Assembly: GCA_964016885.1 (NCBI GenBank) | Contig: OZ024740.1 | Span: 396,366,001 to 396,430,000 of the forward strand | DNA length: 64,000 nt | Direction: 5' to 3' | Origin: Eledone cirrhosa | Taxonomy: Eukaryota | Shown: in pieces, positions 1 through 64,000 of the stretch | How positions within the stretch are numbered: position 1 is the stretch's first letter | Layout: every line of letters starts with the position of its first letter | Notes under the pieces: generated by a model | Databases searched by the model: none | What the model saw: the letters and a program-made list of their open reading frames with translations, nothing else | Told to the model about the DNA's origin: nothing | Position numbers and translations under genes: made by a program

Positions 1-297
1 ATATACATATATACATATATATATACATATATACATATATACATATATATATACATATATATATACATATATATATATATACATATATATATATACATAT
101 ATATATACATATATATATATACATATATATATATATACATATATATACATACATATATACATATATACATACATACATACATATATACATACATACATAC
201 ATATATACATACATATATACATACATATATATACATATATACATACATATATATATATATACATATATACATACATATATATATATATACATATATA
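1..297. repeat. Compound (TA)n/(TACA)n microsatellite
   Basis: Direct inspection; similar tracts at 2187-2235, 5046-5077, 5530-5695, 6105-6211, 6545-6600, 6690-6716. Confidence 0.97.
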
Positions 298-2186
298 CAT
301 CATCATCATCATCATCATCAACGTTTAACGTCCGTGTTCCACGCTTGCATGGGTTTGGACGGGGGTAGTCCCACTTGAGGCAAGAGTGATTGTCTTGCTC
401 GCATAGGACTGTCTGGCAGGTTTTCTACAGTTGGATGCCCTTCCTAACACCAACCACATTTACAGTGTGGGTCTGGGAGGTTTTTACCGTGTTGCCTACA
501 CGGCCACATTACAGCGTGGACTGTGTGTTTTTTTGTCGTGACACCTACACGATCTCATTTGTTTCGGCCCGGATGGCGCGGCACCAACATAACTTTACAT
601 AGGACGGGGTGGTGGTGGTGGGACGGGGTGTATTTTGTTAGAGATGCCTACTGGCAAGGCGGGTCTTCTCTGTTACTGAGTACCGCCAAAGGTCTCGGTC
701 CAGTGACATTGTCTTGGAGAGGTGTAAGTGTGTGAGGTCGGAGTTTATCAGCTCGTCCCAGGTTTTTCTAGGTCTGCCTATTCCGTGGCTACCGTCTATC
801 TTTATTGCCCTGCACTTTGTTATACAGCTATCGACTTTCATGCGCATCACGTGTCCATACCAACGTAGCCTTCTCTCGAGTAAACAACATCTGATCCCTC
901 TTATCTCTAATTTTTTCCTTAGTTCGTTTATGCTTTGCCGTTCACGTATATTACTGTTACACATCCAGCGGAGCATGCAAGCTTCGTTCCTCTCTAGTCT
1001 GCGTATATCCTCTGCACACAATGCCCAGGTCTCACTGCCATGCAACATTGCTGTTCGTATGCAGGCATCGTACAACCTGCCTTTCATTTTTAGGGAGAAC
1101 CCTTTAGCAGCTAATAGTGGTATAAGCTCTCTGAACTTTTTCCAACCAGTTCTGACTCTAGCTACAGTACTTTCAGAGCACCCTCCCCCACTGCTGATTT
1201 TATCGCCCAGGTAACGGAAGCTGTCCACTATTTCTATAGAACCCTCTGCGCAATTGAAAGAGCTAGTATTGTGTGGGCACTTGCTGCTACTTATTGCACC
1301 AGAACACCGGCCACATGTAAAATCTATGTTCTTAGTTAGCTTACCTGTGATCCCACTACATCTTTTATGCACCCATACTTTGCATTTAGGACACAAAATG
1401 GAGTTTCTACCTACGCCTTTCCTACACACCGAGCACGACCATTTCCCAGAAGGGACCGCCGCCTTGTTTTCTTTCCTACAAACTAGAACTTTGGTCTTAG
1501 CCAGGTTAATTTTAAGTCCTTTTGACTCTAGGCCGTGCTTCCATGTTTGGAATTTCTTCTCTAGCTCGGCCATTGATTCCGCTATGAGTGTCAGGTCGTC
1601 TGCGTATAGGAGTTCCCATGGGCAGCCTGTCTTGAACTCCTCTGTTATAGCCTGAAGGGCAATAATAAATAGTAGGGGGCTGAGAACAGAGCCCTGATGG
1701 ACGCCAACTTTTACGCTAAACTCTTCACTATATTCGTTGTTAATTCTAACCTTGCTGACTGTTTCTTTATACATGGCTTGTATAGCCCTCACAAGCCATT
1801 CGTCAACGCCTAGTTTTCTAAGAGCCCACCAGATAATGGAGCGGGGGACTCTGTCGAAGGCTTTCTCCAAGTCGACAAAAGCTAAGTAGAGGGGTTTACC
1901 TTTAGCTAGGTACTTCTCCTGTAGTTGTCGTACTATGAAAAGAGCGTCTGTGGTACTTTTGCCTGACACAAACCCGAACTGCATTTCATCTAGGTCAATT
2001 CTCTCTCTGATTAGTTGCGCTATTACTTTTTCTGTGACCTTCATGACCTGGTCGATTAATTTAATGCCTCTATAGTTACTCCTATCTAGGGCGTCTCCTT
2101 TACCCTTATAACAGTTAACGATGATGCTGCTATGCCAGTCCTTCGGAACAGCCCCATTCTGTACGACTTGGTTAACTATGCGGGTG
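298..2186 (-). mobile_element. 5'-truncated copy of the same RTE LINE (RT + 3' UTR + tail)
   Basis: Near identical to 35243-37149; ORF 638..2227 open but its N-terminus is microsatellite-derived; flanked on both sides by (TA/TACA)n. Confidence 0.95.
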
Positions 2187-2235
2187 TATATATATACATA
2201 TATACATACATATATATATATATACATATATACAT

Positions 2236-3192
2236 ACTAGACATGAAAAATGCGCAAGCTCAAAAGTGCCACAGAATGTTATAATAAACCTTCAAAAGTG
2301 TGGGACTAGAGTTGTTGCTAAAAAATATTGTAATCATTATATATCGTACATTCTGTGGCATCCTTTATAAAAATAGCTTAAACCAACGAAGCCTTTATTT
2401 TTACGCTATTTCACTTAGTTAATTCTTAGAGTGTAACATATAAAAATATGATTTACAACTATAAAATAAATTAATTAATATAATAACAGAGCTGCGGAGC
2501 TGAAATTTAGGAAATAATGGAGTATCGGATCCTGAGTTGGAGCCAGTCAATTTTTGGCCGACTCCGCAGCCCTGTATAATACATTTCATATTAAAGTTAT
2601 TAATAAACCTATTTTACACTGCATGCAAATTACCATGAGATATTGATATTAGATATAAGATACAGCGCAATATCTACAGCTGTAAAAGTACGAAAGCGAA
2701 GTAATAATAAGTGGCTTAAGGTAATTCCAATATGAAAGTTTGTAGTGATAAAAATTTGATAATGCAATACGATTGTTAATATTATAGTTCTATGAAAATG
2801 TAACAATAGATAACTAAATTATTTTACTATTAGTATATTTAAGAAATTATCATTATAGATTTGATCGTTCATATAAGCATCATATTAAGTTTCAACACAA
2901 TTATTTTGTTACTATGAGTATATGATAATAATATTACGTAATTATTTATAGCTGTTATTACATTAAACATAGAAGTATTTATTTTTATATGTTACACTCT
3001 AAGAATTAACTAAGTGAAATAGCGTAAAAATAAAGGCTTCGTTGGTTTAAGCTATTTTTATAAAGGATGCCACAGAATGTACGATATATAATGATTACAA
3101 TATTTTTTAGCAACAACTCTAGTCCCACACTTTTGAAGGTTTATTATAACATTCTGTGGCACTTTTGAGCTTGCGCATTTTTCATGTCTAGT
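2236..3192. repeat. Long perfect inverted repeat (213-bp arms 2236-2448 and 2980-3192, 531-bp spacer)
   Basis: Arm ACTAGACATGAAAAATGCGC...GTGTAACATATAAAAATA is exactly reverse-complemented in the right arm (read by eye). Confidence 0.92.
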
Positions 3193-3850
3193 TTAATATT
3201 TTTTTAAGGCAACGCTTGTAATAACTCTAGTTAAACAGGATATATATTAATAATAAATTATCGTTGTAATATAATTAGATTATGTAATTGTTATTATAAA
3301 TTATCTTATAAATATTAGTGTAAGATGTATAAAAATATTTTCAGACTTTTAATATAAACAACTAGAAAAAACAATCAATATTAAATCAATATATTATACA
3401 TAATAGAAAACATAAAATATACAATACAAAAACAAAATATTTACATACAATTGCAATTATCAGTGTATATACATTTTCTTTATATTCCCTGAGCAAATTA
3501 ATAAGATTTGTTTTTATTGTACATAATTTGATGACTTGTTGGAGTGTATTAAAAGATAGCAACAATTTGTGATTAAATTGTTATCTTAAGCAACTCACTT
3601 TTTAATAGTTGTTGGCTGAGCGAAATTGTAAAAGCCTATGAGCAAATATAAAAAAAAATACACAAACAACATTTCCTTGTGTTATTACAACATTAGATAA
3701 AATAATTGAGCAATGTCGTTATATTTTGCTCTTATTGCACATTAATAGTGTTTCTATTTTTCGGCACAAATCCATTACGGCAGTCCATTACTGGTACTTT
3801 ATTTTATCGAATTAGTAAGTATGAAAGTCGAAGTTAACCTCGGCAGGATT

Positions 3851-5045
3851 TGATCCCTCTTATCTCTAATTTTTTCCTTAGTTCGTTTATGCTTTGCCGT
3901 TCACGTATATTACTGTTACACATCCAGCGGAGCATGCAAGCTTCGTTCCTCTCTAGTCTGCGTATATCCTCTGCACACAATGCCCAGGTCTCACTGCCAT
4001 GCAGCATTGCTGTTCGTATGCAGGCATCGTACAACCTGCCTTTCATTTTTAGGGAGAACCCTTTAGCAGCTAATAGTGGTATAAGCTCTCTGAACTTTTT
4101 CTAACCAGTTCTGACTCTAGCTACAGTACTTTCAGAGCACCCTCCCCCACTGCTGATTTTATCGCCCAGGTAACGGAAGCTGTCCACTATTTCTATAGAA
4201 CCCTCTGCGCAATTGAAAGAGCTAGTATTTTGTGGGCACTTGCTGCTACTTATTGCACCAGAACACCGGCCACATGTAAAATCTATGTTCTTAGTTAGCT
4301 TACCTGTGATCCCACTACATCTTTTATGCACCCATACTTTGCATTTAGGACATAAAATGGAGTTTCTACCTACGCCTTTCCTACACACTGAGCACGACCA
4401 TTTCCCAGAAGGGACCGCCGCCTTGTTTTCTTTCCTACAAACTAGTACTTTGGTCTTAGCCAGGTTAATTTTAAGTCCTTTTGACTCTAGGCCGTGCTTC
4501 CATGTTTGGAATTTCTTCTCTAGCTCGGCCATTGATTCCGCTATGAGTGTCAGGTCGTCTGCGTATAGGAGTTCCCATGGGCAGCCTGTCTTGAACTCCT
4601 CTGTTATAGCCTGAAGGGCAATAATAAATAGTAGGGGGCTGAGAACAGAGCCCTGATGGACGCCAACTTTTACGCTAAACTCTTCACTATATTCGTTGTT
4701 AATTCTAACCTTGCTGACTCTTTCTTTATACATGGCTTGTATAGCCCTCACAAACCATTCGTCAACGCCTAGTTTTCTAAGAGCCCACCAGATAATGGAG
4801 CGGGGGACTCTGTCGAAGGCTTTCTCCAAGTCGACAAAAGCTAAGTAGAGGGGTTTATCTTTAGCTAGGTACTTCTCCTGTAGTTGTCGTACTATGAAAA
4901 GAGCGTCTGTGGTACTTTTGCCTGACACAAACCCGAACTGCATTTCATCTAGGTCAATTCTCTCTGATTAGTTGCGCTATTACTTTTTCCGTGACCTTCA
5001 TGACCTGGTCGATTAATTTAATGCCTCTATAGTTACTCCTATCTA
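3851..5045 (-). pseudogene. Internal RT fragment of the same RTE LINE, truncated at both ends
   Basis: Matches copy 298-2186 with a few SNPs, a TGG->TAG stop at 4101-4103 and a 2-bp deletion near 4960. Confidence 0.92.
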
Positions 5046-5077
5046 TATATAATATATACATATATATATACATATAT

Positions 5078-5526
5078 CTCTCCAAGACAACGTCACTGGA
5101 CCGAGATCTTTGGCGCTACACAGTAATACAGAAGACCCGCCTTGCCTCAGCGAAACCTAGTCAGTAGGCACCTCTAACCAAAATACACCCCCCCCCCCCG
5201 TCCCACTACCCCATCCACACCACCCCTTTTAATGTAAAGTTATGTTGGTACCACAACATCCAGTCCGAAATGAGGTCGTGTAGGTGTCACAACAAAAAAC
5301 ACAGTCTACGCTGTAATGTGGCCGTGTAGGTAACACGGTAAAAACCTCCCAGTTCCACACTGTAAATGTGGTTGGTGTTAGGAAGGGCATCCAGCTGTAG
5401 AAAACCCGCCAGACAGTCCTATACGAGCAAGACAATCACTCTTGTCTCAAGTGGGAAAATTCTCGTCCAAACCCATACAAGCGTTGAAGTTGGACGTTAA
5501 ACGATGATGATGATGGTGTTGATGAT
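5078..5526 (+). mobile_element. 3' end (ORF tail + 3' UTR + (GAT)n) of a closely related RTE subfamily, opposite orientation
   Basis: Reverse-complement similarity to 300-720; flanked by TA-rich microsatellites. Confidence 0.88.
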
Positions 5527-6128
5527 AACATATACACACACACTCCTACACAAATATTTATCTATATATACATATATACACATATATATATACACTCTTA
5601 CACAAATATATATCTATATACACATATATATACATATATACACACATATATACATACACATATACACATATATATACACACATATATATACATATGGTGG
5701 CTGCCAACTCGTTTTCGAGTACGGCCACTACTTTATATCCATGTAGGAGAACCCCTACCGATGCGCTGAATGAATGTGACTTTTTAGTCCAGCCAGCGAC
5801 TTGAAAACTCTGGTACAAACACTACACTTGTGACAATTATTGACATAGTGCTGGGCTCATGGTACCATAGGACAACAAGTGCAGAGAGATCTCCAGATAT
5901 AAAGCAATGCCTGTGCCGTGAAGCTTTTATAGTAAGCAAAGGCACTGCACAAAGCCAGTCCCACTCTCTTAACCAAGATGATATTTACCAAAAAGAAGAA
6001 CAAGTCAACATCATTGGATACCATCAGGGTTGCAGGTGTTATATCAGAGTTTTCCTTCACCTAGAATTCTGCCTTGACAAAGGCTAAGGGGTCATCTCTC
6101 CCGTATATACATATACACACATATATAC

Positions 6129-6211
<83 letters not shown>

Positions 6212-6212
<1 letters not shown>

Positions 6213-6543
6213 GGTGGAAAGCACATAGCTTAGTGGTTAGAGCATTGGCCTTGCAATCAAGAGGTTGTGAGTTCAATTCTCAGACCGGGTGATGTGTTGT
6301 TTGCTTGAGCAAGACACTATTTCACATTGCTCCAGTTTACTGTAGAAATGAGATGATAGGTACTGGGGTCCCTATCATTCCACTGTAAAGTGGTCATGGA
6401 GGTGCCACGACAAAAAAGCACCCAGCACTCACTGTAAATGAGGTTGGTGTTAGGAAGGGCATCCAGCTGTAGAAATCAAGCCAGAATCAGTTCCCATCCC
6501 ACCCTTGCAAGCAGGGAAAAGCGGACGTAAAATGATGATGATG

Positions 6544-6544
<1 letters not shown>
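6212..6544 (+). mobile_element. tRNA-derived CORE-type SINE with RTE-like tail
   Basis: Pol III A box (TAGCTTAGTGG) and B box (GTTCAATTC), CORE-like CTTGAGCAAGACACT, RTE-shared structured body and (GAT)n tail. Confidence 0.8.
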
Positions 6545-6578
<34 letters not shown>

Positions 6579-6686
6579 CACGCACACATATATATATATA
6601 TTCATCCAACCAACCTTCCCTCAAGTGGGACAACTCCTGTCTAACCCATGCTAGCGTGGAAAATGGACATTAAACGAAGATGACGA

Positions 6687-6721
<35 letters not shown>

Positions 6722-6793
6722 TAGCGAAACAAACGGTTATTAAACAATTTTCTAAATAAATTAAAAAATGATTAAATAATCACCTGTTCAGAT

Positions 6794-6874
6794 GCTGTTA
6801 CCGACGGTTTCATCATTCCGAAAGATTGGAAATCCAACGAATTTCCAATGGAAAGAAATGAATCTTCAGACAGC
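6794..6874 (-). ncRNA. Type I hammerhead ribozyme motif
   Basis: Minus strand reads GCUGU-CUGAAGA-[long stem II]-GAAA-CCGUCG-GUA-ACAGC: stem I GCUGU/ACAGC, near-palindromic short stem III, GUA cleavage triplet; 10.1-11.1 is a U.U mismatch. Confidence 0.75.
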
Positions 6875-8051
6875 CCTATTTCCACGCTATAAGGTATAGC
6901 AAGTAAATATTATGCTCCCTGCCCAACGCATGCGGTCAAGCCGTTAAAGTGACACACACGCAAATCAGGTCGCTGATAAAAGCTGGATATTATAAACATG
7001 TCGAATTGCCATATATATATATATATAAACGAATTTATAGATAATGTCCATTTCTGTTCTTTCTATATTTCAATTGATTTATGTAGTTATGTAGTTATGT
7101 AACCATGATCACATACCAAAATGGCATCGTAATATCATATTTTATGATTATGTTTGATGAAGGGATTTACTTATGATCAGATGTCACTACGTAAATCCAA
7201 TTAAAATATAGAAATATGTAATAAAATATGGAAATTGAATGTCTTTGTATCAATTCTCATGTGGATAACTCGCTTCTATCAAGATTCATACCACTGAATT
7301 AGTACTATCTACATCCAGTGTTAAATGTGGCTTACCCTCAGATGAAAAAAAAAAAAAAAATCAACTCAGAAAAATATATATAAGCAAGTATAGCACCAAG
7401 AAAAATATAGACTTCAGCGAGATGAGAAACTAAGAATCTATTGGCTTCAACACGTTTCTGTGCCTTGTATTAACATTCGCTTTCCCAGCTAGCAAGGGTT
7501 GGATGGGTCCATACAGACCAAGCCAGTAGTGAAGTGGAGCCACTGACCTCCCAGGCAGGCCAGGGATCTATGTTATGTACAATCTCATGTTCTGATTGCT
7601 TAGGAGAGGTTGTCATGCCTCTGACACAACTGAGGTTTTCCCCAACCCTTTGTTTGGCAAGATTTCTATGGCTGGATGATCTTTCGATCACCAACCACTT
7701 TACAGAATGTACTAGGTGTGTAGGTGTGTAGTGAGAGTACCCAGATTCAGTGTAAGTTCTCGAGTCCCAATACATAAGTTTAGACTACATCTAAAGAATT
7801 GTTGTGACATAAACACAAAAGTATATATCTATATTTCTATCTAACTATATCTATATATAAGTGCATTTCACATCCCAAGAAACTGTGACTGTCCATTCTT
7901 TATTTATATTTAAATTAAAATCATGAATGGTATTATGGAACAGGTCAACACTAATATAATACAAAATTCCTCATCATAGTTTAACATGTTTTCTAAGTCA
8001 GATGGGTCATTATAGACATATATGGCATGTTTTCCACAGCTGGATGTCCTT

Positions 8052-8430
8052 ATCATTTTATGTCTGCTTTTCCCTGCTTGCAAGGGTGGGACGGGGACTG
8101 ATTCTGGCTTGATTTCTACAGCTGGATGCCCTTCCTTACACCAACCTCATTTACAGTGAGTGCTGGGTGCTTTTTTTCCGTGGCGCCTACACGTCCACTT
8201 TACAGTGTGGGCTGGGTGCTTTTTTTTGCCGTGGCACCTCCACGACCTCTTTGCAGAGGAATGATAGGGACCTCAGTCCTATGATGTCATTTTTACAGCT
8301 GAGTAAACTGGAGCAATGTGAAATAAAGTGTCTTGCTCAAGGAAACAACACATCACCCGGTCTGAGAATTGAAATCACAACCTTTCGATTGCAAGCCCAA
8401 TGCTCTAACCACTAAGCCACGTGCCTCCAT
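8052..8430 (-). mobile_element. Second copy of the tRNA-CORE-RTE SINE (one extra internal unit)
   Basis: Reverse complement of 6212-6544 with two pseudoknot units. Confidence 0.8.
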
Positions 8431-8536
8431 CAGTTATATATTTGACTAAATGTCTTCTTGATTAGGTTAAAAATTAATTCAAATATAAACAGTGTATTCA
8501 TTAGAAATTGTATCAAAAAATGTATAGAATACTTAC

Positions 8537-8652
8537 AAAACTTGGTGTCTGTGAGTTGCCTGAAGTTGTCCACATTGTTGAGCTCAAAGGAGAATAATTC
8601 CAGGGATTCTCAGGGACAGAATGTTGTTGCATCATGTAGTTGGGCCAGTTTT
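8537..8652 (-). CDS. TMEM131: TMEM131 exon (NWPNYMMQQHSVPENPWNYSPLSSTMWTTSGNSQTPSF)
   Basis: AG/GTAAG sites, phase 1->0; ends in a donor, so at least one more exon lies further downstream. Confidence 0.78.
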
Positions 8653-11600
8653 CTGTCAAATGAAAAGGTCATTTGTTAACTCTTGATAAAAAACTGTTTC
8701 CGTGTTTATTTTTATCTAAAAAAACCCGTCGTAATTTTATGTAAGAATCTTTCCAAATAGCTTAATAATGAGGAATTTAATGATATTACTAAATCTTTCC
8801 TAATTCTCTATTTAAAAATTATATGTAGTGTTTTTCATTAGAAATATAGAAAACTAACATATTTGGGCTTTAAAATGTAAAGGAATTTAATACTTACCAT
8901 TCTTAACTTTATAGTCTGGTTCAGCCTGAGTGCAGGAGGTTGTCATTGCTGATTGGAACGGGTTGTAATTGTAAAAATTTGCTGCAGAGGAAAATAAATT
9001 CTTTTACTCTTAACATCCTGTTAGGATTTAGGAGAAATATTTAAATGGGTTTCATCATCATTGATTAACGTCCATCTTCCATGCTAGCATGAGGTTAGTT
9101 GTGTCGGGTGACTGTGTCTCACTCATATAGGGATGTTTCTGGCTGGATGCCCTTCCTAACGGCAACCACATTTACAGTGTGGGTATATTAATTCAAATGT
9201 TTATACTATATTACTGAATAGAAGGATTATAAATTTGCATTATTTAAGAAAAAACTAATTTTCAAAGTGATGCAGTCATGGTGTTAATTTGTAATTTCCA
9301 AGAATATTTTGCTAATGCAGTTTCATGTGGCACAGGATGTTAATATAAAGAAAGAAAGTAGTTGAGACAAGGACATGGATTGATCTCTTAGCCCACTTTT
9401 TTTGGGGATGGTCATGGGATCAGAGTCCTCAAATATGCCTTCCAGAAGCAACTGTCAACAATTGATCTGGTTGAGCTTATGGATGTTATCCAACCATGTT
9501 GCTTATACCCCTGGGTCTTTTTCTGTGTGGTTTTGCCCATAAAATCTGTTCAGTGATTCTTTCCTGCAACATTCTAACCACATATCCGTAGAATTAGAGC
9601 TGTGATCTCTCAATTCAGAGAAGTAGCGGTTTTACTGTGAGTGACTGATTTCTAAGCAACGCACTATCGAGTAATGTTACACCAAAGACCCTTCAGAGGA
9701 ACCCCATTTTGACCGCTTGTATTTGCAATCATATTCTTTTGGTAATTACACAAGATTCCTAACCATAGGTAAGGATTGGCATGAATACCTAATTGAAGAT
9801 ACCGAGTTTGGATTTTACACCTCCCTCCCCTTTTCAGATGACAATGTTGAAGCTAGCACATTACTGCACCAGCTCCTGCAATTCTTGCACTTAATTCAGC
9901 TTCCTGCTTTCCATCACTTGTGAAAATGGCTCCAAGATACTTGAACTTCTCTACCTGCTCCAGTGGAACTCCACTCACATGTAGAGTGCACTGCGCAGGC
10001 TTCTTTGAGAAAACAAGTGTGTCAGTCTTTGCAGCACTGATTTTCATTCCTACCATGCAGCGCAGTTAGCAGCATACCTATCATTTGATCTTATCAAATT
10101 AATGAGTTAAGCAAATGCAGGAATGATGTAGCAAGTTAAGTCCATAAACATTTTATACACCATTTTCAGTTTTTCTCCCTGCCTTAAAAGGTTCCAATCC
10201 AATTTTCAATTATGACATTAAGATTTCCTTCACAAGGCTTGGGTCAATTTGAAGCCATGATAAAAGACACTTGCTGAAGATGCAACACAGTGGGATCATA
10301 TCCAGATACAAACAAGATTGCTTGGTCATCTTTATTCAAATTGTACACTGTAGATCCTGCAAATAATTTTGCACTACACTCACTGCTGTGTGGCAAGGTG
10401 GAAATACAATTTTCTACAAAAAGACATTTTTGTACCAAAAAAACCTAGCAAACTATTAAAGTTAATACTTCTAAAAGGTTTCATTATTAGATTACTGGTA
10501 CCTATGCTTCAACTGTATCCATATTTTTATAAATAATCAAAATATTAGCTTATGATTACACAGACTAGTACAATTATGGTATAAAGCTGGGCACCTACCA
10601 GCAGATGGAGACATCGAGTTGTTGGCTGAGAAAGAGTTCAAAGAATATTGATGAGCTGGTTGATTATCAGTCCCTATTGAATTGTCAATAAGGGAAGAAA
10701 TTTGGTTCTCCCGGATTGATGGAAGACTGTAACTGAAAAACCCAAAACAATGACAGATTTCATAGGAATTTTCTTTGTAGACTGTGTGGGATAATCAAAA
10801 AGGAAACTCCCAACCTTTTCCCAATGTCAATATGTTTGCTTTTCCTTATTGGCTATGGGTTGGTTGGATCAAATAGGGATTCTACCTCAAGCTCCCACCA
10901 ATCTTTTTACATTTTCAGGAGACAGTAGCTTTCTAAATTTAGAGTGTTTCACTAAATTAACATAGAATAGTCATTTGTGAGGAGAAGTTAAAAGAACAAA
11001 TTCATTTGTAAGCTTAAATAAGACCAATGACTGGGATGTTGTATTTTCCTGGAAAGAGAAATTGATATTATTTTAACCCACCTATTTACATATTAATTTC
11101 AATCTTAACTAGTTTTTCTTGTTCTGCTATTAAATGGACTTGTTTCTTTGCTCAAGATACAGCATCCTGCCAGTGTTGGTGATACAAACTGATGACCCAC
11201 AATTTTATCTCAACCCTTGGTGGGATTGGGTGTAGTAGTTAGTGTTTAGTTCTTTAAACTATTGAAGATTGATATTTAGGGGCTCTGATAAGCAAGACAG
11301 TGTGCATAAAGTAGTATCTACTGAAATCTAAAAATACATTTTGAAACTTTTTTCCCTTAAACTTTCCTGAATCCCTCTCCTCGTTTTAATATTCATTTTT
11401 CCACACTAAATGTTTTAGTATGATCTGCAGTAAGGTGGATTATCATTTTCCTTTATTCAGAGAATCTGTTCCCAAATTTTAGAGGAATCATAAAGGTGCT
11501 GGCTACCAGAAAAGATGAAATGTGGCTGCAGGGTTGTTTGAAAGGTCATCATTTCTCTTTTACATGTTAGTTCATGCACTGTTAACAATGCATTTAATTA

Positions 11601-13261
11601 AATACAGCAGATTATTTTAAGTAACTGGAATCACAGTTATACTGCCTGACATAATACCTTAGCCAATTTCTTGTCTGATTATTGGTGATCTCTAAAAATC
11701 AAGGTTATCAACATATGAATATCTTACCTGCAGTCTCAAAAAATGCTCCAAGAAGAGCTTAACTGAGGTCTGTAGTTTAATTTTGATAAATGAAAAGAGA
11801 GAGAGAGAGAAAGAGGGTAGAGAGAGAGAGAGAGAGAGAGAGGGTAAAGAGAGAGAGCAAGAATGTGAGAATGAAAAGAAACCAACAGAAGACAACTTGA
11901 TAGAGAGTCAAGTAATAGATCTAATATGGGCTGATCCTTCAGACAGTCAGTGAAACATTACATTAGTTTTTAAAAATGCTAAGGTTGAGGGATCTTATCA
12001 GATATGAGAGCAATACTCCAAAGTATACCTGGTTTAGGTAGAGAGTCAAGGATTAAAATAATTGTAGCAGAAAAGCTAACTCAATTCTTGCTGTGACGAC
12101 ATACAAAATATAATTTAACATACCTGTTGTAGATGGAGGAACTTGTAGGAGAAGTGGTGTAATCGGAGGGTTGGCTGCATCGAGTGGTAAAAGCACCTAG
12201 AAAATATTTACAATGTGTCAGAAAGAGCAAAGCACAAATATTTCAAATTGCTACATGTTCAGAAGCTATGGCATTTTCTCTATATACTATTTTTATTACT
12301 GATTTCAGTCACTGAACAGTGACTATGCTGTGGCATTACTTTCAAAGGTTTAGTTAATCATAACCCAAGTCTGGTACTTACTTTATTGACCCTATTTCTT
12401 AAACTGCTAAATTATTCAATTTAAATGATTTTTTAATGGTGTAAACAGACACGGACATAGACAATAAGATTTTTGCACAGATTATTTCAATCAAATTTCT
12501 CTTACAAGGCATTGTTCAACTGTTCAACCAGAGGTTGTTACACCAGATGCTTAGCCAAGGAGTAATGCAATGGGACTGAACATTAAATCATAATTGCGAA
12601 GTGAACAGGAGAGAAATGAAGCAAGCATGCTCCGTTGGATGTGCAATGTTAATGTGCGTGAATGACCAAGCATAGATGAGTTGAGAGAAAAACTGTGTAT
12701 AAGAGGGATAAGTTTTGTGCGGGAGAGAAGACTGCAATGGTATGGACATGTGATGTGCATGGAGGATGACCACTGGGCAAAGAAGTGCCAAGAAATCCCA
12801 GTAGAAGGAAGACGCAGTAGAGAAAGACGAGGAAAAACATGGGTGGAGATGGTGAGAGCAGACCTCAGATCGCTGAAGCTCAGAGGAGATGACGAAGCAC
12901 CGTGAGAAGTGGAGAGATGCTGTGCTGAATAGAACCCGCCCCACTCTTGCAAACAGGGAAAAGCGGATGTAAAATGATGATGAACTTAATAGTCATATGT
13001 GCATATATCCACAAATTAATGTAGCCCATTTTTCAAATATGAAAAATGAAATACATTTGGCCAGTGTGCTGCAAAGTTAACATCTATAATTTATAAATAT
13101 GTTCTACAGAAATAAAGTAGAATATCTTGAACAATGAAGATACATAGAGCACATAGATATTTTAAGTAAAGTATTGCTTGTTCAGCCAACAGGGAAGTGT
13201 TTATGCTTTTACTTGATGTGTTAGATGCAGCAATCAAATTTTCCTAAAATCACATCCTACC

Positions 13262-13292
<31 letters not shown>

Positions 13293-16200
13293 CTTTCCCT
13301 AGGCAACTGAAAGTGTTGGCACAAGGAGGCGCATCTGACTGTAAAACATTGCCATAATAAATACCCTATAATGGGTAGAAGCCTATCATGGGGCTTGCAA
13401 TAACCCTTTAGCATTTACATTACTCTATATTTACTATTGTATTTTCATAGTAAAGGCTTTATCTCACATAATATCGAATCTATGAGATTTTGATATTTAT
13501 TTTGAGAACATTACCTTAACATCACTATGAATAGCCGGTTTGAACGGCAAGAGGTAAGAGAATTCTGGCTGAATACAGCCGGTTTAAGTGCGAAAGGGTT
13601 AAACAATAAGGAGTAATACCCGATAGTCCATGGTCTCCAAAAGGATTGAATTCATTCCATTTATTTTCAACTTGACCTGCTGTAGAGCTGCAAGATTTGT
13701 TAAACTTCTGTGCAGAAGCTGATGACCCTATAAGCATGTGAGTGTTGTTCGTATTGTCAATATTGTTGTTGTTGCTGACCACACTGCTGTAACTGCTGGA
13801 CCGGCTACTAACAGAACTGCTGGCAGGAGAGCTTGGTAATGGAGAAGATGAGATCTCTGTGGTGTTGGGATAATAAGTAGGTGTGGTCAATGCAGTCTGA
13901 ATTGGAGATGATGTGTAGGAACGGTTGTGTTGAAGGGCAAAATTTTCTGTCTGACTTGCCAAATCACTGAGGTCTCCTGAAAGAAATGAAACAATTCAGA
14001 CAGTGATGAGAAGGAATCATGTTTAATGTAAAATTAAATATTTCATAAGAAACAAGGGATTACAAGTTGAAATCAAATAGGACAAGCTTTAAAGAGCATT
14101 GCTTACCAATAGGTGCTACACGAGCTGGTGTGTCCCACGGGTCTTTACATTTCCGTAAATAATCATTCTCAGATCGGCTAGAAGCATTATCATCTGTAAA
14201 TGGAAAAATTTTGGATAAGTTGAATTGTGAAAATATAAAATTTAAAAAAAGAAAAAAGGGGTGGGTGATAGAATACGAGGAAGTGTAACAGTTTACAAGT
14301 CTATAGTAACTTACTGTATGCTGGCTGAGTTTATAGCTTATATGTTGGCAGATGTCAAAATTACAGAGAAAGGCTCGAAAAAGTGCATACCTTCAGAGCT
14401 TGTGGTGTACCCAAGCCTGGCTTTTCCTTTACTTTGTCTTGGTGCCTTTTTAGTCTTACTGACCACTTCCACGGAGTATTCCTTTCTCTCAGGAGATTTC
14501 TTAGGTTCCAGATTATAAGGTAGAGCCAGTGTACTGAAAAAAAAGAAAAAAAAAAGAAACTATATTAAATTTGAAGCGATACACCACACCTGTAATCAAC
14601 AAAAAAGAGGTTTGCTTAAATACAGAGCTGTATTTCTTTTTGATTTACTTTATAACTTTACTCCTCCAAATACTGAAACATACTTTGATTTTCCTTTTAA
14701 ACAGTCTGATAATCACTATTTGCTGATGCGTCCAACATTCATCATCATCGTTTACTGTCCATTTTCCATGCTAGCATGGGTTAGACGAGTCGTCCCATTT
14801 GAGTTAAGTTGGGTCAAGTGACTCGCGTGTCTAACATTTCAAATAAAACGTACCTGCCAAGCTACACAGAGTATATTAGACTAACAAACTTAGTCTAGGC
14901 TAACTGATTTTCAATCTTGTTCAACAATATTCTTGTTGCTTCATTTTATAAACTTATACATATAAACTCACAAAATAACCTCACTACCATGAAAGTTACA
15001 TGAGCGAGTGCTTCCAACCAAAACAAGGTATAAAATTTCAAACTCAGCTTTCTTACTTAGGTTTCCAGATATTTCCACCATAAGTATCTTTGGGGTTCAC
15101 TTTTATCTTCTTGTGAGCTTTTGATCGTGTAGTCAACTCAAAATCATCATCAGCATAGACAATATCTTCAATAATTGGAGAATGCTTCTCAACTGGTTTG
15201 GATTTCTTGGACTTAGATTTTGACACCTCCGAAAAATTGTTGGAATTATTGCTTGCCTCCCTGGAACAATTCTAGAAATGAATAAAATAAACAAGGAATG
15301 TCAATTTTAGAAAGTCAACTTAACATATCAATGGCAGGGCTGTATGCATCTTTTATGCACTAATGAGTTAGACTGCAGTAAATTTCAGACATTTAAATGA
15401 GTAACTGGCACAAAATGTGTTACAAATAGACTCTCATACTACAGTAAGATATGGAGTAAAACAGAAATGGTGAAAGGAGAGTGGTTAAAAGCACAAGCAT
15501 AAACAAGTAGATAATAGGGATTGAGATTTTATAAATATTTGTGTAAATTTGTGAACTTTTGATAGCAATATCACTCAGAATACCTCTAATATAAAAGCAA
15601 GAATTTATAGTAAACAGGGTTTTATTAGGTATTTAATGTCCATGAAATAAATTAGTAGTTGAGCTTTAGCATTACTAAAATTGAGTGGTAACGTTGAAAA
15701 GAAAAATTAAGTGGACAAGACCTTTTCTTCAAATTCCCCCGTTGAAGATTCTGTTGTTGTAGATGAAGTTTCATCTTTCTCATCTGTTACATCTTTCATT
15801 GTGGTAAACTGGGACTTTGTATTCTGTTCTTTGTTTTCTGCTTTATTTTTCTTCTTTCTGTTCTTTCCATTTTTACTTGTTTGGACTGTGATAAAATAAT
15901 AGGAAACAAAATCTTTGATTAAGCAGAAATCAACTGTATATTATATTGATTAAATCAATTCCAGTATATTACTTCAAGTTGTTTTATCAACCTAAGGAAT
16001 GAAAAAATAAAGTCAACTGATGTAATTTAATGACAAATTACAACAAATTTACAATCTAAATACTACAAAGTATCTAAGCTGACTATTGTTTGCAATATCA
16101 ATACTGCATAATTCAGTTTGAGTTAATATCAGAAAACGTATATCAAAACATTGATGACTACAATGTTAATTTCCCCAGGAATCCAACCTTTAATTTGAAA

Positions 16201-19200
16201 TGATTTCAGAATAAGGATCAGAAGGACTCTTCAGTTGTGTCAAAGACAATATACCTAGTGTTGGTGTTAAGAAGGTCATCCAGCCATAGAAAACTTGCCA
16301 AACGAAGGGTTGGAAGGACTCTTCAGTTGTTTCAAACATGTGACAACCTCCCTACTGCTAGTGCCATGATAAAATGCACTTTGTAGAACATATGTAAGCG
16401 AGATGCAGGCCCATGACCCATTTGAGAAGTCGGTAGCTCTGCTTGAGTACTGACCGGACCAATCCTTGCTAACAAGAAAAATGGACGTTTAATAATGTTG
16501 ATGTCAGCAGTCTTGTTTCAGATTATAGTCTCACAGCAAAAGGAGTAGGTTTGCAATAAAACTTAAAACAACAAAGTTGAAGAAACTCCAACAAAAACAT
16601 TGAAATTTGAAAACATTAAAATCAAAGTACTGGTTGTATTGCTTTACAAACTATCACAAAATGGATAGAAACTATTCTTTTTGGTAAGGAAGCAGTTAAA
16701 AGATTGAATATAAGAGTTTAAAAAAAAGAATTGATTGCAGTCATTTAGTACAAACGAGAATTCAAATGTCTTTACCTTCTGTTTTTACAGGTGTTGGTTT
16801 GTCTTCTTCAATCACAGGGCAAGTGTTCCCACGCCGTTCTTCACTTGATATTCTTCCATTACTGTTTACCTTTGTTTCATATGAAGAACTGTAGTCTTTT
16901 GTATCATAATTTGATTTTCTAGATTGGTTTGTGTCAGTGTTAGATACATTTCTTTTATCACTGAATTCTGTTGTGTTGAGATCATTGTTGCACCGTTTAG
17001 CTGGGCGAGTCTTTTTCCTAACTACAGTGTTCTGCCCACTGTTGCTACGTTCATTGAGGTCTTCAGAAGAATTTGCTGAACAATTTTTCACTTCATATAT
17101 GGCAGCTTTTAAATTGTTTGATAAGTCTTTTGTATCTTTTTCATGAGAATTCACTTTTAAAATATTTGGCTTTCTCTTGTAACCAAATATTGAAAATAAA
17201 GGAGGAAGTTTTTTAAATAAATAATTTGCTTTAAAGGTCCACTGTTTGTCCCTCTTGTTATTTGTGTGGTCTGTGTGATTTGTTGAACTCTCAGAAAGCA
17301 AGCGTGAAGCACGACCCTCTGTAACTACAGAAGAGTTTTGTGGTAGCATTTTAGAAACAGATGAAAGCCCAGAGATATTTTTCAGATCAAATGCTTTACC
17401 CTTCTCAAATGGCTGTGTACCATTTAACACTTTGAGTTTTCGTCTGTAAGAGTCTGCTACACAAATGCGCTTTGCTTCAAGATAGGCTGTAATAAATACA
17501 CACAGAGTGAGCACAACAATTATACAGATAAAGGCATAGTAGAGACCCATTTCCCAACTTGGGCGGGGTAGGGCAGCAGCGCATCTGGCTAACATATAGG
17601 GAGGTACAGTAGCTTGCAAAGTGAAGTTCACTGGTGGCCCTAAACTTGTAGAGATTGTAAGAACACGACGAATACGAGACATGGTGAAGTCAGGAGTGAA
17701 ACTGAAAAGGAAAATATAAATAATTTAGTCAGGAAATTAAGAATACATTATATAAACAATTTACCATTAATCTAATTATATACTTACGCAATATCTATTT
17801 TCTGACTACCATTAGGGAGCAGCTCAAAGCCAGCACAGTCTAACACTTTGAAACCATATCCTTCACAAGGTGAAGAATTTATGCTGAATCCATGCACATA
17901 AAATGGTAATTCGCCAGTGTTTCGCATCGTAAACATTCTTTTCACAGTAAAATGAGGCAATGAGTTTTTACCCTGCTTTTTTTCTGAAACAAAGGAAAAG
18001 TTTTTTTTTAACAACCTCTTCATTTCATGTATCCTCATAAATACTACAGAATATCATGACATTCACTATTCACTTCCCTGACATTTGTATATTATTCTAT
18101 GTACTATACATGCACCTTTGATGAGTTGTAGTGCATCTGAGCACTGTACACAATAATTTTATTATTATAATTAATAGGTGGGATAGTTCTGTAGATTGGA
18201 TTTGGATAAATTGTGTGTGCATTTCCTACTGTAATCTGCTCTACCATCAAATAGAGAATACTATCCACTTTTTAGCTTGATAATATATTAAATCTTGACC
18301 AGCCTTATAGCAACTATAATTAACATCTATTTTTCTATGCTGGCATTGGTTGGATGGATAGATTATTTGTCAGGGCATTTTCATGGCTGGATACTCTGAT
18401 GGAGCAATTTGTGTATATAGTGTAATAAACAGCAAACAATTTTGGTAGAGTCATTAGTGTTGGATATTTTTCCTGGTGTGTGTGTTCCAAGTTCAAATCT
18501 CACCGAGGTCCACTTTGCCTTTCATCTTTTCAGGGCTGATAAAGAAACCACCAGCTTAGTGCTGGTGCAGCCCTTTCTCCTTCCAGGTGTTACATCTTGA
18601 ATGTTTGGCTGAATTAAGGCGGAGAGGGTCAAGGTGTTGCTTTCTGTTCCTGACTGCATGGGCACCTAAAACCCTTAGTGAAAGCATGGCACATACTACC
18701 AAGTCATGCTCGATTGCAAGTGACAACTGAAGATGAACAAACTACATGCCATCAATTTAACTTCAGATACAACTTTTCTGAATAGAGAGATTTCAATAGT
18801 GATATTGTGTAGTAAGTATGCAAGGGATCAGTAGGATGTTGATAAAGGAATGATTAGTGGCAAGACACAGAAAACGAGAGTATGTTAGAGGAAATAGGAC
18901 TGGTGTCAGTGATGATTTAACTTTTAAATAAAGGACTTTATTAGAAGTATTAGTAGCACAGTTATTTGGGTCAACCACATGCATAATGTAGGAAGAAAGT
19001 GGAGAAATAATACTTACTATCACAGTTCTTTAAATGTTTCTCTGTCATCTCAAAGAGTAGTGGTGTTCGAGAGCCAGCCTTTCTGTTACTGAATCTCATT
19101 TCTCCCTGACCACCCTGACCCTGTACCACAAGACTGTCTATTATTGTTAGGTTGTTTCTGAAACAAACAAGAAACAATTTTATTCATTCTCTGCAGTATA

Positions 19201-22200
19201 TTTATATTTTTGATATTTTACAAAAGAGCAGACAGTTGATATATATGATTGCTTTTTGACTGGTTCCAGATTGGGCTATCACAACATTACACCCAGTTTT
19301 GTTACATCACATTCACAGTGCATGCATATACAATTTAAAGTTTAAAACCAACCATAAAATAGAAATGGTACCAGTTATTGAAATGTATGCCCCAAAACCT
19401 TATTAAGCAGTTAACTAGATAAAAACATTTAATGATTATAAAATGAAACAGCCAAAGTATATTCACATAGGTGGCAAAAGACAGCCGAGGACTTATTTTC
19501 CATTGAAAGATTTGAAATAAAAATTAAAAAATCTTTTAGTGAAGCTTAACATCACAAAAATTACTGAGAAATTCTACTAAATTCTACACTTATTGAAAAT
19601 AGTTATAATACACACAAAATGTAAACCAAAGATGATATTTAGTTGAAGACACTATTTATGTGAAAGAAAGCAGCTATATTAATTGAACTTGCCTTAATCT
19701 TTTTGTAATCTTATTTCTAATGCTTATTTGTTTCATTATACATTTGAAATCATCAAGTCTTGAGGAGTTTAGTGAAACAATTTCCTTCATTTTATGATGT
19801 TTACATAAAATCGACAAGTGTTTTATTGAAACCTGAATACTTCAAAACAATGTGTTAAAGCCAATGTAATCTCAGGCAGGTAAATAGCTAATTAATCTTG
19901 CCTCTGGTATAGAATTTAACATAAAACTGAAAGATACCACACAGCATGTTATCAAGTATCTTGTCCAGTTTACAATAAAATTTCAAATTGTAACTAAAAC
20001 AAACTCAAAATAAAATAGAAAAAAAATCTTTTTTCATGTATCAAGATAAATAAGAGTAAAATACTGTAACAAACCTTATAATGATTAGAGAAGTTCTAGA
20101 TAGATCATCTTTAGGACGAAATCCTACTTGAAATTTTAACTTTGTTCCTGGGCTGAGGAGTGCTGTGATTGTTTCTTTGTGAGGTTTGATACCTAAAGTG
20201 TTTTCTATGTGTTTGCGGTATCGGTGGAGCTGGGAATTTGGCTGCAATTAAAAGGATTGACAAATCTGTAAAACTTTCAAAAATCTCAGACACATTGTGC
20301 AAACATTTATGAACCTTTAAAAATGGAAAGTTGTACTATTCATAACTTTTTAATAAGTATGATTTTCAATAATCATCTTTGCCTCAACAACTCTCTCAGG
20401 AATGTGGACAGAGTCCTCAAACAATCCTTCCAGCGGATCCTGTCAGAAGCAACCATTTCAATTGATCTGGCTGAATCCCCAAGTGAGACTAGCCAAGTTC
20501 ATGGATATTATCCAACCATCTTGCTCGGGGTCTACCCCTGGGACTCCTGCCGGTTGGTTTTGCTCATAAAATCTGTCGAGCGACTGTTTCCTAAGACATT
20601 CTAAACACAAGTCCATAATCATGGAGCTGTAATCTCTCAATTCAAAGAAGTAATGGTTCTACTTGATATTCTCTGATCTGAGCTACGCACTATTGATTAA
20701 CGTTACTCCAAAGACCTTTTGGAGTAACCTCATTTTGGCCGCTTGTATTTGCAATCATATTCTTTTGGTCATTACCCAAGATTCCTAACCATAGGTAAGA
20801 GTTGGCACAACTACCAAATTGAGTGAAAATCACAATTTTCAAAAAGGGAGACAAGAGAGATTGTTCCAATTACAGAGGGATCTCCTTGTTAAACCTCTCT
20901 GGTAAAGTCTAATGTTAAGGTGTCTGGAAAAGAGATGCAGGGAGATTGTTGAGTCGAAGCTAGCTAATGAACAGTGTGGTTTTCACCCTGGACACAGGAC
21001 AGCTGACCTAATATTCACACTGCGGCAGGTCGAGAAATTGTGCAAGTATTCAATCAGAATTTAATAATTCAGAAAACTGATGTTTTAGCTTAATAAAAAA
21101 ATTTCAAAGAGTGAAATGGATTAAATACAAACTGTAGAATAGGAGTGTTCGAGATCTGGCAAGATGAAAATATCCCTATCATCTGTTTCTATGTAATCTG
21201 AGAGATCGGATGCAAGTCTGGAAAAGAAAAAAAATTAAATCTATAGCAAAGTAGAATAAAATGTCGAAGAAGGACAAAACATAATATATGCAGATAGATA
21301 TAAACTGATGATTGGAGAGTTATTGGTTTGGCACCTTATCCATTTAGCAATTACTCTCCTTAGGTGTAAATTTATATTGGAAAAAACAATTGTCTAAGTT
21401 AAAAATATTGTCTCAAATGCTTAATTTTCAGTGTATACTATTGATAATACCACCACAATATATATATATATAAACACAATTTATATAAAAAAAGAGAGGA
21501 AAGATCTGTCTGACAGAATTATTCAAATTTGTCTTGACTGTATTTCTCTGATGTATTTTAATTCTTCAACTTTCTGATCTCTTTAGGCTAGATTCTTTTG
21601 ACTCTTTCAAATTGGGCCATTCTATTACAAGCTCAGTAAACACTCTTCATTTTATTTATTGATATTTATTTGATAAGAAAGAGTTGCAGTCATAGCCTTT
21701 CTACATACTTTTAGAGAAAGATCATGGTTGAGTTTCAGAAGGATGTAGTTTTGAGAAACAAAAATTTGGCATAACATTGATATAATTCCTAGATATTAGG
21801 AATAATCCAGTCAGAATAATAATAATAATGAATAGTGTGAACGTGACCTGGGCATTACTGTCAGCAGCGATTTGCGTTGGACAAAGCATGTCTCTAAGAT
21901 TGTCAAGAAGGCCGAGGGTGTCTTGGCATTACTCAGCAAGACCTTTGTTAGCTGCTCTCCAGCCATCTATTTAAAACTGTATACAGCTATGGTACGACCA
22001 CACTTAGGAGTTCCAGATTGATGATGCGAATTCTATCTTGCTCAGAACATTGACTGCCTGGAAACTGTTAAGAGACGTGCAACCAAGCGCATACCCTCCA
22101 TCAGACACCTACCATACTCTGAACACCTTGCTTCCCTGGGCATGGATTCATTGAAGCTCCGACGTCTGGCAATGGACTTGGTAAACACCCACAAAGTTAT

Positions 22201-25200
22201 TAACCATCTCGCCAACAACAACCCTGAGCACCTTTTTGATCTCCATGTGTCTAACACACGTGGACATGCCTACAAAATCAGAAAACAGCACACCTCCCAT
22301 CACTTTCGTAAACATTTTTTCACGCTCAGAGTTGCTGAAGCATGGAACAAACTGCATGTGTCAGTTGTTAGCTGCCGAGACACTGCGTCCTTTAAAACAC
22401 TCATGCTTCCCGAAATACGCCCAAACTACACCTGATGTACCCCTTCCATACACATGCACACGTGTATATCATGACTCATGCACTGTTCATTTTCCTGACG
22501 TTTGTACATTACCCTATGTACTATACATACACTTTTTGATGAGTTGTAGTGCACCTGAGCACTGTACACAATATTTCATTATTATTATTATTATTATTAA
22601 TTAATTATTATTAGGGCAGTGGATTGGCAGTATCGGTAGAGGGTTGGACGCCATGCTTTCCAGCATAGTTACGTCCCTTTACGATCTGAGTTCAAATCCC
22701 GCCGAGGTTGACTTTGCCTTTCATCCTTACGGGGTCGATAAAATAAAGTACCAGTAATGCACTGGGTAATTGCTGGCCTTGTGCCTAAAGTAGAAACAAT
22801 TATTAATTAATTATTGTGTATTAACAAAAGAATAAATAGCATCTGAACTATTAAGGATTATTTAGCAATCTTTTTCATTAACACAATTCCTCTCCCATGG
22901 TGGTATTACTCTCTGCCACTCCTATCAATACTTCCCCAGTGATGATGCCATGATAAAAATGCACCCAACCCATTTTGTAAAGCAGTAGTGCTGGTGCCAC
23001 AATAAAGGGCACCTAGTGAACACCTTCTGCCACAACAGGGGAACCTGGTTCACTCTGTAAAGCGATAGTGCCAGAGTGATGAAGTGTTCCTGGTGCAAGC
23101 TGTGGTTGGTGTAAGGTTGGGCATCCAGCTGTAAAAATCATGCTCCCAGTACATGCTGTAAATTGGTTGGTGTTAAGGAAGGCATCCAGCCATAGAAACG
23201 AAGCCAAAAATGGAACACATGAACAAGACATGGTCACATGTCTAACTTATGCAAGCATAGAAAATAGCCGAACAGTGATAATGATTGTCAAACAGTATTA
23301 CTATCAAATAACATTAATAGCATGTCATACTGATGACAGAGTGTACACAGTTGCTTGACCTGCTAGAAATAACCAGATTTCCTGCAAATCATTCGTATTC
23401 TTAAAAAGAAAATATTGGATTGCAGTCTGAGGCACACTGTATGTATAATAAAAAAATAAAAAAAAGGCAAGATGAGTACAGCTGTAATGGATATCAGGGC
23501 TGACCTGGAGCTCAACATTAATCAATGACTTCCTCACAGCCATGCTATTAATTTATTAATTGCTATCATTATCAACTTGAAAATTGACTCCTATATGGAT
23601 TAACTCTTCACAATGCCATACCAGTTGTGATATTGTAGAAGGCGAGAAACTGATAATAACCTCCAGTCTTATTACTTGGCATTAGTGAATTTTGGAACAT
23701 CTGTGCGATGTGGATAAAAAAAAAAAAAAAAAAAAAAAATATCGTAGCTTCATCCTCAGCTTATGTTCATGAAATGAATTCAGCCGAGTCAGTGAGATTG
23801 CTCTATTCTCAGGTTCCTTTTATTATAACTACTAGACATTGCTTTTGAGGTAACTCTTTAGCCACCATGCTTTCATCTTTTCAAAATAACAATATTCAAG
23901 TATCATAAAATTTTAACTCCTCTTGCTTTCTTGCACAGAAAATTACTTATGAAGACAAGCCTGATATTCTGGTGCAGATGATGATTGACTATATCCAGCC
24001 AGCCCAATATTCCTTTTTGCCTTGTCAGGCACTTCTATTTACTACTGTTATTTACATCACTTCCTCCATGAATCTGATCAAATTATATTGTTGCTTTAGC
24101 TGAGTTTTTTCAGCAGGGCATTACTATGATTTTTGTCAAATTCGTAAATATACACTTTTTTTTGTTTTAGGTTCACCTGATGAATATATTTTTCACTGAT
24201 TTTCATGCAGACACCCAGTGTCAGAAACTGCACCCTTGGCATTAGAGTCAGGGTTCACAGGATTAGCTTTTGCATAGGTTTGATCATCCTTCAAAACTTC
24301 CATGCTTCCTGAAATTCGCCAACACTACACCTGATATTCTGCCTCCATACACACGCACGCATGTATCTGTGTATATCATGACTCATACACTGTTCACTTT
24401 CCTGATATTTGTACATTATTCTATGTACTATACATGCACCTTTGACGAGTTGTAGTGCACCTGAGTACTGTACACAATTTTCATTATTATTGTTACGTTA
24501 ACAGCATCTTAAATGCGAAATAACTTACCTATTACTCATAAGGTCAACAATAGTTTGCGGGTTTGGATAGACAGGTAAAGTAAAGATTTGTATCAGAACT
24601 GGCACATCCCCAGGGTTTTCTACGATGAAATCTGATAACTATTAAAAGAAAAAAAAAAAAAGTTATGCGGTTATCTGTCACTCAAACACAACATACACAC
24701 AAAAAAAAAAACTAACTTTTATAACAAAAAATACAAAATATACTTGTATACAGCAATTTTCTACTAAAGCAGTAATATATTTATTTTTCATGGCATTTGT
24801 AAGTCCATTTTATCTTAAGATTATGTCTATTTTTCAATATTCAGATACGAAAGGATTATATCTTTTATAGAAGCTATGGTGAATATTTCTTACAGTTCAA
24901 TCAGTTAATATAAAATATTTTAAGACTAGCATTTTAAAATCAATCCATTTCATCTTTTACAGAATCTGAGATTCTAGATAGACAAAAGTCTTTGTACAAA
25001 GGGTTTCTAGTTTTGAATTTTTCATAAAGGACCAAACTGAAACAGAAATTTAATATAAGAAGTTTTAAACTATTAGATAGGTAAACCCTTTAACATTCAT
25101 ATTACTCTCTATATACTATTGTATTTTTACGGTAAAGGATTTATCTCACAATATCGAATCTGAGATTGATATTTTGAGAACAATACCTTAACATCGGTAT

Positions 25201-28200
25201 AAGTGGCTGGTTACAACCAGTTTGAACAGAAAGAGGTGAGAGAATTCTGGCTGGATATGGCCAGTTTAAATGCTAAAGGGCTAATCTTTAAATGCAGTAT
25301 GTATAGAAAACTTTAGTTGGAACTAAACTAGTAAAAAGCATTTTTTTCAGAACATTAAAGCAAGAGATCCAACTTGGTAGCCATTATTTACATCAATAAA
25401 CCAGCTAGTACATGCCTTAACTTCTTATCACTTGGATAATGTAAGTCCATTAGCTTGTGTGTGGTTGTATTTAATAATTAAACTAGTTTAATAAACTGTG
25501 GATAATGAAATAAATATGACTAATAAAATCAGTTAATTTGAAAAAAAGAACAATTGCCCTATTTATGCAGCTATTCATCTCATCAATAAAGATTATTTTG
25601 AGAGAAGGAGAGAACTTTTTAGTACTGATACTTCATTGATCAACCTTGAAAGGATGAAAGGTAAAGTTGACCTCAGGTTTTCAATTCAGAGCCGGAACAA
25701 ATATTGCAAAACATTCTATCAGATATTCTAACATGTCTGCAAATTCACCACTTATGGTTGACCAATGGAGCAATATGAATTTAAAAACATCTGAAAGCAA
25801 AGAAGATCAAGATATCTAAAATCTTTACTTACTGACACATTTCCAATCTGAGTGAGTGGAAACTTTATTTTACATTTCCTTATTAAGGCTGGCCAGTAAA
25901 GATGTGCTTGTGCCGAAAAGAGAAAACCTCGCACATGATTAGTGTCTAGTTCTATTGTTACATTGGCCCTACAGAAAAGAAATAAAGTTGTAATAAGCAT
26001 AAAAGTTAATCAAGGAGAAGGGAAAACAAAGATTATAATTAGTTATAAAGAGTACTGACGTGCTTTGATCCACTCGTGCCACACGATCCCATTTCTGTTG
26101 AAGATGTGTATATAAATACTGGTCTGTATCTGCAACTTCTCTGTCTAACTCCAAACCCAGTAACCATTGGTGACCAGCTAAAAGCAAATTTAATTTTATG
26201 AAAGATATTAGTGTGTTCATCTGCTGAACCATTGTCATTTCCATTCTTTCCAGCCTTTTCACACACACACACACACAGCATTAACGTTCCACCTCAGCTT
26301 CAGCAACACCCTCCTCCTCATTAACACATCATTCAGTTCCCAGAACCCCATTCATGTGCTTTTTACTCAAGCCACTGTTGCTGAGTTGGATCCATCTGCT
26401 TCATCCAACAAGTAACAAAATGTTTTCATATCTTCCATCTTCACGCCATTTATAAAATCCAGCCAGTTTGTGACATAATTTTGTATTGCTTCACTATACA
26501 ATTGTATAAAATTATATACAATTCTATAAAATTGTATAAAAGTTGACCTGAACCCCACAGTTGAATTTTTCCATACATCTCATAAGAGTTGACCAAAATT
26601 CTTCATGAACAATAGATCAATATTTGTGACTCAATGAGCAATAAACAATGTTACAAGGAAATTGATTTTACTAAGCTATTATGTCATGTATGCAAGTGGA
26701 AATATATAAGCTATGTAGTCTTATGAGTTTTGATATGTAGAAATATTGATATTACTGTAATTATTTTACTTTTATTTATTTAGAATCCATTTAGGCTTTT
26801 GCTTATTTATACAGTATTTTGGATTGTAAATTTCAGCCCTCTTGAAAGTATTATCTTCATAACAGTTGGTCCCATGAATTTCACCTAAAAAAAATAGTCA
26901 AACAATTTGACTTTTACATGAGCATATATGGTATATATACATCTATATATGCACATGTTGTATCCTCATCATTGTCTAACTTCCACGCTAGCATGGGTAT
27001 TTCTATCTATATATCAATGAGTGTGTTTTATCATCTTACTATCATTACATCATCCTCTTCACTTATTTTTACAAATCATCTGGTGTTCATTTATTTTTCA
27101 CTTCCCTTGACTGTTGCCCCTCTCCACTAACACTTGTTATCTCTCTCCCCCGCACCAATCCCAATTTACCCATTAACACCAGTTGATGTTTTTTGTCCTT
27201 CTCCATCACATAAAATTTATTCCACTATTTCAATTATCTGTACTAATGGAACCTGTGGAACTTCCATGTTTTATAAATGCTCTTATCTCTATTTTGATGC
27301 ATAAATTTATAGATCTTTATAACAAGGTTTCACTATGTAGTTAAAGTCGTTTAATGTTTTAAGACTTGAATCTGCTTCACCATGTTGAAGATTCGGATTA
27401 TGTAGTTGATTTCTTTCCACAGTTAAGGTCGTTTATAGTGTAGCATTCAAACGTCTGTCTTTGTATACACACACACACACAACACATTTAAAAAGGTAAT
27501 GAATTGTAGAGAAGGGTATAGGTATAATACCTTGTGTATGTGTGGGTAATCCTACATAGCATTCTTCATCACATCCTCTCTTGGCGTCAAAATATATTCT
27601 ACCAATCTGAAGTTACAAAACGAAAACCTTAGTATACAAGAGTATTGTTAAATTATGTAAAGAAAATATATACATATATAGAAAAAAGAGAATATTACCC
27701 CCCCCCCCCCATAGGAGGTAAAAAACACCGCCCTGGTACTTGAATGGTATTTTATTTCAACTTGATCTCGACAGAATTTGATCCCCAAACGTAAAAGGCT
27801 GTATAAATACTTTAAGGCAGCTTAGTAACACCATTGGTTTGAACAATCTAAGAGAGACTAATAATGATAAAAAAAAAAAAACCAAAAAAAAAAAAAACCC
27901 CAAAACAGAAATTGGAAAAATTCTTAAAAGTAGAAAACCTACAGCCTCTCCCCTCCTCCAAAATAATATAAAGTAGAGGAAAAGGAGGCAAAGGGAAAGA
28001 AAGGCTTTAAAGTAAACTGAGATGAAGTAGCAACAGCAAGAGTAAAAGTGGAAAAACAACAACATACTCTGTTATATTTTAAAGGTTCCAATATTACTTG
28101 TCCATCTGAAGCTGGTCGATAATAGAAGCGTGAGTCTGCTGGTCGAAACGATACTTGTGTCACTTTCATATATGCTTCAAAGGTGCTATGTATCTGTAAT

Positions 28201-28736
28201 ACCTTATATGGAATCTTTCCCTAGTAAAATAAAGAACACACCAATACATTACCTCAGGTGAGAAGGCAGCAACTTGATGAAGATGAGCAAATGAAGAACC
28301 CTTTACATGACTGGAAATAGCAGCCAAATTTCTCAAAACAATGGAAAATACACAGTAGCAAAAGGAAAAAGATGGAGAATGGATTTTAAAAAGGTAGAGA
28401 GGAGCAATTGAAGATACAAATCAGGTGGCTAGCTGAACTAAAAATGATTTTATAAAAACATAGAACTAAAAAACTTGTATGAATTTACTTAAGGCTTTCA
28501 ATGTTTAGAAACAATATCAGAAGGAAGGTGTGTTTACATATGAGCTAACTGTTTATATTGAGTGTGTAATATACAGAGCTTTGCATACATTTTGGAGCAT
28601 ATAACAACAATCACACTATGTATTTATGTAAAAGTAGATATCCAGATAACAGATTGAACATTATTGGTGATTCTCAGTCATAATATAAAAGTCAATCAAA
28701 TTAAAAAGATTGCAAAGATGAAATGGTTAAAAAACA

Positions 28737-28790
<54 letters not shown>

Positions 28791-31700
28791 CAAGTGGAAA
28801 TTGGAAGAAAAATCACATGAAACATGTTATCACTTACTGGATATACTCTATCAAAAATAAGTTTTTCTGGAATAGCATTTAAACTTCCTTTTGCAGTTCT
28901 AAGTGATACTGGTATAAATAGGGTCTGTAATAGGATTAAAAAAGAAAAGAAAAAAACAGTTACAAACAGCTTCAACAATTGAAGTATATGACTCCATGAT
29001 GTTCAGGAGTGTGAGAGAGAGAGAGTGTGTGAGTGTGTGTGTATTGCACATTTCAATTACTTGACATTAGATGTGTGGTATTAGTCAACCACCAACAAAA
29101 TACTAATTGTATCCCAAATCACACCGATGTTATCTATATTTAATATTTTGGGGATATGGAATTAGAATAGTAAATTGCAAACAAAATTGAAATATACATA
29201 AAAAGAGAGTGCCGAGAGAGCATTATAATAGCATACCTGAAATTGAGTGACAATAAGGACTTGTCCAGAGAACATGCCTTCATATAGGGCAGCAGTGACA
29301 TTCACACTGAACACAGCAATGTGGTAAGGTTTTAATATTAACTAGACAAAGAGAAATACCAAGCTTTGTTATCCATCATTTTCATATGAACAATAAAACA
29401 TGAGCATAGAAATGTATGCACAACTTAAATGCAATAGGATCTTGTCACAAGAAAGTCAATCAGAGTGCACAGAATTACCATACAAGTAAAAATTTTAGAA
29501 TTAAAATTATAAACTAATATACCAGATACTAAAACTTGGTTAAAAGAACACCAACCCATTCATTATAGAGAATTTGGTTGTAAGGAAATTCAGTTTTCAT
29601 AAAACTAGTACTTTAGCTTTATGTCCATGAGTCTTAGTGGATGAAAACGATTTTTCACTTGAATTAGACCATAGATTTATGTGACAGTTCCAGAAGAATC
29701 TGGTATCCATTTGTAGTAGCTAGGTAAGTTGAGATATTAAATTGTGTTGCCTTCAGTGGATTTGATTTCAAACCCCATGGCATACAAATAACTGCTCAGT
29801 TATTTCACTTGCAAGCAGGGAAAAGCGGACGTATGATGATGATGATGATGATACAATATGTTATAATATCAGTTTATAATACATCTAAAGTGTTCATGTA
29901 ATTCTATTTGGAAAGTGTTTTAAAGAATCAAAATAACAATGGCTAAAATATACAACTTATTCACAACTTAATTATTGTGTAAAACAAATACATGTATAAG
30001 AGAATTATTTCACTGAAACTTATTTTATTTCATGACATTTGAAAAATAATTGAGGCTCTTCTAGTTCAATGAAGCTAATGGACTCATAAGTATAAAATAG
30101 TAAACATGGAAATTTTGGATAAGTCTGTATACCACAAACAAATTCAAGTACTCACATTATTATAGTACATAAATTTATGTTGACACAGTATTCAACCAAA
30201 TTTGCATACTTTACAAACTGATTTTTGTTAATTCACCCCCCCCCCCTCCAACTTTGTCAGCTTCTAGTTTTTATTTACTATATATGAGAGCTAAAAGTAT
30301 GTATGTTTCAACAAATACCGTAACAGTTTTAATTTATAGAAGATACATTTTTACACCAGCTTTTCAATGCTAACATGGACTGGATAAAACTTTTTTTTTA
30401 GTTTTTCTACTTGGATGTCTTTCATGATGCCAACTCTTACTATATGGTGTATACCGCTCATCTTCATTGAACCATTATGCTGTGGGACACTGTTTGCTTT
30501 AAATGTAGATAAAACACATGCAGTAAACTGACACACATACACAATGGTTTCTTTACAATTTTCATCTACCAAATTCATTCACAAAGCATTGGTCAATCTA
30601 AGAGGTTGTAGAAGTTACTAGCAAGATGCCACACAAAAACTTCTTAATCACACATATCTATGTAAGGATAAGAATATTTTTCAACTTTTTCTTTAAACAT
30701 GAAATAGAAGCTGAATAAGTTAATATATAGAGCATAGAGTGGTATCAACATATACAAAGTAAATCTATAGTGAACTCACTGGATCTGTATCAATATCGGA
30801 AATGTTGTGAAATTTAGTAAGTGTTGTGCCATTGCCTTTTTCTATGCCAAGTAACTGTAAACTGCTCTGGTTCATACTGCTACTAAACTCTGCAATTACA
30901 ATCTAGACAAAAATAAAAAAAAAATAAAAAAAATTTACAAAACTAGAAATAAGGAGAAATCTATGTAAAACACGAACAAAACATTTTTATAAAAAATGAC
31001 AAAAAAAAAAAAAAAAAAAAAAAATCTACCATAGTTAAACTTTAGATTTCAAATCATGACAAATGTGAAATATGACTAAGTAAGGTTAGATAAAGTGGTT
31101 AGAATCAAGTTACATATCAAATTAGAATGTGAATTATCATTGGACTTGCAAGTGCTCTAGTAAAGTTGAAATATAATTGAATAGTATAATTTATGACAAT
31201 TGCAAAGAAATTTGACAAAATACTTACATTTACTGGATTGTTATTCTGTATAGTAAATGTTATACTGCGGTGTTCCCCAACCCCTGTTGTGCCAAAATCA
31301 AGTTGACCTTTGGACTTTTCTGGTCGATGATGTATGATCTAAAAAAATAAATAAAAATTGAGAAGAAAAAAAACAAAAATACCTGCAATCAATACATAAT
31401 ATAAAAGAGATGTTTGTTTTTTGGTTGGTTCCTTCGCGCATCATACAAAAACGAAAAGTGACAATCGAAAAGTAAGTACAGCAATAGAAGGGTATACCCA
31501 GGAAGGTTTATTGATACTAATTTTATAACATGAAAGAAGAAGAAAAACATCCTGAGTATGCTAACTAACCCGACTTATTTCTAATAGGTTGGGAATCAAC
31601 CATAAGGGATTCTCTCTGCACGTTCGTTGTCAGTGATGATCGTGTTTTGTGGCCAGCATCACCAATTTGAAAGCTGGTTTACACACACATGCATCTATAT

Positions 31701-34700
31701 ATAATTATTTATATCTTTATATATAATTTAAAAAAATTGGAACTTCCATCATCCTTTTAACCCTTTAGCATAAAGGCTTTATCTTACATAATTCTCTCAT
31801 AATATGGAATCTACGAGATTTTGATGTTATTTATTTTGAGAACAATACCTTAATGTTAGTATGAGTGGCCAGTTACGGCCAGTTTGAACAGAAAGAGGTG
31901 AGAGAATTCTGGCCAGTTACAACCGGTTTAAATGCTAAAGGGTTAAGAAATGTGGACCAACCACATCTATGCAATGACATGTTTTACACAGTCAGACGGA
32001 AGATGAACCATATCCTATTCTCAGAGGCAATCATCAAAGAGAAAATGCCTTTATTCCCAAGATTCCTTTTATCCCTTCCTCTATTGAGTTGCCTTTCAAA
32101 TTCTCAAGACTTCAGTTCCTTGTTAGAGCCAGTTTTGCTATGACCATACATAAAGCTCAGGCTCAGAATTTCAAAGTTATAGGACTGAATACAAGGGAAT
32201 CACTTTTTACCCATGGACAGTTTATATGTAGGTTGTTCACGAGTGGAAACACCTTGAAATCTTCACAAACAGTAAAATGAAGAATCTGGAAGATTTTTTA
32301 CTGTTTTTTTTTTCTTTTGACACACACACCAGTTTTCTCTTATCTGTTTACCTGGGCAAAGCTGAGTACATCAGCTAGTTAAATATAAATCAGTTATTGA
32401 TGATTCAACAATAAATGAGGAATGTGATTTGCTTACCTTAAGAAGACCACTGTATACGATGATGGGAATACTGAAGCTAGATGCATTTGTCTGAATGATT
32501 ATTTGAGAGGTGAAATGAAGTGATGTGGTGTTTGGATGGAAATGCAACAAAAATGGCACTAGAGTTTCCTGGGGACGAATTATCACAGGCTTAGAGAAGT
32601 TTCTGATCTGAATAAAAACAAAATAGAAGTAATAAGAAACACAGCTGAAATAAACTATACACAGTTGACTACTGCAATATGTAGTTTGCTATGCCATTAC
32701 AAGCTGTACATTCAAACACACCACAAAACATTTACATAGTAACCAACAACAAAACACCTCTATAAAGATCATAATCCACTGCTACAGCCTTCATTCACTC
32801 AATTCTGACTCAAATACTTTATAATTCCTTTTGTGCATTTAACTCAAACTTACATCAAAATTTATCTCATTCTTATATCATTCATGAGTGTGTGCATATG
32901 TTAAATATGCATTTATCTGTCTAGTGCTTTTTTTTAAAGCAGGGCTGTGTTCTTTCCACATTATTGGTTACAAATGACATTTCTCTGTCCTGATTTAAAT
33001 GAGAAACATTTCTATTTTGAGGGTTATAATCTATGAAATTTGCTGGAAGTTATTTTATGCAAAATGGCATGTATTTAAGAGTATATAATTCTGAACATTT
33101 TTTTAGTACTATTTAAACTATATTTAAAATACAAACTAACACGAGACACTTAGTATTATATAAATATATCAAAAAGCTAAAATTATAAAAATAAAGTAGT
33201 CAGAAGTTCTGGATATTTAAATACTGAAATGTTTCAGAATTTAAATTAAAATGTGTGTTCTATATTTCTATGAAGAGAACAGTGTGAGGACAGAAAAATG
33301 ATGAAAGTATGACCAACTTTTAGAATCAGAAATTGACTATATATAAGCCCTTTAAAACCCCAGAATCTATTTAGAACCAATGCTAGCATGGAAAGTAAAG
33401 GTAAAAAGATAATGATGCTATTCAATTTATACAACAAATGAAATAAACCCAAATAAAACTTCAGAACTATTCCACCCTCACAAGTAAAAACAACAACAAT
33501 AAAAAAAAAAAAATGTCCAATGCAAAGCACTTTTCAAATACTCACTGAAAAATATTTGTGTATACCATGTGGAAGGCTAACATTATATATGACTATAGAG
33601 AAGTTAAAAGTATTAGTAAAGGCCAGCGATCTGGTATGGTTTCTCATAAATGAGCCACTGTAAAAGTGAGTGCTGTTTGCATTGTAGACTAATGACCTGA
33701 AATAGAGAGTAGAAAATGTTTGTAGAGAAAATTAACAAGAGTTAATTAAATATCAATTGCAACTTTAAAAAAAGTATCAGGGAAGTTACATACCCATGAA
33801 GTACATTTACTTGGTAAGGGATAGACAATTTATTCAAATTGTGTTTGGATTTTACAACAATTTTTCCAGACCACTGTCTAGGATTTAAAGCTTTAGTGGC
33901 TAGAAAAATAAAAAAAGCATTTGTGAAAAATTGTTTTGAAAGAGTAAACAAAAGTATGTTTTATCTAAAAATACACAACTTCATGTTTATTTTCACAATA
34001 GTTTAAATGTATCTCCCACAAATCTTGCTATCACACCTGAGAAGTCCTTTCTGCTTCCAGTCTGTATTATCTACTATATACCATCTAGTTTTTTCTTACA
34101 TTGGTCAATCTATTTCATACTTTGTTTTCTGGTAACTGGCTTTCACCTTATGTATCTTTCAGGTTCACACATATATTCAATAACATATTCATTCTTTTAC
34201 TTGGAGGAGGGTTACAAGTTTAATTTATTTCAAATGAAATCAACCAAGCAGGATCAGCAAAGTTTTGTGGCAATGAGATTAAAATTTCAGTTAAATATTT
34301 GAGGCATCACCAAATCAAATGAGTGAATACATCAACAATACAATAAACTTCCATGCAAAGACCTTCATGAAAGCATTCAACATATGTATTGATTGAAATT
34401 TTATGTTCCTGAATTAATTTAACATTCAAAATTTTGAAACTGCTCAGAATTTTCAAGTTATTACACTACACAAATCATCTTCCATAAATGTTCACATACT
34501 CCAATAACTACATGTCTTAATAACTCCAGAATTTAGTTAAATGGTGGAGGTAAAAGAACTGTAGTAGTCATGTGGCTGAGTTGTTGAACAGATTCAACAT
34601 AGCTAGATAATTGATTGCACCATCACCAACAGTAGCTTGCGGCTATTTAACTTGCCATATCAAAATTGTCAAATATCTAACAATGTATACAAGTGTGTTA

Positions 34701-37700
34701 GTAGATCAATCACGGAGAGTTAATAAAGCTGTATTTAAAATACCTCTAAATGTAATCTGGGCTACTGCTACAGGACGTAATACATCTGGCTGTAGTTTCA
34801 TAGGTCGGAATTCTACAGAGATAGCATCATTTGGAGGTGATAAAGAAACGCCCTGCAAAGCAAGAAAACAAAATAGTTTTAGAAATTATCTTCAAACATT
34901 TTCACTTACAACTAAATCGTTTTGATATAAAGCAATAGTTTATAGATTTTTAAAAAAATTAAGAGAAACACTGGCAACAAACAAGCACACACACATTTAA
35001 GTGCAAAAAGGAAGAGAGCATTCAATATAGAGCTCATATTTGTGGGTGAACTGTTATTAACTTACTAAGAGTTTCGTAGGAATGTGGGCATGTGTATAAT
35101 CATTTAAATGTTCACTGTAATTGAATAACCAGATATGCGTTTCATGTGCTTGTGAAAACTGAGTAATAAATATGTAAGCCAAGAACTGTTCACCTCAGCA
35201 CGTTTGTGCATATATATATATTTCAGCATGCTTGTGCATATATCATCATCATCATCATCATCAACGTTTAACGTCCGTGTTCCACGCTTGCATGGGTTTG
35301 GACGGGGGTAGTCCCACTTGAGGCAAGAGTGATTGTCTTGCTCGCATAGGACTGTCTGGCAGGTTTTCTACAGTTGGATGCCCTTCCTAACACCAACCAC
35401 ATTTACAGTGTGGGTCTGGGAGGTTTTTACCGTGTTGCCTACACGGCCACATTACAGCGTGGACTGTGTGTTTTTTTGTCGTGACACCTACACGATCTCA
35501 TTTGTTTCGGCCCGGATGGCGCGGCACCAACATAACTTTACATAGGACGGGGTGGTGTGGATGGGGTGGGGGTGGTGGTGGTGGGACGGGGTGTATTTTG
35601 TTAGAGATGCCTACTGGCAAGGCGGGTCTTCTCTGTTACTGAGTACCGCCAAAGGTCTCGGTCCAGTGACATTGTCTTGGAGAGGTGTAAGTGTGTGAGG
35701 TCGGAGTTTATCAGCTCGTCCCAGGTTTTTCTAGGTCTGCCTATTCCGTGGCTACCGTCTATCTTTATTGCCCTGCACTTTGTTATACAGCTATCGACTT
35801 TCATGCGCATCACGTGTCCATACCAACGTAGCCTTCTCTCGAGTAAACAACATCTGATCCCTCTTATCTCTAATTTTTTCCTTAGTTCGTTTATGCTTTG
35901 CCGTTCACGTATATTACTGTTACACATCCAGCGGAGCATGCAAGCTTCGTTCCTCTCTAGTCTGCGTATATCCTCTGCACACAATGCCCAGGTCTCACTG
36001 CCATGCAACATTGCTGTTCGTATGCAGGCATCGTACAACCTGCCTTTCATTTTTAGGGAGAACCCTTTAGCAGCTAATAGTGGTATAAGCTCTCTGAACT
36101 TTTTCCAACCAGTTCTGACTCTAGCTACAGTACTTTCAGAGCACCCTCCCCCACTGCTGATTTTATCGCCCAGGTAACGGAAGCTGTCCACTATTTCTAT
36201 AGAACCCTCTGCGCAATTGAAAGAGCTAGTATTTTGTGGGCACTTGCTGCTACTTATTGCACCAGAACACCGGCCACATGTAAAATCTATGTTCTTAGTT
36301 AGCTTACCTGTGATCCCACTACATCTTTTATGCACCCATACTTTGCATTTAGGACACAAAATGGAGTTTCTACCTACGCCTTTCCTACACACCGAGCACG
36401 ACCATTTCCCAGAAGGGACCGCCGCCTTGTTTTCTTTCCTACAAACTAGAACTTTGGTCTTAGCCAGGTTAATTTTAAGTCCTTTTGACTCTAGGCCGTG
36501 CTTCCATGTTTGGAATTTCTTCTCTAGCTCGGCCATTGATTCCGCTATGAGTGTCAGGTCGTCTGCGTATAGGAGTTCCCATGGGCAGCCTGTCTTGAAC
36601 TCCTCTGTTATAGCCTGAAGGGCAATAATAAATAGTAGGGGGCTGAGAACAGAGCCCTGATGGACGCCAACTTTTACGCTAAACTCTTCACTATATTCGT
36701 TGTTAATTCTAACCTTGCTGACTGTTTCTTTATACATGGCTTGTATAGCCCTCACAAGCCATTCGTCAACGCCTAGTTTTCTAAGAGCCCACCAGATAAT
36801 GGAGCGGGGGACTCTGTCGAAGGCTTTCTCCAAGTCGACAAAAGCTAAGTAGAGGGGTTTACCTTTAGCTAGGTACTTCTCCTGTAGTTGTCGTACTATG
36901 AAAAGAGCGTCTGTGGTACTTTTGCCTGACACAAACCCGAACTGCATTTCATCTAGGTCAATTCTCTCTCTGATTAGTTGCGCTATTACTTTTTCTGTGA
37001 CCTTCATGACCTGGTCGATTAATTTAATGCCTCTATAGTTACTCCTATCTAGGGCGTCTCCTTTACCCTTATAACAGTTAACGATGATGCTGCTATGCCA
37101 GTCCTTCGGAACAACCCCATTCTGTACGACTTGGTTAACTATGCGGGTGACCATGGTGTGTCCCACCGTGCCAGATGCCTTCAGCATCTCAGCAACTATT
37201 TCCGAAGGCCCAGCCGCCTTACCTGTCTTCATATCCTTGATTGCCTTACTTATTATACTCCCCTCGACTAACACTGCTGGTCCCTCTATTGGGTCGACAT
37301 GGGGGAGACTGTCTTTCTCCCATTTATTCTCCTCATTTAGTAGCCTTTCATAGTGACACTTCCAAGCTACCTTCTTATCAGTGTCGGTGATGGCAAGTAT
37401 GCCATCATCGTTAAGTACACACTTCTCCCCGACAATATCACGGTTTTCCTTGACGCATTGCCTAGCAATCCTGAACACCTCACGTTTTTGGTCATCGCGT
37501 TGTAGGACATGCTTGAACTTTCTTTCCTCAGCTTCCCTTCTTGCTAAGTACACTTCTCTCCTAGCTTCCCTCCTGGCCACTTGGTAGTCTACTCTACTTC
37601 CCCCATCCCGCCATACTTTCCAAGCCTGCTTTTTGGCCTTAATTGACCCCTCCACCTTACTGTTCCACCACCATGTTACTCTCCTCCTGCCTACAGGCCT

Positions 37701-39440
37701 GCTCCAGCCACAGACTTCGTCTGTGGCCAACAGCAGGTTTGCTTTCAGAAATTCCCACTGTCCCTCTATATTGTCCGACTCTAAATGTTCTTCCTTACTG
37801 TCGAAAGCATCAAGTAATATGTTTTGAAATTTATTTTTGGCTGTGGGGTCCTTTAGCTTCCATATTTTTCTCCTGAGGATAGTCCTCTTCTGCTGTCGAG
37901 TACGTCTCGTCCTGACTATGAGGTCGCTAATTATCAGTCTATGTTGGGAGGTGCATTCTTCATGGGGGAGGGATTTAGTGTTTACAACAGACACTCTGTC
38001 ACGTCTTCTGATAAGGATATAATCTACCTGGCTTGTGTGTTCCCCGGATCTATAGGTGATCAGGTGATTGTCACGTTTTTTGAAGTTAGTGTTACAGATA
38101 GTTAGGTTATTTGCATCACAGAATTCCAGGATTCTGGAGCCTTCCTCATTTCTAGTACCAAACCCATAGCCTCCATGGATTTCGTCGTAGCCGTCACAAT
38201 GTTGCCCAACGTGACCATTTAGGTCGCCTGCAATAATTATATAGTCACTGTCAGATATTTGGGAGGTAGTGAGCATCAGTGTCTCATAGAATCTGTCTTT
38301 TATAGTGCCGGGCAGTCCGGATTGGGGTGCGTACGCAGATATTACTGTCACCGTAGTTCTATTGAGGACAAGTCGTATTTTAATTATTCTGTCGTTCACT
38401 CTATTTACGTCTATTATCTTATCCGCCCACTTTTCTGCTACCATGATTCCTACTCCACCCAGCCCATCGTCGTTTCCCACCCAGAAAAGCTTATAACATC
38501 GTTTTTTACCCTCAATGAATCTAGCAGACCCACCCCTCCACCTGGTCTCTTGAATACAACAAACATCGACCTCCTTACGTTCAAGCATTTCTACAACCTC
38601 GTTAGCGCGCCCCTTTAGGGTGCCTACGTTTATGGTACCAACTCTGAAGTTTTGGATCGCGTTTGGAGGGTGGGGGTGGTGTGGGGCGGGGGGAGATGGG
38701 GTTATGTTAGCCATCCGCGGGCGAAACAAAGAAGAGTGCTCGCATTCTCGTCCACGAGGTGAATTTGACTTTAGCATTGGCATTTTCGCTCTGAGCGTCC
38801 AGATTTTTCTCTCCCTTCCACTCTCCAGGATTCCGCAGTCCGTCCATCCATCCATCCATCATATATCGAAGGCAACCGTGCAAGCGATAGTATAGGCCTC
38901 TGGCTTATGATTGGTCCGCGTAATAATAATAATGGTGATGCGTGTGGGGGGGGGGGGGGTCTCTGGCTTATAGTAATAATGGTGATGCGTGTGTGGGGGG
39001 TCTCTGGCTTATGATTGGTCCACGTATTTAGAATGGTGGTGTGTGGGGGCGGGTGGGAGGGATCTGGGGTAGCTAGCTGGAAGGTTATGAATGTTTAACA
39101 GCGAGTAACAAAAAGCAAAACTGCAAGATTTGTTCTGTTCAATACGACAAAAACACCGTATTTAAACCTTAATAAATAACAAAAAATACAGATTTCGGAT
39201 TTTGCGGGATTGGATGTTTGGTCTATGTACGAAATTGTGGTGTGTGGAGTAGATAGGAAAAACGTGAACGTTACGATTACATGGTTACACCGTAGTAGGG
39301 GTAGTTGAAGCAGCAATTGTTTGGCGAAAGTGAATAAACATGAACGGGAATTTATCTTATATATATATGTGTGTGTGTGTAGCTAAGAGAGAGAGATGTG
39401 TGTGTGTGTAGCTAAGAGAGAGAGAGAGAGAGTGGGAAGG

Positions 39441-39477
<37 letters not shown>

Positions 39478-42400
39478 TGACCGCAACCCCTCGTGAAGAA
39501 AATGGTGGGTGAAGGGTGTATGAGCGGGATTTTTGACTTTCGAGGTAGCATGATATATATATTTAAAGTAAATTATAAGAAGTAGAATGGGAAGGATTTT
39601 GTTGTTTTTTTTGTTTGAGAATACGATAGAATTAGGGAATTGGAGGATACGATAGAATTAAGAATGGGAAGGATTTTGTTTTTTGTTTGGGAATACGATG
39701 GAATTAAGGAATTTAAGGAATTGGAGAATATATATTTATAACAAAAGACAAAATGGACGGTCTTGAAACTGGTCTGGCGATAAAGAGTTATAACATATAT
39801 AAGAGGAAAATGATAGGAGGAAAAAGGTGATAGAATAACAAGGAAATTTGTAATAGGCTGTGATCTGTAATGAGTAAGTAATCAATTTAACCCTTTAGCA
39901 TTCGCATTAATTTTCAAATGTCATGCTTATCTGTTCGCATTATTTTGAGTCAATCATACTCAAGAGGGTTATCAATTTTATTTGTTTGTAATTTTCTTAG
40001 TTTTCTATGTGCAGCCTTGAAATTTTGTCAGATATTTATATATCAATAATTTACAATTATATAATTTTACCTGATTTTTTTTTGGTTAAATTTGACTTTT
40101 ATGAGCAGGTGAAATTAATTAATAGGGGCATTTCAAGTATCAACCAGGTGCAAATACTGGTTTAATTTTAAATATGTTGTTTTCGGCATAATACTTGATA
40201 TATAAGGATCATTAAACCTTATATCAGTGCTCCAGTAATTCCACAGTCTTGGAAATTGTTTTATACCGAACATAATATTTAGGGTAAAAAATGTTTGCAT
40301 CTGTTGGTCGCCAAACAGATCGGGTTTTCCTCGATTTGAAATCTGTTGTTGGGCATATCGAGAAAGTTTGTGGTAAAAACAAAAAGAAATAATCCAGTGC
40401 TTTAGCATCGAGAGCTAATATGTGTTGTGGACCAGTATTTTGAATAAAATTTGGAACATATATTGGTGTGGTATTTTTCAACCACGTTGCTGTAATATTT
40501 TCAATGGCGTCCTGGAGACTTCCTTCGTTTTCACTTTCAAAACAACAATCATCATCGGATGAAATTTCAGAAATGTAAACATCTGATTCATTTGAAGATA
40601 AATCACTAATATTATCTTTTGTTTCTTGTTCATTCTGAATGTCATCGTGTGTAAAACCTTCAAAGTCAGTATCGCTACTTTCACAAGCCATGTTGACAAA
40701 CAAAAAAAATCTGTTCTACTTTCAATGTTAAAAAAAACATGTTTTAAGTTGTTTCACTATATTAAGTGTTAATTTTCGTGGTAAGGGCCTATCTCGCAGT
40801 AATTATCGAATTGACGAGATTTTGATGATGGTTTTATTTTTAGAACAATATTTTAGTGTGGGTGTTATCGGCCGGTTTCGGGTGGTTTGAACACATGAAG
40901 AGGAAATAATTTCGGCCGGTTTCGGGCGGTTTGAACACTAGAGGGTTAAGCCATAGTTGTGTTCAAAAGCAAAAAACTAATGATTGAAATGGAACCTCTT
41001 TCATTTTAAGCAAAAGATATTTCTGAAAAGTTTAATTCGGTAACTAATCCAGTCTATAGCAAGTGAAAGTTTTTTTAATCAGCAGAAATGGAACATTAAA
41101 TGTAAAAGAGAAACATTACTCACTGTAACATGAACAGGTCTCGAGCCCGTGTTTACCAGATTCAACTGTACAGTTTGAGGTTCATCTAAAGTTCGCAGAA
41201 TACCAAAATCGATCATCTCTACTGGAGAATATATACCAGGAGCTGTAATCATAAATAATATAAAGAATATAAAGAAATATGGTGTCAAAGAATAGATGTC
41301 AAATACTGAGTCATTTTAAAGAAATTTTAATTTCATACATAAAAGTCAATGGTTCCTCTTTCTATCGAAAACTTTAGCAAAATACATTTAACAGAAATGC
41401 CATCCACATCTTGCCAGACTTCGATAGTTATAAAATAAACTGCTTTTATGAAGCTATAACTAGTTTCTCAACAGTACTAATACATGGTTTCTATACAAAT
41501 CAAGGAAACAGTATTACAACATTACACCCATCCTATTCCCGAACAGTACACAATTAAACCTATTTTAATTTAATTTGTAAGGAGCTTAGTTCAATTAGGC
41601 TGAACTCTGCACTTGAAAACAAGTGTAAGAGGACTGTCATATTTTTCAAGGGAGTTAAACATGCTAGATCCCAATCATTTCTATAGTGACTGCTCGTCTA
41701 CAATATTGTGCAAACTGTATCCTAAAAGCTAGACTTCTGCTTCAGGACCTGAAACCAATTGTTGATCTTTAAGCTCAAAGTACAACACTTCTCTTCAAAT
41801 ATGTGATGGTGCAGATGATACAAAAAAGTATTGAAGAGAAAGCCATGTGACTGATTAGTAAAGATTCATCCAACAACACATTTCAACTAGCAAGCACCCC
41901 TCCTATTTCACAAGTCTCTCGGTAAATACTTATCTCTACTTATGAACTATATCTTCCCTTTGTCTCTTCCACAATGCTTCCTCTTCTAACTAACAAGCTG
42001 AGTACCACACCCAGAATACCAATGTCCTGCTCCGAAAACCCTGCAACAAACACTTTAGCTAAAATGTTATCTCCAGAACTTCAACTATTTGACAGTCTTC
42101 TTGATTATAATTTTCATATAGACATCAACAGTATTGACACCGTTGGCTTTGGTGGATCTGTCAACAAAAATCTCCCAATATTTAAGTTAAAAAAAAAAAA
42201 AAAAAAAGCCTACCTGAGGTAACCTCCACTTCGACAGGAAGTATTAATACACCTTGAATATGCTCATGATTTGTTTTGATACGTATAAAAGCTGTATGGT
42301 TGGTTTCTACTCTTCCTATAAAGTTGGCCCGCATTACAGGTTTTGTTTCATACGGTGGAATTTCCTAAATAATTAGAAGAAAAAGAGAAATAATTAGTTG

Positions 42401-45400
42401 AAATACAGATTGAAATAAATTTTAAAATCAATGAAGTGTAGGAAGTGATTACATAATTGAGTGATATAGCTGTAGAAATGAGATGACAGGACTGGGTTCC
42501 CTATCATTCCACTGCAAAAAAGCACCCAGCCCACACTGTAAAGTGGACGTGTAGGCGCCACGGAAAAAAAGCACCCAGCACTCACTCTAAATGAGGTTGG
42601 TGTTAGGTAGGGCATCCAGCTGTAGAAATCAAGCCAGAATTAGTTCCCATCCCACCCTTGCAAGCAGGGAAAAGCGGACGTAAAATGATGATGAAGATTT
42701 AAATTGTATTATGCATCATCAGACTTTTCAGTAATTAGCTAAGGAGTTACCAGTATTTTCTAATTATACTAAACATGTTCTGGAAACTCATCAGCCACCA
42801 GATCACCTAGCTATCAATGAACACACAGACATCATACTCACCAGGAAATTTGAATACTAATATCTTGAAAAAAAAAAAAAACATCACACAATATAGACTA
42901 GAGAACTTATGGTGATAGCCTAGTTCCTATAACAGAATTTGCTAAAAATTTAATTCCAAACTCTGAAGCAAAACTTAGAATTGAGAGGCCTCAAGGTGAA
43001 GATAGTAAATACTCATGTTTTAGCTAGCAGAAAAGAAAACAAGACTATTGTCATTGGGAAAATGGCCATGTTTGATAAGTAAAAAGGAGCGGATAGTTAT
43101 TTAATATGGTGTACCCTATGTAAACTACGGATACACAAATCTACTGGGATCACAGACAGGCAAACAAAAGGTAGACTTTCTACGTGGCAGATGCAAGGCT
43201 TAGTAAGAGTACACATGAAACAATTCAAATGCTTTGAAGGTTTCTAAAATTAGTTGCTAATCTTTATCACTGGGAAGGGGGCTGCTCCAATAACATAGCA
43301 ATCAGTAAGGATGAAGTGGAAAAGTGCAAGGAGCTATTATCTCTGATGACAAAATTCTCAGTGAAGAGCAGATTGTATGATGCTTGTGTGCAATGTAAAA
43401 GGCTGAATAGTAGTACAACATGGACAATTGAACCAAATTAAGTACAAGAGAAATCAGAAGCAATGAGCAAGATACAGGCATATGATATGTATGGAGAATG
43501 ACAGTTGGGTGAAAATGTGGCAAGTAATTCAAATGGAAAGAACTAGTGAACGCTGATCTTAAAAAGCTGAAATTTAAAGGTGATGACATAGGACTGACAA
43601 ATAGTGCAACGCTCTATTGTAAAAGACCCTTCCAACTTATGCAGACATGGAAGAGTGGGTATAAAAACGATGCTGATAATTACATGAAAGACCCACATAT
43701 ACAGAGAGAGAGGGGAGGGGGCAGAGAACTAGCTGTACATCATGAAACAGTCAGACCTCAATATACACACAGTAACTTGGAATTAGAACTGGCCTGGCCT
43801 GTAACAACTTGTCCAACCCATACCAGCATGGAGAAAACAGTGACAGATAAAATAAGAGGTTCCTTACCCACAATGTTGTTATAGCCTCTCTGTCTCCTGT
43901 TGGGAGTTCTAAGTGCAGATCCCCTGCACTTGAAAACATTCCCACAACCTAGTTAAAAAAAGAGAACAAGTACAGTTTAAACTGAAAATACTTTTTTTTT
44001 TTTTAAATTCAGTGTTTAGCCATAGTAATTCTAAAAAAATAAATCCATGTATAATATTTTATAGGCTGAAAACTTTTGCCTTCATGTAGCAATTTTTCTA
44101 ACCCGACCCACCTCTTATAGGGTAGAAAGAACTCTTCAGACAAGACTGACCAACAACCTCTCCAGTGCTGGTCCCATGATAAAAGGCACCCAGTACACTA
44201 AAGTGGTTGGTGTTAGGAAGGGCCTCCAGCTGTAAAATCCATGCCAAAAAGGTTCAGAAGACCCTTCAGTCATGACAACCTCTTTAGTGTTGGTGCAACA
44301 AAGAATGCACCAAGCATGGTGCATTGGTGCCATGGAAAAATGCACCCAATAGAGTTTGGGAGTATATGAGATGCAGCTTCTGGCCTGCCTGAAAGATCAG
44401 TGGTTTTGATTAAGTACTGATTTGATCTACAACAACCTGTTCAACCTTTGCTAGCTGGGGAAAAAGGATGTTAAAAGATGATGATGACATAAGTTAATGG
44501 TGGATAAACTGGAGTGGAGTTCATGTAAGCTGAGCTCAACACAGCAATTATAGAGTTGAACTGTACCACATTATCCATTTACAATAAGAGCTAGTAATCA
44601 ACTGATATTTTTCTCGTATATACAGCATGGAACCAATGATAGGATATAGGATATGCATCAACTCTTCAGTTGGTTTGACACCATTTCAAATTGGTCTTAA
44701 GTCAACTAAACAGCTATTGGAGATCATCATTCATAAAAACCACGAAGCAGCTGTTAACGAGTTTAATTTCAGCTAATGTACACATTTTTTTTTTCATTTC
44801 CATGGAAAAATTTTGCAAGTAATTTGCTGCTCATATACTGAAGAAATAGAAATATAAAAGCTTGAAGCAATAATATAACATCTTACATGAAGTTTATATA
44901 AGAAAGTAAAGCGATTCCAATTGAGAATAGAAACAAAAATTAGAAACTTATTGAGAATTCACCACCAGAATATACTTGTCACAATTACTTTGTGTATAGA
45001 GACAATGTTATGCTTACAATAGGATAAGAACACAAATCTAAAATCATCACCATAGCAATTGGATCATTGACTTATCACTGATCTATGTAATTAAAGCAGC
45101 AGAAAAGGATTCTTATTAAAGAAGATTGTTTTAAGAACATAAAAAAGTTACCTGAAGAGTTGAACTGTGTGGATTATGCATTTCAATTAAAGAAGAAAAG
45201 CTACTGTTCAAGGGGACTTTGGCACCCAAGTAAGGTCGAAGTCTATAAGGATTTGGAATTCCAACTCCAAACACCTGCAAGAAAAACACATTTAATGTAA
45301 AATAAACAAGTTTGAAAAATTTGAAGTGTTACATAAGGGAAGAGAAGATCTGCAGCCACTGGAAATAAACAAGTAGAGAATTTTCAGCAGTGTTGAGAAA

Positions 45401-48116
45401 ATAAGCAGGCATTAGCTATTTTGACAAGTGTATAAGCAGCTGAAATGGTGTTCCTCCAAAGGGTATTTAGAGTAACGTTACTCAATCGAGCGTGTAGCCT
45501 GGAGATAAGAGTCACTCCAGGTAGAGCCGCTACTTCAAATTGAGAGATTTGATACTATGGGCATGTAGTTAGAATGCCACAGGAAAGAATTGCTGGACAG
45601 ATTTTACAGGCAAAACCAACTGGATGGAGACCGAGGAGTAGACCCTGAGCAAGATGGATGGATAGGAGCTTGGCTGGTCTTTGTTTGGGGATCCAGCTGA
45701 ATCAGTTGGAGATGGTTGCTTCTGACAGGACCTGCTGGAAAGAGTGTTTGAGAACTCTACCCCCACAACCCTCACAGGAATAAGTGGACGAAGAAAAAAG
45801 AAGTATGTAGATAATTGTACTAGTGAAATAAATGATTTCCAGAAAAGGATTACAGGAAAGTAGATCATGTTAGAAATTAGAGACCACGTATGAAACTAAA
45901 TAACATTACATTGGTAATAGTGAAAAATGAGAAAGAATACAACTGACCTGATATTTAAAAGACCCTTGGGTTGTGTGAATATATAATGTATTTTCAACTG
46001 GGCCAACCTGACGTGCTAGAAATACAACATCGAATGTTGTGTTCCCTCCAGGAGGAACCATCTAAAAAAGAAAGTTTATTCCAAGCTTGATTGAAACGAA
46101 GGATGTTCATTAATTTAGCCAAAGTTTTATTTGGTAAAAAAAAAAAAAGTTATGTTAGTGATAACACCCTAAAATGACTGTAAAAGTAGCTTTAAAAGAC
46201 CTAACTTAAAAGTGAAGGCACAGTAATTATAGATGGTAACAGTAGAATTAATGGTTTAGCACATTTAGATATTTACATGTTCTTTTTTTTTTACCATTTT
46301 AATCAGAGAAATAAGGGCATCTGAGACTGGTATGAGAAAGGCAGTATGTTATCCACAAGCTGAAGACCTGGTTTGAGTGTTTGCAACAGAGTAAACTCAA
46401 TTAAAGGTATACAAGTTTATCAGGTGGGGATATTAAACCAGAAGACAGATTAAATCTACCAACTCAGAACACAAAGAGCTGGAAAAATTCCTGCAAGGCA
46501 TCATGTCCAACACTAATGATTCTGTAAAAGCCACCACCTTGAATTATTATTTTATTTTATTAACCTCAAAGCAATGAAAGGCAAAGTTGACATCTGAAGG
46601 ATTTGAAAAGAGCCAGAATAAATGCATCAAGGAATTTTATCCTATACTTTAACAACTCTAGTAATTACTTTTAAAGTCAAATGTCAAGCTGCTACCAGTA
46701 TTAATTGCCACTAAACCATATAGTAAGAATGGCATAGAAAGAATGGCACCATTTTCTCAGTTGGATAGCATGAAGAAAGTATAGTTGCATTTTGTCTCAT
46801 TGCACAACACAATGTAGCTTTATTTACATTCAGGACCAAGACTTCACAGCCAAATTTTCATATAAAAACAAAAAATAAAAGCAATTTCATATGAAAAATA
46901 AGAAAATATAAATATCTTACTTTATCTTGAAAAAATGAACAGTGAAAATGTGCTGTACTGCCCGATATGGACAACAGGTGTAAACTGGTTTTTGTATCAG
47001 CATTATGTACAGAGACCTGTTGTAGATGAGGCATACCCACAGGGCTATAAAACAGATAAAGCATTTGATTTTAATTTTAGTCATCTATGTAGCAAAAACG
47101 AAAAACTGAATGGCAACACACTATGATACCTAGTTTGAAGCAAAAGGTTAAGGAGGTTATGTTTTGTTTGGCAAAATGTAAGAACAGTTGGATAGAAGAT
47201 TGTAGATAGGTATGGTTGTGTATATTATAGGGAGATATGAATAGAGATGAGAGTTGATATTTTGAATAATGTTGGAGTGGAATTTATAAGTTAGGAAGAG
47301 CAGGTGATATTGTAGTAACAAAAGAAACACATACGTTACAGTATTGGGTCAATTACTGAAAATTGTTAAAGAAACAAAGAATAGATTATGAGTGATTGAA
47401 AATCATGTATTATCCAGATATTCAAATACTACCCTTTACTAAATTATGGGCTGCCTATATTAAATAGAAACTACAATCATTTTTGTCTCCATATAATTTA
47501 ACTGAAATAAAGTTACACATTTTTTCTTGTAACTAATCTTTAGGTTATTAAAAAAACACTATTTATATTTCTAAGACCAAATAATCTTGATTTCTGTCTT
47601 TAATGAGTCATCACCAGGTAAGTAAACTGCAACAGTTATGATTGTGATAAATTACAACACATGATGAATGAATTGAGAGTTATCAACCCATCTGGTCTCG
47701 CTGTCTCATGAATTTCTCACCACTATACATATCTATTTTGCTACTATGACCCTTTCTCCTAGGCCATCTAAATAAAATCTCAATCTTCCTTTTCTTTATA
47801 ATTTCCACACATCTTCAAATATATAACTTTATTGGAAACATCACAGCTAATCTATTGCTTTTGGACTATTTTGTAAGACATGAAATACACACTACATCAT
47901 ATTTAGTTTTAAATTTCCAAATACTCACTGTTCACCAAAATCTAACATTGTTGGATCAAGTCGAACCCCATTTGGTAAAATATTTTCTTCATGAAAGCTG
48001 GAAAAAAAAAGTAAATATAACTAATGTGAAGACTGCTATAACACTAAAACAACAATTGTAAGAAGCAACATATTCTAAACTTACTTTAATTCTGAATAAC
48101 TTTCACCTGGTTTTAT
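8537..48116 (-). CDS. TMEM131: Transmembrane protein 131 (TMEM131/RW1-like), spliced CDS, partial (35 exons traced, 1752 codons; first and last exons not located in window)
   Basis: 35 exons with GT-AG sites join in continuous phase. Recognisable TMEM131 peptides: PVGMP..LLSISGSTAHFHCSFFQ, PPGGNTTFDVVFLAR, VFGVGIPNPYRLRP, GDLHLELPTG, EIPPYETK, PGIYS..MIDFG, FPLTQIGN, RNNLT, CEGYGFKVLDC, FTPDFT.SR, then a TM segment (GLYYAFICIIVVLTLCVFITAYLEA) and a Ser/Lys-rich tail. Confidence 0.93.
8898..8981 (-). CDS. TMEM131: TMEM131 exon (NFYNYNPFQSAMTTSCTQAEPDYKVKN)
   Basis: AG/GTAAG sites, phase 1->1. Confidence 0.78.
9430..10080 (-). pseudogene. Fragment of a second RTE-type (Rex3/Expander-like) LINE family
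   Basis: GMKISAAKT..LEQVEKFKYLGAIFTSDG..ARIAGA; related pieces at 20390-20820(-), 20830-21050(+), 45450-45800(+), 62750-63715(+). Confidence 0.75.
10599..10732 (-). CDS. TMEM131: TMEM131 exon (YSLPSIRENQISS...SMSPSA)
   Basis: AG/GTAGG sites, open in phase 2->1 as required by both neighbours. Confidence 0.78.
12124..12196 (-). CDS. TMEM131: TMEM131 exon (AFTTRCSQPSDYTTSPTSSSIYN)
   Basis: AG/GTATG sites, phase 1->2. Confidence 0.78.
12605..12983 (+). mobile_element. RTE LINE 3' fragment with short 3' UTR
   Basis: RNEASMLRWMC, RRLQWYGHVM, KTW; tail ..GCGGATGTAAAATGATGATG. Confidence 0.85.
13404..13598. mobile_element. piggyBac-type MITE
   Basis: CCCTTTAGCATT..GAAAGGG|TTAA termini; same family as 25086-25280 and 31761-31942. 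Confidence 0.8.
13620..13976 (-). CDS. TMEM131: TMEM131 Ser-rich exon (DLSDLASQTENFAL...SRSSSYSSVV...DHGLS)
   Basis: AG acceptor, GTATT donor, phase 1->1; overlaps ORF 13525..13962. Confidence 0.82.
14107..14193 (-). CDS. TMEM131: TMEM131 exon (DNASSRSEND...DPWDTPARVAPI)
   Basis: AG/GTAAG sites, phase 1->1. Confidence 0.85.
14391..14533 (-). CDS. TMEM131: TMEM131 exon (TLALPYNLEP...GYTTSSE)
   Basis: AG/GTATG sites, phase 2->1. Confidence 0.85.
15057..15271 (-). CDS. TMEM131: TMEM131 exon (NCSREASNN...YGGNIWKP)
   Basis: AG/GTAAG sites, phase 0->2, open frame. Confidence 0.85.
15722..15885 (-). CDS. TMEM131: TMEM131 exon (QTSKNGKNRKKK...DETSSTTTESS...EEK)
   Basis: AG/GT sites, phase 1->0; DETSSTTTE motif of the TMEM131 tail. 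Confidence 0.88.
16776..17701 (-). CDS. TMEM131: TMEM131 large exon with transmembrane helix (FTPDFTMSR...CAAALPRPSWE-TM...)
   Basis: 926-nt exon, AG/GTAAA sites, phase 2->1; corresponds to ORF 16762..17682. Confidence 0.95.
17788..17983 (-). CDS. TMEM131: TMEM131 exon (PHFTVKRMFTMRNTGELP...CEGYGFKVLDC...IDI)
   Basis: AG/GTAAG sites, phase 1->2. Confidence 0.95.
19018..19157 (-). CDS. TMEM131: TMEM131 exon (NNLTIIDSLVVQGQG...HLKNCD)
   Basis: AG/GTAAG sites, phase 2->1; conserved IRNNLT motif across the junction. Confidence 0.94.
20075..20241 (-). CDS. TMEM131: TMEM131 exon (PNSQLHRYR...VGFRP...SLIII)
   Basis: AG/GTTTG sites, phase 0->2. Confidence 0.9.
20390..21050. pseudogene. Two fragments of the second RTE-type family in opposite orientation
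   Basis: 3' part on - strand (20390-20820); YRGISLL..EQCGF..DLIFTLRQV on + strand (20830-21050). Confidence 0.65.
21133..21217 (-). CDS. TMEM131: TMEM131 exon (LASDLSDYIETDDRDIFILPDLEHSYST)
   Basis: AG/GTTTG sites, phase 2->0 links both neighbours. Confidence 0.8.
21836..22600 (+). mobile_element. CR1-group LINE 3' fragment with (ATT)n tail
   Basis: ERDLGI, LYTAMVRPHL, RRLAMDL, TRGHAYK, FFTLRVAEAWNKL; same 3' UTR recurs at 18050-18170 and 24290-24490. Confidence 0.85.
22614..22805 (+). mobile_element. tRNA-like SINE with Nin/Deu-type domain
   Basis: GAGTTCAAATCC B box, then GCCTTTCATCCT..GGGGTCGATAAA..AGTACCAG; relics at 3755-3853(-), 18430-18560, 25620-25750(-), 46400-46650(-). Confidence 0.75.
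24529..24638 (-). CDS. TMEM131: TMEM131 exon (LSDFIVENPGDVPVLIQ...YPNP...)
   Basis: AG/GTAAG sites, phase 0->2. Confidence 0.92.
25086..25280. mobile_element. piggyBac-type MITE
   Basis: CCCTTTAACATT..AATGCTAAAGGG termini; internal similarity to 13404-13598. Confidence 0.8.
25833..25968 (-). CDS. TMEM131: TMEM131 exon (ANVTIELDT...LYWP...FPLTQIGNVS)
   Basis: AG/GTAAG sites, phase 2->0. Confidence 0.92.
26060..26177 (-). CDS. TMEM131: TMEM131 exon (GHQWLLGLEL...QKWDRVARVDQS)
   Basis: AG/GTCAG sites, phase 1->2. Confidence 0.88.
27531..27606 (-). CDS. TMEM131: TMEM131 exon (IGRIYFDAKRGCDEECYVGLPTHTQ)
   Basis: AG/GT sites, phase 0->1; C..CYVGLP motif. Confidence 0.92.
28068..28220 (-). CDS. 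TMEM131: TMEM131 exon (GKIPYKVLQIHSTF...DSRFYY...YNR)
   Basis: AG/GTATG sites, phase 0->0. Confidence 0.9.
28838..28924 (-). CDS. TMEM131: TMEM131 exon (TLFIPVSLRTAKGSL...DRVYP)
   Basis: AG/GTAAG sites, phase 0->0. Confidence 0.9.
29237..29341 (-). CDS. TMEM131: TMEM131 exon (LILKPYHIAVFSV...IVTQFQ)
   Basis: AG/GTATG sites, phase 0->0. Confidence 0.9.
30780..30902 (-). CDS. TMEM131: TMEM131 exon (IVIAEFSSS...GIEKGNGT...DTDP)
   Basis: AG/GTGAG sites, phase 0->0. Confidence 0.9.
31228..31338 (-). CDS. TMEM131: TMEM131 exon (IIHHRPEKSKGQLDFGTTG...NNNPVN)
   Basis: AG/GTAAG sites, phase 0->0. Confidence 0.92.
31389..32378 (+). mobile_element. Non-autonomous Helitron relic with Pif1-like helicase C-terminal remnant
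   Basis: LPFKFSRLQF.VRASFAMTIHKAQAQ..FTHGQ (32050-32250); 3' CCTGGGCAAAGCTGAG..CTAG|T end; 5' boundary (TC..ATAAAAG) approximate. Confidence 0.75.
31761..31942. mobile_element. piggyBac-type MITE nested in the Helitron relic
   Basis: Perfect TIR CCCTTTAGCA/TGCTAAAGGG with TTAA on both sides. Confidence 0.85.
32437..32607 (-). CDS. TMEM131: TMEM131 exon (IRNFSKPVII...TNASSFSIPIIVYSGLLK)
   Basis: AG/GTAAG sites, phase 0->0. Confidence 0.92.
33546..33696 (-). CDS. TMEM131: TMEM131 exon (SLVYNANSTHFY...FTNTFNFSIVIYNVSLP...)
   Basis: AG/GTGAG sites, phase 2->0. Confidence 0.92.
33794..33899 (-). CDS. TMEM131: TMEM131 exon (TKALNPRQWSGKIVVKS...IPYQVNVLH)
   Basis: AG/GTATG sites, phase 1->2. Confidence 0.92.
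34744..34852 (-). CDS. TMEM131: TMEM131 exon (GVSLSPPNDAISVEFRP...AQITFR)
   Basis: AG/GT sites, phase 0->1. Confidence 0.9.
35601..38855 (-). CDS. RTE LINE ORF2: AP endonuclease + reverse transcriptase with an internal PHD-type finger, 1084 aa
   Basis: APE motifs (GTINVGTL, CIQETRW, AYAPQ, GDLNGH, QVDYIL, SQHRL); RT motifs (KGKGD..NYRGI, QFGF, FVDLEKAFD, GVHQGSVLSP, LLYADD, FRYLG); RTE C-terminus RLRWYGHVMR..GRPRKTW; no stops. Confidence 0.96.
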   Translation of the reverse strand: MDGWTDCGILESGRERKIWTLRAKMPMLKSNSPRGRECEHSSLFRPRMANITPSPPAPHHPHPPNAIQNFRVGTINVGTLKGRANEVVEMLERKEVDVCCIQETRWRGGSARFIEGKKRCYKLFWVGNDDGLGGVGIMVAEKWADKIIDVNRVNDRIIKIRLVLNRTTVTVISAYAPQSGLPGTIKDRFYETLMLTTSQISDSDYIIIAGDLNGHVGQHCDGYDEIHGGYGFGTRNEEGSRILEFCDANNLTICNTNFKKRDNHLITYRSGEHTSQVDYILIRRRDRVSVVNTKSLPHEECTSQHRLIISDLIVRTRRTRQQKRTILRRKIWKLKDPTAKNKFQNILLDAFDSKEEHLESDNIEGQWEFLKANLLLATDEVCGWSRPVGRRRVTWWWNSKVEGSIKAKKQAWKVWRDGGSRVDYQVARREARREVYLARREAEERKFKHVLQRDDQKREVFRIARQCVKENRDIVGEKCVLNDDGILAITDTDKKVAWKCHYERLLNEENKWEKDSLPHVDPIEGPAVLVEGSIISKAIKDMKTGKAAGPSEIVAEMLKASGTVGHTMVTRIVNQVVQNGVVPKDWHSSIIVNCYKGKGDALDRSNYRGIKLIDQVMKVTEKVIAQLIRERIDLDEMQFGFVSGKSTTDALFIVRQLQEKYLAKGKPLYLAFVDLEKAFDRVPRSIIWWALRKLGVDEWLVRAIQAMYKETVSKVRINNEYSEEFSVKVGVHQGSVLSPLLFIIALQAITEEFKTGCPWELLYADDLTLIAESMAELEKKFQTWKHGLESKGLKINLAKTKVLVCRKENKAAVPSGKWSCSVCRKGVGRNSILCPKCKVWVHKRCSGITGKLTKNIDFTCGRCSGAISSSKCPQNTSSFNCAEGSIEIVDSFRYLGDKISSGGGCSESTVARVRTGWKKFRELIPLLAAKGFSLKMKGRLYDACIRTAMLHGSETWALCAEDIRRLERNEACMLRWMCNSNIRERQSINELRKKLEIRGIRCCLLERRLRWYGHVMRMKVDSCITKCRAIKIDGSHGIGRPRKTWDELINSDLTHLHLSKTMSLDRDLWRYSVTEKTRLASRHL
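38897..39050 (-). repeat. Three imperfect tandem units in the RTE 5' UTR (two carry CCAAT)
   Basis: Repeated CTCTGGCTTAT(GATTGGTCCrCGTA)..ATGGTG..GTGTGGGGG units. Confidence 0.8.
39891..40945 (-). mobile_element. piggyBac-family deletion derivative with transposase N-terminal remnant
   Basis: TTAA at 39887-39890 and 40946-40949; termini CCCTTTAGCATTC / CCCTCTAGTGTTC; subterminal direct repeats CGGCCGGTTTCGGGyGGTTTGAACAC; frameshifted peptide with acidic N-terminus, GP..ALDYFFLF, MFGI..P..NYWS..IM..YLHLVD. Confidence 0.85.
41124..41242 (-). CDS. TMEM131: TMEM131 exon (PGIYSPVEMIDFGILRT...PVHVT)
   Basis: AG/GTGAG sites, phase 1->0. Confidence 0.95.
42214..42364 (-). CDS. TMEM131: TMEM131 exon (EIPPYETKPVMRANF...LPVEVEVTS)
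   Basis: AG/GTAGG sites, phase 0->1. Confidence 0.95.
42470..42696 (+). mobile_element. 5'-truncated tRNA-CORE-RTE SINE
   Basis: Matches the body and tail of 6212-6544; older tail-bearing relics at about 7480-7720, 9053-9180, 16258-16505, 22940-23285, 44150-44490, 52150-52460, 59200-59380, 62150-62480. Confidence 0.8.
43085..43680 (+). pseudogene. Highly degraded RTE fragment
   Basis: Remnants of the PHD region, RLYDAC and the tail. Confidence 0.5.
43868..43948 (-). CDS. TMEM131: TMEM131 exon (VVGMFSSAGDLHLELPTGDREAITTLW)
   Basis: AG/GTAAG sites, phase 0->0. Confidence 0.95.
45152..45274 (-). CDS. TMEM131: TMEM131 exon (VFGVGIPNPYRLRPYLGAKVP...STLQ)
   Basis: AG/GTAAC sites, phase 0->0. 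Confidence 0.95.
45450..45800 (+). pseudogene. 3' fragment of the second RTE-type family
   Basis: Similar to 63420-63715; (GAA)-type tail. Confidence 0.65.
45948..46061 (-). CDS. TMEM131: TMEM131 exon (MVPPGGNTTFDVVFLAR...FKYQ)
   Basis: AG/GTCAG sites, phase 0->0. Confidence 0.95.
46921..47044 (-). CDS. TMEM131: TMEM131 exon (PVGMPHLQQVSVHN...HFHCSFFQDK)
   Basis: AG/GTAAG sites, phase 2->0, strong family similarity. Confidence 0.95.
47929..47997 (-). CDS. TMEM131: TMEM131 exon (FHEENILPNGVRLDPTMLDFGE)
   Basis: AG/GTGAG sites, phase 2->2; P.MLDF.E motif of the TMEM131 N-terminal domain. Confidence 0.9.
48085..48116 (-). CDS. TMEM131: TMEM131 exon (IKPGESYSEL)
   Basis: cag acceptor, GTAAGT donor, phase 0->2 matches the next exon. 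Confidence 0.65.
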
Positions 48117-48751
48117 CTGAAATAGAAAGGAAAATTGAAATTATAAAAGTTCTTTGATCATCAAGTGATGAACAATATATAGTGCTAACAGAAAGATATA
48201 GAGTAAACATGTTCCAAATAGCATCTTACCAAAGTAATTTAATTTATTTTTCAGTTTGTATTATTGTGTAAAAATCATCCTTATTACAATTATGAAGATG
48301 TATTGGAGTACAAGAGAAAGGTTTCATGTTTACCACACTAGTAAATAAGAAATGTTCAGATCTGAATTGGAGTGAAATTTTCCAACAACTATCAGAAAAG
48401 TGCTTCAGATTTGGCACCATCATCAGCTACTTAACTCCAATCTTGACTTATCTAAAGTCTTATGTCCACTTCCTCTCCAGATAATCCTCATCCTTGCTCT
48501 TGACCTCAGCTGAACAGAAAACATTTCCTACTTTTATTTCATATATTTCAAGTCTAAGAAAAATTCACTCACATTCACTTGGATATGAGCAACAGACTAT
48601 CAGTTATTATTGAAAATTGAACTTCTTTAAGATGATATGTTGCTTTTACTTACTGAATTCAACCAGTCACCAGATGTTCAGCCATCTCCTTTTATACCTC
48701 AAGTTTCCCTCTTATTAAATCCTTCTCACTTTCAATTTTGCCAAGCTATAT

Positions 48752-48782
<31 letters not shown>

Positions 48783-49084
48783 CAGCTCATCCAAAAGCAG
48801 GGACATTTGAATGTCATCCTAAATAACTTTCACAATTTTTGTCTGGCTCACTCAATGGCTGCCAGAACTCAATCTCTTCCTTACTTTCAAATGTAGCTTC
48901 TTAGATAATACCAAATTAGCTGAACCCATCATTACTATCTAAATTCATCATTGCTATATTATGATGATTCAAGCCTGTTAAGTATTTGAAATTCTAATTC
49001 TATGTTCACTATCAAATGAGACTACTGATTCTAATATTCTTTCTGCTATTAACATGAAAAGAGAGCAGATAAGTTAGATACACA

Positions 49085-50095
49085 TGACAGAGGACAATTG
49101 GAAGTTCTTAAATGACAACCAACTATAGACTACTGATGAGACTTGTGGTTGGAGCAATGTGCTAGCTAGACAGACAATGACATTGTGGTTGCAAAAGCAA
49201 AGTAGATAGGGCTATTAAAGAGAAGAGACAGGCATGGAAAAAGTGGAAAAAATGGGAGTAACGTACCAATACCAAGTAGCTAAGAGAGAAATTAGATGAC
49301 AAATTGACATGCAAAGAGGCTGAAAGGTTTGTTCATGTCTTGTGACATGAGAGTCAGAGACATGTGGTGTTCCACATTGCTAGACAGTGTGTCAGTGAGT
49401 AACAGGATGTTTCGAAAAGTGCTGACTAGAGAAAGAGTCAAATTAGATGAGATGCCCTCTTCCTAGCGAGATAAGTACAAGTTCCTAGCTAAGAATAAGC
49501 CCCTATATTTGGTTTGTGTTTATCTAAAGAAAGCCTTTGACAGAGTACCACAATCTGGTATCTGGTAGTCCTTAAAGAAATTAGATGTAGAAGAATGGCT
49601 TGTGAGAGTAGGAAGTAAGGAATTCAAATGACAGGTAGGAGTGCATCAGGGCTCAGTCCTCAGCCCACTATTGTTTTTTATAGTTCTCCAGAAGCTCCCA
49701 AGTTTTATGCCTGTGCGAAATGTGATGTTGCATGGGAATGAAACTTGGGTAGTGAATGCGAAGGATATGCAAAGGCTGGAGGGAAACAAAGCAAGCATGC
49801 TTCGATGGATGTGCAATGTTAATGTGTGAATGACAAAGCATGGATGAACTGAGATAAAAACTGGGTATAGGAGGAATCAAAAGTAATGTGCAAGAGAGAA
49901 GACTGCAATGGTTTGGACATGTGATGCATATGGATGATGATCATTGGGTGAAAAAGTACCAGGAAATCCCAGTGGACGGACGCAGTAGTGGAAGAAGACC
50001 AAGGAAAACCTAGGCAGAGGCATGTAAGAGCTAATCTCAAAACGCTAATGCTCAGAGAAGATGAAGAAGGAATGCAACAAGAGGAGAGATGACAT
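49085..50095 (+). pseudogene. Degraded, internally deleted RTE LINE
   Basis: TDETCGWS, KAFDRV, HQGSVLSP, MLRWMCNV remnants. Confidence 0.8.
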
Positions 50096-50589
50096 CAGAA
50101 TCTTCTGACAATAATTTGAATGATTTCAGCTCTCCTTAATCACCATTTTGGTAGTAAATTCAGAAGTTAGCTGACTTGCTTCTCAACATTAACATACAGA
50201 CACCACCAACCTTACACATTCTTCAGCTAATGATACCTCCCAGCATCTTAGACCTCTATCTTACCAAAAGCCTCATTCAATGAACAAAGAACTTGTAAAT
50301 ATTTTTACAAAGCTGATTTAACACAATATACACTAGAACCAAAACTAACTAAAGCATTTTTTACAATATACCTCACATATTTTCATTAAGAATGCATATT
50401 TAAAACAACCTAGTAATCCGATAATTCATCCCAACACTGAGCTTCAACATTTTGCATGGTGCATGAACCAGCCATTAAATTGATAAACTTTCACCCATCA
50501 CTGATCCTACAATTACTGAGATACCAGTTTTAGCCTACTCAATTCCACTTACAAAGCTTCGATTGACCTAAAACTATGGTAGAAAACAC

Positions 50590-51120
50590 TAAGCAGTGGA
50601 ACAAACCGGATCATCTCGCTGATACCCGTACTGCTTCAGCTGGCCCACTTCACCAGTTGGTAGAGCTTGCGCGAGTCACCACAGGCTGCTGCCATCTCCG
50701 TCTGCTCCGCAAACTCGCGCCAGTGTGCATTCCGATCGGCCCGAATAGCCCAAGATGTGCGACGTCGGAGATCTCGAAGATTGGGTGCACTCTCGAGTCG
50801 GGCCACTCTCGCCCTCTCCACGAGTTCAAGAGTTCAAGAGTGCCGCCGGAAATCCAGTCCCGATGGCGTCTTTGGGTCGACCCGAGATTCTCCCTGGCCA
50901 CTTCAACCGTCACCGCCCTGAGCGCGTTCCACTCCTGCTCCAGTTGCTGTTCCACTTCGCTACTCAGCATTTGGAATCGGCTTCGCAGCTCTAGCTGGAA
51001 AGCATTTCCAGCATCGAGCTTGAGTCGTGAGATGTCGATCCTTTTCTGGCAGTTGGGAGGAGGTTTCACCCGCAGACAAAGGGTTGCTCGAACAAGAGTA
51101 TGGTCTGACCCATGCTCACT
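50590..51120 (-). pseudogene. GC-rich fragment of a third RTE-like LINE (EN-RT linker)
   Basis: FQLELRSRFQML..W..A.E.LG..RHRDWIS..TL and RADRNAHW..AEQTEMAAACGDSRKLYQL motifs, frameshifted. Confidence 0.7.
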
Positions 51121-51398
51121 GTCTGTATCATTACTAACAATGACATTGTTTTAAACATTGTAACATATATAACCTGTTTCTATTGCTCAGCTTATGAGCT
51201 TTAATTCTCCAGGCTTACTTGTCTGCCTAGTTAATACTTTCAAAAATTATGTCTTAGCTTTGCAAACTTGTGTATTTATGGAGAATACTATGCTGTTGGA
51301 GGAAAAAAACCCAGATACTATAGACTTCATCTTCATCACTAATCTGTGATCAGTCATTTTTGTGTGTATAGAGAAGAGATTGTATTTTAAAATACAAT

Positions 51399-51589
51399 TA
51401 CCATATATACTCGAATATAAGCTGACTTCTATATAATGCCTGAAAAATGGGCAAAAATCCAAACTATATTTACATAGAATTTGAATCAAGTGAAAATCAT
51501 TAAAATATTGACCCCGAATATAAGACTACCTTCTACAATTGATTTTTTTGGTCACATATTCATTGGCTTATATTCAAATAAATAGGGTA
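51399..51589. mobile_element. pogo/Tigger-like (Tc1/mariner) MITE
   Basis: Imperfect TIRs TACCATATATACTCGAATATAAGC / GCTTATATTCAAATAAATAGGGTA with TA ends. Confidence 0.65.
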
Positions 51590-51951
51590 GTTTTGCTAAT
51601 GTTTCTCAATAATAAAGTCTCAGATTTGGTAATGTGTGATAATATCACAAACATTTTGTAACTAAAAAATAACCATTTTCACTAAGGAAATCAACATTAA
51701 TTTCACTAAGCTTTGCTTCTGCATCAGGAAGTTACAGTTAGTTAAGGGAATAAGTTGTTGGCCAACAGGCTAAAGAGTAGAAAATCAGGGCCCATTCCCT
51801 TTATGCAGTATATATTAAATCATTTATCTCTTTCTGGAGATAAGTACCATGTGTAGGTACAATTTTCCAGTGGAACAATATTGTGATATATTTTTATTTT
51901 TTTAGTTTATGGTAAGTTCAAATCTTACAATTATAATAATTTAGTCATAAC

Positions 51952-52007
51952 CATCCAAGTTGATGACACTTGAGAAGAAACATAGTTGGAGTGGTCTCCT
52001 ATATTTA
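51952..52007 (-). CDS. TMEM131: Possible upstream TMEM131 exon (NIGDHSNYVSSQVSSTWM)
   Basis: Good acceptor ttttatttccag and donor GTTATG; phase-0 end fits the next exon; no recognisable homology. Confidence 0.3.
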
Positions 52008-52779
52008 CTGGAAATAAAAAAAAATATTAACTAACTAATATTCTTTACTTATTGCATGTTTTATTCTGAATATTTTAAATGCACCATGATTTGCCTTAAA
52101 TACACAAAAATTTAGTTTCCAAGTATTCTCCACCATAACAATAGTATGGACCACCCCACCCACTCTCATGAGGACAGGCTGAAGCATACATCCAGTGAAG
52201 CCTCCAGCCCACACAGTAAAGTGGTTGTGATGGCGACATGGCAAAAAGTGACCAGTCCACACAGTAAAGTGGTAATTAGGCGTCACAACAAAAAGCCCCC
52301 AGTACTCTCTGTAAATGATGTTGGCACTAGGAAGGGCATCCAGCAGTAGAAACCAAGCCAAAATCAGTTCTGTACAAGCAAGACATGGTCACCTGAGCTG
52401 GCATTGCTCACAACAGAATAACTCATCTAACCCATGCCAGCATGGAAAAATGGAGATGATGCTATCTAGCTTGAGAATGATTGTTCTGTGTGTATGTGAG
52501 GATAACACTAGTGTTGGTTCAAAATCAATTTGTTATAGTTTTGTCCTTATGACATATATATATATTTTAACATTAATATATTGGATTTCTTTCTAGGATT
52601 ATGGTATTTTTCTTGTAATTATTATTTTACAGTTGCTTTCCATGCTGATAAGAGTTTCTAATACAAATTAGATTAAATTCTATGGTATATGTAAGAAGAG
52701 TCAACACAAGAAGAATGATTTTTCAGAGAAAATCATCAATCTAAATACTATACAATGGAATAACCCATGCAGCAAATAT

Positions 52780-54290
52780 TTCCAATATAATATGGAAGGA
52801 AGTAGAACGAAACTAATTTAATGATGCTATTGCACAGCTATATATATTTTCAGGAGTGTAGCAAAAGTTAAGAGGCTTGCATACATTCTGCAGCATGAAG
52901 ATCAGAGGCATGGGGAGTTAGACTGAATTGCAAAGAGTACGAAATGATAAAAATGCCAGCCAAGAAAACCCAATAGGGGATCAGTCATTGAAGGCTGTCC
53001 AGTTGAAAGTGTAATTAAAGATATGAAGTAACAGGACCATTGGATCTCTCAGTGAAAGAGGTATTACAGGGAGGTGTCACAACCAATGATAGGCCTAGCA
53101 GTATCATCAAGTACTACAAGAACAAAAGAAGTGCTCTAGAGTGAGTAAGGGTAACTACAGAGATAATTTGATAGAGTAGGTTATCAAAGTTACTGAAAGA
53201 GTTTTATAATGGCAAGAGAAAAAGTGATGTTGGGATTAATGGGAGCTTTATTAAGAGAATTAACCTAGATGAGAGGCTGTTTGGGTATATATCAAGACAG
53301 GCCACCACATATGCGTTTTTCCTAGCAAGACAAGAGAAGTTCTTAGGTAGCACTCTTTGACTCGGAGGCCTTCTTATACTTTGTAGCTTGGTGGTCATTA
53401 GGTGCCATCATTAAGGTTAGCAACAGTTCTGTCTCCACTTGTTTATTATTAGTCTTCCAAACCATAACAGAATTGGTTAAATCTGGTTGATAATGGGAAC
53501 TCTTGTATGTCAATGACAGTTCTTATTGCTAAATCTATTAAAGATTTAGAGTGGAAATTCTAAACTTAAGACTTGAGAGTCCTCAAATGAAATCTAGCAA
53601 AAACTAAAATTTTAGTTTGCTGGAGAGAGAGAGGGACCCTACTACAAATGAACCAAGAAGAAAAAAAAATTCCTTAAAATGCTTGGAGGGCTCCCTAGAG
53701 GTAGTTGATATTTGTTAGTTAAGTGGCCTAATTAGCAGATATGAAAGCCTATTTGCCATAAAATGGGGCAAAAATAGTTGAAGCTATTACTACTGTTAGC
53801 AGCAAAAGGATTCTCTCTTGAGTGAAGGCCAGATTGTATGATGCATGTGTAAGAAGTGCAAGGCAGCACAGTAGTAAGATACTGGTTTTGAATACAGAAG
53901 ATTTTCAAAGGTTTGGAAGAAACAAGGAAAGGATGCTCCAGTGCATATGTAATATTAGGGTGCTTTAATACCAGAGCACAAATGAACCAAGAAGAAAAAT
54001 AACTGTATAAAAGCAATCATGTATAGAGTGCAAAGAATATGATGTATATGAAAGATGTCAGTTTTATAAAGAAACCCCAAGTGTTCCAAATGGATGGAAC
54101 CTATGGAAGAGAGAGACTAAAGAAGACATGGGATGAAATGATGAAGACTGATCACAAGAGATTGAACTCACAAAGGAGATGACAAAAGAATGTGACCAGC
54201 TGCAAAACACTGGGCTGGAAAAGACTTGCCTGATCCATGCAAGCATGGAAAAACCTATGTGGATGAAAAAAGAACACGGGCAGTAATGGA
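52780..54290 (+). pseudogene. Highly degraded RTE LINE
   Basis: Patchy similarity (WELL, LAAKGFSL, RLYDAC) and RTE-type tail near 54230-54270. Confidence 0.6.
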
Positions 54291-55744
54291 GATTAAGATG
54301 TATATTTGCAGTTATGTTCATATTAAGTTTCCATTTAATGCTCTCCACCTCTTTGTTACTTTTCCATTAATCACCCACCTATTTCTGTCTCATCTTGTAT
54401 AAAAAAGATTGGCATTACATTGGATCTATGTATTCATTCCACTTCTTACCATCACCCTACTTTATTGCTAGCAATCATTCTCCCATTAATCCCTCCATCA
54501 CTCTCACCATTAGCCACCTTTATTGCTGTTCACCACTAAATTTTTCACATTATTCCTTCTATTACTCATTGATATCCATCAAGCACTTCTGTTACTCCTA
54601 TCATCACCTTGTTTCTCTCTCATCATGTCATTTATGTTGTTTCTATTCAATCTCCTTACCAACTACCATCATGCAGCTGTCTAGCGCTCTTTCTTTTTCC
54701 CATTATTTTCTATCACCTTGTCACTGGTTCTTTTCCCACCCAGTTGTGTGAGAAAGAAGGAAATAGAAAATGCATGGAAGAGAACTTTCTTTAATCTTGC
54801 TAGGGAAGATATGACCTACTGGTGAGAAAACAAATGGAGACAATGTAGGGTAGAGAAGATTTGGTTCATGTTGGAGACAAAACAACATCTCTTGTACTTG
54901 TGACATGATAAATTGCACTAACTACAGTGGTTGTTGATTGGAAGAGGAACTAGGTATATAAACCATGACAAAATTGGAATGTGCGAAGAAAACAGTTCCA
55001 ACCAGTCTAGAAAGGAATTAATTCTGAATAAGACCCAACTTTGACCATGGAAACCAGTCCAGCAAGGAAGAGCTGACACACCATGATGATAAACTAAATA
55101 TTAAGTATAAAATTATAGCCGCATGACTAAAATAATGTTGCTCCATTTAAGTAAACAAAACAATACTCTATTTTCAAATAATACAGCTGTGTATAGTCAG
55201 AGTAAATGTATGAATAAAGTAAAGCAAATGTTACCAATGCTATATTAAAACATACTCAAAAGTGTTTCAGATTAGCATCCAGTTTACATTAACATTCATC
55301 TTTTTTGTTACCATATTCCTAATAAAATTAACTGAATATGATTTTCAAATAATTTTGAATGTAAAGGATTTGGAGGGATTTAGTAATGTAACTTCCTTAT
55401 ATAAATTTGTAATGGAAGGTTTTTTTGATAAATATATTCATTTCAAAATAAACAGTTATGTAATGTAAAACCTAAGGCAGTTTCATGTGCTTTAATATCA
55501 AAGTGGTCAACTATACTATAGATACCAAGTTAAATTCTAAACTACTAAATCCACTTAACTTTAAGTACCACAAGAGCAACTTATTATAAAGAGATATTTT
55601 ATTTATGTTTAGTATTATGCTCAAATGCTCCAACAAGTTTCATTTGGAGTACAATAAGCTCTATTAAGCCAATTTGCCAAGATATACTAATAATTATTGA
55701 CATGCATATGATTATGTAACATTAAAATTTGAATTGCCAATAGT

Positions 55745-58665
55745 ATGATCATAAAGCAATCAAAGAAATGAAGGTAGGGAAGGCAGCTGGGTCATCAGGT
55801 ATAGTCACTAAGATGCTTCAAATATCTGGCATGGTAGGGTATATGTTAATCACACATAATCGGCTAGTACAAAATGGTGTCATACCCAATAACTGGTATA
55901 GCAGCATTATTATCAATTGTTATAAAGTCAAAGGTAGAAAGAGTTACAGCCTAGCTGATTAGAGACAGAATTAACACAGCTGAGGTGTAGTTTGTACTAC
56001 GAAGAGGTACTTCTACTGCACTCTTCTTATGAGAAATACATAGCCAGGAGAAAGCCTTTGACAGAGTTCCACGTGCAGTAATCTGGTGGGCTCTTAGAAA
56101 ACTAGGAGTAGATGAATGGCTTGTGAAAGCGGTACAAGCCATGTATAGGGGAGCAGTCAGCAAAGTTAGGATTAGCAATGAGTATAGCGAGGAATTTAGC
56201 GTACAGGTTGGGGTCCACCAGGGCTCTGTTCTTAGCCCTCTCCTGTTCATCATAGTCCTGCAGGCAATAACGGAGGAGTTTAAGACCGGATGCCCATGGG
56301 AACTCCTGTATGCTGATGACCTCGCACTCATAGCTGAATCTATGGTAGAACTAGAGAATAAATTCCAAACCTGGAAGCAGGGACTAGAGAGAAAGGGCCT
56401 CAAAGTCAACATGACAAAGACTAAGGTCCTTGTAAGTAGACGAGAAAACAGAACCCAGATCCCCTCAGGGAAATGGCCTTGCTCAGTATGTAGGAAAGGT
56501 GTAGGTAGGAACTCCATTCTCTGCCCCAAATGCAAACAATGGGTACACAAGAGATGTAGCGGGATCTCGGGAAGCTTAATTAAGAATGTAGGATTCACAT
56601 GCAGCAGCTGTGCTGAAACAGCAAGCAAACAGCCACAGGAAACAAGTAACACCAATCTCTGGGAGGGCCCTGTAGAAACAGTAGACAGCTTCTGCTACCT
56701 AGGTGACCGAATTAGCAACGGAGGTGGGTGCTCAGAAAGTACAATAACTAGGGTAAGAACGGGATGGAAGAAGTTTAGGGAACTACTACCACTGCTAGCT
56801 GCAAAAGGCTTCTCCCTCAGAATGAAAGGCAGACTGTATAATGCGTGTATCCGAACAGCGATGTTGCATGGTAGTGAGACCTGGGCGCTGAAGGTGAAAG
56901 ACTTACGTAGATTAGAGAGAAACGAAGCCTGCATGCTCCGATGGATGTGTAACAGTAATATACGTGAACGACAAAGCATAAAGGAATTGAGAGAGAGACT
57001 GAGCATAAGAGGAATCAAATGCTGCGTGCAGGAGAGGCGGTTACGCTGGTATGGACATGTGATGCGTATGAAGGATGACAGCTGCATAAAAAGGTGCAGA
57101 GCACTAGAAGTTGATGGAAACCGTGGAGTGGGGAGACCCAAGATGACTTGGGATGAGGTGATAAAAGCCGACCTTACCCAACTACACCTCTCAAAGACAA
57201 TGACACACGACCGTGACTTCTGGCGTCACGCAGTAATACAGGGTACCCGACCTTCCATGGGTACATGCTGAAGCATATAAACAATATGCCCCCACTCCCC
57301 CCACCGCAAGGTGGTCGTGGAGGTGCCACGGCAAAAAAGCACCCAGCCCACACTGTAAAGTGGACGTGTAGGCGCCACGAAAAAGCACCTAGCACTCACT
57401 GTAAATGAGGTTGGTGTTAGGAAGGGCATCCAGCTGTAGAAATCAAGCCAGATCAGTTCCTGTATGAGCAAGGCATGGTCAGCCGACCAGACACTGCCCA
57501 CAACAGGACAACCCGTCTAACCCATGCTAGCGTGGAAGAACGGACGTAAAACGGTGATGATGATGATGATAGCCAGGCATAAGCCTCTTTGCCTAGAATT
57601 GACTTGGAAACAGCTTTTGACAGGCTATCACATTCTAATCTGCTGGGTGTTTAGGAAACTGGGGGTGGATTGTCAATTCAAGTTGAGGATTTACAATGAG
57701 TAGTGAAGACGTTAGTGTTTAGGTGTTAGGCCTTAGCTCCCTTATATTAATTATAGTCAGCAAGACCTTTACAAGAGTTTAAAACTGGCTGCTCATGGGA
57801 ACTCTTGTATGTTGATGACCTAGTTCTCATAACTGAATCTGTAGTAATGCTGAAGAAACTCCTGACATGGAAAGTCTTCAATGTAAAATTAGCAAAAGTA
57901 AAATTTTAAGTAGCAAAGAATACAGGTCCTTGTTACCACCAGAGAAATGGCCCAGCTCAATATGTAGAAAAAGAGTAGGGAGGAGTTCCATACTGTGTAA
58001 ATTATGGACATACGAGATGTAGTAGGATCATAAGCAGACTAACAAAGAATGCAGGCTTCGTGTGTGATAAATGCTCTTGAGCAATAAGTACTAAGAGCAC
58101 ATGAGAAATAGACTCAAATGCCCAACCAGCTCTATAGAAGTAGGTGACCTAATTTGTGGAGGAGGTGGGTGTCTTGAAATGTAGCAGCTTGAATAAAAAC
58201 TGGAAGTTCAGGGAGCCATTAACTCTGCTGGCAACAAAGCAACTCCCAGAGTAAAGACCAGATTGTACAATGCTGCATGTTAGTGAGACATGGGTTATGT
58301 ATTCAGAGCATTTGCAGTGACTAGAATGAAGTATGATCTAGTGGCTGTGTATTATTAGTATGCATAAATGCTGAAACACAAATGAGTTGAGAAAAACTAG
58401 GTATAGGAAAAAAAAAAAAGATATAGTGTGCAAGAGAAGATTGTGCTGGTATGGTCATGTGAGGTTTATGGAATAAGGCAGCTATATAAAGAAATGCAGG
58501 GCACTCAAAGTGGCTGGAACCCAAGGAAAAGATGAAGTGGTGAAGAATGAACTCAAAAAGCTAAACCTCACAACAAAGATGAGGAATTGTGATGATGACT
58601 GGCAACATGCAATGTAGAAGACCTGCTTTCCTATGCAAGAATGGAGAAACGAACACTAAAATTGT
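55745..58665 (+). pseudogene. Old degraded RTE LINE, split by the younger RTE insertion
   Basis: MKVGKAAGSSGIV..NCYK..EKYIAR upstream continues as HKPL..AFDR..KTGCSWELLYVDD downstream of 57570; many frameshifts. Confidence 0.85.
56049..57570 (+). mobile_element. 5'-truncated RTE LINE, diverged sister subfamily (ORF open, 382 aa called at 56123..57271, PHD finger retained)
   Basis: RT motifs LLYADD, FCYLG, RLRWYGHVMR; structured 3' UTR; (GAT)n tail; duplication ATAGCCAGG at 56040-56048 and 57569-57577. Confidence 0.92.
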
Positions 58666-59952
58666 AGTAGTCAGAAACTGGGAGGTACATCTGCATATGA
58701 GTCTCCTGCCCAATATGTCCCTAAGTTATTTGCTACCCACATCCTTGTTTATATGATCTCGCATTTCTATCATTCACTGCACTATACTGCCAATGTAATC
58801 TAATGATGTATTTGGGTTGATCTAACAATTTGCACCCTATGATGCACTCCTATCCATTCTATTTGCTCCAAAAGTGAATATCTTAGTTCTGCCCATATTC
58901 AACCCCTTCTTTGGATATTTATGAGCATCAGATCCCCTTCCACTCATACATTGCACTACTGTACTTTCTATACTGCCAGCCATCCTCCACTCTTTTCAAC
59001 GACACTTCATTGCCATACCCCTCTTCTCACTACACTGTCTTTTTGCCTTCCCATCACTTCTCCCACCATACTCATTCATTCAGCCTGACCCTTCTATCCA
59101 CTCTCCCAGTCATGTTGCTTTGATTGAACAGCAACAATAGAGTAGTGAGTACCTTTTTTTAAAGTGGTAGCTCCTGAACAGAGACCATGTAAAGTCAAGA
59201 GGACCCTTTAGTCTTGTTGAGGTGCCACTATAAAAAGCACCCTGTACATTCTAGAATGATTGGCATTAGGAAGGGCATCCACCAAAAATGGAACATACGG
59301 GGAAGACAAGGTTCTCCAACCCACCCAGTCTCAAACCGTCCAGCCCATTCAGTATGACAAACGAATGTAAAATGATGACAAAAAGCATTTTTATGTTTGA
59401 TTTTCCATGTTAGCATGAGCTGAAGAAGGCTTTTTTGAGGCAGTGTTTTTATAACTGGTTGCCATTCCTGATGCCAACCCATTATTTTCGGAGTATGGTA
59501 TATACCACCCCTTTGTTGAACTCGTTAGCAGCAGAACTTTCTTGCCATAAACTGTCGATATGAAGATGTAGAGATAGGTACACATGCACTGTGTGTGTGT
59601 GTATATATATATACACACACACACAATAATAATTGAAGTATGAAGTAGAAGGCAATTATACTTCACATTTTATTTATTATGTAACAGCTGTTATACATAT
59701 TTCCATGGTATCTGTTACATAATTTTAAACATTCAGATAAGATTCCGTCAAAGAGCTCTCTCCTGTATAAATTTTAATGGTATAATTTGGTGATATATCA
59801 ACCAGAAAGCTTTCAGTGTTGATTGTCCAATACCCATTTGATATATGGTGTTCATGCATACAAGTGAGCTGCAATTGTATCTGAAAGTTTAAAGTGACTT
59901 AACAGATACCGTAGAAATAAATAAAATTATTATACCAATACTTCAATACTAA

Positions 59953-60140
59953 AGGGCGGTGGATTGGCAGTATCAGTAGAGGGTCGGCCGCCATGCTTTG
60001 CAGCAAAGAGTTACGGCCCTCACGGTCTGAGTTCAAATCCCGAGGTTAACTTTGCCTTTCATCCTTATGGGGTCGATAAAATAAAGTACCAGTAATACAC
60101 TGGAATAATTGCTGGCCTTGTGCCAAAAGTAGAAACAATT
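59953..60140 (+). mobile_element. Second full copy of the Nin/Deu-type SINE
   Basis: Near-identical to 22614-22805; flanked by repeated AATTATTATACCAATACT (probable TSD). Confidence 0.8.
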
Positions 60141-60959
60141 ATTATACCAATACTCCAACATACACAGACCTGCATGATCCCATATACTGACAGAGAGTGG
60201 CTAATCCTGCTCATGCCAATGTTTGTGACAAACTAATCCCCGATTAATTAACACAACATAACCACAAATATATATATATAGTGTTTCTGTCAATTTCTAT
60301 CTATCAAATCAACACACAAAGCATTGGTCAGCCTAAGGCTATAATAGAAGATATGCCACACAATGGGATGGTAAGCATAAACAATGTGGTTGTCAAGTGA
60401 TCTTTCTTAACCACACATCTATGAATATGTATGTTGTGACATTCTTTAGGCTTGGCTATTAATTTGAACAATATTGTTTCTTTCATTTACTCACCCTTTC
60501 TCTTGATCAAATTTCAATGATTTTTAAAGTGTAATAAATGGTGTTCTCTATATGTTTAATAGGTGACAAATTAATACAGTTGGATAGAATGCTTTGTAGC
60601 GCTCGTTCAGGCTCTCTGAGTTTAAATCCTGCCATGGTGAGCTTTGCTTTTTACTCCGTTGGAGTTGATATTGTACCAGCCAAGTACCAAGATTGATTCT
60701 TCTTTCTCCCTCCACTCTGGAAGAAATGGATGTGTTCAAACCGAGGGAATGATGGGATCCACCAGGTTTAAAATTCTGGTGCTTTTTTGCCTGTTTCTCT
60801 TCTAAAGTCTTATCTCTTCTCCTCTACCGAGTTCATAACTTTGAAGTTATGAACTGTTGGAAAGGAGTTCAAACACGTTAGGACGAGTTATCTCGTTTGT
60901 GGCACTGGAATGTATACATGTTAGGACAAGTTATTTCATCTATGGCACTGAAGAAGTTA

Positions 60960-61630
60960 AAGCTGGCTGCCTGTGGGAACTCATATGCCAATGATCTAGT
61001 CCTCATTACTGAAACTGCAGCAGAACTAAAGAAATTCCAGACATGGAAGTAAAACCTGGAATGAAAAGGTCTCAGAGACAACCTAACATAAACCAAAGTC
61101 CTAATCAGTAAAAAAGAAAACAAGGCCCAGATTCCTTCAGGGAAATGTCTTTGCTCAGCATGCAGAAATTCCATCTTATGTACAAAATGTAAGCTTTGAG
61201 TACACATAGGATGTAGTGGGATTGCAAGCTGGCTAACAAAGAATGTAGACTTTGCATGTAGCCAATGCACAGGAACAGTAAGCAATGAGAGCATGCAGGA
61301 AACAAGGGCCCCTCAGAAATAGTCGACAATTTCTGTACCTAGGGGACCAAATTATCAGTGGGTGTTCTGAAAGTATAGTATCCATAGTATCCAGATTAAA
61401 TACTGGTTAGAAAAAGTCAAGAAGCTACTACCACTGAGAGTTACAAAGGTTATCTCCCTCAGAGTGAAAAGTAGACTGTATGATGCTTGCATGCAAACAG
61501 CAATGCTACATGGTAGTGAGACTTTGGCTTTGTGTATGGAGGACTTACAAAGATTGGAAAGAAATGAGGCAAGCATGCTCCGATGGATGTGTAATCGTAG
61601 TATACACGAGTGACAAAGTATCAATAAACT
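60960..61630 (+). pseudogene. Degraded RTE LINE RT/PHD fragment
   Basis: WELI, FQTWK, IPSGK, RCSG, RLYDAC..AMLHGSETLAL..LERNEASMLRWMC. Confidence 0.8.
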
Positions 61631-62749
61631 GATATTCTGTGATACGAGGAACTCGCTTTCCCACATAAGTGGAATGAATGCAGCAGAAGCAGGATGGCTA
61701 ATCCACAAACCAACCCTAACCCACCGCTACCATAAAGCCGAAAAAGCAGAGAAATGTTACAACACTGAAGTTCCATCTCCCACCTGCCAGTATATTGAAA
61801 TCCCTGCCAGCATGCACCCCGATACCTTTCTCCACCCTAAACCTGAAAAAGCAGAGAGATGGAATAACTCAGGTCCTCACCTGCCAATATACTTGTGACA
61901 CCTTCACCTAATCTATGCTAGGAGGAACCCTTGACCGATTCATTTTCCCTACTGAACCCTTGCGTTGACATTCATTTTCCCTACTAAACCCTTGCATCCC
62001 CCACACTCTTCTAACCTAGGAAAGCCTGGAACACCTCTAAATTGGACACCACCCACCAATCCTTTTAGACCTCTATGGGAAGTCAGACACTATTGCTGGA
62101 CCCCAACTTCAACCCCACCTCCCCAGCACAACCATATACAATAAACATCCTAGAACTGTAATGAAATAGTGTTGGTGCTACTACAAAAGCATCTAGTTCA
62201 CACTGTAAGGCAGCAGTGCTGGTGCTACTACAAAAAGCACTCAGTTCATTCTGTAAGGTGGTGGTGTTGGAATGATGATAAAATGCTCTTAGTATACTCA
62301 TCATCATTTTACGTCCATTCTCCCACACTAAAGTGGTTAGTGTTAGGAAGGGCATCCAGCCATAGAAACCAAGCCAACACAAAGCACCTGAGCTTAATCA
62401 CCTGACAAGTCTGACCTCAGCACGGGGCAGCCATCTAACCCATGCAAGCATGGAAAAATAGACATTAAACAGGGATGATAAACTCACACTGAAATATATT
62501 ATAATGGTACCTCTACAAATCCATCAAGAGTTCAATGCCCATATAAGGATGGATGATGTTTGAATATTTTAGTGAGGCTCAATTTATGATGAGTAACATC
62601 TCAAGTTACAGTTTACTGGAAATAAAGTGTCAATATTTAATTCATCAAGTTGCTTTATAAAAGGTAATTTCATTCAGCCATCAGTGGCTGACCACAATAA
62701 AAAAATAGAGCAGTTATACAACTTGACAGAATTTTAAAATGACTGATGA

Positions 62750-63715
62750 ATAGTGTGGTTTTTGCCCAAGACATAGCCGATCAAACATTCACATAGAAGC
62801 AGGTCTTTGAAAATACTGAGAGTACTGCCAAGAGGTGTATTCTTGCTTTGTAGACCTCAAAAAGGCATCTTGTTGCCCTGATGTCTATACAAATGCCTGA
62901 TTATTTGTGTTCAGATAATTGGTGCTAAAACAAAACCACTCAATGTGGGAGTTGGACTCCACCAAAAGTGCATACTGTCACCTCCTGTTCATTATCTTCA
63001 TGAACAGGATTGACATGCGCATCCAAGTTGGAAGTGGTATCATAACTGAAATTTGCAGAGGACATGGTATTAACTCGACAGAAGGTGATCTCCGACTTGC
63101 ACTTGATAAGTTTCTGTCGAGTGCTCTATGGCTAGAATGAAAAGGAAGCCTGCACAAAGCACTACATGTGAATGGAGTTCCACTGAAGCAGGTGGAGAAA
63201 TTCAAGTATCTCGGGGCCATGTTCACAAGTGATAGAAGGCATGAGGTGGAACTAAGTGCAAGAATTGCAGGAGTTGGTACAGTAATGCACCAGCTTCAGT
63301 AATTAGAAGACAAGGTATGTGTAAAAGCCAAACTTCAATTCGGTATTCATGTCTCCCCATACCTATGGTCCTGAATCTTGGGTAGTGACCGTAAGAATAC
63401 AAGTGGCCAAAATGGGATTCCTCCAAACAATCTTTGGAGTAACATTACTCAATAGAGTGCATAGCTCAGAGATCATAGCTCCAATATTACAGGTATATGG
63501 TTAGAATGTCTCAAGAAAGAATCACTGGACAGATTTTGCAGACAAAATCAACCAGCAGGAGACCAGGGGGTAGACCCCGAGTAAGATGGTTAGATAATAT
63601 CCATGAGCTAGGCTGATCTCACTTGGTGATCCAGCTGGAGATGGTTGCTTCTGACAGGACCTGCTGGAATTAGTGTTTGAGGACTGCCTCCATGAATAAG
63701 TGGGTGGAGAAGAAG
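62750..63715 (+). pseudogene. RT and 3' fragment of the second RTE-type family
   Basis: CFVDLKKA, LSPLLFIIFM, KQVEKFKYLG remnants. Confidence 0.75.
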
Positions 63716-64000
63716 AATATGAAATGATCAGACAATGATAATACTCCCGAAACTGTAAGCAAAAGAACTCAATATAGTAAACTAGGCATTCTTTTAGAAG
63801 AAGAATTTGACCATGTGGTGCTTAAAACAAATGACTATATGTAAAGGAGTAAAGGAAGGAAAGGGTTATAAATAAATTGAAGTGACAAATAAAATAGATA
63901 TAAAGAGGCTGATTGAAGACACTACACAATAGGTCAAAGTTTGAACCTGATATGATGATGACTTCAATTCATAATAGTAAGATAAAAGTATAGAAAATGA

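What the first reader, a model, noticed from the sequence alone, without database searches (positions are those of the whole stretch)
35397..35495. Tandem, covarying pseudoknot + hairpin RNA module in the RTE 3' UTR
Seen (element sense): a ~45-nt unit repeated 1-2 times. It consists of stem1 with a GG-containing loop, an A-rich linker, a strand complementary to that loop, then a CCAC-(ac)UGUAAA-GUGG hairpin. The pairings covary: stem1 UCGUG/CACGA and CCGUGU/ACACGG here versus CGUGG/CCACG at 57316-57330; loop pairing GUGU/ACAC, AGG/CCU, GGUGC/GCACC, UAGG.GC/GC.CCUA; hairpin CCAC/GUGG becomes CCUC/GAGG in the SINE near 8245-8260 and CUCA/UGAG elsewhere. Established: this is H-type pseudoknot topology with an A-minor linker. 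It resembles the P1/pseudoknot half of pistol ribozymes (P2 appears absent) and tandem pseudoknots in viral 3' UTRs. Inference: an uncharacterised structured RNA element for RT recognition, nuclease blocking, translation enhancement of a non-polyA RNA, or self-cleavage.
Basis: partly seen in the sequence, partly recalled or inferred. Interest (0 to 1): 0.8.

Follow-up and report, generated by a model that had tools for sequence, protein, structure and literature searches.

The report
Retrotransposon leader RNA moved to tail
This repeated 48-base RNA module sits at the back end of one jumping-gene (RTE LINE) lineage but just before the start codon in its sister lineage, so it is likely a leader element that was moved; it is predicted to fold as a small pseudoknot plus hairpin in some copies only, and it likely helps the RNA engage the cell's translation machinery.

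Summary
The 48-nt unit is real: stem 1, A-rich linker and a hairpin with a fixed loop. It is repeated twice in this RTE 3' UTR and followed by an older conserved motif (U3). The pseudoknot is only partly supported. A phylogeny-aware test finds no significant pair. It is not a pistol ribozyme.

New: a sister RTE family in the same genome (60% protein identity) carries the unit plus U3 in its 5' leader, 80-140 nt before the endonuclease start, and nothing in its 3' end. The families with the 3' module lack it in their leaders. In other animals U3 follows a twister ribozyme in RTE leaders. The module is therefore most likely a relocated leader element.

By-catch: the SINE CORE domain has the same layout and, read by eye, keeps both pseudoknot stems in 15 of 15 published consensi with two-sided changes. 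I found no report of this. Homology between unit and CORE is not shown. Function is untested.

The parts
35601..38858 (-). RTE-type single ORF, family A (AP endonuclease, RT, PHD finger; 1085 aa stop to stop, ATG at 38714). No unit or U3 in the 600 nt upstream of the endonuclease start.
   Evidence: the clade label RTE rests on domain layout and tail (recalled), not on a classifier call
35500..35600 (-). C-rich spacer and small hairpins between the stop codon and the module
35445..35498 (-). Unit A1: 5-bp stem 1, 4-bp stem 2 (predicted H-type pseudoknot, loops 3/0/7 nt), 5-bp hairpin
   Evidence: 62.7 bits; this copy was in the model's seed
35397..35446 (-). Unit A2: strengthened 6-7-bp stem 1, stem 2 lost in register, 5-bp hairpin with the conserved loop
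35358..35398 (-). U3, an older conserved motif: 6-bp stem around a purine-rich loop. A possible second pseudoknot pairs 35382-35379 with 35361-35358; the partner triplet lies at a fixed offset in 246 of 281 own-genome copies but is invariant.
35243..35305 (-). 3' tail: terminal hairpin (35295-35282) and (GAT)n repeat, shared with family E and the SINE
453..555 (-). Identical two-unit module in a 5'-truncated family A copy
5273..5372 (+). Older family A module
57312..57411 (+). Family B module: unit B1 with 5-bp stem 2 intact, unit B2 with a C.A mismatch in stem 2
8095..8419 (-). tRNA-headed CORE SINE carrying two B-type units (8144-8248) and U3; CORE domain at 8284-8346
   Evidence: (tRNA match below cut-off)
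6215..6545 (+). CORE SINE with one unit (6391-6444), U3 and a family E-type tail
52222..52321 (+). Older-lineage two-unit module; further old units at 22938-23168, 42513-42597, 44164-44208, 59214-59263 and 62164-62263

Best explanation
The unit-plus-U3 module lies in the 3' UTR of RTE families A and B and in the 5' leader of sister family E, so it is likely a leader element that was moved to the tail; it is predicted to fold as a small pseudoknot and hairpins that likely dock the retrotransposon RNA on host translation machinery. SHOWN: the complementary placement; the single clade of 3'-module families; U3 directly behind a twister-like ribozyme and 290-400 nt before the endonuclease start in other animals' RTEs; two-sided changes in stem 1 and the hairpin; loss of stem 2 in the proximal units; uptake of the module by a CORE SINE. 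INFERRED: (1) an ancestor of A and B gained the module when the RT switched template from a short leader-plus-tail RNA onto the full mRNA near the stop codon, and then lost the leader copy; (2) RT slippage between like units keeps duplicating it, and spare units decay; (3) the fold, and the invariant single-stranded hairpin loop, bind a host factor (ribosome or initiation factor). That would support translation of an RNA that lacks a poly(A) tail and, behind a ribozyme, a cap. It would work from either end of the mRNA, and it would let SINEs that carry it sit where the RT is made, as proposed for the Alu pseudoknot domain (model recalled).
For: Family E leader pattern: 975 genome matches; 28 of 30 fetched loci have the endonuclease start just downstream of U3, mostly 78-95 nt; about 45 A-rich nt separate U3's end from the AUG. 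Three of three such elements checked end in a direct tail with no U3, and L245 holds both ends. None of 20 A/B-type leader rows (72% identity or more) has U3 or a unit within 600 nt. RT tree: 3'-module families form one clade (97/96), with direct-tail family E outside it (90/93). Metagenome scan: 93 of 121 U3 matches directly follow a twister-like sequence (Rfam twister-P1 in 3 of 10 loci tested, E 4e-8 to 8e-4, below the gathering score); 4 have the endonuclease start 294-399 nt downstream. Lineage alignment: 8 cells with two-sided change, 0 of 500 shuffles as high, and the true register beats all slid ones. The junction base pairs either into stem 1 or into stem 2 in most lineages, as expected if the two helices stack. 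Ribozyme-headed LINE leaders are proposed to act like IRESes (PMC6765202 and PMC8501958, passages).
Against: No functional data exist; no RNA run was available. The phylogeny-aware test is negative. Stem 2 shows conservation but almost no two-sided change (1 pair, ambiguous within the A-run; 54 of 500 shuffles reach the score). The control ignores relatedness, I chose the rows, and two rows have the hairpin shifted by one column. The old lineage and family E fold better as one long simple hairpin than as a pseudoknot. One unselected E-type leader (L415) lacks the module, and the 30 E loci were picked by the U3 pattern. The tree has a midpoint root and two long outgroup branches. No twister core was found in this genome, so family E RNA may be capped. 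The 48-nt unit was not found in 37 non-own loci (best E 0.038); only U3 is shared with other animals.
Confidence: 0.38

Rival explanations
1. The module is a binding site for the element's own ORF protein that helps RNP assembly or completion of integration, like the protein-bound pseudoknot at the 5' end of R2 RNA, and it works from either end.
For: R2 protein binds a 5' pseudoknot (PMC6765202 passage). Bipartite RTE derivatives and SINEs keep 5'-UTR pieces (PMC5786205). Engineered RTE templates use both UTRs (PMC13708176 passage). The SINE took up the module.
Against: The module is nearly unchanged between families whose proteins are only 60% identical, and U3 is shared with RTEs at 44-60% identity. 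Family E primes from the bare tail. The SINE combines a B-type module with an E-type tail.
Confidence: 0.22
2. The module is a decay block: the knotted fold stalls 5'-3' exonuclease behind a cleaved or uncapped 5' end, or shields the poly(A)-less 3' end from the exosome.
For: U3 follows a twister in 93 of 121 metagenome matches. Folded ribozymes give cap-like protection in R2 templates (PMC13708176 passage). About 16 of 75 family A copies have their 5' end within the module.
Against: Those 5' ends are spread over 130-246 nt from the tail with no single site. The control family was too small (8 copies), and many loci were picked for holding the module. The stems are short, and no ring-like xrRNA features were seen (features recalled).
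Confidence: 0.2
3. The unit is a passenger or a DNA-level element (internal promoter or enhancer) that multiplies by slippage; its pairings are incidental or arise by DNA hairpin repair.
For: Negative phylogeny-aware test; ordinary z-scores; stem 2 is broken in young, abundant A2 and B2 units; units expand into minisatellite arrays; the B hairpin may have been copied from the SINE's CORE hairpin.
Against: One location per family; persistence through successive lineages; two independent hairpin swaps and three pair types at one stem-1 position.
Confidence: 0.15
4. The unit is a pistol-like or other self-cleaving ribozyme.
For: Hairpin, A-rich linker, loop pseudoknot and following hairpin resemble the P1-pseudoknot-P3 part of pistol (PMC6154101 passages); RTE leaders often hold ribozymes.
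Against: No P2 and no P2/P3 cleavage junction; 4-5-bp rather than 6-bp pseudoknot; no Rfam match (one search found nothing in its controls either). Cleavage in a 3' UTR would cut the ORF from the tail, and no sharp breakpoint is seen.
Confidence: 0.04

Closest known systems
RTE 5'-UTR pieces captured by SINEs and bipartite elements (Kojima 2018, PMC5786205; parts 1-4 of 5 read, supplement searched)
   Same: A conserved non-terminal RTE leader segment joined to an RTE 3' tail and taken up by a tRNA-CORE SINE.
   Different: The U3 motif is absent from that supplement. Here the leader piece sits in the 3' UTR of autonomous RTEs and is missing from their leaders. The paper proposes no RNA fold for the leader domain in the parts read.
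CORE domain of CORE-SINEs (MIR, octopus OR families; PMC5804259 passages and supplement, PMC4824008 passages, PMC4758252 passages and supplement hits)
   Same: Layout: short stem, loop pairing with a strand 9-13 nt downstream, a 3-nt spacer, then a hairpin with a similar loop. The hairpin half scores above shuffles (z 0.7-6.1 for 10 of 10 unit types).
   Different: The pseudoknot half shows no sequence similarity, and the unit model does not hit CORE. CORE has a 5-bp plus 6-bp pair of stems and a pyrimidine-rich linker. Homology is not shown.
Ribozyme-headed LINE leaders (HDV-like in R2, L1Tc, RTE; twister in Schistosoma Perere-3; PMC6765202 and PMC8501958, passages)
   Same: Structured RNA before the single ORF; U3 directly follows a twister-like sequence in other animals.
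   Different: The unit is not a known ribozyme; no twister core was found in this genome; the module also occurs at the 3' end.
Pistol ribozyme (Rfam RF02679; PMC6154101 passages)
   Same: Hairpin, A-rich linker, loop pseudoknot, then a second hairpin.
   Different: No P2, no catalytic junction, shorter pseudoknot, no model match.

Membership tests
Pistol ribozyme | P1 hairpin whose loop forms a 6-bp pseudoknot | tested here: inconclusive
   4-5 bp possible in A1, B1 and E; lost in A2
Pistol ribozyme | P2 stem and P2/P3 G-U cleavage junction with A32/G40/G42 | tested here: not met
   The linker is pure A with no P2 strand (features)
Pistol ribozyme | Rfam RF02679 match | tested here: not met
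   (to E 5 and 10); genome search was empty but so were its controls
Pistol ribozyme | Self-cleavage | not testable with these tools
   Indirect only: no sharp 5' breakpoint
H-type pseudoknot | Crossing stems with loop 1 of at least 1 nt, loop 2 of 0-1 nt and loop 3 of 6-9 nt (geometry recalled) | tested here: met
   A1 3/0/7, B1 2/0/6, old lineage 2/0/8; not met for A2 and B2
H-type pseudoknot | Covariation in both stems beyond phylogeny | tested here: inconclusive
   Not significant (low power, few lineages); stem 1 and the hairpin change on both sides, stem 2 barely does
SINE CORE domain | Sequence homology to the conserved 5' 45 nt | tested here: not met
SINE CORE domain | Similarity to the 3' hairpin part | tested here: inconclusive
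   Modest excess over shuffles
RTE 5'-leader element | Lies upstream of the endonuclease start in RTE elements | tested here: met
   Family E, 28 of 30 selected loci; U3 only, in 4 metagenome loci
Ceph-type RTE 5'-UTR domain (Kojima 2018) | Sequence match to that domain | tested here: not met
   0 hits for the U3 words in the supplement; the printed domain is a different sequence
Stringent LINE 3' recognition tail | Present at the 3' end of all mobilised relatives | tested here: not met
   Family E has the tail but not the module
IRES / cap-independent translation enhancer | Drives translation without cap or poly(A) | not testable with these tools
   Position only
xrRNA | Blocks XRN1 at a defined site | not testable with these tools
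   Indirect test gave no defined site

The most novel reading that the evidence does not exclude
The RTE module and the CORE domain of CORE-SINEs (including mammalian MIR) are one class of small pseudoknot-plus-hairpin that docks retroelement RNA on a conserved host factor such as the ribosome. It works from either end of a LINE mRNA and is hijacked by SINEs. This would be an Alu-domain equivalent and would explain why CORE has been kept from cnidarians to vertebrates while switching partner LINEs.
Probability: 0.2. Interest if true: 0.85.

Novelty: new variant of a known kind. Interest (0 to 1): 0.6.

Why it matters
A cis element that swapped ends of an autonomous LINE gives a natural experiment on what RTE leaders do, and RTE systems are being engineered as gene writers (PMC13708176). 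The CORE by-catch turns what PMC5804259 calls 'a major enigma' (why SINE domains are conserved) into a direct test: break and rescue a 6-bp stem. That paper also notes that no such domains had been found in LINEs; a CORE-like layout in a LINE UTR would bear on this, though homology is not shown here.

Tried and rejected
Rfam at relaxed E on the window, the 3' UTR and E leaders: only repeat-driven noise. DNA search of the own genome returned nothing because common words are skipped. Viral contigs: 0 U3 matches and 5 chance CORE-pattern matches. No RNA holder was listed; this is no evidence on expression. Laying contigs of coded runs showed family A variants in four runs and the E leader in two of four, but no new stem variants I could use. 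The nhmmer homology test failed technically and was replaced by profile alignment. ARAGORN found no tRNA gene. The truncation hot-spot test was inconclusive: 20 apparent stops were internal duplications and were set aside. A twister remnant upstream of the units was considered by eye and not supported. The CORE pattern scan of genome contigs gave 37 loci, of which I treated 12 as animal contaminant SINEs and aligned 9; L302 lacked stem 2, and L305 was left out. Literature: the U3 13-mer occurs in 0 papers; 'CORE-SINE' plus 'pseudoknot' gave 2 papers, both irrelevant on reading the passages; some searches gave listings with no description of this module. Gilbert and Labuda 1999 and Ruminski 2011 were not held, and one supplement file of PMC4758252 could not be searched, so an earlier description there cannot be excluded. 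A systematic pick of one intact representative per lineage was not completed, so the lineage alignment uses hand-chosen rows, one of them partial.

Full report
CONTEXT. The finding lies in the 3' UTR of a single-ORF non-LTR retrotransposon on the minus strand (ORF 35601-38858; AP endonuclease, RT, PHD finger) that ends in a hairpin and a (GAT)n repeat. I call this family A; the label RTE and an octopod-type host are my inference from recalled features. The genome has 3.0 Gb.

THE OBSERVATION. The unit is 47-48 nt and very abundant: 95,529 exact matches to a hairpin+U3 pattern with 0 for the control, and 517 units in the fetched DNA with 0 on reversed DNA. Successive lineages carry 1-5 units, and some loci have minisatellite arrays of it. 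Stem 1 and the hairpin hold in all young lineages. Because inserted copies decay neutrally, only changes between lineages count. These are real for the outer stem-1 pair (U-A, U.G, C-G), for the inner stem-1 pair (G-C, U-A, C-G, but unpaired in 5 of 10 rows) and for the hairpin. For the hairpin, A-U occurs in 74 copies and U-A in 91, with 0 mismatched of 165. Genome-wide, 637 copies have the U arm with a non-A partner, and 14 of the first 100 of 1,127 A-arm copies are mismatched, which is the level of decay. The SINE hairpin variant is compensated in only 2 of 63 copies. The extended pairing at 57.39 kb is 1 of 24. The 3-bp pairing in A2 is out of register.

THE PSEUDOKNOT. With nearest-neighbour stems and a conservative penalty (no coaxial or triple bonus), the H-type fold is within about 1 kcal/mol of the nested fold for A1 (-7.2 vs -8.5) and B1 (-16.0 vs -16.3). 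It is 4 worse for A2, 7 worse for B2 and 4.5 worse for the old lineage, which prefers one long hairpin; the E unit also folds as a long hairpin in the nested model. My phylogeny-aware G-test on 278 distinct units (392 of 517 passed the coverage filter) found nothing significant; power is low. On 11 hand-chosen lineage rows, stem 1 + stem 2 + hairpin gave 8 two-sided cells, with 0 of 500 shuffles as high (this control ignores relatedness). Stem 1 + stem 2 alone did not stand out (54 of 500; an earlier 14-row set gave 18 of 500). So stem 2 is supported mainly by conservation and by the junction base swapping between the two stems. This element holds at most one intact pseudoknot unit.

NOT PISTOL. 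P2 and the cleavage junction described in PMC6154101 (passages) are absent. Rfam has no match (one search is uninformative). The 5' ends of about 16 of 75 family A copies fall within the module but are spread over 130-246 nt from the tail.

WHERE IT COMES FROM. Of 80 RT C-terminal rows, 71 are followed by the module, 5 run straight into the tail and 4 are unassigned. The direct-tail family E (60% identical to A) instead carries hairpin, an 8-bp stem, one unit, hairpin and U3 in its 5' leader, then about 45 A-rich nt and the AUG. Its leader pattern has 975 genome matches; 28 of 30 loci have the endonuclease start just downstream; 3 of 3 checked end without U3. An older E copy has three leader units. 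None of 20 A/B-type leader rows has the module. Among unselected E-type rows, L245 and L447 have it, L151 and L204 are cut inside U3, and L415 lacks it. The A and B families form one clade (97/96) with E outside (90/93; midpoint root; 28 of 80 rows kept after removing near-duplicates). In metagenome contigs of other animals (hosts not determined), 93 of 121 U3 matches directly follow a twister-like sequence and 4 precede an endonuclease start by 294-399 nt. The simplest reading is a leader element moved once to the 3' UTR, in line with the bipartite leader-plus-tail elements of PMC5786205. The window's CORE SINE then took the B module and the E tail.

MECHANISM. I commit, at 0.38, to docking on host translation machinery. 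It fits the place before the AUG, the place behind a cap-removing ribozyme, function from either end, near-identity across divergent RT proteins and uptake by a non-coding SINE. Binding by the element's own protein (0.22), a decay block (0.2), a passenger or DNA element (0.15) and self-cleavage (0.04) remain. The placement and the pair counts are shown; relocation is inferred (about 0.8); function is untested.

CORE BY-CATCH. The CORE domain of the window's SINE (8284-8346) has the same layout: a 5-bp stem, a loop strand pairing 6 bp with a strand 11 nt downstream, then a hairpin with a similar loop. Read by eye, with the register chosen by me, 5 or 6 of the 6 stem-2 pairs form in all 11 CORE consensi of the PMC5804259 supplement (some have ambiguity codes), in the oyster CORE and in MIR1_AMi, MIR_Xt and WALLSI4: 15 of 15. 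Two-sided changes occur at every stem-2 position: A-U for G-C at position 1 (coral), position 2 (horseshoe crab, this genome) and position 3 (frog MIR); A-U for C-G at position 4 (sea hare, oyster); G-C or U-A for A-U at positions 5-6 (two crabs). Stem 1 is rewritten but paired in crustaceans and MIR. On 13 tool-held copies, 94% of cells pair against 32-54% when slid, with two two-sided stem-2 pairs and 10 of 500 shuffles as high (stem 1 was fixed by the search pattern). The 45-nt part that PMC4824008 finds in all CORE-SINEs matches the span of this pseudoknot. My searches found no report of it, but the founding paper was not held. Sequence homology with the RTE unit is absent for the pseudoknot half and modest for the hairpin half.

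PAPERS SEEN. PMC5786205: parts 1-4 of 5 and supplement hits. PMC5804259: passages and the whole supplement text. PMC4758252: passages and supplement hits. PMC4824008, PMC8501958, PMC6765202, PMC13708176, PMC6154101, PMC13282606, PMC9115989, PMC6445303, PMC5723415: passages. PMC12265939: listing and start of abstract (Alu 5' pseudoknot binds SRP9/14). The Alu ribosome-docking model and the pseudoknot loop rules are recalled.

VERDICT. Observation partly confirmed; interpretation partly supported; a new variant of a known kind (structured LINE UTR element, relocated). Interest 0.6, owed to the 5'-to-3' move and the testable CORE pseudoknot.

Noticed in passing
window 8284-8346 (-), 6295-6355 (+); L282-L311, L323-L352: The SINE CORE domain can fold as an H-type pseudoknot plus hairpin, with two-sided changes across cnidarians, arthropods, molluscs, echinoderms and vertebrates in published consensi; no report found.
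   Followed up: partly
L306:338-422: In a contaminant SINE the CORE pseudoknot is followed by a Deu/Nin-type stretch (label recalled) that also looks like a small stem-loop-linker pseudoknot; its second half gives the only non-own hit of the unit model (E 0.038).
   Followed up: partly
L043, L051, L053, L093 and about 90 other metagenome loci: Twister-like ribozymes at the 5' end of an abundant animal RTE family; the 3' strand of twister P1 overlaps the 5' arm of U3, so cleavage could switch the fold.
   Followed up: partly
L363-L392, about 120 nt upstream of U3: The family E leader is preceded by a long poly-T tract and GT-rich sequence; some copies begin at that tract. Its role (start site, terminator or RT stall) is unknown.
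   Followed up: no
L023, L024, L153, L155 and others: A family A subfamily has a 112-nt duplication of hairpin + unit A2 + U3 (18 copies), so U3 itself is also duplicated.
   Followed up: partly
G000:C1:112493769-112494418; C2:26994731-26994956: Old units expanded into 47-48-nt minisatellite arrays.
   Followed up: no
window 35601-38858: The RTE ORF carries a PHD finger after the RT domain, in families A and B.
   Followed up: no
window 35260-35700: Near-identical sequence is held by runs of 15 coded organisms: close relatives or horizontal transfer; not resolved.
   Followed up: no
L282-L284, L290, L306, L310, L311 and other genome-contig loci: Several prokaryote genome records contain animal CORE-SINE contigs, a sign of host contamination.
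   Followed up: no
window 16762-17724 (-): A 320-aa open frame with no credible Pfam match.
   Followed up: no
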